This document shows, in pieces, positions 1 through 64,000 of a DNA stretch of 64,000 bases. This DNA comes from Candidatus Scatovivens sp. (GTDB lineage Bacteria > Bacillota > Clostridia > TANB77 > CAG-508): NCBI GenBank assembly GCA_045646345.1, contig JAZRKN010000001.1, positions 192,001 through 256,000 on the forward strand, read 5' to 3'. Numbering within the stretch: the first letter of the stretch is position 1; each line of letters starts with the position of its first letter. Position numbers and translations under genes: made by a program. The notes under the pieces were generated by a model. The model had not been told where the DNA came from, made no database searches, and saw only the letters and a list, made by a program, of their open reading frames with translations.

Positions 1-194
1 TCATTTAATCTAACTTTTTCAAAAACAAATTGTCTTAAAAAGTTTTTATCTCTCATACCGGTATAATGACTGATTGATTTATCACTTACTAAATCTGGCG
101 CTATATTTCCTTTAAAAAATTCTTCTTTATTTTCTATCATATGGTTTTCACAATATTTTATTGCTACTGCTAAATGTATATTAAAACTTGGCAT
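1..194 (-). CDS. 5' part of a putative zinc-dependent phospholipase C-like/metal-dependent hydrolase (runs off window edge)
   Basis: Not in ORF track. AGGAGG RBS, ATG at 194; translates MPSFNIHLAVA...FFKGNIAPDLVSDKSISHY, matching the MP..H / G..APD / SH pattern of Zn_dep_PLPC-like proteins. Confidence 0.6.
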   Translation of the reverse strand, partial: MPSFNIHLAVAIKYCENHMIENKEEFFKGNIAPDLVSDKSISHYTGMRDKNFLRQFVFEKVRLN

Positions 195-282
195 TTGTAT
201 TTTTCCTCCTTAAACTTTATTAATTATATCACAATCCAATCGTTTTGTAACAAAAATGATATATTTTTTTACGAATAATATC

Positions 283-311
283 TTGATTCTCTGAATATAA
301 TACTATATAAT
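283..311 (+). promoter_or_regulatory. sigma-A promoter for tRNA-Asn
   Basis: TTGATT-N17-TATAAT about 30 nt upstream of the tRNA. Confidence 0.65.
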
Positions 312-341
312 TCAGTTGTTGTAAAAAACAACATAAAATAT

Positions 342-417
342 TCCTCTTTAGCTCAGTTGGTAGAGCGCTCGGCTGTTAACCGATAGGTCGTTGGTTCGAG
401 TCCAACAAGAGGAGCCA
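342..417 (+). tRNA. tRNA-Asn(GTT)
   Basis: Acceptor TCCTCTT/AAGAGGA, anticodon loop CT-GTT-AA, T-loop GTTCGAGTC, encoded CCA; hairpin AAGTAGATAGTT/AACTATCTACTT follows. Confidence 0.97.
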
Positions 418-573
418 AAAAAGTAGATAGTTTTCCACAACTATCTACTTTTTTATATACTTTTTTCCACATTTTATACTACTATTCTTGATAACTTGCT
501 TATTTCAAGCATTTCAGAACTAGTTTACTTAAAATTCAAAAGAGATTACATCTTGTAATCTCTTTTTTGATTT

Positions 574-1995
574 TTATTTTTTGTTTTTTTCATCAGCTGC
601 TAAAAGAGAATCTATTAATCCACAGCATTCTCTACCTTCACCACAATATCTATCAGTCATACATGTTGGTCCTAATCCTTTTCCAATCAATGGTGCAACT
701 TCAGAAACTTGTTTTGCAATATCTTTTGCAATATATCTAATTTGCCATTGTGCTTTGTTACAGCAACGCATTCTACAAATCCATTGTGTATTTCTAGCAT
801 TCATAGTTGTTACAACATTTAGCATTTGATTTCCTAAATAGAAATATACTAAATCTCCTTCATTCACTCCTAATGATTTAAATTTTTCTACAACCTCTAT
901 ATTTTTCTTTGTCGCTTCTACATAAATATCATTTGCTGCGACTTTTACTGTTTCTGGAATAACAAAATTATTCATATTCCACATTGGAGTAAATTCTGGA
1001 ACTAATAAAGAATGCATTCTATGACGAGTAAGATGAGTTAATATTGATAATGAAATTGGAATTTGGAATGTAAAACTTACTTGTTCTAATTCTCTTCTTT
1101 CTTCTTTATGCATTATTTCATACATCATTTTTTCTTTTGCTTTAGGATCTTTTTTTACCATGTTTGCCAAAATTTCTTTTGCTTCAACTTTTGAACATTG
1201 ATAATGATACATAATTGAACTTTCTAAAACAACATCATCAGCATCTGGTGTATAACTTATCATTTTTGCTTTTTCTGCTATTTTTATTTCAGGTCTTTCT
1301 TCTAAGCTTTCTAAATATTCAAAACCTGTTTTTAAATTATTTTCTTCTGCTTTTAATCCTGCTCTTAAATATGGTATATGTTCTTTTGTAATATCAAATA
1401 ATGCATCACCTAATTCTTTTAAATCTGGTATATTACTTAAATATCCATTTCTTAATGCTATTATCATTTTTTCTAATTCTCTACCATCTAATCCCATTAT
1501 TATATTGCTGTGATATGAGTATGGAAGAATAAATCTTGCATCTTCTACTTTTACTCCACTATCAACAATTTCACCATATGTATTAAATAGATATTTCATA
1601 TGTTTATTATATTCTTCTTTTAATTCTTCATTTTTTTCATGAATTTCTCCATCTTTATTTCTAAATTCTGGAGTATAAAATCCAACTGTTCTAAAGTCAA
1701 CTTCTCTTCTTGATTTTATTGTAAAAGAAGTTAATCTATATCCTATAATTGTTTGCTCAACTATTGGAGTTACATCATTTAATGCAAATAATAAATAGTC
1801 ATGTTCAATAATTGATTTATGTCCCATTTTTGTTATTCTTTTGATTAATTTCAAATTACTTTCATAATCATTACAACTTTCTAAAACTTCTGAAACATTT
1901 CCTGGAAATCTAGACAATTTTCCAGCTGCCGCTACATTACGAATTCTATTTTCTAATTCATCTTTTGTACATCCACCGATCAATTCAATTCTCAT
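574..1995 (-). CDS. thyX: FAD-dependent thymidylate synthase with two tandem ThyX domains
   Basis: GHKSIIEH, EDARFILP, LEQVSFTF, THLTRHR, RCCNKAQWQIR motifs; about twice the usual ThyX length. Confidence 0.85.
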   Translation of the reverse strand: MRIELIGGCTKDELENRIRNVAAAGKLSRFPGNVSEVLESCNDYESNLKLIKRITKMGHKSIIEHDYLLFALNDVTPIVEQTIIGYRLTSFTIKSRREVDFRTVGFYTPEFRNKDGEIHEKNEELKEEYNKHMKYLFNTYGEIVDSGVKVEDARFILPYSYHSNIIMGLDGRELEKMIIALRNGYLSNIPDLKELGDALFDITKEHIPYLRAGLKAEENNLKTGFEYLESLEERPEIKIAEKAKMISYTPDADDVVLESSIMYHYQCSKVEAKEILANMVKKDPKAKEKMMYEIMHKEERRELEQVSFTFQIPISLSILTHLTRHRMHSLLVPEFTPMWNMNNFVIPETVKVAANDIYVEATKKNIEVVEKFKSLGVNEGDLVYFYLGNQMLNVVTTMNARNTQWICRMRCCNKAQWQIRYIAKDIAKQVSEVAPLIGKGLGPTCMTDRYCGEGRECCGLIDSLLAADEKNKK

Positions 1996-2165
1996 CTTAT
2001 TGTTCTCCTATTTTTTTATTTTCATTTTCTTTATATCACATTTATATTTATTGTTCAATAGAGCTTTTGTCTCAAATTTATTTTTTTCTAACATCTAACC
2101 TTTGATATTCCATTGTTTTTTATGCATAAAAAAAGTAGATATGAAAATATCTACTTTCTTAAAAT

Positions 2166-3074
2166 TTATTCATAAATTTTATAACCAAATTCAACTAAAC
2201 CTTCTTCATCATATACTGTTAATTCAAAATAAATTGAATAATCGTATTCATAAGAATATTTTGTATATCCTAAATCTTCTGATCTATAAATATCACTTTC
2301 ATCTTCAGGTTTTCCATAAGCAGCTTCAACCTCAGCTAATGTTGCTCCATTTTTTATTCCACCTGGTAATTCAAAATTAATTGGTGTATCTGAATAAGAA
2401 TTATCAACATTTATTGCCCAAATATCACATTCTGTAATATCTTGTGCTTTATCTCCACGATTTATAAATCCTACGCTAACATCTGCATCTTCAAATTTAT
2501 CGTTCAATAAATCTATTGTGCTATATGTTTTATCATTTTTATTTAAAATATATCCTTCAGCATATCCCATATCTTCTAAATCAATATACCAATCATCTTG
2601 TGTATATGTCTTATAAGCATCATTTAATTTATATTTTTTTCCTTCTACAGCAAATTCACAATCCATCCAATCGTCTGATAACTCTACTGATGAATTAGTT
2701 GTTACAGATATTGGTGTTTTGGTTTCTTCATCATCTTCAACATTATCTTCTTTAACAACTGGTTTTTCTTCTTCAATTTCTTCAACTTCTTCGTCGACAA
2801 CAGGTTCTTCTTCTATTTCTGTTTCAACTTCATATTCGTATTCTTGAGTATCTATTACAGGTTCTTCTTTTGTAGCAGATGGATCAATAATTATATAAAT
2901 TATTAAACCAACTATTATTAAAGCCATAATTCCTATAATAGCAATCAATGGTACTCCACCATTCCCTTTATTAGAACCGTTATTGTTATTATCAACAGGT
3001 CCATTATTAACAGGTCCGTTATTTGTTTGCTCAGTATTTACAACATCGCTTTCAAAATCGTATTCATTGCTCAT
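2166..3074 (-). CDS. Membrane-anchored acidic surface/exported hypothetical protein
   Basis: Asn-rich N-terminus (NNGPV x2), one TM helix, Glu-rich linker, globular C-terminus; AGGAGG RBS. Confidence 0.75.
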   Translation of the reverse strand: MSNEYDFESDVVNTEQTNNGPVNNGPVDNNNNGSNKGNGGVPLIAIIGIMALIIVGLIIYIIIDPSATKEEPVIDTQEYEYEVETEIEEEPVVDEEVEEIEEEKPVVKEDNVEDDEETKTPISVTTNSSVELSDDWMDCEFAVEGKKYKLNDAYKTYTQDDWYIDLEDMGYAEGYILNKNDKTYSTIDLLNDKFEDADVSVGFINRGDKAQDITECDIWAINVDNSYSDTPINFELPGGIKNGATLAEVEAAYGKPEDESDIYRSEDLGYTKYSYEYDYSIYFELTVYDEEGLVEFGYKIYE

Positions 3075-3282
3075 TATATGTTCCTCCTACTTTAATATAA
3101 AATAATTATATTCTATAAAAAATTTAGAGTCAATATATTTAATTTTCTTTTAATTTTACATAACAAATTTCATCTAAACATTATCTAAAAAAACTTTTCT
3201 TTTTTTCGATTTTAGCATTGCAATATTTAAAAATAAGTAATAATATAATCTCGTCAAAAAATTGAAAGGAAGGTAGCGCTCT

Positions 3283-4350
3283 ATGAAAAAGACTCGGAAC
3301 TTATTTCTGTTAGTCGGTTCACCTGCAGTTACACAAAAAGCTCTTGAGGCTATCAACTTTAAAGGTTTGATTACAGTCCCTTACTGGACACCTTGTCAGC
3401 CTGAAGATGTTGAAAAACATTTCAAGAACAATAAAAGTGTTATCTGCTCCCGAGATGATTTCGTTGGCAAAATCCCTAAAAACGCAATCATTATTAATGT
3501 TGTACCAGTAGCTCGTTCTAGCGTTTGTAATGCTAGTAACACAATTTACCTCAAAGATTCTGAGACTATCGCAAATCAGTTCGAAAATATTGCAATCAGT
3601 CTGAATCTAGACATCGGTGACCACAAATCTAACGCATCTGGTTTAGCCGATGGTCCAACCAAAAAGGATTGTGCATATTGCCAATACCTTGATGGAGATG
3701 TTCACAAAAACGAACGCCCCGTTTATCGTAGTGAAAACTTTTTTGTTATTCCTACAATCGGCCAGTTTGTCAATGGTTATTTGCTCATTATTCCAAATGC
3801 GCATATCATGTCCAATGCCGAACTTAACTCTGAGCACCTTGAAGAATTCTATACCGTATTAAATGACATCGAGTTCATTTTAAAACTCACTTACCCTAAT
3901 TTCAAAGAGGTTTTAGTGTGGGAAAACGGTAGTGGTTCTGGAGGAAAAGGAAAAGCAAAAGATTCTGTCGTTCACTCACATGTTCATGTAGCACTTTCAG
4001 ATTTAACTTCACACGATATCAAAGCATTATCTGGTTTTGACTTTGAAGAGATTGAATTAAAAGACCTCGCTCTTTACAAATCTCATTCCTATCTGTTAGT
4101 CAAAAATCCAGACAACGAGAAATGGATTATTAACAACAATCCTGAAGTCTATATCCCTAGACAATATGTAAGACAACTAATTGCCGAGGAATATGGAATC
4201 CAGGGTGAAGCATGGAACTGGAGAACACATCCTTTCGAGGAAAAAATGCATCAAACAGTCGACACAATCATCGCCGCTCTCGAAAAGAACCAATGTATTC
4301 TCTCTGAACGAATTCGAAATAGAACCCGATTTTTATTTGACGCAAATTAA
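3283..4350 (+). CDS. HIT-family nucleotide hydrolase (CwfJ-like C-terminus) with an extra N-terminal domain
   Basis: CAYC Zn motif, GYLLIIP, HSHVH histidine triad, PRQYVRQ...WNWR; opposite strand and visibly less AT-rich than its neighbours. Confidence 0.75.
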   Translation: MKKTRNLFLLVGSPAVTQKALEAINFKGLITVPYWTPCQPEDVEKHFKNNKSVICSRDDFVGKIPKNAIIINVVPVARSSVCNASNTIYLKDSETIANQFENIAISLNLDIGDHKSNASGLADGPTKKDCAYCQYLDGDVHKNERPVYRSENFFVIPTIGQFVNGYLLIIPNAHIMSNAELNSEHLEEFYTVLNDIEFILKLTYPNFKEVLVWENGSGSGGKGKAKDSVVHSHVHVALSDLTSHDIKALSGFDFEEIELKDLALYKSHSYLLVKNPDNEKWIINNNPEVYIPRQYVRQLIAEEYGIQGEAWNWRTHPFEEKMHQTVDTIIAALEKNQCILSERIRNRTRFLFDAN

Positions 4351-4353
4351 CCT

Positions 4354-4405
4354 TGAAACCCCGCTTGCCAAAATCTACGATTGTAGTATAGCATACGGGG
4401 TTTCA
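4354..4405. terminator. Hairpin between convergent genes
   Basis: TGAAACCCCG...CGGGGTTTCA arms enclosing a smaller CTAC/GTAG hairpin. Confidence 0.55.
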
Positions 4406-4411
4406 TCCTTT

Positions 4412-5473
4412 TTATTTATAAATTTCTTTTTTAAAGTTTAATTCTCCAAATTCTTCAGTTGGTATATAACCAGGTTTGGATTTTATAACATCTGGAATTC
4501 TATTTACTATGCTTGCACATGTTAATCCTACAGTATCTGGTTTTTCTACCACAACTGTAGTTGTAGGTTCTCCTTCTATTGTCCAAACATTTTTATCATA
4601 TTCATCTGGACCATAAACTTTTCCTATACATTCTGATTCTATAATAATTCCTTCTTCTGTTTCGGTAGTCACTATTGCACTCATACCAGTTGCATCTCCT
4701 GATTTTATCGTCATGTTTAATGTGCTTGAATATATATCGTCACTATATGTTTGTGGAACACATCTTTGAGTTTGTTTTTTTATAGTTAACCCTAACTTAG
4801 CACAAAGCCAACCATTAACATTCCACATATAAGACGGTGCATATTGACCTTCTTCTATTACTTTCTGTCTTTCTTCATCCGGTATTCTATCTATTGAAGC
4901 GATTTGTTCATCAAACTCTGCTATTGTTAATCCAGATCCATGAGCTTCAGCAAGAGCTAGTCCATAATCTTCAACATTATAACTTGATGAACCTTTTATT
5001 TTACTTATTTTATGAGTTGATCCAGCAACAGATGTTACTAATTGTCCCCAATATATATCTTGATATCCACTTCCAGTTATTGTACAATTATTTCTTTTTG
5101 CAAGTTCGTCGATTTTTTTAGTTAAATTAGGATTAGAATTCATTGGAAAGAATGCTTCTTCGCATGTTGTAATAGCATTTATTCCAAGCTCTGCACAAAG
5201 CATTAATGGATATTCTACCTCAGTAAACAAACTTCTTGTTGTTACAATACAAATATCTGGTTTTGTATTTTCTAAAACCTCTTTTGCATCATTTGCATCA
5301 GAAACTATTATCCCTAAATTTTCTCTTCCCATTATTTCCCCTATATCTTTACCTATCACATCAGGATTAATATCTATAGCTCCTACTATATCAATTCCTT
5401 TCTCTAGCATATATCGCATTGTAAAAAGTGACATTTTTCCAACACCATATTGAACAGCTTTAACTTTTTCCAT
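4412..5473 (-). CDS. 2,4-diaminopentanoate dehydrogenase-like (Ord/DapB-N) NAD(P)-dependent oxidoreductase
   Basis: Rossmann YGVGKM, GINAITTCEE, TITGSG, VNRIPDVI..PG. Confidence 0.75.
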   Translation of the reverse strand: MEKVKAVQYGVGKMSLFTMRYMLEKGIDIVGAIDINPDVIGKDIGEIMGRENLGIIVSDANDAKEVLENTKPDICIVTTRSLFTEVEYPLMLCAELGINAITTCEEAFFPMNSNPNLTKKIDELAKRNNCTITGSGYQDIYWGQLVTSVAGSTHKISKIKGSSSYNVEDYGLALAEAHGSGLTIAEFDEQIASIDRIPDEERQKVIEEGQYAPSYMWNVNGWLCAKLGLTIKKQTQRCVPQTYSDDIYSSTLNMTIKSGDATGMSAIVTTETEEGIIIESECIGKVYGPDEYDKNVWTIEGEPTTTVVVEKPDTVGLTCASIVNRIPDVIKSKPGYIPTEEFGELNFKKEIYK

Positions 5474-5582
5474 AATATTCTCCTTTCATATTTCATCAAA
5501 TTTTATTATAACCAGTGAAAATTTTTTTAAACATAAGCACAAAAAAACAAGAGATTTTTAATCTCTTGTTTTAATTTTTATA

Positions 5583-7988
5583 TTATTTTTGATTTGCTCC
5601 ACTCATTGAAAATTTCTTTAATTTTTCATATGCTAAATAATTAATTGTTCCAAGTGGGAATTTTCCATTTTTATCTTTCTTACCAGCTGGAACTCCAGTT
5701 AATATTTCAATTCCTTCATCTATTGTTGAAACTGCATAAATATGGAATTTTCCTTTCTTAACAGTTTCTATAATTTCATCACTTAAATGTAAATTTCTAA
5801 CATTTTGTTTTGGAATAATTACACCTTGTTCTCCATTAAATCCTCTTAATTTACATGTTTGATAAAATCCTTCAATCTTTTCGTTTACTCCACCGATTGG
5901 TTGAATAAATCCTTTTTGATTAACAGAACCTGTTACTGCAATTGATTGATTTATTGGGATTCCTGATAAACTAGATAAAATAGCATAAGCTTCTGTACTA
6001 GAGGCACTATCTCCATCTACTCCACCATATAATTGTTCAAAACATAAATTTGCTGTTAATGAAAGTGGTATATCTTGAGCAAATTGTTCTCCTAAATAAC
6101 CAGTTAATATCAAAACACCTTTTGAATGAGATGGACCTGACATTTCAATTTCTCTTTCAATATTTACAATTCCTTCTCTTCCCATATATGTGCTTGCAGT
6201 TATTCTTGCTGGTTTTCCAAAAGAATAATCTCCTATTGTCATAACTGTTAATCCATTAACTTGTCCTACTGCAAATCCTTCTGTATCTATTAATATAGCT
6301 TCTTCTTTAATCATTTGAAGATATCTTGTATCATATTTTTTTATTCTATCTATACGTTCATCTAAAGCTTTTTGAATATATTCTTTAGATATTATTTTTT
6401 GTTTTTCTTTTCTAGCCCAAACAGAAGCTTCTCCGATTATTGTTCCTATTTCGCTAAATTGAGTTGATAATTTTTCTTTATCACCTGAAAATTTAGATGT
6501 TACTTCTACAATTTTTGCCATCGCTTCTTTATCTAAGTCCAATAATCCTTCTTGTGCACAAAAACTTCTTACAAACTTACTTAATCTTTCAATATTATCA
6601 GCTGTTTTTGGTGCATCCTCTTCAAATTCCACTTTTATTTTAAACAATTTTCTGAAGTCATCATCCATTGATAAAAGTGTGTGATATATATTTGAACTTC
6701 CTATTAACAAAACTTTAAGCTTAAGTGGAATTGGTTCTGGTTTTAATGAAACTAGTAACATTCCATTTCTTTGTTCCATTGCATTTTCAATAGATAATTC
6801 TTTAATTTTTAATGCTTTCTTTAACGCGTCATAACACATTCCATTAGCCAATAAATCTTTTGCTTGGAAAATTATATATCCACCATTCGCTTGATGTAAT
6901 AAGCCTGGTTTTATCATCATGTAATCTGTTTTTAAAGCACCATATTGATTTTCGTATTCTAGCCCCCCAAATATATTGTAATATGAATAATTTGTATCCA
7001 TTATTACCGGAGCACCTTCTCTTTTGCTATTATCTATAAATAAATTTACTCTATAATTTAACCAAGGTTCTCTTTCAACTCTAGACATTTGTTGTGCATT
7101 TGGTGGTGTATTTGATGCTTTTGGATCTGGATCTGGTGCTAAGAAACAATTAATATTTTTTAATATATCTTTTTTAATACAGTCTAAATATGTTGCAATC
7201 TTTTTATTTCTTTTATAATTCGCTTTTATCGAATTTATATGCACATTAATAGTCATTAAAGCTACATTAGATTGCCATTCATCTATTTTCTTTTCTGCTT
7301 CCTTTTCTATAGCTTTTATTTCAGCAAGAGCTTGAAATATTTGTTCTTGTACTAATGTAGAACGTTCTTCAAATTCTCTTTTTACACTTTCATCTAATTC
7401 TTCAAATTCATCTTCAGCAAGAGTTTTTCCATCTAACACTGGCATCATATATACGCCATTATCTGTAGATCTTACTTGAAACCCTTGTATCATTGTTTTT
7501 TGATTTAATTTTGCCAAAAGAGCTTCTCTTTTTTCTTCAAATTCTTGTTTAATAATTTGTTTTTCTTTTTCAAAATCATCATTATTAAATGTTTTCTTTA
7601 AATCTCTTCTAACATCTTTAACAAAATCTTCCATTGTATTTTTGAAGACTTTACCTTGTCCTACAGGAAATGATACTGCTACAGGTGCATTTGGATTTTC
7701 AAAATTATATATATATACCCAGTCATTTGGTACTTTTTCTTTTTCTGCTTTTTTATCTAAGAACTTTCTTGTGTACATTGTTTTTCCAACACCAGCAGGT
7801 CCTTCAAGATACATATTATAACCTTTTATATCTATATCAGTACCAAATTCAAGAGCTTTCATTCCTCTTTCTTGTCCATATATTAAGTCACTTGTATCTA
7901 CTAATTCTTTTGTTGTTTCAAATTTGAACAAATTAGGATTGCAAACATCTTTTAAATCCTTTACTGACAGTTCATTTCTTTTTCTCAT
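5583..7988 (-). CDS. LonC/Lon-like ATP-dependent protease (S16)
   Basis: GPAGVGKT Walker A, IKPGLLHQANGGY, DGDSAS catalytic Ser, QPIGGVNEK; start moved to ATG 7988 after GGAGG. Confidence 0.9.
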   Translation of the reverse strand: MRKRNELSVKDLKDVCNPNLFKFETTKELVDTSDLIYGQERGMKALEFGTDIDIKGYNMYLEGPAGVGKTMYTRKFLDKKAEKEKVPNDWVYIYNFENPNAPVAVSFPVGQGKVFKNTMEDFVKDVRRDLKKTFNNDDFEKEKQIIKQEFEEKREALLAKLNQKTMIQGFQVRSTDNGVYMMPVLDGKTLAEDEFEELDESVKREFEERSTLVQEQIFQALAEIKAIEKEAEKKIDEWQSNVALMTINVHINSIKANYKRNKKIATYLDCIKKDILKNINCFLAPDPDPKASNTPPNAQQMSRVEREPWLNYRVNLFIDNSKREGAPVIMDTNYSYYNIFGGLEYENQYGALKTDYMMIKPGLLHQANGGYIIFQAKDLLANGMCYDALKKALKIKELSIENAMEQRNGMLLVSLKPEPIPLKLKVLLIGSSNIYHTLLSMDDDFRKLFKIKVEFEEDAPKTADNIERLSKFVRSFCAQEGLLDLDKEAMAKIVEVTSKFSGDKEKLSTQFSEIGTIIGEASVWARKEKQKIISKEYIQKALDERIDRIKKYDTRYLQMIKEEAILIDTEGFAVGQVNGLTVMTIGDYSFGKPARITASTYMGREGIVNIEREIEMSGPSHSKGVLILTGYLGEQFAQDIPLSLTANLCFEQLYGGVDGDSASSTEAYAILSSLSGIPINQSIAVTGSVNQKGFIQPIGGVNEKIEGFYQTCKLRGFNGEQGVIIPKQNVRNLHLSDEIIETVKKGKFHIYAVSTIDEGIEILTGVPAGKKDKNGKFPLGTINYLAYEKLKKFSMSGANQK

Positions 7989-8095
7989 TAGTACATTTCC
8001 TCCGATTATAAACTTATATAGTGATTTTATCTCAAACAAATAAATAATGCAATTATTATTTGTAAAAAATTGCATTAATTTGTTTAAAAATTATT

Positions 8096-8530
8096 CTAAA
8101 TTTTTTTCGTCATAATAATTGCATTATTAGTTCCATTATAATATTTTTTTCTAATTCCAACTTCCTCAAAACCGAACATTTTATAAAGATTTATTGCTGG
8201 TATATTTATTTCATTTACTTCTAAACTAATTGTCTCTTTTTTCGTTTCTTTTGCCATTTCTATTAGTTTATCTAAAAGTAATTTTCCTATACCTTTTTTT
8301 CTTTCCGTTTTTTTTGTTACAATATTAGTAATTTCTACATCATCTGGTAAAATTATTATTCCCGCAAATCCAACAATTTCATCACTTACTTTTGCAACAA
8401 TATATTTAGATAGTTCACTTTCAAGTTCACTTTTTAAAATGCTTGCATTCCAAAATTCATCAAATTCTGTTTGAAGCTTGTCTTTTATGTTTTCAAAATC
8501 ATCCAAAGTCATTTCTTTTATTTCAATCAT
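8096..8530 (-). CDS. rimI: Ribosomal protein S18 alanine N-acetyltransferase
   Basis: LEVNEIN..AINLY..FGF..VGIRKKYY; follows tsaB. Confidence 0.9.
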   Translation of the reverse strand: MIEIKEMTLDDFENIKDKLQTEFDEFWNASILKSELESELSKYIVAKVSDEIVGFAGIIILPDDVEITNIVTKKTERKKGIGKLLLDKLIEMAKETKKETISLEVNEINIPAINLYKMFGFEEVGIRKKYYNGTNNAIIMTKKI

Positions 8531-8537
8531 AACTTTA

Positions 8538-9203
8538 TTATTTTTTTAACCTTTCTGCTTGTGATTTTCTCAAATACACTGGCATTATTGTATCAGCTGT
8601 GCATAATTCATTTTCTAAAAATTTTTTATATCCTATTTTTCCTACATTTTCTGCTGTTTGTTTATTATTTTCTGAAAATTCAACATTTTTTAAATTATTA
8701 ATTAATAATTCTTTATGTAATTCTGCACCATTTCCGACAAAATAAATGTTTTCATATTTTTTCAAAACTTCAATTACTTCATTTATATCATCTGCTATAT
8801 ATTCTTCTTTTTTATTATATTCTATATCAAAAATTCCACAATAAACTTGATTGTTTCTTGCATCAATTAAAGAAACTATTGTATCTTTTCCTTCTGCTAC
8901 TCTTGCTAATGTTTCTAGTGACATTACTGAAGCAATTTTGATTCCAAGAACTTCTGCAATTGGTTTTATAGATGAAACACCTATTCTAATTCCCGTAAAA
9001 GAACCTGGTCCAACACAACACGCAATCAAATCTATATCAGCTGGTTTTAATGAATTTCTTTTTAATAATTCATCTAAAAGTGGCATCAAATTTTCTGAAT
9101 GTGTTTTTCCATCATCTATTTCATTTTTATCTATTAAATTATCATTTTCTAAAATTGCAACAGAGCAAATTGAACTTGAAGTATCTATCGCTAAAATTTT
9201 CAT
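8538..9203 (-). CDS. tsaB: t6A biosynthesis protein TsaB
   Basis: MKILAIDTS, HSENLMP, GPGSFTGIRIG, DARN; start at ATG 9203. Confidence 0.95.
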   Translation of the reverse strand: MKILAIDTSSSICSVAILENDNLIDKNEIDDGKTHSENLMPLLDELLKRNSLKPADIDLIACCVGPGSFTGIRIGVSSIKPIAEVLGIKIASVMSLETLARVAEGKDTIVSLIDARNNQVYCGIFDIEYNKKEEYIADDINEVIEVLKKYENIYFVGNGAELHKELLINNLKNVEFSENNKQTAENVGKIGYKKFLENELCTADTIMPVYLRKSQAERLKK

Positions 9204-9221
9204 AATAATCTTCTCCATATT

Positions 9222-9662
9222 TTAAATATTAAAATCCACAGTACCTATAGTTTCAATATTTATTTCTCTTAAATTTTCATTTTCTAAATTTCTTGAAAAA
9301 TTAACTTTTACATAATTATTTGGAAGAGCATCTTCTATCAATTCTCCCCATTCAATTATACAAGCTCCTTTTTCAAAATATTCATCTCCACCAATTGCAT
9401 AAAATTCATCAATATCTGATAATCTATATACATCAAAATGATAAATATTTAAATTATCTGCATAGTACTCATTAACAATTGTAAATGTTGGGCTAGATAT
9501 TTCATCATCAAGATTAAAATACTTTAAAATCCCTTCTGTTAATTTTGTTTTACCAGAACCTAAATCCCCTGTTAAAACTATAACAATCCCATTTTTTAAT
9601 TGAGCTGCAATTTTTTTACCTAATTCAATTGTTTCATTTTCTGAATTTGATATAATTTTCAT
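9222..9662 (-). CDS. tsaE: t6A biosynthesis ATPase TsaE
   Basis: GDLGSGKT, SPTFTIVNEY, HFDVYR, IEW. Confidence 0.95.
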   Translation of the reverse strand: MKIISNSENETIELGKKIAAQLKNGIVIVLTGDLGSGKTKLTEGILKYFNLDDEISSPTFTIVNEYYADNLNIYHFDVYRLSDIDEFYAIGGDEYFEKGACIIEWGELIEDALPNNYVKVNFSRNLENENLREINIETIGTVDFNI

Positions 9663-9744
9663 TTTTCCTCACTTTTAATTTCATTTAACATAAATATTAT
9701 AGTACAAAACTCGCAATATTTCAAGCATTATGGCAATCAAGACT

Positions 9745-10659
9745 TTATAGTTCTTCCACTACACCTAAAATTATAATTCCAATTATAATTAAAGCAAGTG
9801 ATAAGTATTCTTTTTTAGTTAATTTTTCCTTTAAAAATATTCTTGAAAGTAACATAGAAACAACACAATAAGATGCAACCATTGGAGCTGCTATAATGGC
9901 ATTTCCACTCAACGCATACACGTAGAAAAATTGTCCTGCTGTTTCAAAAATCGCAGCAAGAAAATTATTTTTAATAGTATTTTTTGTTGTTTTTGATTTT
10001 TTTATAATCAAAAATATTAAGCAAACAATAGCTGCAATTAAAAATGTTAATTCATAAGAAACATTAGCAATTAATTCTAAATTCGCTTCAGTAACATTTA
10101 AAAGTGGTGATGTTTCTATGCTTAAATAATATGCATCAAAGAACGTCCCTAAAGAATCTATAATACAATAAAGTATTGGCATAAAGAAAGCAACGAATCC
10201 TATTTTATATTTTCTATCTGCTGGATTTTCACTTGCGTTCGCTTTTCTTTCTATAATACCTAATGCCAACAATCCTACCGCTATAATTGCTATTGCAACA
10301 ACAGATTCTACGCCAATTGTTTCTTTTAAAATCAAGAAACATAAAATAGAAACTATTATACCAGATGTATTTTGGATTGGTGATGAAATTGAAAGCTCTA
10401 AGTATCTTAAACCAAAATATCCAATTGCCATTGATAATATATACATGCTAGATACTGGCAAATACATCACAATATTTTTTAAATCATAATTAATATCATT
10501 AGTAATCAATGTAAAAATTGCATGAGCTCCCATTACAATTCCTACTGCAACAACAGTTTTTAAATGTGTATGTTTTTCTTCTTGATCTGCACTTTTTTTA
10601 TAAAATAAATCTGCAGCTCCCCAAAACAACATAACTAATAATGCAAAAATAAACCACAT
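9745..10659 (-). CDS. EamA/DMT family transporter
   Basis: About 10 TM helices in two repeats, LKE motifs. Confidence 0.8.
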   Translation of the reverse strand: MWFIFALLVMLFWGAADLFYKKSADQEEKHTHLKTVVAVGIVMGAHAIFTLITNDINYDLKNIVMYLPVSSMYILSMAIGYFGLRYLELSISSPIQNTSGIIVSILCFLILKETIGVESVVAIAIIAVGLLALGIIERKANASENPADRKYKIGFVAFFMPILYCIIDSLGTFFDAYYLSIETSPLLNVTEANLELIANVSYELTFLIAAIVCLIFLIIKKSKTTKNTIKNNFLAAIFETAGQFFYVYALSGNAIIAAPMVASYCVVSMLLSRIFLKEKLTKKEYLSLALIIIGIIILGVVEEL

Positions 10660-10770
10660 ATTTCCTCCTTAAATTTTATATTTTATTTATTGCTTATATT
10701 ATATAATTATTTCAGCTATCTATCAACAAAAAATAGTAGTATTAGTTTATAAACTAATACTACTACCATT

Positions 10771-11847
10771 TTAACTTTCCCATTTTACAAATTCATTTTT
10801 ATATGTCTTTCCTTCAGTCTCTGTTCTAACAATTATATTTTTGTCATCTATAACATCAACATATTCTCTGCCAGACATCTTTTTAACAGTTTCTTCACTT
10901 GTTATATCATCCCACTCTGTTTTTTCTTCCCAATCAATTCTTAGTTCATTTTCACCACTCATGTTATATGTACCTTTAAAAACAGACATATTGGTTGAAT
11001 ATTCTACAGTTCCATCTTTATAGAATTCATATGCAACATCAGATGCTTCCATTGCATAAACACCGTCTAATATAATTTGTCCATTAAATTCAGAAATCAC
11101 TAATCTATTATTTACATATTCAAATTCTAATTCTCTTTCAAATAAATATCCACCTTCTAATTCTTCACCCTCTAAATAATGATCATATATTTCTAAATCT
11201 TTAAAAACAATATTAAATTTATATTTATTATTGTTTTTAGATTTCAATGTTACATTTTCAACATCAATTGGTATTGTTCCACCTGCACAATCACAGAAAG
11301 CAACTTTTCCGTCTATATTTCTATATTGAGAAAAGAACCTTACAAAATAATCTTCAGTAACATATTGCAATAAAGCATTTTTAAATTTGTCATAATTTGT
11401 ATTAGATTTTATATATCCTTCTGTATACGGATGACCATTCATTACCGTTTTTAACTCTTCTTCTTTTTCAAAACCTAATTTTACTAATATATATGGCATA
11501 GGTCCAATATTACTTTTTTCATAAGATTCGTATTCCAAATACTCTTTTAATGTTTCCTTAGCAATCGCTTCTAATTCTTCATCACTAATATTGTTAATAT
11601 CATCAATTATATTAGTTTCTGTAATTACCACATTTCCTTCATTTTTGTCTTCTTTTTCTGATTCATTAGACACTTTGTTATTACTTTCATTTTTTACATC
11701 TTCTACAATATTTTCTGACATTGATGTATTTACACTAGTTGAGCCATCTTTTAAAAGAATATATCCTACAAAAACAACCCCACACATAACTAATACTAGT
11801 AATATAATTAAAATTCTTTGGCCAATTAATCCTTTATTTTCTTCCAT
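10771..11847 (-). CDS. Membrane-anchored exported hypothetical protein
   Basis: N-terminal TM helix, low-complexity linker; start ATG 11847 after GAGGAG. Confidence 0.7.
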   Translation of the reverse strand: MEENKGLIGQRILIILLVLVMCGVVFVGYILLKDGSTSVNTSMSENIVEDVKNESNNKVSNESEKEDKNEGNVVITETNIIDDINNISDEELEAIAKETLKEYLEYESYEKSNIGPMPYILVKLGFEKEEELKTVMNGHPYTEGYIKSNTNYDKFKNALLQYVTEDYFVRFFSQYRNIDGKVAFCDCAGGTIPIDVENVTLKSKNNNKYKFNIVFKDLEIYDHYLEGEELEGGYLFERELEFEYVNNRLVISEFNGQIILDGVYAMEASDVAYEFYKDGTVEYSTNMSVFKGTYNMSGENELRIDWEEKTEWDDITSEETVKKMSGREYVDVIDDKNIIVRTETEGKTYKNEFVKWES

Positions 11848-11888
11848 AATTCTCCTCATTTCTTTTATTATAGTCAATAACATTTACA

Positions 11889-12857
11889 TTAAAAAATATC
11901 TCCTATTTTTTTCTTTTTTAATGCTTTAAATTCCTCTTTATTTTTCTTAGTTATAACCTCTTCTGTTATTTCACCTTGTTTACAAGTTTTAACTTCAATT
12001 CTTCCATTTTGAATTTTTGGATGTCTTAAAATCCTTCTTAATTTATTATCAACATGTAAACTTTCTTTACTTACATTAATTGCTATATAAGAAAATTTTT
12101 CATCTTCAAATCCAATTTCTGCATCTTTTAAATATTTATGTATTCTAGTTCTTTGAACTCTAACACTTGATGCACACCAATCATCATCTTTAATATCACA
12201 TCTACCATTAAATCCTGTACATGGAGCTATTATTTCATATCCTTTTTGATATAAATGGTTTCTAATCATTTTAACATTTTCAAACCCCTCTGGTGTTCCT
12301 GGTTCTACAATCAATAACACTTTGTTTGTACAAGATACCACTTTATCTATAACATTTAATCTATTTTCTTTACTTAGTTCATTGATCATATATGATAAAA
12401 CACATAAATCTTTAGATATCTTTATTTTTTCATTTAATATATCAGCTTCAATAAATTCTACATTTTTAAAATCGTCACTATAAGAAAAGTATTTTTTTGA
12501 TAATTCTCTCATATCTTGTTCTCTTTCTAAACAAGTTATATCATTAATATCAAAAACATCCTTTACAGCCCATTCAGCTGCACCTGTTCCTGAACCTATG
12601 TCTAATAGTGATTCAATTTTCCAATCTTTTAATTCTTTTATTTTTTCTAAGCAAGTTCTAATTGCAGAGTAAGTTGCTGGCATTCTTATTACTGAATACG
12701 ATATAGTATCTAGTTCTGTTCTTAAAAATGTTTCTCCAGTTCTTTTTTTCTCCATATAGCGTTTACTTAAATTTAATGCTGCTTCTTTTAATTCTCTTAT
12801 ATTATATTTTTCTGTTTCTTTTTCAATTGCATATTCTAATAAACTTGGTATTTGCAT
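11889..12857 (-). CDS. Rsm22-like SAM-dependent methyltransferase
   Basis: RMPATY, LLDIGSGTG, IVEPGTP.GF, APC...C....WC, EDEKFSY. Confidence 0.85.
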   Translation of the reverse strand: MQIPSLLEYAIEKETEKYNIRELKEAALNLSKRYMEKKRTGETFLRTELDTISYSVIRMPATYSAIRTCLEKIKELKDWKIESLLDIGSGTGAAEWAVKDVFDINDITCLEREQDMRELSKKYFSYSDDFKNVEFIEADILNEKIKISKDLCVLSYMINELSKENRLNVIDKVVSCTNKVLLIVEPGTPEGFENVKMIRNHLYQKGYEIIAPCTGFNGRCDIKDDDWCASSVRVQRTRIHKYLKDAEIGFEDEKFSYIAINVSKESLHVDNKLRRILRHPKIQNGRIEVKTCKQGEITEEVITKKNKEEFKALKKKKIGDIF

Positions 12858-12871
12858 ATTATTTCCTTACT

Positions 12872-13201
12872 TTATTCTTTTATTGTTTTTTCTAAAAATA
12901 TTCTCTCTTTAAAAGCTCCTCTTTTTTCAACTTTATCCAATCTTATTTTTTCAAAATCTTCTAAAGATATATTTTTATAATCTAATATTCCATAAATAAC
13001 TTCTACTAAATCAGCTAATTCTTTAACATTATTGTCTTCTAAGTACTCTTTCATTTCTTCTTGTAATTTAATGTTTAATTCTTTTATATAATCTTCTTCA
13101 GACAATTTTCTTATAATAGGTATACAACTATCATTTTTAATAATTTCTGGAATTTTATCTCTTACTAACTTATTATAAATTTTTTCTTCCATTTTTTTCA
13201 T
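12872..13201 (-). CDS. MazG-like nucleoside triphosphate pyrophosphohydrolase
   Basis: YNKLVRDKIPEII, EE..EY, ELADL.EV, KRGAF. Confidence 0.88.
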   Translation of the reverse strand: MKKMEEKIYNKLVRDKIPEIIKNDSCIPIIRKLSEEDYIKELNIKLQEEMKEYLEDNNVKELADLVEVIYGILDYKNISLEDFEKIRLDKVEKRGAFKERIFLEKTIKE

Positions 13202-13313
13202 CCTTATTTATTTTTTTCTCATTATATCACATTTATTATTGTTGTTTATCATTTTGACGCAAAATTCACAAATAATTTAAATAAAGAAAAATATATTTAT
13301 TTCCATATAAAAA

Positions 13314-13342
13314 CGCTGTGCCACAGCAGTTGTAGCACAGCG
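13314..13342 (-). terminator. Terminator of the 13351-13647 cassette
   Basis: CGCTGTGC...GCACAGCG stem, T-run on the minus strand. Confidence 0.6.
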
Positions 13343-13350
13343 CAAAAATA

Positions 13351-13647
13351 TTACCAAGAAACTTTAAAGTATGGAATATAACCTTTTCGAGTAGATATCT
13401 CTATTTCAAATCCAAACTCTTTTAATTGTAGGTATTGTTTTCCATTAATATACGCTCCGTATAAATACGCGCTTCTGAATCCTGCTTCTGCCCTTCTATT
13501 TATCTCTTCAAAGATTTTTTCAATAGGCAACTAGGACCACTTTTGGGAAGATACTTTTAAAGCCTCTTTTGCATCCATTTCAATTACTTGTGGCTTCTAA
13601 ATAGCATTCCCAGTTTCAATAGCATTTTTTTTGAATAAATTCATCAT
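13351..13647 (-). pseudogene. 98-codon phage-like ORF interrupted by two in-frame TAG codons (pseudogene or TAG-recoded origin)
   Basis: AGGAGG RBS; MMNLFKKNAIETGNAI*KPQVIEMDAKEALKVSSQKWS*LPIEKIFEEINRRAEAGFRSAYLYGAYINGKQYLQLKEFGFEIEISTRKGYIPYFKVSW-TAA; TAG at 13597-13599 and 13531-13533; own promoter and terminator. Confidence 0.75.
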
Positions 13648-13733
13648 AACGATTTCCTCCTTTTAATTAATTCGGAGGTTTACACCTCCGAATTTTTATT
13701 TATTCAAAGGTGTAACATAAATGTTACCAGCAC

Positions 13734-13762
13734 AGTATAGCACGATTAACATAAAAAATCAA
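13734..13762 (-). promoter_or_regulatory. sigma-A promoter with extended -10
   Basis: TTGATT-ttttatgttaatcgTGc-TATACT. Confidence 0.7.
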
Positions 13763-13887
13763 GTGATTTATCATTAATTATCCATAAAAACACAAAAATA
13801 ACATTTGGGGTTAACGCTTAATTGTAAGTTTTTTTAAAAAACTACTAAAAAAATATCTTTTCATTTTTTCTTATAACAAAGTCTTTT

Positions 13888-13916
13888 TTGACTTATTATG
13901 TTAATTGTGATATAAT
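13888..13916 (+). promoter_or_regulatory. sigma-A promoter with extended -10
   Basis: TTGACT-tattatgttaattgTGa-TATAAT. Confidence 0.75.
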
Positions 13917-13986
13917 ATAAGGTACGAAACAATGGTTGACATCTTGTTTTCAACCAATCACACTCCCTACCAAATAATTTAGGAGG

Positions 13987-14364
13987 ATGACAATGTTGAA
14001 CATCACTTTTTCTGAAGACTGGGAATGGAAAATGATCGATGACGAGAACCTTTCCGAAGAAGAACTCTCTGCCAAAAAGCAGAATCTGGAGGAATGGATT
14101 CTCACTGTGATGGCAGCTCTGGCTACCAAGCATAACTCAAAAGTCACCTTTTTCCCGTATCGAACCGCATCTGTGTTCGATACAATCTTCGAAGCTACGC
14201 GTGACTCCATGCGCCCGCTGGAATACATGCTGGCAATCAAGGCAGGTGTTAATCCTGAAAACCATACTGTATATGAGGTATACGATGGTTGTCAGACCTT
14301 TTACATCTTCTGCCATGGTAACCTGGTCCGCGTAGGCAAAAAAATCAAGAAAGAAGAGTGGTAA
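13987..14364 (+). CDS. Hypothetical protein, monocistronic cassette
   Basis: AGGAGG RBS (start may be ATG 13993), less AT-rich codons, own promoter and terminator. Confidence 0.75.
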   Translation: MTMLNITFSEDWEWKMIDDENLSEEELSAKKQNLEEWILTVMAALATKHNSKVTFFPYRTASVFDTIFEATRDSMRPLEYMLAIKAGVNPENHTVYEVYDGCQTFYIFCHGNLVRVGKKIKKEEW

Positions 14365-14395
14365 ATCAACATAAAAAATAAAGAAATTCTTTTTT

Positions 14396-14426
14396 CCTGT
14401 GTCACTTCGGTGATGCAGGTTTTTTT
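14396..14426 (+). terminator. Intrinsic terminator with cUUCGg tetraloop
   Basis: CCTGTGTCAC-TTCG-GTGATGCAGG-TTTTTTT. Confidence 0.8.
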
Positions 14427-14432
14427 CATTTT

Positions 14433-14462
14433 TTGACAATTTACATAACATCGTGTTATAAT
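14433..14462 (+). promoter_or_regulatory. sigma-A promoter
   Basis: TTGACA-N18 (with TG)-TATAAT. Confidence 0.75.
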
Positions 14463-14555
14463 ATAGAACATAATTTATATAGTAGTCCCTTGTAAGAATA
14501 TTAAAATATATACAGGGGAATACAATTCCTCTGTACAACTTTAGGAGGAACAAAA

Positions 14556-15092
14556 ATGAATAAAAAAACAGTTCTGTTAGTAAAACCTTTAGAACCATCT
14601 CAGGAAGCCTTTGAAAAGTTAGGATTTACATTTAAAGAAAGTGCTTATCCACTTTTGATAGAAGCAACTCTTCCTGACGGTTGGAATGCTGTAAAACGAT
14701 ATGACAGTGCCGTCACTACTACAGTATTGTACGACACCAAAAATCGAATTAGAGCCCATTCGTATCAGATCAATCCCGGCTATACACATATTCTTATCGG
14801 ACACACCGGATTATTCTGTAAGTATGAAATAAAAAGTATTTATCGCGGCGGATTGTTTAAAAAACGCAGATATGAAATTGCTGTACTGGGAAACACATCT
14901 ATTATCAATCACAATATAACAGATCCTTTATACGCAAAAAATATCTTCTCTGGCGGAAGAACTAAAGACATGTTTGTTTATGACATTGATACCGATATGT
15001 ATCATACAGAATATCTTCCAGTTAAACAGTGCGTAAATTTTATGGAACAGAACTATCCTGATTGGAGAAATCCTTTAGCTTATTGGGATTAA
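14556..15092 (+). CDS. Hypothetical protein, phage-like family
   Basis: AGGAGG RBS; FEKLGFTF...ATLPDGW...YPDWRNPLAYWD; terminator CCGATGGAGA/TCTCCATCGG at 15101-15126. Confidence 0.75.
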   Translation: MNKKTVLLVKPLEPSQEAFEKLGFTFKESAYPLLIEATLPDGWNAVKRYDSAVTTTVLYDTKNRIRAHSYQINPGYTHILIGHTGLFCKYEIKSIYRGGLFKKRRYEIAVLGNTSIINHNITDPLYAKNIFSGGRTKDMFVYDIDTDMYHTEYLPVKQCVNFMEQNYPDWRNPLAYWD

Positions 15093-15190
15093 CCAAAAAA
15101 CCGATGGAGAATAAAATCTCCATCGGTTTTTATTTTGTTTTTTTATAATTAATATAATTGTTATTGGTGAAACAATCGCACTCAGATACC

Positions 15191-16426
15191 TTATCTATTT
15201 TGATATTCTTCAACTGTTAAAATTTCTGTATTTGCACCAAGAGCTATTTGTCTACTTGTGATCAATGATTTTTCAACTTCATCCTTAACTACTATTGTTA
15301 ATGGTGTTGAAATATTAGGAAACATGCCATGACTACTTGTTAAATTAGAAAATGTTGCTTTATTTAATTTTATAATTTCAGGTTGAGTAGAAGAAAACAT
15401 ATAACTCATACTTGTAACTCTTGATGTATCAAATGAACTTAAATCAATTTCTTTAAGCGCAGAGCAATAAATGAACATATACCCCATATTAGTAACATTA
15501 GATGTATCAAATTCTGAAAAATTCACATCTGTTAAAGCATAGCAATAATAAAACATTTGGTACATATTAGTAACATTAGATGTATCAACATTAGAAAAGT
15601 CAATACTTTTTAAAGCACCATAATAGTAAAATGCCGCACTCATATTTGCTGGAAAAGAGATCTTACCATTATTAGCACCAACATAAACTTCTTTCAATCC
15701 ATTTTGATCATCATCCACAGCCCAACCTGTTATAGCATAATTTCCTTCTATTGACGCATCCCACATTACAGCTCCATTTGGAACATTTTCATGATTCACA
15801 AAATATATCCTTTCAACATTCCCTTTCGATATAGTTCCACCAAATATTCCCATTGTTGAACTTATATTTAATGTACCAGCACTTGCAAGTTCAACATATG
15901 GTTCAAATTCAAAATTGATAACGGATCTCAATTGATTATCAGCAGAAATAGAATTATTTTTATAATAAAAATTAATTCTGAATGTAATAAAATCTTTACC
16001 TTTTATTATATCGCCTTCGGATATTCCGTCTAATGAAAATAATATATTTTCATTGGTATAAGTGTTTTCTCCAAGCATATAAACTGGACCTTTAAATTCA
16101 TAATCGGAAGTTGTTGAATTATAAATTTTTATTTCATACGTTATCTTTGAATTAGCAAGTGTCTGAGATAATGCAACATTACTATCTAAAATTGTTTGAT
16201 AAGTATTTAATATATTAGAGTTATTCAAATCTGCTCCAATATCACTTATATAATTAACTTCTGTTATAAATAGATTTGCTTGTGGCAGTGTTGCAATATC
16301 ACCAGTTATCTTTAACGTTGTATTAATTTGCGCAAATCCAATTCCTAAAAAACATGTAGATACGCATATTAAAAGAAGGAATAGCCATAAATTTGAATTT
16401 CGTACTTTTTTCTTACTGTCTCTCAT
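15191..16426 (-). CDS. Surface protein with SipW-type signal peptide and DUF285/BspA-like repeats
   Basis: LGIGFA-QINTTLKITG N-terminus; three DTS.VT.M..MF repeats. Confidence 0.8.
   Translation of the reverse strand: MRDSKKKVRNSNLWLFLLLICVSTCFLGIGFAQINTTLKITGDIATLPQANLFITEVNYISDIGADLNNSNILNTYQTILDSNVALSQTLANSKITYEIKIYNSTTSDYEFKGPVYMLGENTYTNENILFSLDGISEGDIIKGKDFITFRINFYYKNNSISADNQLRSVINFEFEPYVELASAGTLNISSTMGIFGGTISKGNVERIYFVNHENVPNGAVMWDASIEGNYAITGWAVDDDQNGLKEVYVGANNGKISFPANMSAAFYYYGALKSIDFSNVDTSNVTNMYQMFYYCYALTDVNFSEFDTSNVTNMGYMFIYCSALKEIDLSSFDTSRVTSMSYMFSSTQPEIIKLNKATFSNLTSSHGMFPNISTPLTIVVKDEVEKSLITSRQIALGANTEILTVEEYQNR
15485..15588. repeat. 26-bp exact coding repeat, 78-bp period
   Basis: CATATTAGTAACATTAGATGTATCAA at 15485 and 15563, encoding DTSNVTNM. 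Confidence 0.85.
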
Positions 16427-16450
16427 AGTATTCCTCCTCTTTATTTTTCA

Positions 16451-17563
16451 TTATTTATTTTCATTATTTACTGATAACTCATACACATATAAAATTTGAT
16501 TTTTACTAGGTATCATAAAATATGATTTTAACGTATCTGGTTCTTCATACATTAAAATAGGTTCTTGTATCGTATCCCTAATTTCCAAAATATCATTAAA
16601 TTTATCTATTGTTATTAATTCATATTTTTTCATATTAAATCCATTATTAATTTTTTGAATATATGAACTATAATTTGATAATATTTTATTCAACTCTAAT
16701 TTATATATATCTTCTGGTGTTCTATTTTTAGATATATATTTATACAACATTACTATGTAACGAATTTCCATAATCACTAATATTATAAGAAGAATTTTTC
16801 CACCTATATTTTTATTAGCTTCACATGTTATTAATTCATCTTCACATCCGATTAAGTTTGTATTTAAATCAATTCCAACAGTTTTCGTTGTAAGCGGTAT
16901 ATCTAAAGATACCAAATATTCGTCGGCTTCATCTCTTTGGAAATTACCATCTATTCCTTCAATATTTATACACATTTTAACTGTTAATGTTGCTATTGCT
17001 TCATCTAAATCATATACCGTAACAAACTTCTTTATCAAATCGTTATATTTATTATAGTCTATATTAACGTTTTCTCTAATTCTTATAGTTTTATCTTCTT
17101 TTCCTGTAAATTTCTTTTCAGCAACTAAAATATCTTCAAAATTATAAATTGATTTATTTGTTGTTTTCTCCTCTACATTTACTTCTGCTTCTAATCTATA
17201 TTTATAATCATATTTAATATCAGATTCATAAATTTCCAAGTCATAGCAAAAATCTGCAACAATATAATCTATAATACTAGCAATATATTGGTTATCTTTT
17301 TTTGAATATTTCTGATCATAAAAATCATTCTCTTTTAAGAATACTTTATAATCAACATTACTGCTTTCCTTATAGCATATTGATGTTGTTTTACTATTTT
17401 TTATAGATAGACTTAATATTAATATAATTAAAACAAATAAAATTATGGCTTTAACAAAATATTCTTGTACACTTTTCTTTCTTCTTCTTTGAAGTGTATT
17501 TCCACAATTAGAATAAATTCTTGTTTTTCTTTTATTCTTATCGCTTTTTGTACTTCTGCTCAT
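16451..17563 (-). CDS. DUF5305-like membrane protein (two TM helices flanking an extracellular domain)
   Basis: DYKVFLKENDFY, YIASIIDYI, IL.NY..YI, F.DILEIRDT..EPIL; adjacent to signal peptidase. Confidence 0.65.
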   Translation of the reverse strand: MSRSTKSDKNKRKTRIYSNCGNTLQRRRKKSVQEYFVKAIILFVLIILILSLSIKNSKTTSICYKESSNVDYKVFLKENDFYDQKYSKKDNQYIASIIDYIVADFCYDLEIYESDIKYDYKYRLEAEVNVEEKTTNKSIYNFEDILVAEKKFTGKEDKTIRIRENVNIDYNKYNDLIKKFVTVYDLDEAIATLTVKMCINIEGIDGNFQRDEADEYLVSLDIPLTTKTVGIDLNTNLIGCEDELITCEANKNIGGKILLIILVIMEIRYIVMLYKYISKNRTPEDIYKLELNKILSNYSSYIQKINNGFNMKKYELITIDKFNDILEIRDTIQEPILMYEEPDTLKSYFMIPSKNQILYVYELSVNNENK

Positions 17564-17584
17564 AATTTCCTCCTTTTCTTTTGC

Positions 17585-18703
17585 TTATATAAAAAATTCT
17601 CTTAACATAAGAGTTGGATAACCAATATATTTCACTTTAAATTTTACTACGCCCCAAATATCATCTTTTGTTAAATATCCCGAATCATTTTGTTTATTTG
17701 CATCACCTTTGGTATAATATCTTCTTACACCATTTACATCTTTTATATCTACAATTCTATGAACAACTCTTATTTCATCTCTTTCAAAAATAATTATTTG
17801 CTGTTCCTTTATATTTTGATTATCATATCTCTCATATAGAACTGCATCTCCAACCTCAATTGTACCAGACATACTTCCTGTTCCAATAACTAATAAACCA
17901 TATCTGAATTCACAAGAAATAAGCATTATCATTAAGATCATTATTGTAAGTATTATCACAGATATAATATTATCTCTTTTTTTATCTTTAACAGATACTA
18001 TAAAATTTTTCTTTGCATATAGAACTTCAAGAATAAGATAAATTATATATGGGTATACTATTCTTAAAAAACATCTAAAATACATAAAAACATTTGGTAC
18101 TATCGGAATTATAAATTCATATAAAGTTATTGTTAATCTAAATACAATAGATGGTCTATATCCAAATCTTACTGATGTATAGTTCCATAATAGATTATTA
18201 GCAATTGATGCTAACAATGAAAATCCAATTACATCCACAAATCCTTCAAAAGTTGCAAACTGACCTACAGTAGTATATAAAGTCAAATCAATTAATATAA
18301 GAAATATTGTTGTTAGTATTTTAGACATTATAGATTTTTCTGACATAAAAATATTTCTAATAATTTCAGAAAAAATAATTATTATGGCTGTCGGAATAAC
18401 CATAAGTAACAACGTCCACAAATTAAATGTTACTAATGACTTTACATAACCAAAATATAAGCCTAGCAAATAAAATATTAATAAAAAAACAACACTTAAT
18501 AATCCCACCAAAATTGTAACCTGTTTATGATGTAATGAAATTATATTTCGTTTATGTACAATCTTTCTTACCAACAAAAAACTTAATACTAATAATAAAG
18601 CTGTTATAGTTCTCAAATATGTACTTGACACAAAGAGTGTAAAGAAAAAAATTATACATAGCATAAATTCAAGTATATATACTTTTATTTTATCTTTCTT
18701 CAT
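17585..18703 (-). CDS. SipW/ER-type signal peptidase I (S26B) fused to a multi-TM N-terminal domain
   Basis: GSMSG (Ser), GD, VVHRI (His), TKGDAN; about 7-8 predicted TM helices before the catalytic domain. Confidence 0.88.
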   Translation of the reverse strand: MKKDKIKVYILEFMLCIIFFFTLFVSSTYLRTITALLLVLSFLLVRKIVHKRNIISLHHKQVTILVGLLSVVFLLIFYLLGLYFGYVKSLVTFNLWTLLLMVIPTAIIIIFSEIIRNIFMSEKSIMSKILTTIFLILIDLTLYTTVGQFATFEGFVDVIGFSLLASIANNLLWNYTSVRFGYRPSIVFRLTITLYEFIIPIVPNVFMYFRCFLRIVYPYIIYLILEVLYAKKNFIVSVKDKKRDNIISVIILTIMILMIMLISCEFRYGLLVIGTGSMSGTIEVGDAVLYERYDNQNIKEQQIIIFERDEIRVVHRIVDIKDVNGVRRYYTKGDANKQNDSGYLTKDDIWGVVKFKVKYIGYPTLMLREFFI

Positions 18704-18736
18704 AAATTCCTTTCTTTACCTACTTTCTATCAAATA

Positions 18737-19237
18737 TTAATTTCCTAAAACAGCTTCAGCTCCTAGTTCAACATTTATTGTTCCTGTGACAGCTTCAATT
18801 GGTGTTTTTACTAATGTAACTTTAACAGTCACTGTTGTTTCTTCATTTGGTGCTAGTGCTGTTGTTGGGTTTGCTACAGTTGCATCAATAGCAAAAAATT
18901 CAGTATTAGAAATTGTTTCTGTAGATACATCTACTAAGGCTTTTAATTCTTCACTTGTATTTTTGATGTTAAATGTAGCTGTTTTTGTATCTCCTGTTGT
19001 TGTTAATCCTGTAACATCCATTGTAGCTGTAGTAGCTCCATTTGTAGCTGTAGCTGTAACTCCATCTGATACTCCTGATGTTGTTCCTGTAAATACTACT
19101 TTAAAATTTTCAGCATTAGCTGTTGCTGTAGCTGTACCAGCAATTGTTAAAGAATCTGTTATAGCTGCATATCCTATACCTAAAGCTAAAACAACTATAA
19201 GTAAAACGATTCCTATTAAAACTTTTCTGTTTTTCAT
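18737..19237 (-). CDS. Putative SipW-processed filament subunit (TasA/CalY-like)
   Basis: MKNRK-hydrophobic-LGIGYA-AITDSLTIAGTAT; Thr/Ala/Val-rich all-beta mature chain; strong AAGGAGG RBS; first gene of the operon. Confidence 0.65.
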   Translation of the reverse strand: MKNRKVLIGIVLLIVVLALGIGYAAITDSLTIAGTATATANAENFKVVFTGTTSGVSDGVTATATNGATTATMDVTGLTTTGDTKTATFNIKNTSEELKALVDVSTETISNTEFFAIDATVANPTTALAPNEETTVTVKVTLVKTPIEAVTGTINVELGAEAVLGN

Positions 19238-19654
19238 TTAAATTTCCTCCTTAGTTTAAGTCTTGTTATAGACCAATCTTATTATTACATAATATATTGT
19301 ATATATTACGACATTTTTCGTCAACACAACTATTTCCAAAACGCACGTATTTTCTTAGAGTTTCAAGCATCACATGGCAATATAAAGAATTTTACTCATT
19401 TTGGTTACATTTTCATTACAAACCGCTTATTTCAACGCTTTTACTTATTATTTATTTTATCAAAAACTTTTGATATATTATTAAAATCAACATCACATTT
19501 CAAAACTTATTTCTGTAATAGTTTGTAATTTTTCGTTTTATAATATTGCAACTTTACATAATGTATGATATACTATTACTGTTATTGTACAAAAAGATCA
19601 AAATTATAAATAAGCTACTTATGATAAAAAAATAATAATTAATAAGGAGTTTCT

Positions 19655-20134
19655 ATGAAAGAAAGAAATTTATTTTTATCATTAATAGCTATTATATTTA
19701 TAATGTTATCGATTCTATATACAAATATTGGATATGCTGATGAAAATCTGATAACCAATAATAAATATACTAATTTACCAAAAACATTTTCAGTAGAATT
19801 CAAGCAATTCTCAAACGAGAATATAGAAATAATTAATTCAAAAGAAATTTTACTTAAAAACATTTCATTATCATATGTTGGGGAAACAAAAGAGATTATA
19901 GTTCCTATTATAAACAATAGTCGCGACTTAGATGCACAAATACATCTTAACGTATCAAATTCTAATACAGAATATTTTAAAGTTACAGTCAATACTGAAA
20001 AACAAGTATTAAATAAAAACTCAGACGAAACATTTTTAGAAATTTCTGTTCAATTAATAAAAAAACCTATATCCTCTATTGAGAGCACAGAAATTGCAAT
20101 TGATATTATAGCTGAACCAAGTATAGAAAAATAG
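19655..20134 (+). CDS. Secreted protein resembling the filament subunit, divergently transcribed
   Basis: Signal peptide ending IGYA; NTEYFKV and VQLIKKPI parallel NTEFFAI and VTLVKTPI of 18737-19237. Confidence 0.7.
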   Translation: MKERNLFLSLIAIIFIMLSILYTNIGYADENLITNNKYTNLPKTFSVEFKQFSNENIEIINSKEILLKNISLSYVGETKEIIVPIINNSRDLDAQIHLNVSNSNTEYFKVTVNTEKQVLNKNSDETFLEISVQLIKKPISSIESTEIAIDIIAEPSIEK

Positions 20135-20297
20135 CTGAATTACATTCAGTTATTTTTTTATTATCCAGAAAACAAGAAAAGAATTGTAAATATTTTAGAC
20201 AATATATAAATACTAACGAGATAATTTTGTGATAATTGATATAAAAATAGAGTAACAAAAATCATTATAATCCCTGCTACTCTTATATTTCGCTTAT

Positions 20298-20309
20298 TTG
20301 GAGCGGGTA
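20298..20309. repeat. att site (duplicated tRNA 3' end)
   Basis: TTGGAGCGGGTA, identical to 36597-36608. Confidence 0.8.
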
Positions 20310-20775
20310 TTCATTGTTTTCGACTTTGTAGCCGTGTTTTGAGCCATTTTTGTTTCCCAATACGTTGACCAATTGAAATAATAATAAATAATTTTAAATA
20401 ATGTTGTATAACTTTTAACGGTATTTCCGGTAAATGTTTTTGAGTTGTCGCAAATTTTGCGACAGTTACTTTTCAAATTTTCTTGTGTAATTCTTGTGTA
20501 ATTTTATTTTAAATTTTTGCGGGTACCCGCATTTTTTTTAAATGGATTTACTTATTATAAAAAAATCTTGTGTAATAATTACACAAGATTTCATATTTTC
20601 ACCTATTCATTTATATTTCGCAAATAGAGATGCGGTTAACATTTTTTCATTCACAAATTTATATTTCGCAAGTGACGTTGCGATTAACAAAAGTAATAAA
20701 AAATTTTACTACTAAATTAATATTAATATTTTCTTATTAATAAATCAAGTAATTATTTTAAAATCTATAATTTAT

Positions 20776-22152
20776 CTATTCTAAACTATATTTTTCTATA
20801 TTTAAACTTTTCATTATAATATCAATTTGTTCTTGTTTTAAATTTTTTAATGTAGAAACATCAATTACTAATAATAAAATATCTGTTGACCTAGTCAAAG
20901 CAACATACAAATAATTCATTTCTTTATTTCTTTCTGTCTTATTCCCAAAAAGATAATTTAATAAAGATTCATTAATAATAAACATACAATTTTTTCTTTC
21001 AAGTCCTTTTACCTTATCTATAGAATATACATTATATTCCATAGAATTGCTGTCTTCCAAAGAAGAAATTATTTTGGCATAAACATCTTTCTTTAATCTT
21101 AAATTATATTTTCCTAAAAAAGATTTTAATCCTAACTCAACACTATTCTTTTCATCTATTAATTTATATAATTCTTTCTCTTTCTCATATAAAAACGCGT
21201 CTTCATCGTCATAGATATTTTTATTTATTATTATCTCTTTCAATATATCTGAATCTAATTTTCTATTATGTTGTGTATTAAATTTTGTTGTTTTACTTTT
21301 TATATAGCAAATAGATTTTTCATTTTGAAAAGAATTATATATTTTATTAAAGTTGGTATCATCAGAATAAATATAATAAATTTTCCCTTCGTTCTCATTT
21401 AGCGTTGTTTGCTTTTGATCATCTGAACATATCAAATTACTAATATTAACATGACTTTTAGGAAGTCTCCTTGTAATATTATTGTTATCTAAACATTCAA
21501 AATTATATAATTGTTTTTCCTTAATATTTTTTTTAAATTCTTCAAATTTTCCAGGATATTTTAATGCTTGTTTTGGATCGCCGACCATATAAACAAATAT
21601 TTTATTATCACTTAATTTTTCTATTATTCTTAATACAGCATCATCTAAATCTTGGCTTTCATCAATAAATATTGCTGATATACTCGACAATATATGATTT
21701 AAAACTATCTCTTTTTTTGATTTTATTAGCTTAGACTCAGATTTTGATGATATAATAATTTGTTTTGCCTTACTAAATACCGCATCATTATGTATTATTT
21801 CTTTTTTTTCTAAATCAGAAATTCTTTTGTTCTTAAATATAAAATTACTTGGTAATGGTATAGATACTGCCTTTTTATAAGATTTTCCTAATACATATTT
21901 AGAATATGGATATATAATATATTCTAATAAAAAACTATGTATTGTATATATTTTTAATCTTTCTGGAACTTTAAATTCTTTTTCATATACTTTTTTATAA
22001 ATATTTTCTTTTGCAGTATTAGTATAGGTTATTGCTATAATATCTTTATTTTCTGAATTAAGTTTATCATATTCTAAAATATATTCTGCCATAGAATGAG
22101 TTTTTCCTGCACCAGCTCCTGCTATTTGTATTTTACTTTTTTTGTAATCCAT
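20776..22152 (-). CDS. gajB: UvrD-like helicase, Gabija GajB-type
   Basis: AGAGAGKT, ITYTN, TIHSF, IDESQD, VGDPKQ, KGLE, YVALTRS; overlaps the OLD nuclease gene. Confidence 0.8.
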   Translation of the reverse strand: MDYKKSKIQIAGAGAGKTHSMAEYILEYDKLNSENKDIIAITYTNTAKENIYKKVYEKEFKVPERLKIYTIHSFLLEYIIYPYSKYVLGKSYKKAVSIPLPSNFIFKNKRISDLEKKEIIHNDAVFSKAKQIIISSKSESKLIKSKKEIVLNHILSSISAIFIDESQDLDDAVLRIIEKLSDNKIFVYMVGDPKQALKYPGKFEEFKKNIKEKQLYNFECLDNNNITRRLPKSHVNISNLICSDDQKQTTLNENEGKIYYIYSDDTNFNKIYNSFQNEKSICYIKSKTTKFNTQHNRKLDSDILKEIIINKNIYDDEDAFLYEKEKELYKLIDEKNSVELGLKSFLGKYNLRLKKDVYAKIISSLEDSNSMEYNVYSIDKVKGLERKNCMFIINESLLNYLFGNKTERNKEMNYLYVALTRSTDILLLVIDVSTLKNLKQEQIDIIMKSLNIEKYSLE

Positions 22153-23854
22153 CCAAAATCTCCTCTATATGTTTTGGCATAGTTATAGTTATTTTATTTT
22201 CATCATCATTTGGTAATAACATACTTTCACATAACTTAAACATTGATTCTGCTTTAGCCTCTTTCATATGTTTTACTGGATTAGTTGTATTAAAAAATTT
22301 ACTTAATATGTTTTTATTATCACCAGCATCAACTAAATCATCTTCCAGTGTATATCCATCAGTAGTTCTTACAAATATTGTTGTATCGTTATTATATGCA
22401 TCATGCTCACCTTTTGTTTTAGTGTTATTATCAAAATCTCTAACGACACCTATTTTTTTATCACTATTATCATTTAATTTTTTCCAAATATTCAAAAAAG
22501 TTCTAAATCCTTTTTGTCCTATTGAAATAACTTCTATTTCATTTATAATATTTTCATTAAGTTGAATCCATGTATTAATTAACATTTCTTCAGTGACCCC
22601 TTCAACAAGTATAACTTTATTAGAAAATAAAATTTTTAAAACATCAAAATTAGGTCTTTTAGCAAGATAATTTGATAAATAATCATCTTTTTCAAATGTA
22701 ATTGCTTGATTCTCTTTTAAAACCACAACATTATTAAATTTTAATTTATTAATAGTTTTTGAATTATGGGAAGTAATAATTGTTTGTGAAAAACCATCAT
22801 TTTGAGATATGCTTTTTTCAATAAAACTAAGAACAATATTCAAATTATTGTTAGATAAATGAGCTTCTGGTTCCTCAATACACATTAAATTAAACTTTCT
22901 TCCTTCAGCATTGTAGTTACTAAACAATAATAACAATAAAATTAAATTTCTTTTTCCTAAACCTTTTTGAAATAAAAATTCATCACCATAACCAATATTT
23001 ATATTTGAAAATATTGTATTTAAATTTGGAAAATTAGGTATTAATTCTATACGTTTTATAATTTCTGATAAATTCTCAAATTTATCATCTTCTAATTTTT
23101 TAAATACTTCTTTATAAGATGATAATTCTTTTATTTCATCAAAAAAATTATTATACGCTTTACTTATTTTGCTTTTTTCTTCTGTTTCAAGATTTTTTTC
23201 TAAAAGTGAACTAATTAATCTATATGACATCTTATTTGTATTTTCTGAAAAATTATCTCTCTCGGCATTTATAATACTTACATTAAAATTACAATATTTT
23301 TGAGGATTAATTGATTTATTATTATTAGTTGAATAAATAGAATATTCATACATATCTATTGGAATAGTTGCTTTTTCGTCCACTTCTAACATTAAAACCA
23401 TTGTTTTTATGAATTCAAAATCATTTTTAGGCTTAAATATATATTCAATTTCATAAACAATATCTCCATTTTCATCTTGATTTAGCCAATCACATAATAA
23501 CTTTTTCTGATATTCATCTTTAGCATCTGCAAACGTTAATTTTATTGTTACATTTGGAATATAAGTATAAACACTAGATAATATAGTTTCATTATCAATA
23601 TTTTCTTTTAATCTCGCTAAATCTCCTAAAATTTGAGTTCTAAATTCAGATACAGCAGAACTATTTATATCAGTTAGAGCAAGACGTTTTGAATAAAATT
23701 GAATTGAATTATTATTTAATAATAATTTTATTGCATCGAAAAAATTAGTTTTTCCTACATCATTATCACCTATTATTGTAGTATATGGATATAACGGAAC
23801 ATTAATTTCTTTAAAATTTCTGTAATTCTTTATAAAAACATTTTTTATATACAT
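22133..23854 (-). CDS. gajA: OLD-family ABC ATPase-TOPRIM nuclease, Gabija GajA-type
   Basis: IKNYRNF, GDNDVGKT, IEEPEAHL, ITSH, TOPRIM LVEGVTE and RDFD; start ATG 23854 after AAGGAG. Confidence 0.82.
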   Translation of the reverse strand: MYIKNVFIKNYRNFKEINVPLYPYTTIIGDNDVGKTNFFDAIKLLLNNNSIQFYSKRLALTDINSSAVSEFRTQILGDLARLKENIDNETILSSVYTYIPNVTIKLTFADAKDEYQKKLLCDWLNQDENGDIVYEIEYIFKPKNDFEFIKTMVLMLEVDEKATIPIDMYEYSIYSTNNNKSINPQKYCNFNVSIINAERDNFSENTNKMSYRLISSLLEKNLETEEKSKISKAYNNFFDEIKELSSYKEVFKKLEDDKFENLSEIIKRIELIPNFPNLNTIFSNINIGYGDEFLFQKGLGKRNLILLLLLFSNYNAEGRKFNLMCIEEPEAHLSNNNLNIVLSFIEKSISQNDGFSQTIITSHNSKTINKLKFNNVVVLKENQAITFEKDDYLSNYLAKRPNFDVLKILFSNKVILVEGVTEEMLINTWIQLNENIINEIEVISIGQKGFRTFLNIWKKLNDNSDKKIGVVRDFDNNTKTKGEHDAYNNDTTIFVRTTDGYTLEDDLVDAGDNKNILSKFFNTTNPVKHMKEAKAESMFKLCESMLLPNDDENKITITMPKHIEEILDGLQKK

Positions 23855-23881
23855 AAAACTCTCCTTACTCATTTTTTAGTT

Positions 23882-23946
23882 ATTATATACTTTTTGCCAA
23901 TTTATTTCTATATAATGTTGAATTTTAGTCTCTTTTTTTATATACT
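23882..23946. promoter_or_regulatory. Back-to-back promoters for gajAB (-) and the restriction endonuclease (+)
   Basis: Minus: TAGAAA-N17-TATAAT (23882-23910). Plus: TTGAAT-N17-TATACT (23918-23946). Confidence 0.6.
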
Positions 23947-23974
23947 TACCTTATCGAAATTAGGAGGTATAAAT

Positions 23975-25372
23975 ATGAATAACTTACCTTATGATAAAAC
24001 TTCAAAAAAATCAATAGAAGAATACGCATTAAAACTAAAAGGAACATCTTTTAGAAATGTTTTAGATAATTATAGAAATTTATCTACAAATCAACCTTTA
24101 TTTGACGAAGATAAAACAATTTTATATGAATATTACAACAATATTCGTTCAAAAGGTGGTTTGGGAAATTTAATTGAAGAATACTATTTTCATATACCAC
24201 CAGAGCATCATACAGCATCAGAACCTGATTTTAAAGAAGCAGGTGTTGAATTAAAAGTAACACCTTATATTAGAAATGACTATAATTCTTTAAAAGCCAA
24301 GGAGCGTTTAGTTTTAGGAAAAATAAACTATTTAAATCAACAAGAAGATACTTTTGAACAAAGCCATATTTATAAAAAATGTGCAATAATGCTTTTAATA
24401 TATTATTTACACAACCCTACTCTTGCTAGAATAGATAATATTATAAATTATATAAAACTATTCGAATTTCCAGAATCAGATTTGGAAATTATCAAAAAAG
24501 ATTATGAATTAATTATTAATAAAATAAAAAGTGGCAAAGCACACGAACTTTCTGAAGGTGATACCAACTATTTGGGTGCTTGTACAAAAGGTGCAACTGC
24601 CGAAAGTGTTCAAATTCAATTTAATAATATACCTGCTAAACAAAGAGCATTTTGTTTAAAACAGTCTTATATGACTTATATTTTAAATAAATATCTTGCT
24701 AATAACGATACGTCTGAACCAGTTATAAAAGACTTAAAAATTTTAAAAGAACAAACTTTAGAAGACTATGTTTTAAATAAATTATCAAAATACTATGGAA
24801 AAACAACAACTGAATTAATAAAAGAATTAAATTTAACAACTAATGAAAATGCAAAATCTTTCACTTATGATTTAGCCAAAAGTATGTTAGAAGTTTTAAA
24901 TGATAAAATCGAAGAATTTGAAAAAGCAAATATTAAAATCAAAGCTATTAGACTAACTCAAAATGGTATGCCAAAAGAAGCTATGTCTTTCCCTACTTTT
25001 AGATATACTCAAATAATAAATGAAACTTGGGAAGATTCTTCTTTATATGAAACATTTTCAACTACAAAATATTTATTTATGATTTATCAATATAGCGAAG
25101 ATGAATCTTTAATATTTAAAAAAGCTATGTTTTGGAATGTTCCAGGTGCAGATTTAAACGGAGAAATTAAAGATACTTGGGAAGAAACTGTAAGAAGAAT
25201 AAAAAATAATGAATATAATAATTTACCAAAAAGCTCTGAAACAAATATCTTACATGTAAGACCTCACGGTCAAAATTCAAAAGATACATACCCAACACCA
25301 GACGGCAAACAAGCAGTAAAAAAATGTTTTTGGTTTAACAGAGAATATATAAAAAAACAAATTGGAAATTAG
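23975..25372 (+). CDS. Sau3AI/MutH-family type II restriction endonuclease
   Basis: KGGLGNLIEEYYF, PDF.EAGVELKVTP, AKERLVL, LSEGDTNYLGACTKG, and a second MutH-like domain (HVRPH, CFWFN); start ATG 23975 after AGGAGG. Confidence 0.9.
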   Translation: MNNLPYDKTSKKSIEEYALKLKGTSFRNVLDNYRNLSTNQPLFDEDKTILYEYYNNIRSKGGLGNLIEEYYFHIPPEHHTASEPDFKEAGVELKVTPYIRNDYNSLKAKERLVLGKINYLNQQEDTFEQSHIYKKCAIMLLIYYLHNPTLARIDNIINYIKLFEFPESDLEIIKKDYELIINKIKSGKAHELSEGDTNYLGACTKGATAESVQIQFNNIPAKQRAFCLKQSYMTYILNKYLANNDTSEPVIKDLKILKEQTLEDYVLNKLSKYYGKTTTELIKELNLTTNENAKSFTYDLAKSMLEVLNDKIEEFEKANIKIKAIRLTQNGMPKEAMSFPTFRYTQIINETWEDSSLYETFSTTKYLFMIYQYSEDESLIFKKAMFWNVPGADLNGEIKDTWEETVRRIKNNEYNNLPKSSETNILHVRPHGQNSKDTYPTPDGKQAVKKCFWFNREYIKKQIGN

Positions 25373-25374
25373 AT

Positions 25375-25412
25375 AAAAAATATCCCGTACACATATGTAC
25401 GGGATATTTTTT
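25375..25412. terminator. Bidirectional terminator
   Basis: AAAAAATATCCCGTACA...TGTACGGGATATTTTTT. Confidence 0.85.
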
Positions 25413-26610
25413 ATTTCTTATATAATTTTTTTATTTCATTTAATTTTTTTTGAATTAATTCAATATTTTCAATATAAGCATCTTTCTCTTCTTGCTCCAT
25501 TCTGTTAATATGTTTTTCATCAACTTCATCTAATAAAATAACAACTTTTTCTAATAATTTTACCGGTTGATTTCTTACTTCTTTTATTTTTCCTTTATCA
25601 GTATACTTATCATATACTTTTTTTGCTCTTTTTTTCAAATCTTGATCATTTCTTATTTCATTAATAATATTTTCGGCTGTTATTTCTTCTAAATTATCTA
25701 ATTTTTCGTGTAATTCTTTTGAAGTTTTTTTGTGTTCATCTAAATATTCATCCAAATTTTCTTTTGTATACTTTTTCAAGTCTCTTATATATCTTGTTAT
25801 ATCTTTGTCTGTTTTTAAAATAATATTATCAAATGTAATTATCTTTAATTTTTCCCAATCAGAACTGTTCTTCTTTACAGATAATAATTCTGATATAGGT
25901 CCATCAATTTCCAATTTTTTAGCAACATGAAATTTTTCTTTAGCCCCCATATACTCTAAAAATTCATTAATTAAATTAGTTTTTTCTATCAATTTATTTA
26001 ATTCAATCATTTTCATATCTGTATATCTACAGTACTCTTCTTTTGTGAACATATGTCCATCTTTTAATACATCATTATATATTCCTACACAACGATCTAT
26101 TATATCATATCCTACTTTATCTTCATGTCCATGTTGTATTTGTAATTCTAATTGTTTTATATCTTTCGGAGTATATTCATTTTCATCTAATATAACTGCA
26201 TTAAAATAATTAAAATCATGATTGTTTTTTGATAGCTCTCTTAAACAAGTAAACCTTCTATTTCCATCAATTATTCTACCATCTGTTGTTACTACACCAG
26301 CTTCTAATTGAGAAAATCTTTTTATATTATTCATTGTTTTTAAAAAAGCTTCTTTATTAGATTCTTTTATAAATTCTGCAACAATTTCATTATATTCTTC
26401 AATATTTTCATAATTTACACTAAATACATCTTTGTTTATTTTTTCCTTATATTCACAAATTTGTGTTGCGATTCTATCATTTTGATTATTATAATATAAT
26501 TCTGTTAACGCAATTTTATAAACAGGATAAACTTTAATTTTTCCTTTAATATTTATTTTTTTTGTCATGCCAGTTAACTCAATTTTATTTGTTTTAAAAA
26601 GATTTTTCAT
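25411..26610 (-). CDS. ParB/Srx-like N-terminal domain protein
   Basis: LYYNNQNDRI, GVVTTDGRIIDGNRRF; helical coiled-coil C-terminus; GGAG RBS in the 10-nt gap after the upstream gene. Confidence 0.75.
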   Translation of the reverse strand: MKNLFKTNKIELTGMTKKINIKGKIKVYPVYKIALTELYYNNQNDRIATQICEYKEKINKDVFSVNYENIEEYNEIVAEFIKESNKEAFLKTMNNIKRFSQLEAGVVTTDGRIIDGNRRFTCLRELSKNNHDFNYFNAVILDENEYTPKDIKQLELQIQHGHEDKVGYDIIDRCVGIYNDVLKDGHMFTKEEYCRYTDMKMIELNKLIEKTNLINEFLEYMGAKEKFHVAKKLEIDGPISELLSVKKNSSDWEKLKIITFDNIILKTDKDITRYIRDLKKYTKENLDEYLDEHKKTSKELHEKLDNLEEITAENIINEIRNDQDLKKRAKKVYDKYTDKGKIKEVRNQPVKLLEKVVILLDEVDEKHINRMEQEEKDAYIENIELIQKKLNEIKKLYKK

Positions 26611-26620
26611 AATTTTCTCC

Positions 26621-29398
26621 TTAACTATATATTTTATCTAAATATTCATCTTTACTTTTGTATATTCTTCTAAATATATCATCATAATAGTATTTACTAT
26701 CTTTAATAAGTACTTTTAATTTTGAATCATCTTTAATAACTATACCATATTCATATTCCAAATATTCTAATATTTCAGTAAATTCTAAACAATCTTTTGA
26801 TTCAATCATACAATCAATTACATATTCAACAAAATCTTTACTTCTTTTCATTACTTCATCTGATTTTTTTAAATAATAAATATTATTAAAATCAAATTTT
26901 ATAATTCTTACATCTTCAACATTATAAATAATGGATTCATAAAATCTCTCCGAAAAACCTTCTTCATCTAAAGCTTTTGCAGGTATTCTTTCTCTTACAT
27001 TTTTCATTGTAAAAAACTCATTTATAGCAAATTCTTTTTCTATTTGTTTTCCATATTCTATAATGTCCTCTTTTGTAATTCCACCCGCTTTAAGAACATT
27101 AAAATTTATATATCTTTCATCATCAATTTCAATAATATCATATTGTTTTTCTAGTTTTCTTAATGCTGAATGCACAAAACAAGAATGATTATAAGGTATA
27201 TCATTTTTATTTATGATTTTCATATCTTTTATAACATCCAAAATATAGTCATCTAAATAATAATATTTTTCTTTTAACGCATATTCTCCACGAAGTGAAT
27301 AGCCTATCAAACTCATGTTATAGGTATTTAAATACTCTTTATAATCATCGCCTATAATCTTTTTAAATATTTCTTCAACATCTGCAAGCGAGTATAAATC
27401 ATTTATTAATTCTGTTCTAATTAATAATTCATTTTCTTTTTCTAAAAATTTTACTCCATAATTTATTTCTTCATTTGTAATATATTTATTAAATTCTGTA
27501 AATAAATACGTCTTACAACTATTAGAATTATGTCCGTAATACTCTGTAAAGAACGCTACAGCATCTTCTATATTTACTGGTGAAATTTTCTTTAATATAG
27601 ACTCAAAAAAATCTTTTTTATTGCTTATTTTTATAAGAATATACGGATATTTAGCTATTACAATATCACAAAATTTTTCTGCATTTATTAATTTAAAAAA
27701 ACTATGTACTTCTCTACCTGTTTGCAAATTAATAGAATTAAAATAATTTATAAATTTATTATAAATATAATCAATCCCATATTCTCCAGGCATCAGTGAA
27801 TTTAAAATTCTTTTCAATTCTAATTTTGCATTCATTGACACATCATAATAATTATAATATTTTATCAAATCAACATCAGATCTAATAAAACAATCATAAA
27901 TATCAAATAATCTCAAAAAACTTTCTTCATTTTTGATTTTTTCTATTTTAAAAATATCAGCATATTTATTAAAAATATCTAGTATATTTTTAATTTTTAC
28001 AGGTTTTATTGCTTCATTTTTTAAAATAATTTTAAGAAGATTTTCTCTTTTTAAATATATTTTTTCTCCATATAGTTCAACAACACCATAATATTCATCC
28101 AAAATACACTTTTGTTTATCAGTTGTTTCTTTTTTTGCATATAATGCATATGGATTTTGTGTTCCCTTCTTATATTTAAACTTTAAATATTCAAAGACAT
28201 AATCATCTTCTTCCCAATATTTATTGAATAACTCTTTATCCCAATCATACTCTTGAAATAATTCTCTATAATGTATATCTTCATACGTAGGATTAATAAA
28301 TGCAAATTTTCTTTTAATTATTTTAGAAATTTGATCGCCTGATGAATATCCCATTTTTTCACCAATCTTCGAAAGTGGAACTCCATCTAAAAGCTCTTTA
28401 ATTATCTCTCTTTCATAATCGTTTGTAATCGAATTTAACTTCTTCCACAATCTAGGATATATGTATTCTAGATTATCATTATTATTTACTATATATCCAT
28501 ACTCTATTAACTTATTTAAATTTGTCTCAAAAAAATCAGTGTTATAATTGTTATTTTGAGACATTAATTTATACAATTCGTCTTTAAGGAAAAAACGTTT
28601 TTTATTTCCATAGCTTTCAATAAAATCACTTAACACTTTTTCATAAAAGTCCTCTGAAAAATCCTTATATTTTATAACAATAGCTCTTGAAATTGGATAT
28701 AACTCATTTTTTAAACTTCGTGGTATATCAAATTCTTCTATATGTTTTGTTATAATATCATTTATAGTAATTTTTGATTTAACTAATCTCTCAATCTGAT
28801 CATTGGATAATCCAAATTTTTCTAATTCGTATACACTTTCTGATGAATCTTCTATAAACTCTTTCGAATCTATAATTTTTATTATTTCATCTTTCATTTG
28901 AAAATCTTCTAAATTCTTTAATTCATCAATATTATAATGTATTATACTTTTTACAATAGAAAAAGGAATATTATATTCACATAATTTATATATTTTATTA
29001 AATTTTTCTTTTATTTGAAAATCATTAACAATTTCTATTTCTTTATTGTCAGACAAATATTCTGAAAATAATTGTTTTTTTATTCTTAATAAATCATTCT
29101 TTAATCTTGGGGGAATTTTAAAAATTTTTATATCTTGATTTTTAATCATTTCAATCGTTATTCCTTTTTTGTGTAAAGTATCAACTTGATATTGTGACAG
29201 CCCATACTCTATTAAACCAAAAACGCTAATATCCGAAGCATTTTTATATTCGTCGGATTCAACAATTTCTTTTATTTTAATTCTATCAGTATCCTTAATA
29301 TTAGAAATAATATCGATATGATCAATTGAATATTCTATTATTTTTTTAACAGTAGTTATTGAAATACCATATTCACATAATCTATATAATTTATTCAT
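26621..29398 (-). CDS. 925-aa protein with two N-terminal HhH/alpha-CTD-like repeats and a sigma-70 region 4-like HTH
   Basis: Repeats NKLYRLCEY..SVFGLIEYGLS..IPPRLKNDL and NKIYKLCEY..SVYELEKFGLS..IPRSLKNEL; HTH LDGVPLSKIGEKMGYSSGDQISKII; start moved to ATG 29398 because GTG 29428 abuts the -10 box. Confidence 0.7.
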   Translation of the reverse strand: MNKLYRLCEYGISITTVKKIIEYSIDHIDIISNIKDTDRIKIKEIVESDEYKNASDISVFGLIEYGLSQYQVDTLHKKGITIEMIKNQDIKIFKIPPRLKNDLLRIKKQLFSEYLSDNKEIEIVNDFQIKEKFNKIYKLCEYNIPFSIVKSIIHYNIDELKNLEDFQMKDEIIKIIDSKEFIEDSSESVYELEKFGLSNDQIERLVKSKITINDIITKHIEEFDIPRSLKNELYPISRAIVIKYKDFSEDFYEKVLSDFIESYGNKKRFFLKDELYKLMSQNNNYNTDFFETNLNKLIEYGYIVNNNDNLEYIYPRLWKKLNSITNDYEREIIKELLDGVPLSKIGEKMGYSSGDQISKIIKRKFAFINPTYEDIHYRELFQEYDWDKELFNKYWEEDDYVFEYLKFKYKKGTQNPYALYAKKETTDKQKCILDEYYGVVELYGEKIYLKRENLLKIILKNEAIKPVKIKNILDIFNKYADIFKIEKIKNEESFLRLFDIYDCFIRSDVDLIKYYNYYDVSMNAKLELKRILNSLMPGEYGIDYIYNKFINYFNSINLQTGREVHSFFKLINAEKFCDIVIAKYPYILIKISNKKDFFESILKKISPVNIEDAVAFFTEYYGHNSNSCKTYLFTEFNKYITNEEINYGVKFLEKENELLIRTELINDLYSLADVEEIFKKIIGDDYKEYLNTYNMSLIGYSLRGEYALKEKYYYLDDYILDVIKDMKIINKNDIPYNHSCFVHSALRKLEKQYDIIEIDDERYINFNVLKAGGITKEDIIEYGKQIEKEFAINEFFTMKNVRERIPAKALDEEGFSERFYESIIYNVEDVRIIKFDFNNIYYLKKSDEVMKRSKDFVEYVIDCMIESKDCLEFTEILEYLEYEYGIVIKDDSKLKVLIKDSKYYYDDIFRRIYKSKDEYLDKIYS

Positions 29399-29428
29399 AA
29401 TTACTTTACTCCCAAGATAATTGCCCAC

Positions 29429-29457
29429 ATTATATCACTTTTTCTTAGTAATATCAA
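29429..29457 (-). promoter_or_regulatory. Promoter of the two-gene unit
   Basis: TTGATA-N17 (with TG)-TATAAT. Confidence 0.75.
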
Positions 29458-29473
29458 GGATTACACTATTTAC

Positions 29474-29513
29474 AAAAAAAGATGCAAACATTTTATTTGT
29501 TTGCATCTTTTTT
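29474..29513 (-). terminator. Terminator after the methyltransferase
   Basis: AAAAAAGATGCAAACA...TGTTTGCATCTTTTTT. Confidence 0.8.
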
Positions 29514-29514
29514 A

Positions 29515-30711
29515 TTATTCTTCATTTTCTATAATTTTATTTAATTCATTTCCCATTTTTTCAATTAAACCAACAACTAAAGCATTTCCCATTGTGAAAT
29601 ATCTAAAACTTTCTGGCATACCTGTATCAGTCCAATTATCATCAAAACCATTAATTCTTTCTGTCTCTATTGGTGTTAATTTTCTTATTCTTTTTGTTTG
29701 TGGGTCTTCTATTGCATGTGAACTTCTATTTAATGTAGCTTCACTTGTTAGCATTGTTCTTGCAGGTCTATCAAGTGGATCTGGAAATGGAACTGCGCCC
29801 TCTCTAAAATGATACTCATGTGGTGTTCCAGCTTTTCTTAAAATATCTTTTGCACCTTTTGCATATTCCCATTTTGCAATAGTATCACCTATGTAATATT
29901 TTTCGTCTACATTATCTTGTATTATCTGGAATAGTTTTGTAGATTCAACAAGCTTTGGTAATACCTCAGTTGTATAAATCTTTCCATTTCTCATTATTCC
30001 TGCATTTTTAAAATCAAATTTGAATTTTTCAGAAATTTCGTATATATCTTCATATTCAAAATTCCACTCTTGTCCATCTATATTATTTTCAATTGGAAAT
30101 TCTTTAATGAAGAAACCATTTTCTAATACAAGGTTTTCTAATGAATTTACTTCTTTATTTAAACCATATTTTGTTCTATTCTTATATGCAAATATAAATG
30201 TTCTTCTTCTTCTTTGAGCAAATCCATATTCTGCCGCATTAATAACTCTCCACTCAACTGTATAACCTAAATCATTAAAACAAGCTAATATAACACCAAA
30301 ATCTCTACCTCTTTGATTAGCAGGAGATTTTAATAGTCTATCAACATTTTCTAATAAAACAAATGGTGGTTTCTTAACTTCTAATATATCTCTTATTTGC
30401 CACCACAATACACCTTTTTTCCCCTCAATACCTTGTGCTCCTGTATGTGCAACAGAATAATCTTGACAAGGAAATCCACCAACTAATAATGTATGGTCTG
30501 GTATTGTAGCTTTATCTATACTTGCAATATCTTCATTTATATAATTTTCATTTTTTCCAAAATTTTTAACATAACAATCAAATGCATATTGTGATTTTCT
30601 TCCTGGTTCCCATTGGTTAGCCCAAACAGTATTCCAACTAGAATCAGACCTTTCAAGACCTACTCTAAAACCACCAACTCCTGCAAATAATTCACAAACA
30701 CTTTTTTTCAT
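29515..30711 (-). CDS. dcm: DNA (cytosine-5)-methyltransferase, M.Sau3AI-like
   Basis: ELFAGVGG, GGFPCQDYS, LENVDRLLKSP, QRRRR, LTPIE.ER..GF, MGNA; start ATG 30711 after AAGGAG. Confidence 0.93.
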   Translation of the reverse strand: MKKSVCELFAGVGGFRVGLERSDSSWNTVWANQWEPGRKSQYAFDCYVKNFGKNENYINEDIASIDKATIPDHTLLVGGFPCQDYSVAHTGAQGIEGKKGVLWWQIRDILEVKKPPFVLLENVDRLLKSPANQRGRDFGVILACFNDLGYTVEWRVINAAEYGFAQRRRRTFIFAYKNRTKYGLNKEVNSLENLVLENGFFIKEFPIENNIDGQEWNFEYEDIYEISEKFKFDFKNAGIMRNGKIYTTEVLPKLVESTKLFQIIQDNVDEKYYIGDTIAKWEYAKGAKDILRKAGTPHEYHFREGAVPFPDPLDRPARTMLTSEATLNRSSHAIEDPQTKRIRKLTPIETERINGFDDNWTDTGMPESFRYFTMGNALVVGLIEKMGNELNKIIENEE

Positions 30712-30781
30712 TTTGTAACTCTCCTTAACTTCTTGTATTGTATAACTTTTTTTGTCATTTGTAAAGATCTTTTTCAAAAAT

Positions 30782-30810
30782 ATTATAATATTTTTTGAAA
30801 TAAAGATCAA
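30782..30810 (-). promoter_or_regulatory. Methyltransferase promoter with GATC in the -35 box
   Basis: TTGATC-N17-TATAAT; second GATC at 30766-30769. Confidence 0.65.
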
Positions 30811-30960
30811 CCATTTTTTATAAAAAAGTACTCTATAAAATAGAATACCGAATTTTTTTGAATTTTCTTCTGGTATTTTTTTAATACCAGAAAATTTTTC
30901 TTATTTTTTCCTATATATTTTATTTCAAAACACTATTCAATACTATACAACATCACTCAC

Positions 30961-30989
30961 TTGCAGTTGACATAATTTTGTGGTATAAT
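30961..30989 (+). promoter_or_regulatory. sigma-A promoter pointing toward the oriT/mob region
   Basis: TTGCAG-N17 (with TG)-TATAAT. Confidence 0.55.
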
Positions 30990-31514
30990 TAATATGGGTT
31001 TATAGGCTCAAAAGTCGTATCCCATGTGTCAGGAAATTTTAAAATAATTGAATAATTTTGTATCAGAAAATACACAAAGCATTTTATGTTTTGTGTATTT
31101 CGTGCGTTTATAAGGCTTTTTCTTAACCTTTTTCAACACTTTTCAAACGTTTTCAACGTTATTCAACACTACTTTTTCACAAAAAGCAAAATTTTTTCTC
31201 TGACGTAAGCATCAAAATTTTAATAGAAAGGACGGCGATTATTTATGCTCTATCTCCTACTTAAGCATTACTTAATAATACTAACGAAGTATGGCTGAAA
31301 AAGAATAATTATTTATAATTATTCTCTTGCTAAAATTCAGTTTCAAACTTGAATTTTAGTAAATAAAATAAGCGAACGAATATACTTGAATCATTTTCAA
31401 ATATATTTCGGAGATTATTTTATACTTAATTAATTTTAATATTTAGTTTTGAAAAAACTTAAATATTACTAAATTAATTAAGTCCAAGGGGTTATTAGGG
31501 GGAAATCCCCTGAT

Positions 31515-31556
31515 CATACAGAGTTCTTTCGAAGAAAGTACTCTAGTATGTTATAG
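31515..31556 (+). other. Putative MOBV-type oriT
   Basis: Imperfect inverted repeat ending TAGTATG-TTATA, one mismatch from the pMV158-family nic TAGTGTG/TTA; about 90 bp upstream of the relaxase. Confidence 0.65.
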
Positions 31557-31642
31557 CACTTCAAAAGTACTCTATACAGAATCCAAAGTAGCACATTGAA
31601 AATTTAATAAGAAAATCTAATTTATTTGAAATGGAGGTTTTT

Positions 31643-32698
31643 ATGGCATTTTCAATTATTCGTAATTCAAAATACAAACTGAAAGAACTAAACATTATAT
31701 TCAGACATAATGAGAGAAAAAATACTAACTATTCAAATGACAACATTGATAAAACTAAAAGTATTTTTAATTATTCTCTCAAATCTTGCAATATGCCCTA
31801 TTCAAAAAAATTTCAAGAAATAAAGAAAATGCACAATTTAAAAGGTCAGATGAAAGTAACTAATAATGTGGTTTGTGAGTATCTTATTACTGCAAGTCCA
31901 GAATTTTTTATTGAAATCGGACCTGAAGAAACAAAACGTTTTTTCAAGTGTGCATATCAATTTGTTTCTAACTACAAAAATTTAGGTTCGGAATTTATTA
32001 TTTCAGCAAGAGTACATATGGACGAATCAAATCCTCATATGCATTTAGTCTACATTCCAGTTGTACATACAGTTGATAAAAACAAAAATGAAATTAGTAA
32101 AATTTCTTGCTCTGAATTTTGGAAAGGCAAAAATAGTTACGCAAATCTTCAAGACAATTACCATAAGTATTTAACTAAATGTGGTTTTAATTTAGAACGT
32201 AGCAGAAACGTCGAGAATACACATTTAGCCATTAAAGACTTAAAGGTAATAACTAACTTTGAAGAACAACAATTTCTTAAAAAATCATCTCCTCACATTG
32301 AGGAAATGATTTCTAGTGATAATGTCGCAGAAATTAAAGAACATTATAAAAAGGTTATTCGTAAATACAACACTCTTTCACAACAATACATCAAAGTAAA
32401 AGCGATTAACGAAACTAATCAAAAATCACTAGACGATTTAAACCATAAATGTTCTACCTTGGAACATAAATGTTCAAAACTTGAAAAGACTTGTAAAAAA
32501 CTTAACAATTATATTCAAAAAACATTTGAAACTATAAGTCATTTAATTGGTTGGTCTATCAAACAATTAAAACAAGTTGTAAATGAACACATTATTGAAG
32601 AAAGACAACAAGAACTCGAAGAAGAATTACAAGAAGAACTACTTCAAGATAATGAAACTAATCTAATTGATACAAAAGAAAGATATTTTAAAAATTAG
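31643..32698 (+). CDS. mobV: MOBV (Mob/Pre) relaxase
   Basis: RHNER, NYSL, VHMDESNPHMH, coiled-coil C-terminus; start ATG 31643 after GGAGG. Confidence 0.92.
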   Translation: MAFSIIRNSKYKLKELNIIFRHNERKNTNYSNDNIDKTKSIFNYSLKSCNMPYSKKFQEIKKMHNLKGQMKVTNNVVCEYLITASPEFFIEIGPEETKRFFKCAYQFVSNYKNLGSEFIISARVHMDESNPHMHLVYIPVVHTVDKNKNEISKISCSEFWKGKNSYANLQDNYHKYLTKCGFNLERSRNVENTHLAIKDLKVITNFEEQQFLKKSSPHIEEMISSDNVAEIKEHYKKVIRKYNTLSQQYIKVKAINETNQKSLDDLNHKCSTLEHKCSKLEKTCKKLNNYIQKTFETISHLIGWSIKQLKQVVNEHIIEERQQELEEELQEELLQDNETNLIDTKERYFKN

Positions 32699-32720
32699 AA
32701 AGGTTTAAAGGTGATAAATT

Positions 32721-33956
32721 ATGGATAATAAAAGAAAAAATAAAAGTAACAATTTAGGATTAGGGTCAGTATTTTATAATAAACAAAGAGACACTTGGAC
32801 TTGTGCTTATTATGTTACTGACTTTAAAACTGGCGAAAAGAAACGTTGTAAAAAAACATTTAAAACAAAAGAAAAAGCTGAACAATTTTATGAAGAACAG
32901 GCTATGCAAAAGAATTCAACTTTGTATATTGAATATAACGGAATATTTCTTGGAAAGTTAATTGAATTTTTACTTGATAAAAAATATACCTCAAACTTAA
33001 TTACTGATAGAGGTTATGCTAGAACCAAAGATACAATAAGAATAATAAATCAATGTTATTTAGCTAATAAAAAAATAGATGAAATTAATAGCGAAGAATT
33101 ACAAGGCTATTTTAATTCATTAACTGAACATTACAGTAATTCTTCTATTCAAAAAATATTTTTCCAAGTGAAAAATGCTTTTGAATATTCTTTAAATAAA
33201 GGTTTTATTCATGAAAATCCAATGCTTGAAGTATTAAAACCTAAAAGTAAAAAAGAAGACAAAGTATTTCATGCCTTACAAGTAGATGAACAAAAGATAT
33301 TAACTGAATACATTGCCTCTTTAACACCTGAAGAAATGCCATATAAAAATTGTATTCTTTTAGAATTATATATGGGACTTCGTGTTGGTGAAGCATTAGC
33401 TCTACAAATTGGCGACATTAATCTTCAAAGAAATATAATCTCTATTAATAAAACTCTAACAACAGACATTGATAATCAAGTGTGTATAGGTTCAACTACA
33501 AAAACTTATGCTGGTCAAAGAGAACTACCTATTCCCGACTTTATGAGAGATTTTATTATAGAACAAATTGAAATTGCAAAAGAACATAAAAATCATATGC
33601 TATTTACTACTCCTGAAGGTCGACTTGTTCTTAATTCAACAGTAAATAGACAACTTAAAAATGTTGCAAAACAATTAGGTATTGAAACTCCTATTTCTAC
33701 TCACGTTTTAAGACATACTTATGGTACGCGTTGCATTGAATCTGGTATGAGAGCTGTTGCTCTACAAAGATTAATGGGTCATACTGACATAACAATTACA
33801 CTTAATACATATACTTCTATTTTTAATAAATATAAACTAGAAGAAATAGAAAAAGTAAACGATTACTTTATTAATAATAACATTTTAAATAATCGTTCTA
33901 CCTTCAAAATTGGTGATGGAAAAAATCAAGAAAATGATTTAGAAATCACTAGATAA
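32721..33956 (+). CDS. int: Tyrosine integrase
   Basis: N-terminal arm-binding-like region, GLRVGEALAL, HVLRHTY, MGH.DI.ITLNTY. Confidence 0.93.
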   Translation: MDNKRKNKSNNLGLGSVFYNKQRDTWTCAYYVTDFKTGEKKRCKKTFKTKEKAEQFYEEQAMQKNSTLYIEYNGIFLGKLIEFLLDKKYTSNLITDRGYARTKDTIRIINQCYLANKKIDEINSEELQGYFNSLTEHYSNSSIQKIFFQVKNAFEYSLNKGFIHENPMLEVLKPKSKKEDKVFHALQVDEQKILTEYIASLTPEEMPYKNCILLELYMGLRVGEALALQIGDINLQRNIISINKTLTTDIDNQVCIGSTTKTYAGQRELPIPDFMRDFIIEQIEIAKEHKNHMLFTTPEGRLVLNSTVNRQLKNVAKQLGIETPISTHVLRHTYGTRCIESGMRAVALQRLMGHTDITITLNTYTSIFNKYKLEEIEKVNDYFINNNILNNRSTFKIGDGKNQENDLEITR

Positions 33957-34005
33957 AATTACTACAAAAAACGCACTCAAATTGAGTGCGTTTTTTATAT
34001 AATTA

Positions 34006-34629
34006 TTAATTAACAATATATTTTTTAATTTCTTCAAATATATCTTTTGTTTTGGGATTATATTTATGATTATCTGCATAAGAAAAAAAGTCATTTGATT
34101 GTTTAGTAAAATCATTAGCCATATTATTTGTTTCAGTAACAAAATTAGGGTCTTTAACATTATCTAAAAAATTATAAAATATCTTTCTTGTAAATTTCAA
34201 ATCTTTAAAATATAAATCATATGTGTCTCTTAACTCAATTGCAATCATATCTCTTGTTATTTCATTTTCTAAAGCAATATAATTATCCAAATTAGCAACA
34301 TCTATATTTAATTGATCATCTGCTGTATAATCAATGTTAAACATATCTGTTGTTTGAATTATATTGGTAGCTTTTGAAGTTATATTTATTACTCTATCCA
34401 TTCCTTTTCCAGCTCTAGTGCTAAAAATCTCAGTTATTAACTCTTGTACTATTATTTTATTATTTTCATTATTTTTTTTATTTACATATTCATAAGCCTT
34501 TATATATTCTCCATTTTTTAAATATCCAATAGCTTTATTTAATTCTATTTGTGGTTTTAATGCTATTGATATTATTACACCTATTATCACAAAAACACTA
34601 ATACTTATAATTATAATTTTCTTTTTCAT
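34006..34629 (-). CDS. Membrane-anchored helical hypothetical protein
   Basis: N-terminal TM helix; GGAGG RBS; hairpin AAAAAACGCACTCAA/TTGAGTGCGTTTTT shared with int. Confidence 0.7.
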   Translation of the reverse strand: MKKKIIIISISVFVIIGVIISIALKPQIELNKAIGYLKNGEYIKAYEYVNKKNNENNKIIVQELITEIFSTRAGKGMDRVINITSKATNIIQTTDMFNIDYTADDQLNIDVANLDNYIALENEITRDMIAIELRDTYDLYFKDLKFTRKIFYNFLDNVKDPNFVTETNNMANDFTKQSNDFFSYADNHKYNPKTKDIFEEIKKYIVN

Positions 34630-34703
34630 TTTATTCCTCCAATCTTTTCATACATTTTATTATATCGTATCATAATTTTTTATATAAATAATTTTTGTAA
34701 TTG

Positions 34704-34925
34704 TTATTTATTAGCAATTTTTATAACAACATCTCCAACTTTTTTTGCAACATTTGTTATTTGCTTTCCGTGTTTTTTTACTACTGTTCCAACAGTAATT
34801 GCTCCAACAAAAACACCACCAACTTTAATATTTCTTTTTATTAAGCAAGCGGGACATTTCTTATTATCTTCTGTATCATAAAAAATTCTTCCACATTTAC
34901 ATTCTTTTTTAACTTTCATTTTCAC
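34704..34925 (-). CDS. Small protein with CxC/CxxC motif and hydrophobic Gly-rich segment
   Basis: CKCG...CPAC, VGGVFVGAITVG; GGAGG RBS; overlaps the upstream gene. Confidence 0.65.
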   Translation of the reverse strand: MKMKVKKECKCGRIFYDTEDNKKCPACLIKRNIKVGGVFVGAITVGTVVKKHGKQITNVAKKVGDVVIKIANK

Positions 34926-36006
34926 AATCCTCCACAGACACAGTATATAAATATTTTTTGTTATTTTTAAACTTATCTAACATTTGTTGTTTTATACTAG
35001 GATTTGATATCACTTCTACATTTTCTTTAAATTTTTCCCAAAAATTCATATTACTTTTATTATATGGATAATAATTTTGTAATAATTCTATTGCAGAAAG
35101 CCCTTTTTTAGATATAGGATTAGTTATAAATCTATTTAAAACACTTTTAAACATTTTCATTGCTTGCTCTTTATATTGATATTCTTCCATATAATCTAAT
35201 AATTGTAATTTAACACCATTATATTTAGTTACTAATTGCAAATCTTGTACTAAATATTTCATTGCATTTTCAACATTTCCATTTAACTTACTCAATGGAT
35301 TTTCTAATTCTTTTGCAAATAATTTAGATGTAGTTTCTAAATCTGTATAAATCGCATGAATAGCTGTTGTTATTCTTATATCAGCTTCGTTTAATAATGA
35401 TTTTCTTTCATTAAAATCATTCTTAAGCTCAGCTTTTAATACAAATTCTCTGGCATCTAAAAACGGAACTATCAAATCTCTATTTCTATCAATTTCTATT
35501 TGATAAGTTTGCAACTCACTTAATTCATTTAATTGTGTATATATCTGTTTTAATTGTAATTGTGTAGCAATATTATTCAATGTATTTATATTTTCATCAT
35601 TTGTTTTTATTTTTTTTAATGTAATATCTTTTACTCTTTCATTATTTTCATTAACAATTACTGCTCTTAAATTTCCATCAACCTGTTTTGATTCACCTAT
35701 TTTATAAATTCCTTTTTTTAATTTTGATTTTATTCCACGAGGTAAATTTTCAAAATCAGGAACTAAGGTTATATTTCCTTTAACTGCTATTTCTACATTT
35801 TGAATTACATCAGCTAGAATTGATAAATCCGAAAATGGCATTTTAGTAATTTTTTCAAATTTATTATTTTCTTTCAAAACTAATGACATTTCTTCTATAT
35901 AATTTCCAAAAAAATCACTCATCTTTTCAATGCTAATTCCAGTTCGATCTTCATCTGTTTTAAATATTATTATATCGTGATTATTTTTCTTTTCTAACAA
36001 ATTCAA
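34909..36006 (-). CDS. Hypothetical helical protein
   Basis: 365 aa; TTG start after AAGGGGGA. Confidence 0.7.
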   Translation of the reverse strand: MNLLEKKNNHDIIIFKTDEDRTGISIEKMSDFFGNYIEEMSLVLKENNKFEKITKMPFSDLSILADVIQNVEIAVKGNITLVPDFENLPRGIKSKLKKGIYKIGESKQVDGNLRAVIVNENNERVKDITLKKIKTNDENINTLNNIATQLQLKQIYTQLNELSELQTYQIEIDRNRDLIVPFLDAREFVLKAELKNDFNERKSLLNEADIRITTAIHAIYTDLETTSKLFAKELENPLSKLNGNVENAMKYLVQDLQLVTKYNGVKLQLLDYMEEYQYKEQAMKMFKSVLNRFITNPISKKGLSAIELLQNYYPYNKSNMNFWEKFKENVEVISNPSIKQQMLDKFKNNKKYLYTVSVEDCENES

Positions 36007-36422
36007 TTAAAATCCCCCTTTATATGTTTTCTATATCGAAAGACATTATTATCATAACATAAAAGCAACTAATATTCAATTAATTACAAATTTCTTATAC
36101 TAATCTTTTTCTACAATAGAACTTGTATTTTTCGCGAATTAATTTTATTTTCTTTTTTGTGTGTACACACATTTTTTGTTAATAGCATTTTTATTCCCAT
36201 TTTTTGTGTGCATATACATTTATTAGGAATATACATCTTTACTTTAATAGTGGATGCTCATTTTTTATTTATTTTTAACGTCATACAACATTTTCTAGCA
36301 CCATTCATTTATATTTTTCTCCCACCTACGCTCCACTTTTTTAAAAAACGAGTAAAAAAATGCAAATTTTACTCACCAAAATGATTTCTGTATTTATTGT
36401 GCCAGTTGAGTTTCCAAGTTCG

Positions 36423-36475
36423 TTGGTCAACAAAACGGTACTTTTTTGGTCAACAGATTTTCATTTGTTGACCAA
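36423..36475. repeat. Putative integrase arm-type sites
   Basis: TTGGTCAACA at 36423 and 36446, inverted TGTTGACCAA at 36466; related TGTTTCCCAA (20351) and GTTGACCAA (20364) at the other end. Confidence 0.65.
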
Positions 36476-36597
36476 TAGGTTTCTCACCACTCAAAATCAT
36501 TGAAAACCATTCAAGACTATTAAACGTAAAAAAGCTGATTTTTCAGCACTTTCAAAACTGTTGAAAAACGTTGAGAAAGGTTGAAAATCAGCCATGT

Positions 36598-36671
<74 letters not shown>

Positions 36672-36782
36672 ATTTCTTATATATTTATTATACACAAAAT
36701 TATTTCTATTTTCAAGTTTTATAAATTACAAACATAATGTTTAGATAAACACAAAAAAACGAGAACCAACTTGGCTCTCGTT

Positions 36783-37226
36783 TTAAAATTCTTTAGAATA
36801 ATAATACATATCTATACATTGCATATTTCCATCCCATATCTCTTCTTTGTAATTATCTACAAAGAAATTTTTTACTGTATGGTGATATCGGGTAAATCCA
36901 TTCAAAACATAAAATGGAATCATATTTTCTGTTGTACCAACAATCATTCTTTTGTAGTGCTTTTTATAAAGTTCAAATACATGTTGTACCATTTTTCCTG
37001 CGTATCCATTTCCTCTAGCTTCCGGTAATGTTGCAATATTCTTAAGTTCACATGTTTGGTCATCATATTTTGTAATAACACAAACACATACTGCTATTCC
37101 ATCATTTTCTCCAACATATAAATCACCTTTTTCTAAATACTGATTTACTATATTTTCATCTGGATCTGCTTCTAATAATATTTTCATATATTCAGTTTTA
37201 TTTTCTTCAACTTTACTTATTTTCAT
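36783..37226 (-). CDS. GNAT acetyltransferase
   Basis: LLEADP, ELKNIA..PEARGNGYA, FYVLNGF. Confidence 0.88.
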   Translation of the reverse strand: MKISKVEENKTEYMKILLEADPDENIVNQYLEKGDLYVGENDGIAVCVCVITKYDDQTCELKNIATLPEARGNGYAGKMVQHVFELYKKHYKRMIVGTTENMIPFYVLNGFTRYHHTVKNFFVDNYKEEIWDGNMQCIDMYYYSKEF

Positions 37227-37232
37227 GTTTTA

Positions 37233-37892
37233 TTAAATTTGTCCCTTATATTTAGTTTTGTATCCAGGATTTTCTTCAGGTCTTAATGCATTTGGATATT
37301 CAATATCTGTTTGAATATCCAAAACTGTTTTTTGTAATCTTGTATATATTTCATATGGATTTTCTAAGTCAAACATTGCTAAACGACCACTAGAACTTGA
37401 AGAATTATTTTGACTCAAATCAAGATCAAAATATATATCACCTACGCCTAACGTAGCATCAACTATACCCTTTATTAAAGTTACATTTCTTATTTCTTTA
37501 TAATAAACAGTTTTTACATCTACTCCCCAAATTCCTGTTTTTAATAATATTCTTCTATCTGTTACAAGATATTCTGTATTTTCCCATCTAATTCTAGCAG
37601 TTAAAATATTTCCTAACCACATCCAAAATGGCATCAAATGTATCGCCATAAATGGAATTAGAAAGAACAAAGGAGCAACCATGTCAGTTGCATTAATAGA
37701 AGAAACTATTATAGTAGCATCTATTGTAAACCACAGCAATGCAAATATAGTAAATGGTGTAAAAATACAATTAAGAAAATATGCTTTTCTACTAGGTTTT
37801 CCCTTCCAAATTACAGTTTCATCTTCAATCAACATATCTTCTATTCTAGCTTCTTCATATTGACTATTATAATAACGATCATATTTATTCAT
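37233..37892 (-). CDS. Membrane protein with bacterial PH domain
   Basis: E.VIWKGKP, two TM helices, Y.VTDRRI, LGVGDI. Confidence 0.8.
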   Translation of the reverse strand: MNKYDRYYNSQYEEARIEDMLIEDETVIWKGKPSRKAYFLNCIFTPFTIFALLWFTIDATIIVSSINATDMVAPLFFLIPFMAIHLMPFWMWLGNILTARIRWENTEYLVTDRRILLKTGIWGVDVKTVYYKEIRNVTLIKGIVDATLGVGDIYFDLDLSQNNSSSSSGRLAMFDLENPYEIYTRLQKTVLDIQTDIEYPNALRPEENPGYKTKYKGQI

Positions 37893-38031
37893 AATAAACT
37901 CCTATCTTATTTTAATTTATAACTTTTTATAAATTATATATTTAATTTAATAATCTTTCAATATATAATTTTAATTTAATGAAACAAAAAAGCCATCATA
38001 CTAGACTTTTCTAATACAATGACTAATTTTT

Positions 38032-38105
<74 letters not shown>

Positions 38106-38134
38106 ATATTTACTTTTGGTCAAGGAATAATTTT

Positions 38135-38208
<74 letters not shown>

Positions 38209-38358
38209 ATTATTTCCTCTGACAAGTATAAATTATAAAGTATTTAACCTGGTTTGTCAATAGAATTTTTAAATTTTTTTAAAATATTTTTATAAAAAAT
38301 AAAAAAAGAAGATTCTTATAAAAAGTATCTTCTTTTCTTATTTTTTTACTTATTTTAA

Positions 38359-38853
38359 TTAAGCTTCTGTTGTTTCAGCTTTTTTTGCTTCTTCAACTTT
38401 TGCTGCTTCTACAGCTTCTGCTACTGATTCTTCTGTAGCTACTTCAGCAACAACTGCTTCACCAGGAACAACTTCTTCTTTAACAACGATTTCTCTGTTT
38501 TCGATTCTTGCTCCAACTTTTTCTTTAGTTTTAGCAGCTTTACCTACTCTATCTCTTAAGTAGTATAATTTAGCTCTTCTAGCTTTACCTACTCTAACTA
38601 ATTCTACTTTTTCGATCATTGGAGAGTGAACTAAGAATGTTTTTTCAACACCTACACCGTAAGAAATTCTTCTTACTGTAAATGTAGCGTTAACTCCTCC
38701 ACCTTGTTTTTTAATTATAATTCCTTCGAAAACTTGGATTCTTTCTTTGTTTCCTTCTTTTATTCTTACGTGAACTCTAACAGTATTACCTACACGTAAT
38801 TCTGGTATTTTATTTTTTAATTGTTCGTGTTCAATTGATTTTAAAATATCCAT
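38359..38853 (-). CDS. rplS: 50S ribosomal protein L19
   Basis: [35 protein letters not shown]. Confidence 0.98.
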
Positions 38854-38889
38854 TTTCTTTCCTCCTTCTTTAATAATGGATGAGTATTT

Positions 38890-39612
38890 CTACTCTTTAT
38901 TTTCTAATTCTTCTATTAATTTCATTTCTTCATCAGTTAAATTTACTTTTTTTAAAAGATCTGGTCTTTTTTTATAAGTTACCTTTATAGCTTCTCTTCT
39001 TCTCCATTTATTTATATTTTCATGGTGACCTGATTGTAGAACTTCAGGAACTTTCATTCCTTCAAATTCTTCTGGTCTTGTATACTGTGGATATTCTAGA
39101 AGACCTCCAGAAAAGCTTTCTTCTGAAGTTGATTCTCCAGTTATAACTCCATCAATATATCTTGCCACACTATCAATTAATACCATTGCTGGTATTTCAC
39201 CTCCAGTTAATACATAATCTCCGATTGAAATTTCTTCATCTACAATTTTATCTATTACCCTTTGGTCAATTCCTTCATAGTGACCACACAATAAAATTAA
39301 ATGTTCTTCTGATTTTGCTAATTCTTCGACTTTGCTTTGACAAAGTGTTTTACCTTGTGGTGATAAATATATAACTTTAGATTTTTCACTTTTTACTGAT
39401 TTAAAAGCATCATATACAACATCTGGTTTCATAAGCATTCCAGCTCCACCACCATATACAGTATCATCTACTTTTTTATGCTTATCTTTTGAAAAATCTC
39501 TAATATTTACAAGATTTATCTCCAATAAGTTTTTTTGAATTGCTCTTCCAATTACACTTTGTTTCATTGGTTCGAACATCTCTGGAAAAAGTGTCAGTAC
39601 ATCAAATTTCAT
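38890..39612 (-). CDS. trmD: tRNA (guanine37-N1)-methyltransferase
   Basis: VLTLFPEMF, YLSPQG, CGHYEGIDQR, SIGDYVLTGGE. Confidence 0.98.
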   Translation of the reverse strand: MKFDVLTLFPEMFEPMKQSVIGRAIQKNLLEINLVNIRDFSKDKHKKVDDTVYGGGAGMLMKPDVVYDAFKSVKSEKSKVIYLSPQGKTLCQSKVEELAKSEEHLILLCGHYEGIDQRVIDKIVDEEISIGDYVLTGGEIPAMVLIDSVARYIDGVITGESTSEESFSGGLLEYPQYTRPEEFEGMKVPEVLQSGHHENINKWRRREAIKVTYKKRPDLLKKVNLTDEEMKLIEELENKE

Positions 39613-39615
39613 ATT

Positions 39616-40119
39616 TTAAAGTCCTTCTATTAGATTTACTATTATTTTGCCTAATTCTAAATCAATTTGCTTAATAACTTCGTCTATTCCCGGTAAAAGT
39701 TTTTGTTTTCCAAGTTCATCTTTTACAACATAAACATCATTACTTCCTGTTGAAAAAATATCATCTACTTTACCTAAATATTCATTTGATTCTGTATATA
39801 CATCTAATCCAATTAAATCTGCTATGTAATATACACCTTCTGGAAGTTCTCCAAAAATTTCTCTATCTACAACGATATATGAATTTCTTAAAGTTTCAGC
39901 TTCCTCTACAGTATTTATACCTTTAAATTTAATTATTACTTGATTTTTTGCATATCCAACTTTTTCAATTTCATATTCAGTTAAATTTTCTTTTCTTTTC
40001 AAAAAGACTTTTGGTATTCTTTCAAATTTAGTATTGTCATCTGTAAAAGAATTTACTTTCACTTCACCTTTTAAACCTTTTACATTTACTATTTGACCTA
40101 ATTCTAAATATTTATTCAT
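39616..40119 (-). CDS. rimM: 16S rRNA processing protein RimM
   Basis: GLKGEVKV, YYIADLIGL, TGSNDVY. Confidence 0.96.
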   Translation of the reverse strand: MNKYLELGQIVNVKGLKGEVKVNSFTDDNTKFERIPKVFLKRKENLTEYEIEKVGYAKNQVIIKFKGINTVEEAETLRNSYIVVDREIFGELPEGVYYIADLIGLDVYTESNEYLGKVDDIFSTGSNDVYVVKDELGKQKLLPGIDEVIKQIDLELGKIIVNLIEGL

Positions 40120-40132
40120 ATATTAATCATTC

Positions 40133-40363
40133 CTAATCAAGAAATTCAACATTTACTTTTTTATGTTCTTTTGTAGCAATTGCTTTCATTATTGATCTGA
40201 TTGCTTTTGCCATTTTTCCTTGTTTTCCAATTACTTTGCCCATGTCTTCTTTTGCAACTTTAACTTCATAACAAACAGATTTTGCTTCTGATTTTTCTAT
40301 AATAGATACTTCTTCTTGATTATCTACTAAATTTTTGATTACTACTTCAAGTATATCTTTCAT
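40133..40363 (-). CDS. khpA: KH-domain RNA-binding protein KhpA
   Basis: DMGKVIGKQG..AKAIR; between rpsP and rimM. Confidence 0.93.
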   Translation of the reverse strand: MKDILEVVIKNLVDNQEEVSIIEKSEAKSVCYEVKVAKEDMGKVIGKQGKMAKAIRSIMKAIATKEHKKVNVEFLD

Positions 40364-40386
40364 ATTTGCACTCTCCTTTGCAATGA

Positions 40387-40623
40387 CTATTTAGCTGCTT
40401 TTTCGATTAAAGCTTTAACTGTATCTGTTGGTTTAGCACCATTTTTGATCCATTTAGCTACTTTTTCGTTATCTAATACGATTGTAGCTGGTTCAGTCAT
40501 AGGATTGTATGTTCCTATTTTTTCAACTATTTTACCATCTCTTGGAGATTTAGAATCAGCAACTACTACGTGGTAGAATGGAGCTTTTTTCTTTCCAACT
40601 CTTTGTAATCTTATTTTTACCAT
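40387..40623 (-). CDS. rpsP: 30S ribosomal protein S16
   Basis: [22 protein letters not shown]. Confidence 0.98.
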
Positions 40624-40688
40624 AATAATTCACCTCCTGAATTTTTTCATAAATTTATATTAAATTTAAAAATTTAAAAACTTAATAA

Positions 40689-42047
40689 CTAATTAAAATT
40701 TGAGAAATCTTTCAAATCATTCATGTTTAGATTTTTCATCATCTTTTTCATCATGCCTTTATTTGAAGTCATTTCTTTCATCATTTTTTGTGTTAATTCA
40801 AATGATTTCATAAATTTATTTATTTGTTCAACTGTTGTTCCGCTACCTTTAGCAATTCTTAATCTTCTACTTCCATTTAAAACTTTTGGATTTCTTCTTT
40901 CTTCCATTGTCATTGAACAAATAATAGCTTCAACTCTTACAAATTCTTTTTCATCAACTTCGATATCTTTTAGTTGATTCATTCCAGGCAACATTTTTAA
41001 TATTGATGAGAATGAACCCATTTTTTTCATTTGTCTTAGTTGAGTTAAGTAATCGTCTAAGTCAAAGTTTTGTTTTCTTAATTTCTTTTCTAATTTAGCA
41101 GCTTCTTCCATATCGAAAGTTTCTTCTGCTTTTTCTATAATTGAAAGTACATCCCCCATTCCTAAGATTCTTGATGCCATTCTTTCTGGATGAAATACTT
41201 CAATATCACTTAATTTTTCACCTGTTGCTGCAAATTTTATTGGTCTTCCTGTAATTTTCTTTACTGATAATGCAGCACCACCTCTTGTATCACCATCTAA
41301 CTTAGTAAGTACAATTCCGTCTATTCCTAATTCTTGATTAAAAGTATCAGCAATATTAACTGCATCTTGACCAGTCATTGAATCTACTACAAGTAGAATC
41401 TCATGTGGTTTTACATTTGATTTTAAATCTTTCAATTCTTGCATTAGTTCTTCATCAATTTGAAGACGTCCTGCTGTATCTATAATAACAACGTCATTTA
41501 ATTTTGACATTGCTTGAGACATTGCTTGTTTTGCAATTAATTTTACATCCTTAGTAGTCTCATTTGAATATACTGGAATGTCTAATTGTTTACCAACCAC
41601 TTGTAATTGTTTTATAGCTGCTGGTCTATAGACATCGCAAGCAACAAGTAATGGTTTCTTTCCTTGTTTTCTTATAATATTTGCAAGTTTTCCAGCTGTT
41701 GTTGTTTTACCAGAACCTTGAAGACCTACAAGCATTATTACTGTTGGTGGATTTGGTGTAAAATTGATTTTACTTTCTTCTCCACCTAAAAGGCTAACTA
41801 ATTCATCTTTTACAATTTTTACAACTTGTTGACCTGGAGTTAATGATTTTAACACATCTTGGCCTATTGCTTTCTCTTCTATTACTTTAACAAACTCTTT
41901 AACTATTCTATAGTTAACATCTGCTTCTAATAGTGCAAGTTTTACTTCTCTTAAAACATCTTTAAGATCAGCTTCTGTTATTCTTGCTTTTCCTTTTAAT
42001 TTCCTTGTAATTTCTTGTAATCTAGATGATAACCCGTCAAACGCCAT
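40689..42047 (-). CDS. ffh: Signal recognition particle protein
   Basis: GLQGSGKTT, DTAGRL, TKLDGDTRGG, M domain. Confidence 0.98.
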   Translation of the reverse strand: MAFDGLSSRLQEITRKLKGKARITEADLKDVLREVKLALLEADVNYRIVKEFVKVIEEKAIGQDVLKSLTPGQQVVKIVKDELVSLLGGEESKINFTPNPPTVIMLVGLQGSGKTTTAGKLANIIRKQGKKPLLVACDVYRPAAIKQLQVVGKQLDIPVYSNETTKDVKLIAKQAMSQAMSKLNDVVIIDTAGRLQIDEELMQELKDLKSNVKPHEILLVVDSMTGQDAVNIADTFNQELGIDGIVLTKLDGDTRGGAALSVKKITGRPIKFAATGEKLSDIEVFHPERMASRILGMGDVLSIIEKAEETFDMEEAAKLEKKLRKQNFDLDDYLTQLRQMKKMGSFSSILKMLPGMNQLKDIEVDEKEFVRVEAIICSMTMEERRNPKVLNGSRRLRIAKGSGTTVEQINKFMKSFELTQKMMKEMTSNKGMMKKMMKNLNMNDLKDFSNFN

Positions 42048-42057
42048 CTTTTCCTCC

Positions 42058-42405
42058 TTATAATAAACAATTTAAAGTTTTCTTAACTTCTTGAAGAGAT
42101 TTTAACGTTTTTTTGTCTTCAATATCTTTTTCTAATTTTTCAATTACTAATATTGATTTTTCTATTTTCTCTTCTTGCTCTATTATTTTTTTCATGAACC
42201 CTAATTTTTCTTCGTATTCGAAAAGATTGTTTTCACCTTTTTTTAAATTATCTCTAACAGCTTGTCTTGTTATCGTTTCATTTTCAGCTATTTCTGATAA
42301 AGATAAATCATTATTATAGTAGTCATCTAGAAGCTTGAATTGTTTTTCAGTTAATAGTTTTCCATAAGTGTCTAAAAGCATACTTATCTTAACATTTTTT
42401 TCCAT
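42058..42405 (-). CDS. ylxM: YlxM DNA-binding protein
   Basis: YGKLLTEKQ, DLSLSEIAE..TRQAV; upstream of ffh. Confidence 0.93.
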   Translation of the reverse strand: MEKNVKISMLLDTYGKLLTEKQFKLLDDYYNNDLSLSEIAENETITRQAVRDNLKKGENNLFEYEEKLGFMKKIIEQEEKIEKSILVIEKLEKDIEDKKTLKSLQEVKKTLNCLL

Positions 42406-42511
42406 TTGACCACCTCTTAATTTGTAATGCTAATATACTTTACACCTTTTAAAGGCTTTTGTCAATACTTTTTTCTTATTTTTTACTAATTTTTCTGTAT
42501 TTTTAGGGTTT

Positions 42512-44047
42512 TTATCTTTCTATTTTCATTATTCCTCTAAATCTACCTTCTTCATTTGATTTAGAATCTTTTGTAATTTCATTTTCTGATGTTATTAAAT
42601 CGTAAATTCCCGATATATTATTACTATTTGAATATCGTATATTTTTCTTAAATCCTTCTTCTTCAGGAGAACCTCCTGCATAATGAACTAAATCATTTGA
42701 AATTTCAATCCCCAAGTATTTTGAAAAATCTAGGGCTGCCTTTTTTTCTTTTTCTCCCATCACATCAAGGTATTTTCTTAACAATTTGTCAGGATAATTT
42801 TTATATACATTTATCGCATCTTGAGTTTCTATAAAGCTTAATGTTTTTCCTGGTTTTATATTTATTTTATCTTCTTCAAAATTCGTTTGATATTTTGCAA
42901 TCCATATACCTTCTAATTCATTTTTATTTGAAAATGCCTCTTGAATTTTATATCCAGTTAGAACAGAATTATTAGTTGGGATTTTCGTTAATTGATTTAC
43001 AAATTGAATATCAATTCCCTCTGTTGTTTCTTTATACAAATATCTTGGAATCCAAACCCAATAATTCCCATCTTTTGTTTTCGCATTTGCCATATATAAC
43101 TTTTGTTTTCCATAATTATACCAGTTGCTATCATACTCTGATGTTATTTGTTTTTCAACTCCATATTCATCCCAATAAATTCCCATCATATTATCTAATA
43201 ATACCGGTGGATTACATAACACCACTTCTAATTCTACTTGTGGATATTGAACAAAATTTGTATCTTCTACCACAAATATATATTTTCCTGAAACATCTAT
43301 ATTAAAATATATTGCATTTTCACTCTCTACATAAGAATAACTTTGAAGATTACTGCACATTTTTTTATTTTCATCATTATTTAAATAGTAGTATGCCTTT
43401 AATATTTTTGTATTACTATTTTTTAATGATAATCTAATTTTTTGTGTCAATCCTCTATTTTCAATTATCTGTAATTCTGGAACAATATTACTATTATAAA
43501 ACGAAACTAATTTCAATTTTTCGCCAAATTCACTATCATATTGTCTATATATCGTTTTTCCATTCTCTTTTATTCCATCTTTTGATATTACATTTCCAGT
43601 ATTAAAGTTTATAATAATATATAAATCTGTATTTTTTATCTTAAATATTTCTTCTATATTTTCAGGTGTAAAATAAAAATAATTAGTTATAATTGTATCT
43701 GTACTTGGATTCCAACTTTCTATGGTCGTTAAAGATAGCTCATCTATAATTTTTTGAAAATCTTCCATATGTATATTATTTTGTGAATTTGCACTTATAA
43801 ACCCTAATGATTTTAAATATGAATTAAAATTACCTGCTTCATTCGGATTATATTCTTCCCATAATTTATATTTACTTCTTATTACATTAACTTCTTCTTG
43901 AATCACTTTCATTTGTGCAACGAATTCATTAATTTTACTATTTGCAATAGCTTTATTTATTGCAAGCATTCCAATCACTAATACAAATATTATTATTAAA
44001 ATTAATCCTAGAAGTTTTATTAAAGTAACTCCACTTTCTTTTTTCAT
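42512..44047 (-). CDS. Type IV pilin-like protein with C-terminal FGE/C-type-lectin-like domain
   Basis: KESG-VTLIKLL class III-like signal; GNYWVWIPRY, GIWIAKYQ, SGIYDL. Confidence 0.65.
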   Translation of the reverse strand: MKKESGVTLIKLLGLILIIIFVLVIGMLAINKAIANSKINEFVAQMKVIQEEVNVIRSKYKLWEEYNPNEAGNFNSYLKSLGFISANSQNNIHMEDFQKIIDELSLTTIESWNPSTDTIITNYFYFTPENIEEIFKIKNTDLYIIINFNTGNVISKDGIKENGKTIYRQYDSEFGEKLKLVSFYNSNIVPELQIIENRGLTQKIRLSLKNSNTKILKAYYYLNNDENKKMCSNLQSYSYVESENAIYFNIDVSGKYIFVVEDTNFVQYPQVELEVVLCNPPVLLDNMMGIYWDEYGVEKQITSEYDSNWYNYGKQKLYMANAKTKDGNYWVWIPRYLYKETTEGIDIQFVNQLTKIPTNNSVLTGYKIQEAFSNKNELEGIWIAKYQTNFEEDKINIKPGKTLSFIETQDAINVYKNYPDKLLRKYLDVMGEKEKKAALDFSKYLGIEISNDLVHYAGGSPEEEGFKKNIRYSNSNNISGIYDLITSENEITKDSKSNEEGRFRGIMKIER

Positions 44048-44114
44048 ATTTTCTCCACCACAATCGTAATAATAAAAAAGACTTCCTATTTAAAGAAGTC
44101 CTTTTATTTCAAAA

Positions 44115-44915
44115 TTATTGTCCGTAATATTGTTGCATCATTTGATACATGTATTCACTATAATCAAATGCTTCTTGAATTTCAGGATTTCCAAAATCAA
44201 TTCCTTTTGTATCAACAGTTGCTGATTTTATTACTGGATATGTTTTAAATCTTTGAATTGCTTCATCTTCAACTTGATCAGATTCATCAGAATCTTTTGT
44301 TAATATTTCACCTTCATTGTAAAGTTTTTCAACTAAATCTAATCCATCTATTATCTTACCAAAAGCTGCATAAGCACCATTTAGTTTTGCTGAATCAGAA
44401 TTCATCATTATAGCCATCTGTGTATTTCCTGAATTATAGCTTTCTTCTGTTAATCCTGTTCCATAATCATTTCTTAATAATGTTACAGTTCCTTTTTCAT
44501 GATTTAATGTATTTTTATCAAATCCATTTAAGAAAAATTCACCAGCAATTGAATAATTATAATCTGCATCAGATCCACTTTCTATTGTATCTATCATGTA
44601 AGAAGCTTTAACTTCTGGAACAACACTATCATCTTCTCTTCCTACATATACACAAATTTCATCTTTTCCATATACCACTTTATCTGTATAAAATCCGTTT
44701 TCAACTAATCTTATTATATTTTTTACTGTATTAGGTGCATATTCTGGGTATAATTCCATTTTTATCGTACCTAAATTTTCAATTTCAAAAGTTACTTCTG
44801 GGTGAACTATTTCTGTGTTCATTGCTCTTGCAAATTGGTATACTACTCCTCCCATTGCTAAAACCACTACTATTGCCACAAGCAACCAAAAACAAATTTG
44901 TATTTTTTTTCCCAT
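44115..44915 (-). CDS. Membrane-anchored cyclophilin-like protein, degenerate active site
   Basis: ELYPEYAPNTV.N, GEF..NG, LNGAYAAFGKII; FHRVI/QGG absent. Confidence 0.8.
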   Translation of the reverse strand: MGKKIQICFWLLVAIVVVLAMGGVVYQFARAMNTEIVHPEVTFEIENLGTIKMELYPEYAPNTVKNIIRLVENGFYTDKVVYGKDEICVYVGREDDSVVPEVKASYMIDTIESGSDADYNYSIAGEFFLNGFDKNTLNHEKGTVTLLRNDYGTGLTEESYNSGNTQMAIMMNSDSAKLNGAYAAFGKIIDGLDLVEKLYNEGEILTKDSDESDQVEDEAIQRFKTYPVIKSATVDTKGIDFGNPEIQEAFDYSEYMYQMMQQYYGQ

Positions 44916-44940
44916 TTTATCCTCCTTTATCTTCTGCGCA

Positions 44941-46311
44941 TTATTTTAGCCCTAAATATTTCATTGCATCAATAATATTCTTTGCGCCTATTATATCTAA
45001 TTTAAAATTTTCTTTCAATAGTTTTTTATTACTTTCTGGAATTATGCAAGTTTTATATCCCAGTTTTTCAGCCTCTTTAATACGTTTTTCTATCATATTA
45101 ACACTTCTTATTTCGCCAGTTAGTCCTACTTCTCCAATTACTACTACATCTTCTTTTATACTAATATTTTTAAAACTAGAAGCAGCTGCCAAAACAATAC
45201 CTAAATCTAACGCTGGTTCATTAACTTTTATTCCACCAACTAAATTAATATAAACATCTTGAGACCCAAGATTCATTCCTGCTCTTTTTTCTAAAACTGC
45301 CATAAGTAATGTTAATCTATTATAATCTATACCGTTTGCATTTCTTCTAGGCATACCAAATACAGTTGGTGTTGATAACGCTTGTACTTCTAGAACCAAT
45401 GGTCTTGTCCCCTCTTGACTAACAACAATTACTGAACCACATGGGTTTCCTTCCCTTTCAGAAATCAAAAGTTGAGAAGGATTTGTTATCTCAACTAACC
45501 CTTCATTTTGCATTTCAAACATCCCAATTTCATTTGTTGAGCCAAATCTATTTTTTACACCTCTTAAAATTCTATAAGAAAAATATCTTTCCCCTTCCAA
45601 ATAAAGAACTGTATCTACCATATGCTCTAATACTCTTGGTCCAGCTATATTACCATCTTTTGTAACATGACCAATTATTATTGTTGTTATAGCTTTTTGT
45701 TTACACATTTTCATTATTCTTGCTGTAATTTCTCTTACTTGACTTACACTTCCAGCAACAGATGTTATTTCTTCTGAATACATTGTTTGAACAGAATCTA
45801 TAATAACAAATTTGGCTTCAGTATTTTCCAATGCAGCTTCTACATTATCTATATCCGTTTCTGCTAAAAATAATAAATTATCATTCTTTATTCCTAATCT
45901 ATCTGCTCTAGATTTTATTTGTTCTGCTGATTCCTCTCCAGACACATATAAAATTTTCCCATCAACTTTTACACTATTACAAATTTGAAGAATTAAAGTA
46001 GATTTACCAATTCCTGGTTCACCACCTAATAATGTTAAAGATCCAGTCACAAATCCACCACCAAGAACTCTATCTAATTCACCTAAATTTGTTTTAATTC
46101 TAAACGATTCCTTTTTTACAACTTCATTTAGTTTTACAACTTCACTTTTTGGTTTGTTTTTATCTTTTGATGAACTACCTGAACCACTTGTCACTATTTT
46201 TTCTTCAAAAAAAGAATTCCATTCTCCACATGCTGGACATTTTCCAAGCCATTTACTTGATTCATAACCACATCCATTACACACAAATACTGTTGTAGAT
46301 TTTTTTGCCAT
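44941..46311 (-). CDS. radA: DNA repair protein RadA/Sms
   Basis: CxxC zinc finger, GEPGIGKSTL, KNRFG, GEVGLTGE. Confidence 0.97.
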   Translation of the reverse strand: MAKKSTTVFVCNGCGYESSKWLGKCPACGEWNSFFEEKIVTSGSGSSSKDKNKPKSEVVKLNEVVKKESFRIKTNLGELDRVLGGGFVTGSLTLLGGEPGIGKSTLILQICNSVKVDGKILYVSGEESAEQIKSRADRLGIKNDNLLFLAETDIDNVEAALENTEAKFVIIDSVQTMYSEEITSVAGSVSQVREITARIMKMCKQKAITTIIIGHVTKDGNIAGPRVLEHMVDTVLYLEGERYFSYRILRGVKNRFGSTNEIGMFEMQNEGLVEITNPSQLLISEREGNPCGSVIVVSQEGTRPLVLEVQALSTPTVFGMPRRNANGIDYNRLTLLMAVLEKRAGMNLGSQDVYINLVGGIKVNEPALDLGIVLAAASSFKNISIKEDVVVIGEVGLTGEIRSVNMIEKRIKEAEKLGYKTCIIPESNKKLLKENFKLDIIGAKNIIDAMKYLGLK

Positions 46312-46473
46312 ACTTTATTCCTTTCACGATTTAATTTTATTTATATAAGATTTTATTTACAATTTGTTTTATCATTTGAACTATATCACATTTTGTACTT
46401 ATAAGCTATATTTTTTACCTAAAAACGTTTCCAAATTTATAAAAAAATAGAGAGAATAATTTCTCTCTATTTT

Positions 46474-48375
46474 TTATAGTAAACCTTTTTCTAATAATTT
46501 TTCTAAAGTTAACAAATACATTGCATGGCTCCAAGTTAATCCTATAACCCATGATGGTTTCATAGCATCGTTGTTAACTTGTTCTCCTAAATAGCCATGG
46601 CCAGATGCTGAATTTGTAACAAAAGCAAAATTTTCTAATGCTTTTTCATTGTCTCCAGCTTCTAAATAATACCAAGCCATCCATAATGTTGCTATTGGCC
46701 ATGGATTATATCCTCCCATATATCCATCACCTTCATATCTTATATATCCACCTGTATATGTTCTTAATGTCATATTTATTCTTTCAATAGTATTTTTCAC
46801 TTTTTTATCATTAGGAGAAAACATTCTAAACGGAACTATTGCTCCTAATAAACTTATATCAATTTTTCTATCTTTTATATTTCTTACAAAAGATTTCTTT
46901 TCTTCGTCATAGAATGTTTTTAAACAATATTCTTTTATTTCTAATGTTTTTTGTTCTAAATTTTCAATTTGTCTTTTTAAACTATCAGCTTTTATTTTGT
47001 TTGTTTCTAGAACAGGCTTTATCTCCCCGTAAATTTTTATCATAGCAGAAAACGCTGCAAATATTGTTGATATAGAATAGAAAGAAACACATTCGCATTC
47101 TTCCCATAAATCATAACTTAGTTGAAATTTTCCTTTTTCATGCAATACATCTTCTATATATTTTTCAAGAAAACTTATTGCTGTTTCACACATTTTTAAA
47201 TTATCTTTTAAAAACTTTTTATTTTTAGTAACTTTATAATGTGCATATATTCCAAAAATCACACTCGCAGTTTCATCTATCTGATATCCCCAACATGGAG
47301 CTAATCTTCCATCAGTATAAAAACGTTGTTCCCACATACCATTCTTACTTTGTGTCATTTTACAAAAAATTGAATAAAATTTTTCAGTATCTTCATACAT
47401 TGAAATTACATCAAAAGCTTCTGTAACAAAAACTCCATCTCTTGGCCAACAATATGAATATCTTCCACATTTCGTTTTATCTTCATCTACTTCTATTCCA
47501 GCAGAAATACCACCAGTTTTTTCATGAACGATTAATGGGAATAATAAAACACTTCTATTGTATATTCTTTTCACTTTTGAATTAATATCTTTTTTATTAA
47601 TTTCTAATGAATCATGTTCTTTTAAATATCTTTTCCAATATTTAATTGTGTTATTTTTTAAATTTTGTACATCTAATTTCTTTATTCTTTCAATTTCATC
47701 ATCAAGTTCATTTAACATACATTTATTTCTATTTTTATTTATATAAACAAATATAGTTATTTCTTTTTCTTCACCTGGTTTCAATTTTTTTAAATTATAT
47801 GAAATACTTGAATCTGGTGACATTCCAATATAATCTTTTCCACCAATAGAACCTTGCATAAAATTATTTTCAGCACCATTAATTTGTTTCGATGATATTT
47901 TTTCATTTGAAAATGTACATACAGAAAAATCATGATTATATTGAATAAGTGTATCATTTTTCACAAATCCTGATGTATCATTATTTAAATTTCTTAATAT
48001 TTTTGAATATATCAGAAAATTAACATTTACTTCATTTTCATTCTCATTTTTAAAAACATAATTTTTAATCAACACATTTTCAGAAATTGGCACAAAATCG
48101 GTTTGTGTAATTCTTATTTTAAAATAAGAATTAAAAATGTGTGTTTGCAATACATTAGTATCTTTAATATATTCCTGAGAATAAGTGTTATTAATATCAT
48201 TATGCAAATATATTAAAGCAGAATCATTTACTTTTATTCCTGTATGATATGTATCTACAAATTGTTTATAATCTGCAGAACCATAAAACATTCTTATCAT
48301 TTCTCCTGATTTTGTAAAACTTGCTTTAATTTTTCTGTTTCCGACTATTCCATCATTAAAATATTTGGTTCGCAT
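46474..48375 (-). CDS. Glycoside hydrolase family 15 (glucoamylase-like)
   Basis: YSYCWPRDG, QIDET, DLWEE, RYEGDGY.GG.NPW, LGEQ, LTWSHA. Confidence 0.88.
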   Translation of the reverse strand: MRTKYFNDGIVGNRKIKASFTKSGEMIRMFYGSADYKQFVDTYHTGIKVNDSALIYLHNDINNTYSQEYIKDTNVLQTHIFNSYFKIRITQTDFVPISENVLIKNYVFKNENENEVNVNFLIYSKILRNLNNDTSGFVKNDTLIQYNHDFSVCTFSNEKISSKQINGAENNFMQGSIGGKDYIGMSPDSSISYNLKKLKPGEEKEITIFVYINKNRNKCMLNELDDEIERIKKLDVQNLKNNTIKYWKRYLKEHDSLEINKKDINSKVKRIYNRSVLLFPLIVHEKTGGISAGIEVDEDKTKCGRYSYCWPRDGVFVTEAFDVISMYEDTEKFYSIFCKMTQSKNGMWEQRFYTDGRLAPCWGYQIDETASVIFGIYAHYKVTKNKKFLKDNLKMCETAISFLEKYIEDVLHEKGKFQLSYDLWEECECVSFYSISTIFAAFSAMIKIYGEIKPVLETNKIKADSLKRQIENLEQKTLEIKEYCLKTFYDEEKKSFVRNIKDRKIDISLLGAIVPFRMFSPNDKKVKNTIERINMTLRTYTGGYIRYEGDGYMGGYNPWPIATLWMAWYYLEAGDNEKALENFAFVTNSASGHGYLGEQVNNDAMKPSWVIGLTWSHAMYLLTLEKLLEKGLL

Positions 48376-48400
48376 AACTTTTTTCTCCTTTGTTTTTTTA

Positions 48401-48574
48401 TTAAAGCATTTTAGCTGTTTCTATAAACATAAGAAGTAATACGAATAACAACATACTTGAAAATAGAACTATTGTAACTAATGCAGTTAGTGATATTGTT
48501 AATGGTTTCTTTGCAACAGCATCTCCATTAGTTACTTCTATTTCCGATTTATTTAAAACATTATCTTTTTTCAT
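48401..48574 (-). CDS. 57-aa single-TM protein (not in ORF track)
   Basis: MKKDNVLNKSEIEVTNGDAVAKKPLTISLTALVTIVLFSSMFVIRITSYVYRTAKML; fills the gap between the RNase and GH15 genes. Confidence 0.55.
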   Translation of the reverse strand: MKKDNVLNKSEIEVTNGDAVAKKPLTISLTALVTIVLFSSMLLFVLLLMFIETAKML

Positions 48575-48589
48575 AAGTTTCTCTCTTTT

Positions 48590-50239
48590 CTATTTCATTA
48601 AATCTTGAATTTGTTTTTGTATTTCTTTTACCCTATCTTCCAAATTCATCAATTCATTGTCATTTGTTTCTAAATTCTTTTTCATTACTACAGATTCCAT
48701 ATCTGCAATACTTTCTTTTAATTCTTCAATTCTATCAATAATATCTAATCTTCTGAATTCTTTTCTATATGCTTCAATTTCTTGTGTTTCTTCTAACAAT
48801 GCTGGTCCATCAACTCCTAATTCATAACTTTCTCCGAAATCAGGAATTGTAACTTTACATTCACTAGAATCTTCAATTTTTCTTTTTAATTCTTCTTGCC
48901 CTTCATATTCACCATGAACTAAAAATACATGTTTTGGTGGGTTTGTAAATGACCATATAAAATTCAACAACCATGTTTGATCTGCATGTCCTGAATATCC
49001 CTCTATATATTCAACTCTTGCGTTTATAGCAATTTCCTCACCAAATATTTTTACTTTTTCAGCTCCATCTACTATTGTTCTTCCTAAAGTTCCAGGTGCT
49101 TGATATCCAACAAATAAAATTGTACTGTTTGGATTCCATAAATTATGTTTTAAATGATGTTTAATTCTACCAACTTCGCACATACCACTAGCTGATAAAA
49201 TAATTGCAGGTCTATGATCTTCATTTAATGCTTTTGATTCATCTGCTGAAGGAGTAAATTGTAAACCTCTAAATTCTAGTGGGTTATCTCCTCTTTTAAT
49301 TTTTTCTTGAATTTCTTCTTCAAACAATTCTGTATTTTTCTTAAATACTTCTGTTGCTGAGATAGCTAAAGGACTATCTACATACACTGGAACATTCATT
49401 AATTTTTCATATTTTCTAGCAAATTCTTCATCTTGGCCTAAATCTTCTTTTAATTTATCTAATTCATATAAAATTTCTTGAGTTCTACCTACAGCAAAAG
49501 ATGGTATTATGACTCTTCCGCCTTTATCTAATGTTTCAGCAACTATATCCAAAAACATTGTTGCTTTTTCATCATTCCTCATATGCAATCTATTACCATA
49601 TGTTGATTCCATAATTAAATAATCTGCACTACTTATCATTGTTGGAGAATCTAATAAAGGTAAATCATTATTTCCTAAATCTCCTGTAAATACTGCTTTT
49701 GTTGTTTTTCCATTTTCTGTAGCCCAAATTTCAATAATTGCAGAACCTAACATATGACCTGCATCATTGAATCTAACACTTATATTTTCATCTACTTCAA
49801 CAATTTCATCATATTGAACTCTATGGAATATTTCTAAAGAATTGTAAGCTTCTTCTGCAGTATAAAGAGGTGGTAATGGTTCTAACCCTTCTCTCATTCT
49901 TTTTCTATTTTTCCATTCAATTTCAACTTCTTGGATATGTCCACTATCAGGAAGCATAATTTCACAAAGATCACAAGTTGCTTTTGTAGCATATATTGGA
50001 CCTTTAAATCCTTCATTATATAATTTAGGAATCCTTCCTGAATGATCTATATGCGCATGTGTTAACAACATGAAATCAATTTCCGAAACATCATATAAAA
50101 ACGGATCTGAATTTTCTAATTCTTCTGTTATTTTTCCTTGATACATACCACAATCTACTAAGAATTTTTTACCAGCAGCCTCTACTAAAAAGTTAGATCC
50201 TGTAACGGTTCTTGCTGCTCCTAAAAAAGTTATTTTCAT
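48590..50239 (-). CDS. Metallo-beta-lactamase/beta-CASP ribonuclease
   Basis: THAHIDHSG, AGHMLGS, ESTYG, FAVGRTQE, SGHAD. Confidence 0.92.
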   Translation of the reverse strand: MKITFLGAARTVTGSNFLVEAAGKKFLVDCGMYQGKITEELENSDPFLYDVSEIDFMLLTHAHIDHSGRIPKLYNEGFKGPIYATKATCDLCEIMLPDSGHIQEVEIEWKNRKRMREGLEPLPPLYTAEEAYNSLEIFHRVQYDEIVEVDENISVRFNDAGHMLGSAIIEIWATENGKTTKAVFTGDLGNNDLPLLDSPTMISSADYLIMESTYGNRLHMRNDEKATMFLDIVAETLDKGGRVIIPSFAVGRTQEILYELDKLKEDLGQDEEFARKYEKLMNVPVYVDSPLAISATEVFKKNTELFEEEIQEKIKRGDNPLEFRGLQFTPSADESKALNEDHRPAIILSASGMCEVGRIKHHLKHNLWNPNSTILFVGYQAPGTLGRTIVDGAEKVKIFGEEIAINARVEYIEGYSGHADQTWLLNFIWSFTNPPKHVFLVHGEYEGQEELKRKIEDSSECKVTIPDFGESYELGVDGPALLEETQEIEAYRKEFRRLDIIDRIEELKESIADMESVVMKKNLETNDNELMNLEDRVKEIQKQIQDLMK

Positions 50240-50270
50240 ACTTGTACCTCCTCAATTTTCAAGTAAGCTT

Positions 50271-51794
50271 TTAGCTAAATAATTTTATTTTTCTTCTTTG
50301 TTTTACTTCCAAAGTTTTTTTAGTTATATTTACTTTTTTTCTTCCTTGTTTTTCAATAATGTCTTTATCGAAAACTCTTATTAACAAGCCATTCTCATCA
50401 GAATCAAAATATAACTTTGTTTTTTCTATTTCCATAATCTTAGTATCTATAGCATATTTTATAATTTCAAAATTCAAATTTATATCCATGCTAAGAATTC
50501 GAATAGCACCCATTTTGCAAAGCATTGTTATTGCTTTTTTCATAATCTTATCTACTTCATTATTTATTTCTTCTATTTCAACAATTGATTTTCCTTTTGA
50601 AAATCTCAAAGTCTTATAATATCTTAATTGATATAAAACATCTAATATTTCATCTCTTGTCTTCATTTTACTCATTCTCTTATCAATAAATGCTAAAAAT
50701 TGTTTTTGATTTTCAATAAGAATTTCTTCAAATGATTGTTTTGATGTATATATTTCATAAGATTTCATTAAAGCATCTTTTCTTTTGGTATAGTTTTCTG
50801 ATTTCAAAAGATAATCTATATCTTCGATTTCTTTTACTATTTTTTCTCTTTCATTTTCAAGCAAACTTTTATATCTCTTTAATGATTTTATTTTTTTCGT
50901 GCCGATATCTTTTGAGTTTATTTTTATAAATTCTTTTTCTAATAATTCTGGATCGTCTAAAACTTTATCGAATTTAGCAATTCTTTTTTCAAATTTTTGT
51001 TTTTTTATTTTTATTTCTTCAATATATTTAGGCTTGTCTTTCATCTTCTTTAAAAGTTTAATATCTTCTCTAAACTTTAAAGTTAATTGTTCTTTTTCTT
51101 TTGTAGAACTGTTAAGATATATTAATTTATAAAGATTATCCAAATATTTTTCATTACCTGTAAAATATTTAATATATTTTTTTGCTTCTTCTATAAAATC
51201 TCGTCTTGTAGAACCGTATATTCTCCATTCATACAAAAATTTTTCGCCTAATATTACAAGTAAATTTTGATAAATTAAATTATCTATATAAGTATATTTT
51301 TTATTGAAAGTCTTTTCCCAAGACCATCCTGTAAAATCAGATAATATCTCTACATTATTTTGTACGTAACCATTAACCAAAACATTTTGCATTTGTTTTT
51401 TAAAAGAAAATTCTTGATTTATATAAAAATATTTTGGAGATATTTCTGAAATTGCATAAAGTAATGATATTTCAGTTGGATATGTTAATATACTTCTCTC
51501 TTTTTCATTCGTTAGAGCTCTAACATCATTCTTTATAAGCATTTTAGCCTGATCGGAATCAGGCTCTACAGTTTTTACATTATCACAATATAATCTTATA
51601 ACTTCAATAAGTTCGTTTAAAAAATCTTCTTTCGTTCTCACACATTTTTTTACTTGCATAAAATCTGTATAAGATATTTCTATTTTATAAATCATACTAA
51701 AAAGAAGGTTTTTTATGTTCGACGAAAAATATTTTCTATCTAATATTTCTTCTAGCTCTATATTATAGTCTTTTAGTTTAGAAAATAGCCCCAT
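50271..51794 (-). CDS. Hypothetical coiled-coil protein
   Basis: 507-aa ORF, GGAGG RBS, co-oriented with ftsK. Confidence 0.7.
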   Translation of the reverse strand: MGLFSKLKDYNIELEEILDRKYFSSNIKNLLFSMIYKIEISYTDFMQVKKCVRTKEDFLNELIEVIRLYCDNVKTVEPDSDQAKMLIKNDVRALTNEKERSILTYPTEISLLYAISEISPKYFYINQEFSFKKQMQNVLVNGYVQNNVEILSDFTGWSWEKTFNKKYTYIDNLIYQNLLVILGEKFLYEWRIYGSTRRDFIEEAKKYIKYFTGNEKYLDNLYKLIYLNSSTKEKEQLTLKFREDIKLLKKMKDKPKYIEEIKIKKQKFEKRIAKFDKVLDDPELLEKEFIKINSKDIGTKKIKSLKRYKSLLENEREKIVKEIEDIDYLLKSENYTKRKDALMKSYEIYTSKQSFEEILIENQKQFLAFIDKRMSKMKTRDEILDVLYQLRYYKTLRFSKGKSIVEIEEINNEVDKIMKKAITMLCKMGAIRILSMDINLNFEIIKYAIDTKIMEIEKTKLYFDSDENGLLIRVFDKDIIEKQGRKKVNITKKTLEVKQRRKIKLFS

Positions 51795-51816
51795 AAAAAA
51801 ACCTCCTTTGTATATT

Positions 51817-54324
51817 TTATTCTTCTGTTTCAGCCTCTACTGGTGGCTGTGCCATTTTTAATTCATTCCATCTTTCCATTGTAATCAATGCTCTTCTTGG
51901 TTTACTTCCTTCATAACCAGAAATAATTCCTCTAGCCTCCATTTGGTCAATTATTCTTCCTGCTCTTGCATATCCTACTTTAAATCTTCTTTGAATAAAC
52001 GACGTTGAAGCTTGACCTGTCTCTACAGCTAATTCTATTGCATCCATTAAAAATGGATCCATATCATCTTCTTCAGCTTCTTGCTCTTTTTGTCCATCAG
52101 ATTTATTTGATTTTTCAATTTCTTCTAATATATCTTCATTATATGTTGCAACACCATTTGATTTAACAAAATCAACAACTTTTTCTACTTCTCCATCAGA
52201 TACAAATGCCCCTTGAACTCTAACTGGTTTAGATGCACTTGCTGGATAATAAAGCATATCACCTTTTCCTAAAAGTTTTTCAGCTCCTACTTGGTCTAGA
52301 ATTGTTCTTGAGTCAATTTGTGAAGAAACAGCAAACGCAATTCTTGAAGGAACATTTGCTTTAATCAAACCAGTAATAACATCTACAGATGGTCTTTGTG
52401 TAGCTATTACTAAGTGCATTCCAGCAGCTCTAGCTTTTTGAGCTAATCTACAAATAGAATCCTCAACTTCTTTGGCTGCAACCATCATTAAGTCAGCAAG
52501 CTCGTCTATAATAATTACTATTTGTGGTAATTTTCCTAGTGAATTCTCATCTTTTTCAACAACAGCATTATATCCTTTTAAATCTCTAACACCTTTTTCT
52601 GCAAATAAATTGTATCTATGATCCATCTCTTGAACTGCCCATGCTAATGCACCAGCTGCTTTTCTTGGATCTGTTACTACAGGAATTAAAAGATGTGGTA
52701 TTCCATTATATACAGATAATTCTACTACTTTAGGATCAACCATTACCATCTTTACTTCGCTTGGTTTTGCATTATAAATAATACTTGTTATTATTGTATT
52801 AATACAAACTGATTTACCAGAACCTGTAGAACCAGCTATTAAAACGTGAGGCATTTTTGCAATATCTGCTAAAACAATATTTCCTGCTACGTCTTTTCCT
52901 AAAGCTACTGTTAATTTTGATTTATTATCTTCAAATTCTTCACTTTCAATAACATCACGAAGTGGAACTGATTCTTTTTCTTTATTTGGAATCTCAATAC
53001 CTACAGCTTGTTTCCCTGGTATTGGAGCTTCAATTCTTATACTTTCTGCTGCTAAGTTTAATGCAATATCGTCAGAAAGATTTGCTATTTTACTTACTCT
53101 AACACCTTCAGCTGGTTTAAGTTCATATCTTGTTATAGCTGGTCCAACAGAAATATTTTCAACTTTTGCAGATACACCAAAACTATGTAACGTTCTTTGT
53201 AATTGTGTCGCTTTTTCTGTTAAAGCTTTTGCTCCTGCTTTATTTGCTTTTTTTGCATTTCTTCCTAGAATACTAATTGGTGGATATTCATAGTTTTCTT
53301 CTTCAGCTTCTACTGCTTGAGTATGTGTTAAATTCAAAACAGCTTTTGTATTTTCTTCTTTATGTTCTTTTTCTATTGTGAACATTCCATCATCTTTAAT
53401 ACAAGATTGTTTATTAGCTTGTACCTCATTAGCTTTTGCTGTATTTTTATAAATGTTTGCATCTATAACATCTGGATTACTGTCTTGCTCATCATTTCTT
53501 TTGAATTTACTAAATAATCCGTTTTTTCCTTTTTCTTCTTCAATTCCTATATTTTGTTTTTCACCATTTAAATTGATTGTAATTTCATCTTCATTAATAC
53601 TTGATGAAGCTGCATTTTTATTTCTTTTTCCGCCCAAATCCATTTCCATCTGTCCAACATCATTAAAGTTTTTAAGTTTTTGTTCTTTTCTTACCATTCT
53701 TTGTTCACGTCTTTGGTTTAAAGCTTCATCTCTTTCTTCTCTTCTTGCATTCATTTCATCCATGATATCTAACATTAATTCTGATGGGTGAAGACCAAAT
53801 GTAAATACACAAAGAACAGCCACTATACCTGCAGTAGTAATAGCAGCTCCGAACATTCCTAATAATTTAATTAATGGATAAGCAATTACAGCGCCAACAG
53901 TTCCACCACCAATATTTTTAACACCTAAATCGTATGAAACTTCTATAATATCAGTAAATTCCAAATCAATATTAATAATCCCTTTTGAAATTTGATATAT
54001 CGACATAGTTGCTGCAACACATGACAGTAATACCGCATATTGAACAAGTTTTGATGCAATATATCCTCTATCATCTTTAGCAATACACACAGCCAATGCC
54101 ATAAAACCTATAGGAATTAAATATTTGATAAAACCTATTATTCCACCTAATGCAGGACTTAAAATTTCACCTATTGCTCCTTTTTCTCCATATATTAAAA
54201 CAAATAATAATATACTAACAATAAATAATACTATTACCGCTAAATCTATATTAATACCTGTTTTTTTTCTTGAACTATTTCCTTTATTTTTTCCATTATT
54301 TGTCTTTTTTCTTTTTCTTCCCAA
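51817..54324 (-). CDS. ftsK: DNA translocase FtsK/SpoIIIE
   Basis: N-terminal TM helices, AGSTGSGKS, IDELADLMM, ATQRPSVDV, gamma domain RAGRIIDQME. Confidence 0.97.
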   Translation of the reverse strand: MGRKRKKTNNGKNKGNSSRKKTGINIDLAVIVLFIVSILLFVLIYGEKGAIGEILSPALGGIIGFIKYLIPIGFMALAVCIAKDDRGYIASKLVQYAVLLSCVAATMSIYQISKGIINIDLEFTDIIEVSYDLGVKNIGGGTVGAVIAYPLIKLLGMFGAAITTAGIVAVLCVFTFGLHPSELMLDIMDEMNARREERDEALNQRREQRMVRKEQKLKNFNDVGQMEMDLGGKRNKNAASSSINEDEITINLNGEKQNIGIEEEKGKNGLFSKFKRNDEQDSNPDVIDANIYKNTAKANEVQANKQSCIKDDGMFTIEKEHKEENTKAVLNLTHTQAVEAEEENYEYPPISILGRNAKKANKAGAKALTEKATQLQRTLHSFGVSAKVENISVGPAITRYELKPAEGVRVSKIANLSDDIALNLAAESIRIEAPIPGKQAVGIEIPNKEKESVPLRDVIESEEFEDNKSKLTVALGKDVAGNIVLADIAKMPHVLIAGSTGSGKSVCINTIITSIIYNAKPSEVKMVMVDPKVVELSVYNGIPHLLIPVVTDPRKAAGALAWAVQEMDHRYNLFAEKGVRDLKGYNAVVEKDENSLGKLPQIVIIIDELADLMMVAAKEVEDSICRLAQKARAAGMHLVIATQRPSVDVITGLIKANVPSRIAFAVSSQIDSRTILDQVGAEKLLGKGDMLYYPASASKPVRVQGAFVSDGEVEKVVDFVKSNGVATYNEDILEEIEKSNKSDGQKEQEAEEDDMDPFLMDAIELAVETGQASTSFIQRRFKVGYARAGRIIDQMEARGIISGYEGSKPRRALITMERWNELKMAQPPVEAETEE

Positions 54325-54444
54325 GTTTACATCCTCCTAAAAAGATACTACTTTACATAGTATATCTTAAGTTTATTTGCAAGCTTTAAAAAGCCAGAAT
54401 CAGAATCAATAATTTGTTTAATTGATTTTGATTCTGGCTTTTAT

Positions 54445-54924
54445 TTATTTAAGCTCTTTTCTATTATTTTGAATTGTTTCTAAAGCGTTTTGAATTGACA
54501 TCTCAACTCCACTTAAAGTTTTGCCAAGTTCTAACATATTATTTTCAATATTTGCTAATATTCCATCAACATATGTAGTTGTTCCTTGAGTAATTTCTCT
54601 ATACATTTCATTTGCATCAGCTATAATTTCAGTTTTCTTATCATATGCTTTTCTTGTTATTTCATGTTCATCAATCATAGATATTATTCTATTTTCTGCT
54701 TCTTTAACTATATCATCAGCATCTTTTTGTGCTTCATTTATAATTCTTTCACGTTCTTCTTTTATCCATTTTGCTTGTTTCAATTCATCTGGTAATTTTA
54801 AACGTATTTCTTTTATTATATCTAAAAACTGTTCTTTTTCTATGATACTTTTGTCAGTAAATGGTAGTGATCTACTTTTTTCTAAAATATCCTCTAATGT
54901 TTCTAGTAATGTAAAGATTTCCAT
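54445..54924 (-). CDS. Conserved coiled-coil protein usually found downstream of rsmD-coaD
   Basis: LEDILE...IR.KLPDELKQAKWI.EERERI. Confidence 0.8.
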   Translation of the reverse strand: MEIFTLLETLEDILEKSRSLPFTDKSIIEKEQFLDIIKEIRLKLPDELKQAKWIKEERERIINEAQKDADDIVKEAENRIISMIDEHEITRKAYDKKTEIIADANEMYREITQGTTTYVDGILANIENNMLELGKTLSGVEMSIQNALETIQNNRKELK

Positions 54925-54997
54925 TATTTAATCTTCCTTTCTTGAGGTACAAAACGTATCTTTTGTTTACATTTTAATCTCTTATTATTCCTATTTG

Positions 54998-55561
54998 TTA
55001 TACTTTTTTTGAATACAAAAATAGGAGATATACTCTTCCGTATTTTTTTATATCATTTATCTCAAGTAATTCTGTATCTAAGTTTTTGATTACTCTTTCC
55101 TTATCATCTGTTTCTAAAATTATTAATCCATCTTCTTTTAAAAGATTTTCATTAATAATTATATGGGCTGCATTTTCAGCGAAATCAGTTTTATAAGGCG
55201 GATCTAAAAATACAATATCGAATTTTATGTTTTTATTTTTTAATTCTTCCAAAGCTTTTTTATAATCACAATTTAGTAATACTGTTTTTTCTTTAGTTTT
55301 TGTCTTTTCTATATTTTGGTTAATTATTTTTATAGCATCTCTTGATTGGTCGCATAAAAAGATTTTTTCAGCGCCTCTACTTAAAGACTCTAATCCTAAA
55401 GCACCACTTCCAGCAAACAAATCTAGTACAATTGAATCTGGTAAAATGTAATTAATTTTACTGAAAAGTGCTTCTTTTACTCTGTCTAAAGTGGGTCTAG
55501 TATTTTCACCTTCTAGAGTAAATAGTTTAGTACCTCTCATAGTTCCACTTATAATCCTCAT
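54998..55561 (-). CDS. rsmD: 16S rRNA (guanine966-N2)-methyltransferase
   Basis: MRIISG, TRPTLDRVKEALF, DLFAGSG, DPPY. Confidence 0.96.
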   Translation of the reverse strand: MRIISGTMRGTKLFTLEGENTRPTLDRVKEALFSKINYILPDSIVLDLFAGSGALGLESLSRGAEKIFLCDQSRDAIKIINQNIEKTKTKEKTVLLNCDYKKALEELKNKNIKFDIVFLDPPYKTDFAENAAHIIINENLLKEDGLIILETDDKERVIKNLDTELLEINDIKKYGRVYLLFLYSKKV

Positions 55562-55721
55562 ACGACTCCTATAATACTTATACTATATATAACTATTTTA
55601 TTCTAAAAATCTTATAAGTCAATAAGATTAACAAAAATGTAATACAGACTTAATTCTTTTGTAATAGAATGTCACAAACAAAAAAAGCCTTTGTTCAAAG
55701 GCTTTTTTATATCATTTTATA

Positions 55722-56171
55722 TTATTCTTCAGACTCTTTATCTTGTAATAATTCTAATTGTGAAATTAGTAAAGCTTCCATTTTTGCTTTATAAACACTG
55801 AATTGTCTTTTTAATTCTTCAGTTCTTCTTCTAATTTCAAATTCTTCTTTTGTTATTTCCTCTGTTGCTTTTCTCGCTTCACTTTGAGCATCTCTTATAA
55901 TTTGTTCTGCTCTTGATTGAGCGTTCATTTTGATATCTTCTGCTGTCGTTTGAGCCATAACCAAAGTATTTTGTAATGTTCTTTCTACATTTCTATAATG
56001 TTCTAAATCCCTCTTACTCTCCTCAATTTGAGCTCTTAATTCAGCATTTTCTTTATATAATCTTTCATAGTCTATAGTAAGTTCATCAAGGAATGCATCT
56101 ACTTCTGCATCATCATATCCTTTGAATTTTGTAGGAAATTTTTTATTTTCAATATCTAAAGGTGTAAGCAT
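55722..56171 (-). CDS. divIVA: Cell division protein DivIVA
   Basis: MLTPLDIENKKF...GYD..EVDAFL, coiled coil. Confidence 0.93.
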   Translation of the reverse strand: MLTPLDIENKKFPTKFKGYDDAEVDAFLDELTIDYERLYKENAELRAQIEESKRDLEHYRNVERTLQNTLVMAQTTAEDIKMNAQSRAEQIIRDAQSEARKATEEITKEEFEIRRRTEELKRQFSVYKAKMEALLISQLELLQDKESEE

Positions 56172-56193
56172 AGTTTTCCCTCCTAATTATTTG

Positions 56194-56673
56194 TTATTTT
56201 ATCCATGAAGCAGAAAATTTGCTTTCGATTTTCTCTTTAGTAATTTCGTTAACAATATCATAGTTATATGGAGCTACAACAAATATAGAATTAGATACTT
56301 TTTCCATATTTCCATCTAATGCTTTTACTGCACCACAAACAACATCTACAATTCTTCTAGCAACATCTTTGCTAACGTATTCTAGATTTATAACAACCGC
56401 ATTTTTTTCTTTTAATTGCATAACAATTTCATCAGCTTGATCAAAATTTGTTGGTTTTGCTATTTTCATTCTTATTTGTTGTGGTTGAGGCATTGATACC
56501 ACTTTACTCTTTGGTTTAAATATATTAAATGATTCTCTTTCAGCTTCTTCTTCGCCTTCATAATCATCTACATAATCAGCATTATATACATTCTCATCGT
56601 ATTCTTCTTGAGAATCCTCTTGTTCTCCCCATATAAAATCAACTATTTTCTTTATTGATGATGTTCCTGCCAT
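56194..56673 (-). CDS. sepF: Cell division protein SepF
   Basis: VVINLE, ARRIVD..CGAV.ALDG, IFVVAP. Confidence 0.92.
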   Translation of the reverse strand: MAGTSSIKKIVDFIWGEQEDSQEEYDENVYNADYVDDYEGEEEAERESFNIFKPKSKVVSMPQPQQIRMKIAKPTNFDQADEIVMQLKEKNAVVINLEYVSKDVARRIVDVVCGAVKALDGNMEKVSNSIFVVAPYNYDIVNEITKEKIESKFSASWIK

Positions 56674-56860
56674 TTTTTCTACAGACCTCCTAAAATTTTC
56701 TTTTCATTCGTAGCTTAATATGTATATAGTATCTAACTATTTATAAATATTGTCAAGCGTTTTTAAGTAAAATACACAAATGTTATATAAAAGTAATTTT
56801 GCTGTAATTTTCTGTTAATTTTTTGTTATGCTTTGTAATTTTTTTGTAACTTTTTAATGA

Positions 56861-58096
56861 CTAATACGATAAAATTTCATCATATAGTTTTAATTTTCCC
56901 ATCTCTGAAATTTCATCTTCTGTATATCCTAATTCTCTCAATTCACTATCTTCATATCTAATTACAATTGAATACGCTTCATTTTGTCTCAATACTTTTA
57001 TTGGAACTTTTTCTTTGTATCCGATCTTATTTTTTTCGATATATGATATTTCATTATCTCCTTTTGTCTCTTCTAATATACATCCATTACTTATTTTCAA
57101 TCCTGTATATTTCCACCATATAATATCAAATGATATTTTTCTATATTCTAATAATTCTGCAATTTTTTCTTCTATTTTAAATACCAAAATTCTATTATTT
57201 TCTTCTTCTTTTATATACACTATTTCTGCTTCAAGTTCTTCAGATGTTGATAATCTTATTGTAACTTTATCTCCTACTTTTGAATTTAAAGCTTTTTCTG
57301 TATTAATTGAAGTTGCAATAAAACATTCAAAATTATCTACTATTTTTCCTTTTTCATTATTAAGTGGAGTGCTAGCACCTACATTCAACTCAAAGCTATT
57401 TAAAAGTTCTGTAGTTAAATAATCAAAATTATCTACTTTTAATACATCTTCCAAACCATCAATTCTATAAGATGCTATTCCTGAATTTGGTGCATGTATT
57501 ATTTCAGATTCTTGTTCTAACTGTTTTTCTAAAACATCTCTTTGATTTGTCAATGTTTTTATATATGAATCTTCTGGACTTAATGCTCCAGTTATTTTAG
57601 CCTTCTTAGATATATATGCTTCAATTTTATTTTTATTCTCTTGAATTTGTTGTAAATAATTAACATTGTGAATTGAATCTAGAGAATCTTCAATTTGAGA
57701 ATTCAAACTTGGTATATCACTTGATACAATATTGATACCACTATTTGCAATTATTTCATTTATTTCTTCATCTAACTTATCAATTTGTTTGGTAATAGTT
57801 TCTTCGCTACTTGAATAGTATCTAAAAACAATTTGTGATTTCGCAGCTCTTTCACCATCAGAAAGAACCTTTATCATTCCATTCTTGTAGTTTTCTCCCT
57901 GTAACACAACTTCCTCTCTAAGTAAATAACCTTCTGCAGGTTCCTCTGAATAAAGAGAACCATTTGTAACTACAACAACCTCATTAGAATTTTTCAAAAT
58001 CTTTGTACTATTTGTTACTAAATAAATAATAAACAACATACAAACGGCTGTTATCAATATTCTTTTTATACCAGCTTTTCTTCCCGTATCTTTCAC
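56861..58096 (-). CDS. HlyD-like membrane fusion/adaptor protein
   Basis: N-terminal TM helix, DGERAAK, coiled coil, AP.SGI.SY.IDGLE, GLKIS. Confidence 0.75.
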   Translation of the reverse strand: MKDTGRKAGIKRILITAVCMLFIIYLVTNSTKILKNSNEVVVVTNGSLYSEEPAEGYLLREEVVLQGENYKNGMIKVLSDGERAAKSQIVFRYYSSSEETITKQIDKLDEEINEIIANSGINIVSSDIPSLNSQIEDSLDSIHNVNYLQQIQENKNKIEAYISKKAKITGALSPEDSYIKTLTNQRDVLEKQLEQESEIIHAPNSGIASYRIDGLEDVLKVDNFDYLTTELLNSFELNVGASTPLNNEKGKIVDNFECFIATSINTEKALNSKVGDKVTIRLSTSEELEAEIVYIKEEENNRILVFKIEEKIAELLEYRKISFDIIWWKYTGLKISNGCILEETKGDNEISYIEKNKIGYKEKVPIKVLRQNEAYSIVIRYEDSELRELGYTEDEISEMGKLKLYDEILSY

Positions 58097-59013
58097 TATA
58101 ACTCCTCTAAAATAATATTAACATTATCTTTCATATCATTTTGACTATCTAACCATATAGTTTCTTTATTTTTTCTAAACCAAGTAAGTTGACGTTTTGC
58201 ATATCTTCTTGATTCTTGTTTTATTTTTTCAATCATTTCTTCTCGAGTTAAAATTCCATCAAAGTATTCTACAACTTCTTTATATCCTAGTCCTTGCATT
58301 GCTGTTGGAAATTCATTATATTTTTCTAACAAATTTCTTACTTCAGCTTCTAAACCTTTTTCTATCATAATATCTACTCTAAGATTTATTCTATTATAAA
58401 GTTTTTCTCTATCCATTGTAATTCCAAAAACTTTATAATCATATTTAACTCCATTTTGTCTTGATAAAATTTCTTGTTCAGTTTTATTTTTACCAGTTGC
58501 TTTATAAATTTCTAAGACTCTTACAATTCTTTTTTTATCGTTTTTACTAATTTTAGTCATAGCTTCTGGATCAATTCTATTTGCCTCATCCCAAAGGATT
58601 TTTAATCCTTCTTCTGATTCAGCTTTTTCCATAAGTTCGTTTCTATATTCTTCATCAAAATTCATATCTTGATATTCAATACCATATATTAACGAATTCA
58701 CATACAATCCAGTTCCTCCAACTACAATCGGAGTTTTGCCTTTTTCTAAAATTTCTTTTATCGCATTTTCAGCATCTCTTTTAAAATCTGAGACAGTGTA
58801 TCTCTCATCTGGAGATACACAATCTACTAAATAATGTTTTATACCTTCAGCTTCTTCTTTTGTAACTTTAGCAGTACCTATATCCATATCTTTATAAATT
58901 TGCATTGAATCTGATGAAATAATTTCTCCATCTATTTTTTTTGCAAGCTCTATTGATAGTGCCGTTTTACCTGACGCTGTTGGTCCTACTATAACTACAA
59001 CTTTAGGTTTCAT
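58096..59013 (-). CDS. miaA: tRNA dimethylallyltransferase
   Basis: GPTASGKT, DSMQIY..MDIGTAK, VGGTGLY, YAKRQLTWF. Confidence 0.97.
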   Translation of the reverse strand: MKPKVVVIVGPTASGKTALSIELAKKIDGEIISSDSMQIYKDMDIGTAKVTKEEAEGIKHYLVDCVSPDERYTVSDFKRDAENAIKEILEKGKTPIVVGGTGLYVNSLIYGIEYQDMNFDEEYRNELMEKAESEEGLKILWDEANRIDPEAMTKISKNDKKRIVRVLEIYKATGKNKTEQEILSRQNGVKYDYKVFGITMDREKLYNRINLRVDIMIEKGLEAEVRNLLEKYNEFPTAMQGLGYKEVVEYFDGILTREEMIEKIKQESRRYAKRQLTWFRKNKETIWLDSQNDMKDNVNIILEEL

Positions 59014-59016
59014 TTT

Positions 59017-61557
59017 TTATCTCCTACTAAATTTTTTCTCTAAATCAGTTTTTGTCATTTTTATTGCTGTTGGTCTTCCATGTGGACAAGTAAATGGATT
59101 TGGAAGTTCTAAAAGTTGAGCCATTAAAATAGCAACTTCTTGGTCATCCAATTTCATTTTCGCTTTTACTGCAGCTTTACATGCAATTGTCGCAATAAAT
59201 TTATCTTCTTTTTCTTGTCTAGCTGTAACAGCAACAGTATCAATTTCATCTAATATGTCTAAGAATAATTGTTTCGTATTCATATCCTCACACATACTAG
59301 GAACTGACATTAATTTTATTGTGTTTTCGCCAAACTCTTCAAAAGAGAATCCAGCTCTATTAAACATATTAACATTTTCTTTTGCTATTATCATTTCTTT
59401 ATGTGTTAATGATATAACATCTGGTAAAAGTAAAAATTGCTCATCTCTTTCACCTTCATCATAATAATTAGCTTTTACTTTTTCATACATAATTCTTTCA
59501 TGAGCCGCATGTTGATCAATAATATACATTTCATTTTTAATTTCTACTATTATATATGTAGAAAAAGCGATACCTAAAAATTTATATGGTATTTCTGGAC
59601 ATTCTTCTGGTTGATTTTCAAAAACACTTTCATTTTCTGTTGCATAAGAAAAATCATTAGTAGCATTAAGCTTTTCTTTTTGTAAATTTTCTAATTCTTT
59701 TTCTTTTCTTACATTAAATGGATCTATTCCAAATGTCTTTTTATACATCTCATCAAATTCTGGGTTTTCTTCATATTCAACAACAGGTGTTTTTTCTTCA
59801 ACCACTTGGTTTGCTTCTTTTAAAGCTTCTCTCACCTTATTTGTATCAATCATTTGTGTATTATCAAAATTTAATTTTGCTTCAACCAATTTTTCTGCAA
59901 TTGATGCAAATCCTGTTATTTCTTTTTCTTCAGCTACATTTAATTCTGGCACAGTATTATCTATAATAACAGTATTTTGAGCCATATTTAAATTCAAACC
60001 TTCTTCTGGTGCAATTACAGTTTCTTGTTTTAATTTTTCTTCTTCTAAATCTATTATTTGAGTTTTGTCAAAAGATTCTTCATCATATTTCACATCTGAA
60101 GTATTTATAATTTGTGTTAATTGTTTTTCAGTAAATTTTGTTGATAACATTTCTGTTGTAGCATCTTTTATAAATTCATTTACTACATTCACATCAATCT
60201 CTTTTGTATCACTTGAAATTACAGTATCTCCAAAACTCACTCTCTTATCTACAACATCATCATTTATTGTTTTGATACTTTCTGTATCATATTTTGAATT
60301 TGTTTCAGAAACATATGATGGTGTTTCAATATTTATTTTATTTTCAAAACTATTAATAGTATTGGCAACTCCAGCTTCGAATCCATTGTTATTTTGTAAT
60401 TCTTGTCTATATTTAAAAATATCAGCTAATGTATTATTATTTAATTCTTCATCAGTTTCATCTGGTTCTTTTATAATTTTTTGGAATAAACCTGAAAAAA
60501 CATTTGATTTTTCTTCTTTAGAATCTAATGAATATTCTTTACCTTCATTTTCAACATTTTCAACCAATTCTGATTTTGCCAAACTTGATTTAATAGCATG
60601 ATATACAGCTTTAAATACTTTTGACTCTTCTTCAAATCTAACTTCTAATTTTGCTGGATGAACGTTAACATCAACAAGTTTTGGATCCATATCTAAGTTT
60701 AATACTATAAATCCATATCTTCCTATTGGAATCATACCTTTGTAAGCTTGATCAGCTGCAGCTGTTAAATTTTTATCTTTAATATATCTTCCATTTAAGA
60801 AGAATAATTGATTTGCTCTATTTCCTCTTGCTATAACCGGTTTTCCTATAACTCCGCTTATTCTTATATCTTCATAATTATAATCAATTTCAATTATTTC
60901 TGTAGCTACATCTTTTCCATAAATACTATATATAACAGTTTTCAAATCACCATTTCCATTTGTTTGAACTATAGTTTTTCCATTACTAATTAATTTAAAA
61001 GCTATATCTTTATTTACAAGAGCAATTCTTGTAACAACATCTTCAATATATCCAGCTTCTGTATAATCTTTTTTCAAGAATTTGTATCTAACTGGTGTAT
61101 TATAGAATAAATTTTGTACAGTAATTGTTGTTCCCACATTTCTAGCAGCTTCAGAAAATTCTAATATTTTTCCACCTTCTACTACTATCTTGTGAGCAAC
61201 ATCTGTATTTACTTTCTTTGAAATCATTTCAACTTTTGCAATTGCAGCAATACTTGCTAAAGCTTCACCTCTAAACCCCATTGATTTAACTGTTTCTAAA
61301 TCTTCAGCTCTTCTTATCTTACTTGTTGCATGTCGTTCAAATGCAATTTCCATATCATCTTCTGCAATTCCGTGTCCATCATCAGTAATTTTAATTAAAG
61401 AAATTCCACCGTTTTTTATTTCAACAGTTATGTTTTTTGCTCCAGCATCTATTGAATTTTCTACCATTTCTTTTACAACAGAAGCAGGTCTTTCTATAAC
61501 CTCTCCAGCAGCAATTTTATTGATAGTTAAATCATCCAATAACACTATATTTCCCAT
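59017..61557 (-). CDS. mutL: DNA mismatch repair protein MutL with long acidic linker
   Basis: IAAGEVIERPASVVKE, GFRGEAL, DQHAAHER, ACK, CPHGRP; start ATG 61557 after AAGGAG. Confidence 0.96.
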   Translation of the reverse strand: MGNIVLLDDLTINKIAAGEVIERPASVVKEMVENSIDAGAKNITVEIKNGGISLIKITDDGHGIAEDDMEIAFERHATSKIRRAEDLETVKSMGFRGEALASIAAIAKVEMISKKVNTDVAHKIVVEGGKILEFSEAARNVGTTITVQNLFYNTPVRYKFLKKDYTEAGYIEDVVTRIALVNKDIAFKLISNGKTIVQTNGNGDLKTVIYSIYGKDVATEIIEIDYNYEDIRISGVIGKPVIARGNRANQLFFLNGRYIKDKNLTAAADQAYKGMIPIGRYGFIVLNLDMDPKLVDVNVHPAKLEVRFEEESKVFKAVYHAIKSSLAKSELVENVENEGKEYSLDSKEEKSNVFSGLFQKIIKEPDETDEELNNNTLADIFKYRQELQNNNGFEAGVANTINSFENKINIETPSYVSETNSKYDTESIKTINDDVVDKRVSFGDTVISSDTKEIDVNVVNEFIKDATTEMLSTKFTEKQLTQIINTSDVKYDEESFDKTQIIDLEEEKLKQETVIAPEEGLNLNMAQNTVIIDNTVPELNVAEEKEITGFASIAEKLVEAKLNFDNTQMIDTNKVREALKEANQVVEEKTPVVEYEENPEFDEMYKKTFGIDPFNVRKEKELENLQKEKLNATNDFSYATENESVFENQPEECPEIPYKFLGIAFSTYIIVEIKNEMYIIDQHAAHERIMYEKVKANYYDEGERDEQFLLLPDVISLTHKEMIIAKENVNMFNRAGFSFEEFGENTIKLMSVPSMCEDMNTKQLFLDILDEIDTVAVTARQEKEDKFIATIACKAAVKAKMKLDDQEVAILMAQLLELPNPFTCPHGRPTAIKMTKTDLEKKFSRR

Positions 61558-61817
61558 CTTTAATCTCCTTTTCTTAAGCACTTTTCAAGCATCTATATAA
61601 GTTTACTTATGTCATCATATCATATTTTTAAGAAATTATATCATTAAATTTATTTTTTGTATACTTTTTTAAAATATATTTTTTCTTCATTTTTTATTAA
61701 TAATTACTCCAAAAAATAACTCTTTTTTTCTAAGCTTAGTAACACTTATTTTTAAAATTCATAAGATATAACATACAAAAGATTTAAAAAAAAATATATT
61801 TTAAGGAGGATATTGTT

Positions 61818-61946
61818 ATGCCTGAAAACAGAGGTTGTGGATGTGGATTATTTGGAGGAGATAATGATTGTCTTTGGATTATAATCCTTTTAATTATACT
61901 TTTCTGCTGTTGTGGAAATAACGGTGGCGGCAGAGGTTGCTGCTAA
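61818..61946 (+). CDS. 42-aa Cys/Gly-rich single-TM peptide, probably sporulation-associated (not in ORF track)
   Basis: AAGGAGG RBS; MPENRGCGCGLFGGDNDCLWIIILLIILFCCCGNNGGGRGCC; terminator AAGAGCGCTT/AAGCGCTCTT follows. Confidence 0.75.
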   Translation: MPENRGCGCGLFGGDNDCLWIIILLIILFCCCGNNGGGRGCC

Positions 61947-62065
61947 AATTAAGAGCGCTTTTCAAGCGCTCTTTTTATAAAAAAATAAAACCTCCGATAT
62001 TTTCTTTTCAAAAAATATCAGAGGAGAAAAGCAAATTACCCTTTGCTTCTTTTCAAGAAAGTCAC

Positions 62066-63829
62066 TTATTTAGTTACACGTTCAATTAAAGCATTCAATT
62101 CTTCTTGCAATACTTCAGGAATATAGGTCAGTTTCGAATAGAAACTCTTGATTTCTTCGATTTCCTGAATCCAATGTTCTTTAGATACAGCAAAAAGTTC
62201 TTCTTTAACTTGTTCGGAAAGATTTAGTCCTTCAAAATCTACACTTTCAGGAACTATTCCAATCTCACACTCATTTGCCGATTCATTATTCTCACAGCGT
62301 GCTAAAATCCACTTAAGGACTCTAAAGTTTTCACCAAATCCAGGCCAAATGAATTTACCATTTTCATCTGTTCTAAACCAGTTAACGTTAAAGATTTTAG
62401 GAGCTTTATCACCAAGATATTCTCCCATCTCAATCCAATGTGCGAAATAATCCGACATGTTATAACCACAGAATGGAAGCATCGCCATCGGATCTCTTCT
62501 TGTAACACCAACCTTGCCGGTTGTAGCAGCAGTTGTTTCAGAACCCATAGAAGATCCTAAGAATACACCGTGATTCCAGTCAAAAGATTCCAAAACCAAA
62601 GGCATCAACTTAGCTCTTCTACCCCCAAAAATTATTGCTGAAATTGGCACACCATTCGGAGAATTAAAATCCTCATCAATACAAGGACAATTCATTGCCG
62701 GTGCTGTAAAACGCGAATTTGGATGTGCTCCAGTTGTAGTTTCTCGATCTACCCAAGGATTCCCCTTCCAATCCAAAAGATTTTCCGGTGCAACCTTAGT
62801 GAGAGATTCCCACCATACAGTATTGTCATCCATGTTTAACGCAACATTGGTAAAAATTGTATTCTTCTTTGTGGATTCAAGTGCATTAAAATTTGATTTT
62901 GCACTTGTTCCTGGTGCCACACCAAAGAATCCATATTCAGGATTGATTGCATACAATCTTCCATCAGGACCCTTTCTGAGCCATGCGATATCATCACCAA
63001 GCGTTGTTACCTCATATCCTTCATCAAGATATTTTTTTGGAGGCACCAACATCGCCAGATTGGTTTTACCGCATGCCGACGGAAATGCGGCCGCGACATA
63101 AACTTTCTCGCCTGAGGGTTTCTTTACCGCAAGAATCAGCATGTGCTCTGCAAGCCACATTTCATCTCTTGCAAGAACCGATGCAATTCTCAAAGAGAAA
63201 CATTTCTTTCCCTGAAGAACGTTACCACCATATTCTGAATTGAAGCTAAAAATCGCTTTGTCTTCAGGGAAATGGCAAATATAACGTTCCTTTGCATCAA
63301 GCGTTCCTACTGAATGAAGTCCTTTGATAAAGTCATCGCTTGTTCCAAGTTCTTCTAAAACCTTCAAGCCACACCGTGCCATAATGAGCATGCTGAGCAC
63401 AACGTATCGAGAGTCGGTAAGTTCAAAACCTATCTTAGAAAACGGAGAACCATAAGGTCCCATCATGTACGGAATGACATACATCGTCTTTCCTTTCATT
63501 GATCCATCAAATAAAATCTCCATCTTCTCATACATTTCTTGAGCAGGAGCCCAATTGTTTGTAGGACCAGCATTCACCTTATCACTGGTGCAGATAAACG
63601 TTCTGTCCTCCACACGAGCCACGTCACTCGGATCACTGCGTCTGAGATAACAACCAGGCATTTTTTCCTGATTTAATTCATGCAGTTCACCAGCTTCAAC
63701 AGCTTCTTTGGTCAGTTGTTGCCGTTGGTCTTCTGATCCATCTATAAGCACAACCTTTTCAGGCTTTGCCAGATGAATCATCTGTTCCAACCATTCTTTT
63801 GCTTTCATGCTTTTTACGTGTTCATTCAT
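62066..63829 (-). CDS. pckG: GTP-dependent phosphoenolpyruvate carboxykinase
   Basis: DVARVE, YGGN...GKKC, AAFPSACGKTNLAM, GDDIAW, NPEYGFFGVAPGT, RRDPMAMLPFCGYN. Confidence 0.95.
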   Translation of the reverse strand: MNEHVKSMKAKEWLEQMIHLAKPEKVVLIDGSEDQRQQLTKEAVEAGELHELNQEKMPGCYLRRSDPSDVARVEDRTFICTSDKVNAGPTNNWAPAQEMYEKMEILFDGSMKGKTMYVIPYMMGPYGSPFSKIGFELTDSRYVVLSMLIMARCGLKVLEELGTSDDFIKGLHSVGTLDAKERYICHFPEDKAIFSFNSEYGGNVLQGKKCFSLRIASVLARDEMWLAEHMLILAVKKPSGEKVYVAAAFPSACGKTNLAMLVPPKKYLDEGYEVTTLGDDIAWLRKGPDGRLYAINPEYGFFGVAPGTSAKSNFNALESTKKNTIFTNVALNMDDNTVWWESLTKVAPENLLDWKGNPWVDRETTTGAHPNSRFTAPAMNCPCIDEDFNSPNGVPISAIIFGGRRAKLMPLVLESFDWNHGVFLGSSMGSETTAATTGKVGVTRRDPMAMLPFCGYNMSDYFAHWIEMGEYLGDKAPKIFNVNWFRTDENGKFIWPGFGENFRVLKWILARCENNESANECEIGIVPESVDFEGLNLSEQVKEELFAVSKEHWIQEIEEIKSFYSKLTYIPEVLQEELNALIERVTK

Positions 63830-64000
63830 TTTAAGTCACTCCTTTTTTGTTTATTTACTGCATAGTTAAGCAGTATATTGTGTTCCAATGAATAACACGT
63901 TCACATTTTAGCATATTTTTACTCGAAATTCCACAAAAACGCTGATTTTTCATAGTTTATACACATTTTGCACACAAAAAAGCAGTGATTTTTCATCACT

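Follow-up and report, generated by a model that had tools for sequence, protein, structure and literature searches.

How is a gene with two in-frame TAG codons read in a bacterium that uses TAG as a stop? The question is raised by a 98-codon gene of Candidatus Scatovivens sp., located in a stretch of 64,000 nucleotides that is referred to here as the window. The original prediction, made from the letters of the window, had described an intact frame of 98 codons with TAG at codons 17 and 39, together with a promoter, a leader hairpin, an AGGAGG ribosome binding site (RBS) and a terminator. All of these parts were found in their places. The strand, which the prediction had not given, is minus: the frame runs from 13647 to 13351 and ends in TAA. 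Reading 13351..13647 on the plus strand was ruled out, as the plus frame is closed. The parts of the locus are the following.

13734 to 13762, minus strand: promoter-like site of the sigma-A type (TTGATT-17 nt-TG-TATACT), with the same layout and place in 11 of 11 aligned family loci.
13710 to 13727, minus strand: leader hairpin P1, whose 3' strand, TTACAC (13715-13710), doubles as the 5' side of an alternative helix, P3.
13669 to 13694, minus strand: leader hairpin P2 (CGGAGG/CCTCCG), whose loop can pair with the 3' strand of P1, a pairing predicted to release CCTCC so that it masks the RBS.
13656 to 13661, minus strand: RBS with the sequence AGGAGG.
13351 to 13647, minus strand: 98-codon gene of an unnamed family, with a variable, low-confidence N-terminus followed by a predicted alpha/beta domain (residues 26-98).
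13597 to 13599, minus strand: first in-frame TAG (codon 17), the conserved "lock".
13531 to 13533, minus strand: second TAG in the frame (codon 39), particular to its lineage; elsewhere it lies at codon 32, 41, 52, 75 or 77, or is missing.
13305 to 13343, minus strand: intrinsic terminator with a 13-pair hairpin (13343-13313), conserved in the gene family.

The source genome (G000) comprises 1.79 Mb, has a GC content of about 27.5% and is 96.7% complete. Contigs from three of four sequencing runs (three studies) cover both TAG sites and show no other letter. The fourth run covers codon 39 only, so that this codon is unchanged in four of four runs; one of the four may be the source sample. Read errors, which the original prediction had kept as a possible refutation, are contradicted by these independent contigs.

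The gene stands alone in its genome. RBS-anchored TAG read-through candidates in free space were collected from G000 and from a second carrier genome, G032, and judged by eye. Only one of the 12 candidates in G000 is a split gene, the 98-codon gene itself; the remaining 11 resemble normal gene ends or noise. In G032, its orthologue is the only TAG-split gene among 27 candidates (1.604 of 1.630 Mb covered). A codon-score scan for TAG-split genes was dropped because it missed the 98-codon gene, whose codon use is atypical. No longer fused form of the gene was found among 7985 candidates, which is weak evidence.

Strong matches to the gene, each with TAG, were found in five of the 75 genomes available for the genus; three weak matches in the same set are without it. 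A metagenome pattern scan that was blind to TAG returned five loci, of which two represent new TAG lineages, one is a repeat, and the last two are copies of one TAG-free gene. The TAG codons of the seven lineages lie at 17/39, 20/77, 19/52, 20, 18/41, 21/75 and 16/32. The last copy is cut by the end of its contig; the other six are complete. All seven clade members whose DNA was read have a TAG at codon 16-21, at 36-56% identity and among variable neighbouring residues. In four of the complete copies this first TAG occupies one alignment column, and in the other two it lies within two columns of it, in a stretch where the alignment is uncertain. The second TAG is present in six of seven lineages, each time at a different position. 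All 13 internal stops in the seven lineages are TAG, with no swap for TAA or TGA. In the tree, six TAG copies fall on one side of a branch (support 93/89, not starred), and four distinct TAG-free sisters with the same leader, from other genera or unplaced contigs, fall outside it. Distant relatives of the domain, shorter or extended and with neither the leader nor the gating TAG, occur in other genomes of the order (L009, L010, L011, L014-L020).

The six complete copies contain no internal TAA, no TGA and no frameshift. Over their 15 pairs, pN is 0.31-0.43 and pS 0.41-0.92 (at least 0.66 in 14 of the 15), or about 0.35 versus 0.75. Identity by codon position is 0.59/0.70/0.41, third positions being the least conserved. 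On these comparisons of sequence, the frame behind the TAG is under purifying selection as a protein. A neutral simulation, run on a star tree without indels, puts the probability that all six tips lack TAA and TGA at no more than 1e-4; profile searches favour intact copies.

This preference for intact copies would suit an ordinary pseudogene, as would the within-species changes in the frame: the sequencing-run contigs show only two, both non-synonymous. Neutral evolution, mixed stop types and frameshifts, by which a pseudogene would be recognized, were not seen in the TAG copies. The null hypothesis of the original prediction, two independent nonsense mutations, fails on the recurrence of the TAGs, on purifying selection and on the neutral simulation. 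A pseudogene with two nonsense mutations, or a set of read errors, is thus already largely refuted and hardly credible, given the TAGs in independent runs and the uniform stop type in seven lineages.

The TAG likely stands for glutamine, as had been expected from the outset. Gln occupies the first-TAG column in all 13 protein-only clade members (whose DNA was not seen). In four of the five columns where a complete copy has its second TAG, other members have Gln codons, and one of these columns is the near-invariant Gln of NGxQ. The Gln codons of the TAG copies comprise 20 CAA, 4 CAG and 11 TAG, against a CAA:CAG ratio of 240:293 in comparable genes. CAG is depleted relative to those genes (p=2e-4) and CAG plus TAG is not (p=0.22), as if TAG had replaced CAG. 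Database proteins with Q at the TAG sites were not counted as independent support; their contigs are shorter than 1.5 kb, and the genes were probably called under code 15. Since a second TAG was gained and retained several times, readthrough would seem to be efficient when it matters. Extra TAGs would then cost little, or be favoured as additional locks.

A different reading takes TAG as a true stop, the product being a short N-terminal peptide or a re-initiated C-terminal piece. Re-initiation can be imagined in G000, where a TTG directly after the second TAG opens 59 codons. An RBS-backed restart after the TAG was found in none of the six complete copies; in two of them the last TAG is located within the conserved domain and has no start codon after it. 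The peptide before the first TAG is the least conserved part of the protein, and a true stop could have been exchanged for TAA or TGA, which never happened. This reading is very improbable.

In the structure model, a low-confidence N-terminus precedes a confident alpha/beta domain (mean pLDDT 80.7). A fold search gave a best Z of 5.4, with uS8 at Z 5.2-5.3 (rmsd 2.6-2.8 over 59-60 residues), and no PDB fold match at E 0.001. The domain has a weak structural likeness to uS8 N-terminal, R3H and Smr-like alpha-beta folds; with Z under 8 this may be a common arrangement, and function cannot be transferred from it. Binding of nucleic acid by the product would be a guess from the model. Three unnamed phage families (phrog_8208, 9673 and 5321) show a weak profile likeness to the domain. 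The first is matched, weakly, by 19 of 31 family members, and models in BFVD also resemble the domain; distant phage ancestry of the domain is possible. No fitting family was found in Pfam, NCBIfam, PADLOC or the PDB. PADLOC returned nothing for the query and three single-member hits (E 0.015-0.023) among the 31 members, and no defence island surrounds the gene.

The original prediction had the gene captured from a phage that reads TAG as Gln (code 15). The rival closest to this view is repeated import: the family would live under selection in a code-15 mobile element that has escaped notice, and what sits in the chromosomes would be silent recent insertions. The GC3 of the gene is 0.27-0.47 versus 0.11-0.15 in flanking genes, and at a shared site its dS is above that of the flanks. 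On a marker tree of 31 genomes, the carriers are scattered over four branches and their nearest species are without the gene, a distribution that either loss or repeated gain could produce. Both patterns are what import would produce, and the resemblance of the domain to phage proteins is in keeping with it.

High GC3 was rejected as a sign of recent capture, since a whole resident gene class keeps it across species, although the origin of that class is itself unexplained, a point in favour of import. GC3 exceeds 0.25 in 150 of 1436 RBS-anchored frames of G000 (some of them false frames; 71 pass a promoter filter). It is kept in 32 orthologue pairs between G000 and G032, 21 of 31 of them syntenic. 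The median pS/pN of such pairs is 0.74/0.37 versus 0.71/0.31 for the TAG gene; pS is saturated, so the match in pN carries the argument for residence. In the sister species G030 and G032, the gene occupies exactly the same site with different second TAGs, and in four of five carriers it lies 5-7 kb upstream of the same protease gene. No remnant or decayed copy was seen in 20 stretches that were read, five of them under 6 kb.

Searches for a mobile source gave nothing. The gene has no relatives in IMG/VR, INPHARED or PLSDB, by scans sensitive to close relatives only, and the leader has none in viral and plasmid collections. One viral-collection match was dismissed as a portal-like N-terminus, and viral scans with a neighbouring high-GC3 gene were empty. 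There is no prophage context around the gene, whose flanks are host genes. A code-15 prophage would present phage genes with many in-frame TAGs; here a single gene is TAG-split in G000 and in the scanned part of G032. Capture from a code-15 phage is not supported as the explanation of the TAGs: no viral relative or prophage was found by these scans, TAG-free sisters share the leader, and the divergence matches that of resident orphan genes. Repeated import is quite improbable.

The high-GC3 genes form a stand-alone class in their own right. The promoter filter is passed by 71 of them in G000 and 48 in G032, with GC3 of about 0.3-0.6 versus 0.13 in core genes. Their CAA:CAG use is balanced, they evolve faster, they end in TGA more often than in TAG, and many are syntenic between species. 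Examples in the window are found at 3283-4350, 13987-14364 and 14556-15092. The motif TTATGT(A/T)AA often lies upstream (48 of 150 versus 110 of 1286).

If the gene is resident, the host might be expected to have a means of reading TAG. TAG ends 213 of 1413 predicted genes in G000, including rpsG, rplO and trmD, and its share of gene ends is 15-20% in G000 and G032. In 46 of 781 orthologue pairs of these two genomes, both genes end in TAG. Release factor RF1 is whole in three of the five carriers; in a fourth it is cut by contig ends, and in the fifth, whose genome is incomplete, it was not found. A tRNA with a CTA anticodon, which the original prediction had proposed to look for, is absent at the default threshold from the 33 tRNAs of G000 and the 31 of G032 (1.604 of 1.630 Mb). 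The carriers are incomplete MAGs, with anticodons read in two of five, and a host suppressor tRNA could be unassembled. A pattern scan of the 75 genomes gave matches about as frequent as in a reversed control, none tRNA-like by eye; a low-threshold tRNA scan gave 625 calls, dismissed as noise.

Host-wide reassignment of TAG does not fit a genome in which TAG serves as a stop, RF1 is whole and no CTA tRNA was found. The original prediction is thus supported in that the host does not reassign TAG. Of the TAG-ended host genes that the prediction had cited, trmD holds, and rimI is not among the TAG examples checked. In the known case of pyrrolysine decoding in gut bacteria, too, TAG occurs inside a frame and the same bacterium ends genes with it. 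Unlike that system, no PylS over cut-off was found in the five carriers and no CTA tRNA in two genomes, and the TAGs align with Gln at variable sites, so that a pyrrolysine protein is not indicated.

Some further features of these genomes concern TGA and tRNAs. The RF2 gene of G000 (G000:C3:26042, minus strand) is open throughout, lacking the programmed frameshift that is usual for it, and has TGA as its stop. TGA makes up about 1% of core-gene stops. In tRNA-Trp(CCA) (G000:C1:165783-165857), the top pair of the anticodon stem is unpaired, a type of change reported to raise UGA readthrough (PMC13092985, available text). This unpaired position and the avoidance of TGA may be related. A third tRNA-Gly(TCC) in the window (36598-36671, minus strand) is unlike the two copies next to it, and its anticodon stem contains a mismatch.

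The host could still read the TAGs itself through a near-cognate tRNA-Gln. Such readthrough might be weak and constant, keeping the amount of a potent product low, or it might be efficient in one physiological state, for example one with RF1 limiting in which the stand-alone high-GC3 genes are expressed. No unseen phage is needed. The high-GC3 class does avoid TAG as a stop (TAG:TGA 5:8 and 3:8 versus 130:9 and 146:2 in core genes; p=4e-6 and 8e-10). Conserved in-frame stops under purifying selection have also been reported in bacteria (Belinky et al., PMC7918605); the cases in the available text resemble the present one in that TAG/CAG sites within the frame are orthologous and dN/dS is below 1. 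Most of them are shallow and revert, and their authors assume that most are non-functional, whereas the TAG studied here persists at saturated synonymous divergence and further TAGs accumulate. A basal leak would multiply over two stops, yet second TAGs were gained repeatedly, only one lineage having a single TAG. The one tRNA-Gln(UUG) is canonical, with a normal 5-pair stem, the TAGs share no nucleotide context, and TAG-ending core genes show no excess of backup stops (p=0.25 and 0.47). No other gene of the high-GC3 class has an in-frame TAG in the two genomes. Host-intrinsic readthrough is unlikely, if still a serious contender.

The best explanation, held tentatively and with a probability a little below even, is a host gene controlled by TAG-to-Gln readthrough, which would be efficient while an amber-recoding phage infects the cell; its role may be defensive. 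In the uninfected cell, the conserved TAGs would keep the full protein off. An amber-recoding phage would then supply a suppressor tRNA late in infection, and the full-length protein would be made. The leader would add a second control at the level of the RBS. The product might harm the infected cell or the phage, an abortive-infection-like role that is guessed at because of the patchy distribution (5 of 75 species, four branches, variable site) and the double lock. An amber-recoding phage is the simplest source of efficient TAG-to-Gln reading, because no host decoder was found and TAG is needed as a stop elsewhere. The conditional switch foreseen by the original prediction therefore remains the best reading. 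Against gating by phage, the TAG-free sisters show that the protein family does not need the lock; the lack of excess backup stops in core genes and the two non-synonymous changes within the species also count against it. That this is an immune gene sensing the code switch, its amber-locked effector being translatable only when a phage turns TAG into Gln, is possible but rather doubtful.

Phages of the required kind have been reported. In the available text of Borges et al. (10.1101/2021.08.26.457843), TAG-to-Gln phages infect Firmicutes in animal guts, a prophage in Oscillospiraceae included, and prophages are proposed to sense co-infecting recoded phages via an in-frame TAG. The late code switch of recoding phages has been shown by proteomics (Peters et al., PMC9523058, available text). 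As described in these two sources, code-15 gut phages and prophages resemble the present case in that TAG is Gln in a standard-code cell and a proposed lock is opened by the code switch. Unlike their late genes, the gene described here is a lone chromosomal gene with a host-type promoter and leader, kept across species and with no prophage, structural genes or suppressor tRNA beside it. For the genus itself, the search for an amber-recoded phage was negative. Terminase matches, 18 in 14 of the 75 genomes, are all without in-frame TAG, and two genome regions that gain coding density under code 15 are ordinary on inspection. Four of 13 CRISPR arrays were searched against INPHARED and gave no credible hit; G000 has no array, and Cas1 was detected in none of the five carriers.

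In the literature found, amber gating is so far a proposal for phage and prophage genes. A full-text search, in which subscription journals are thinly covered, did not turn up any host gene described as carrying an amber lock that is deeply conserved and multiply reinforced. If the preferred reading is true, a host gene that keeps its lock across species would be the bacterial side of a conflict between phage and host over the code, possibly a code-switch sensor, and the phage's own late-gene timer would be turned against it. A proven sensor of this kind would be categorically new. A single 300-base gene and a suppressor tRNA would make the long-proposed antagonism over the genetic code testable. 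Should the host instead read the TAGs itself, the gene would exemplify programmed multi-site amber readthrough at a depth unusual for bacteria. More such genes may be hidden, because standard annotation discards them as pseudogenes.

The second control assigned to the leader rests on its predicted folding. The leader folds well (z -5.1). All six pairs of the alternative helix P3 are present in 21 of the 22 distinct leaders, and some changes are compensatory; the pairing is partly built into the leader search pattern. In the P2 state the RBS is predicted to be free, and in the P3 state CCUCC is released onto it; the two states lie within a few kcal/mol of each other in most leaders. The leader is thus predicted to be a conserved two-state RBS switch, giving a second control at the RBS; alternatively, it could be a pseudoknot. 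A predicted pairing of the leader with codons 3-6 was discarded, as it is absent from the consensus fold. Rfam gave eight matches to the leader, all far below the gathering score. The leader would not be the cause of readthrough, because TAG-free genes share it.

The same unit of promoter, leader and RBS precedes unrelated small genes. Among 17 GTDB hits, seven belong to the TAG gene family, and none of the other ten is TAG-split. The conserved leader with two predicted states (window 13656-13727, minus strand; L021-L043) is thus found upstream of unrelated small genes in these Clostridia.
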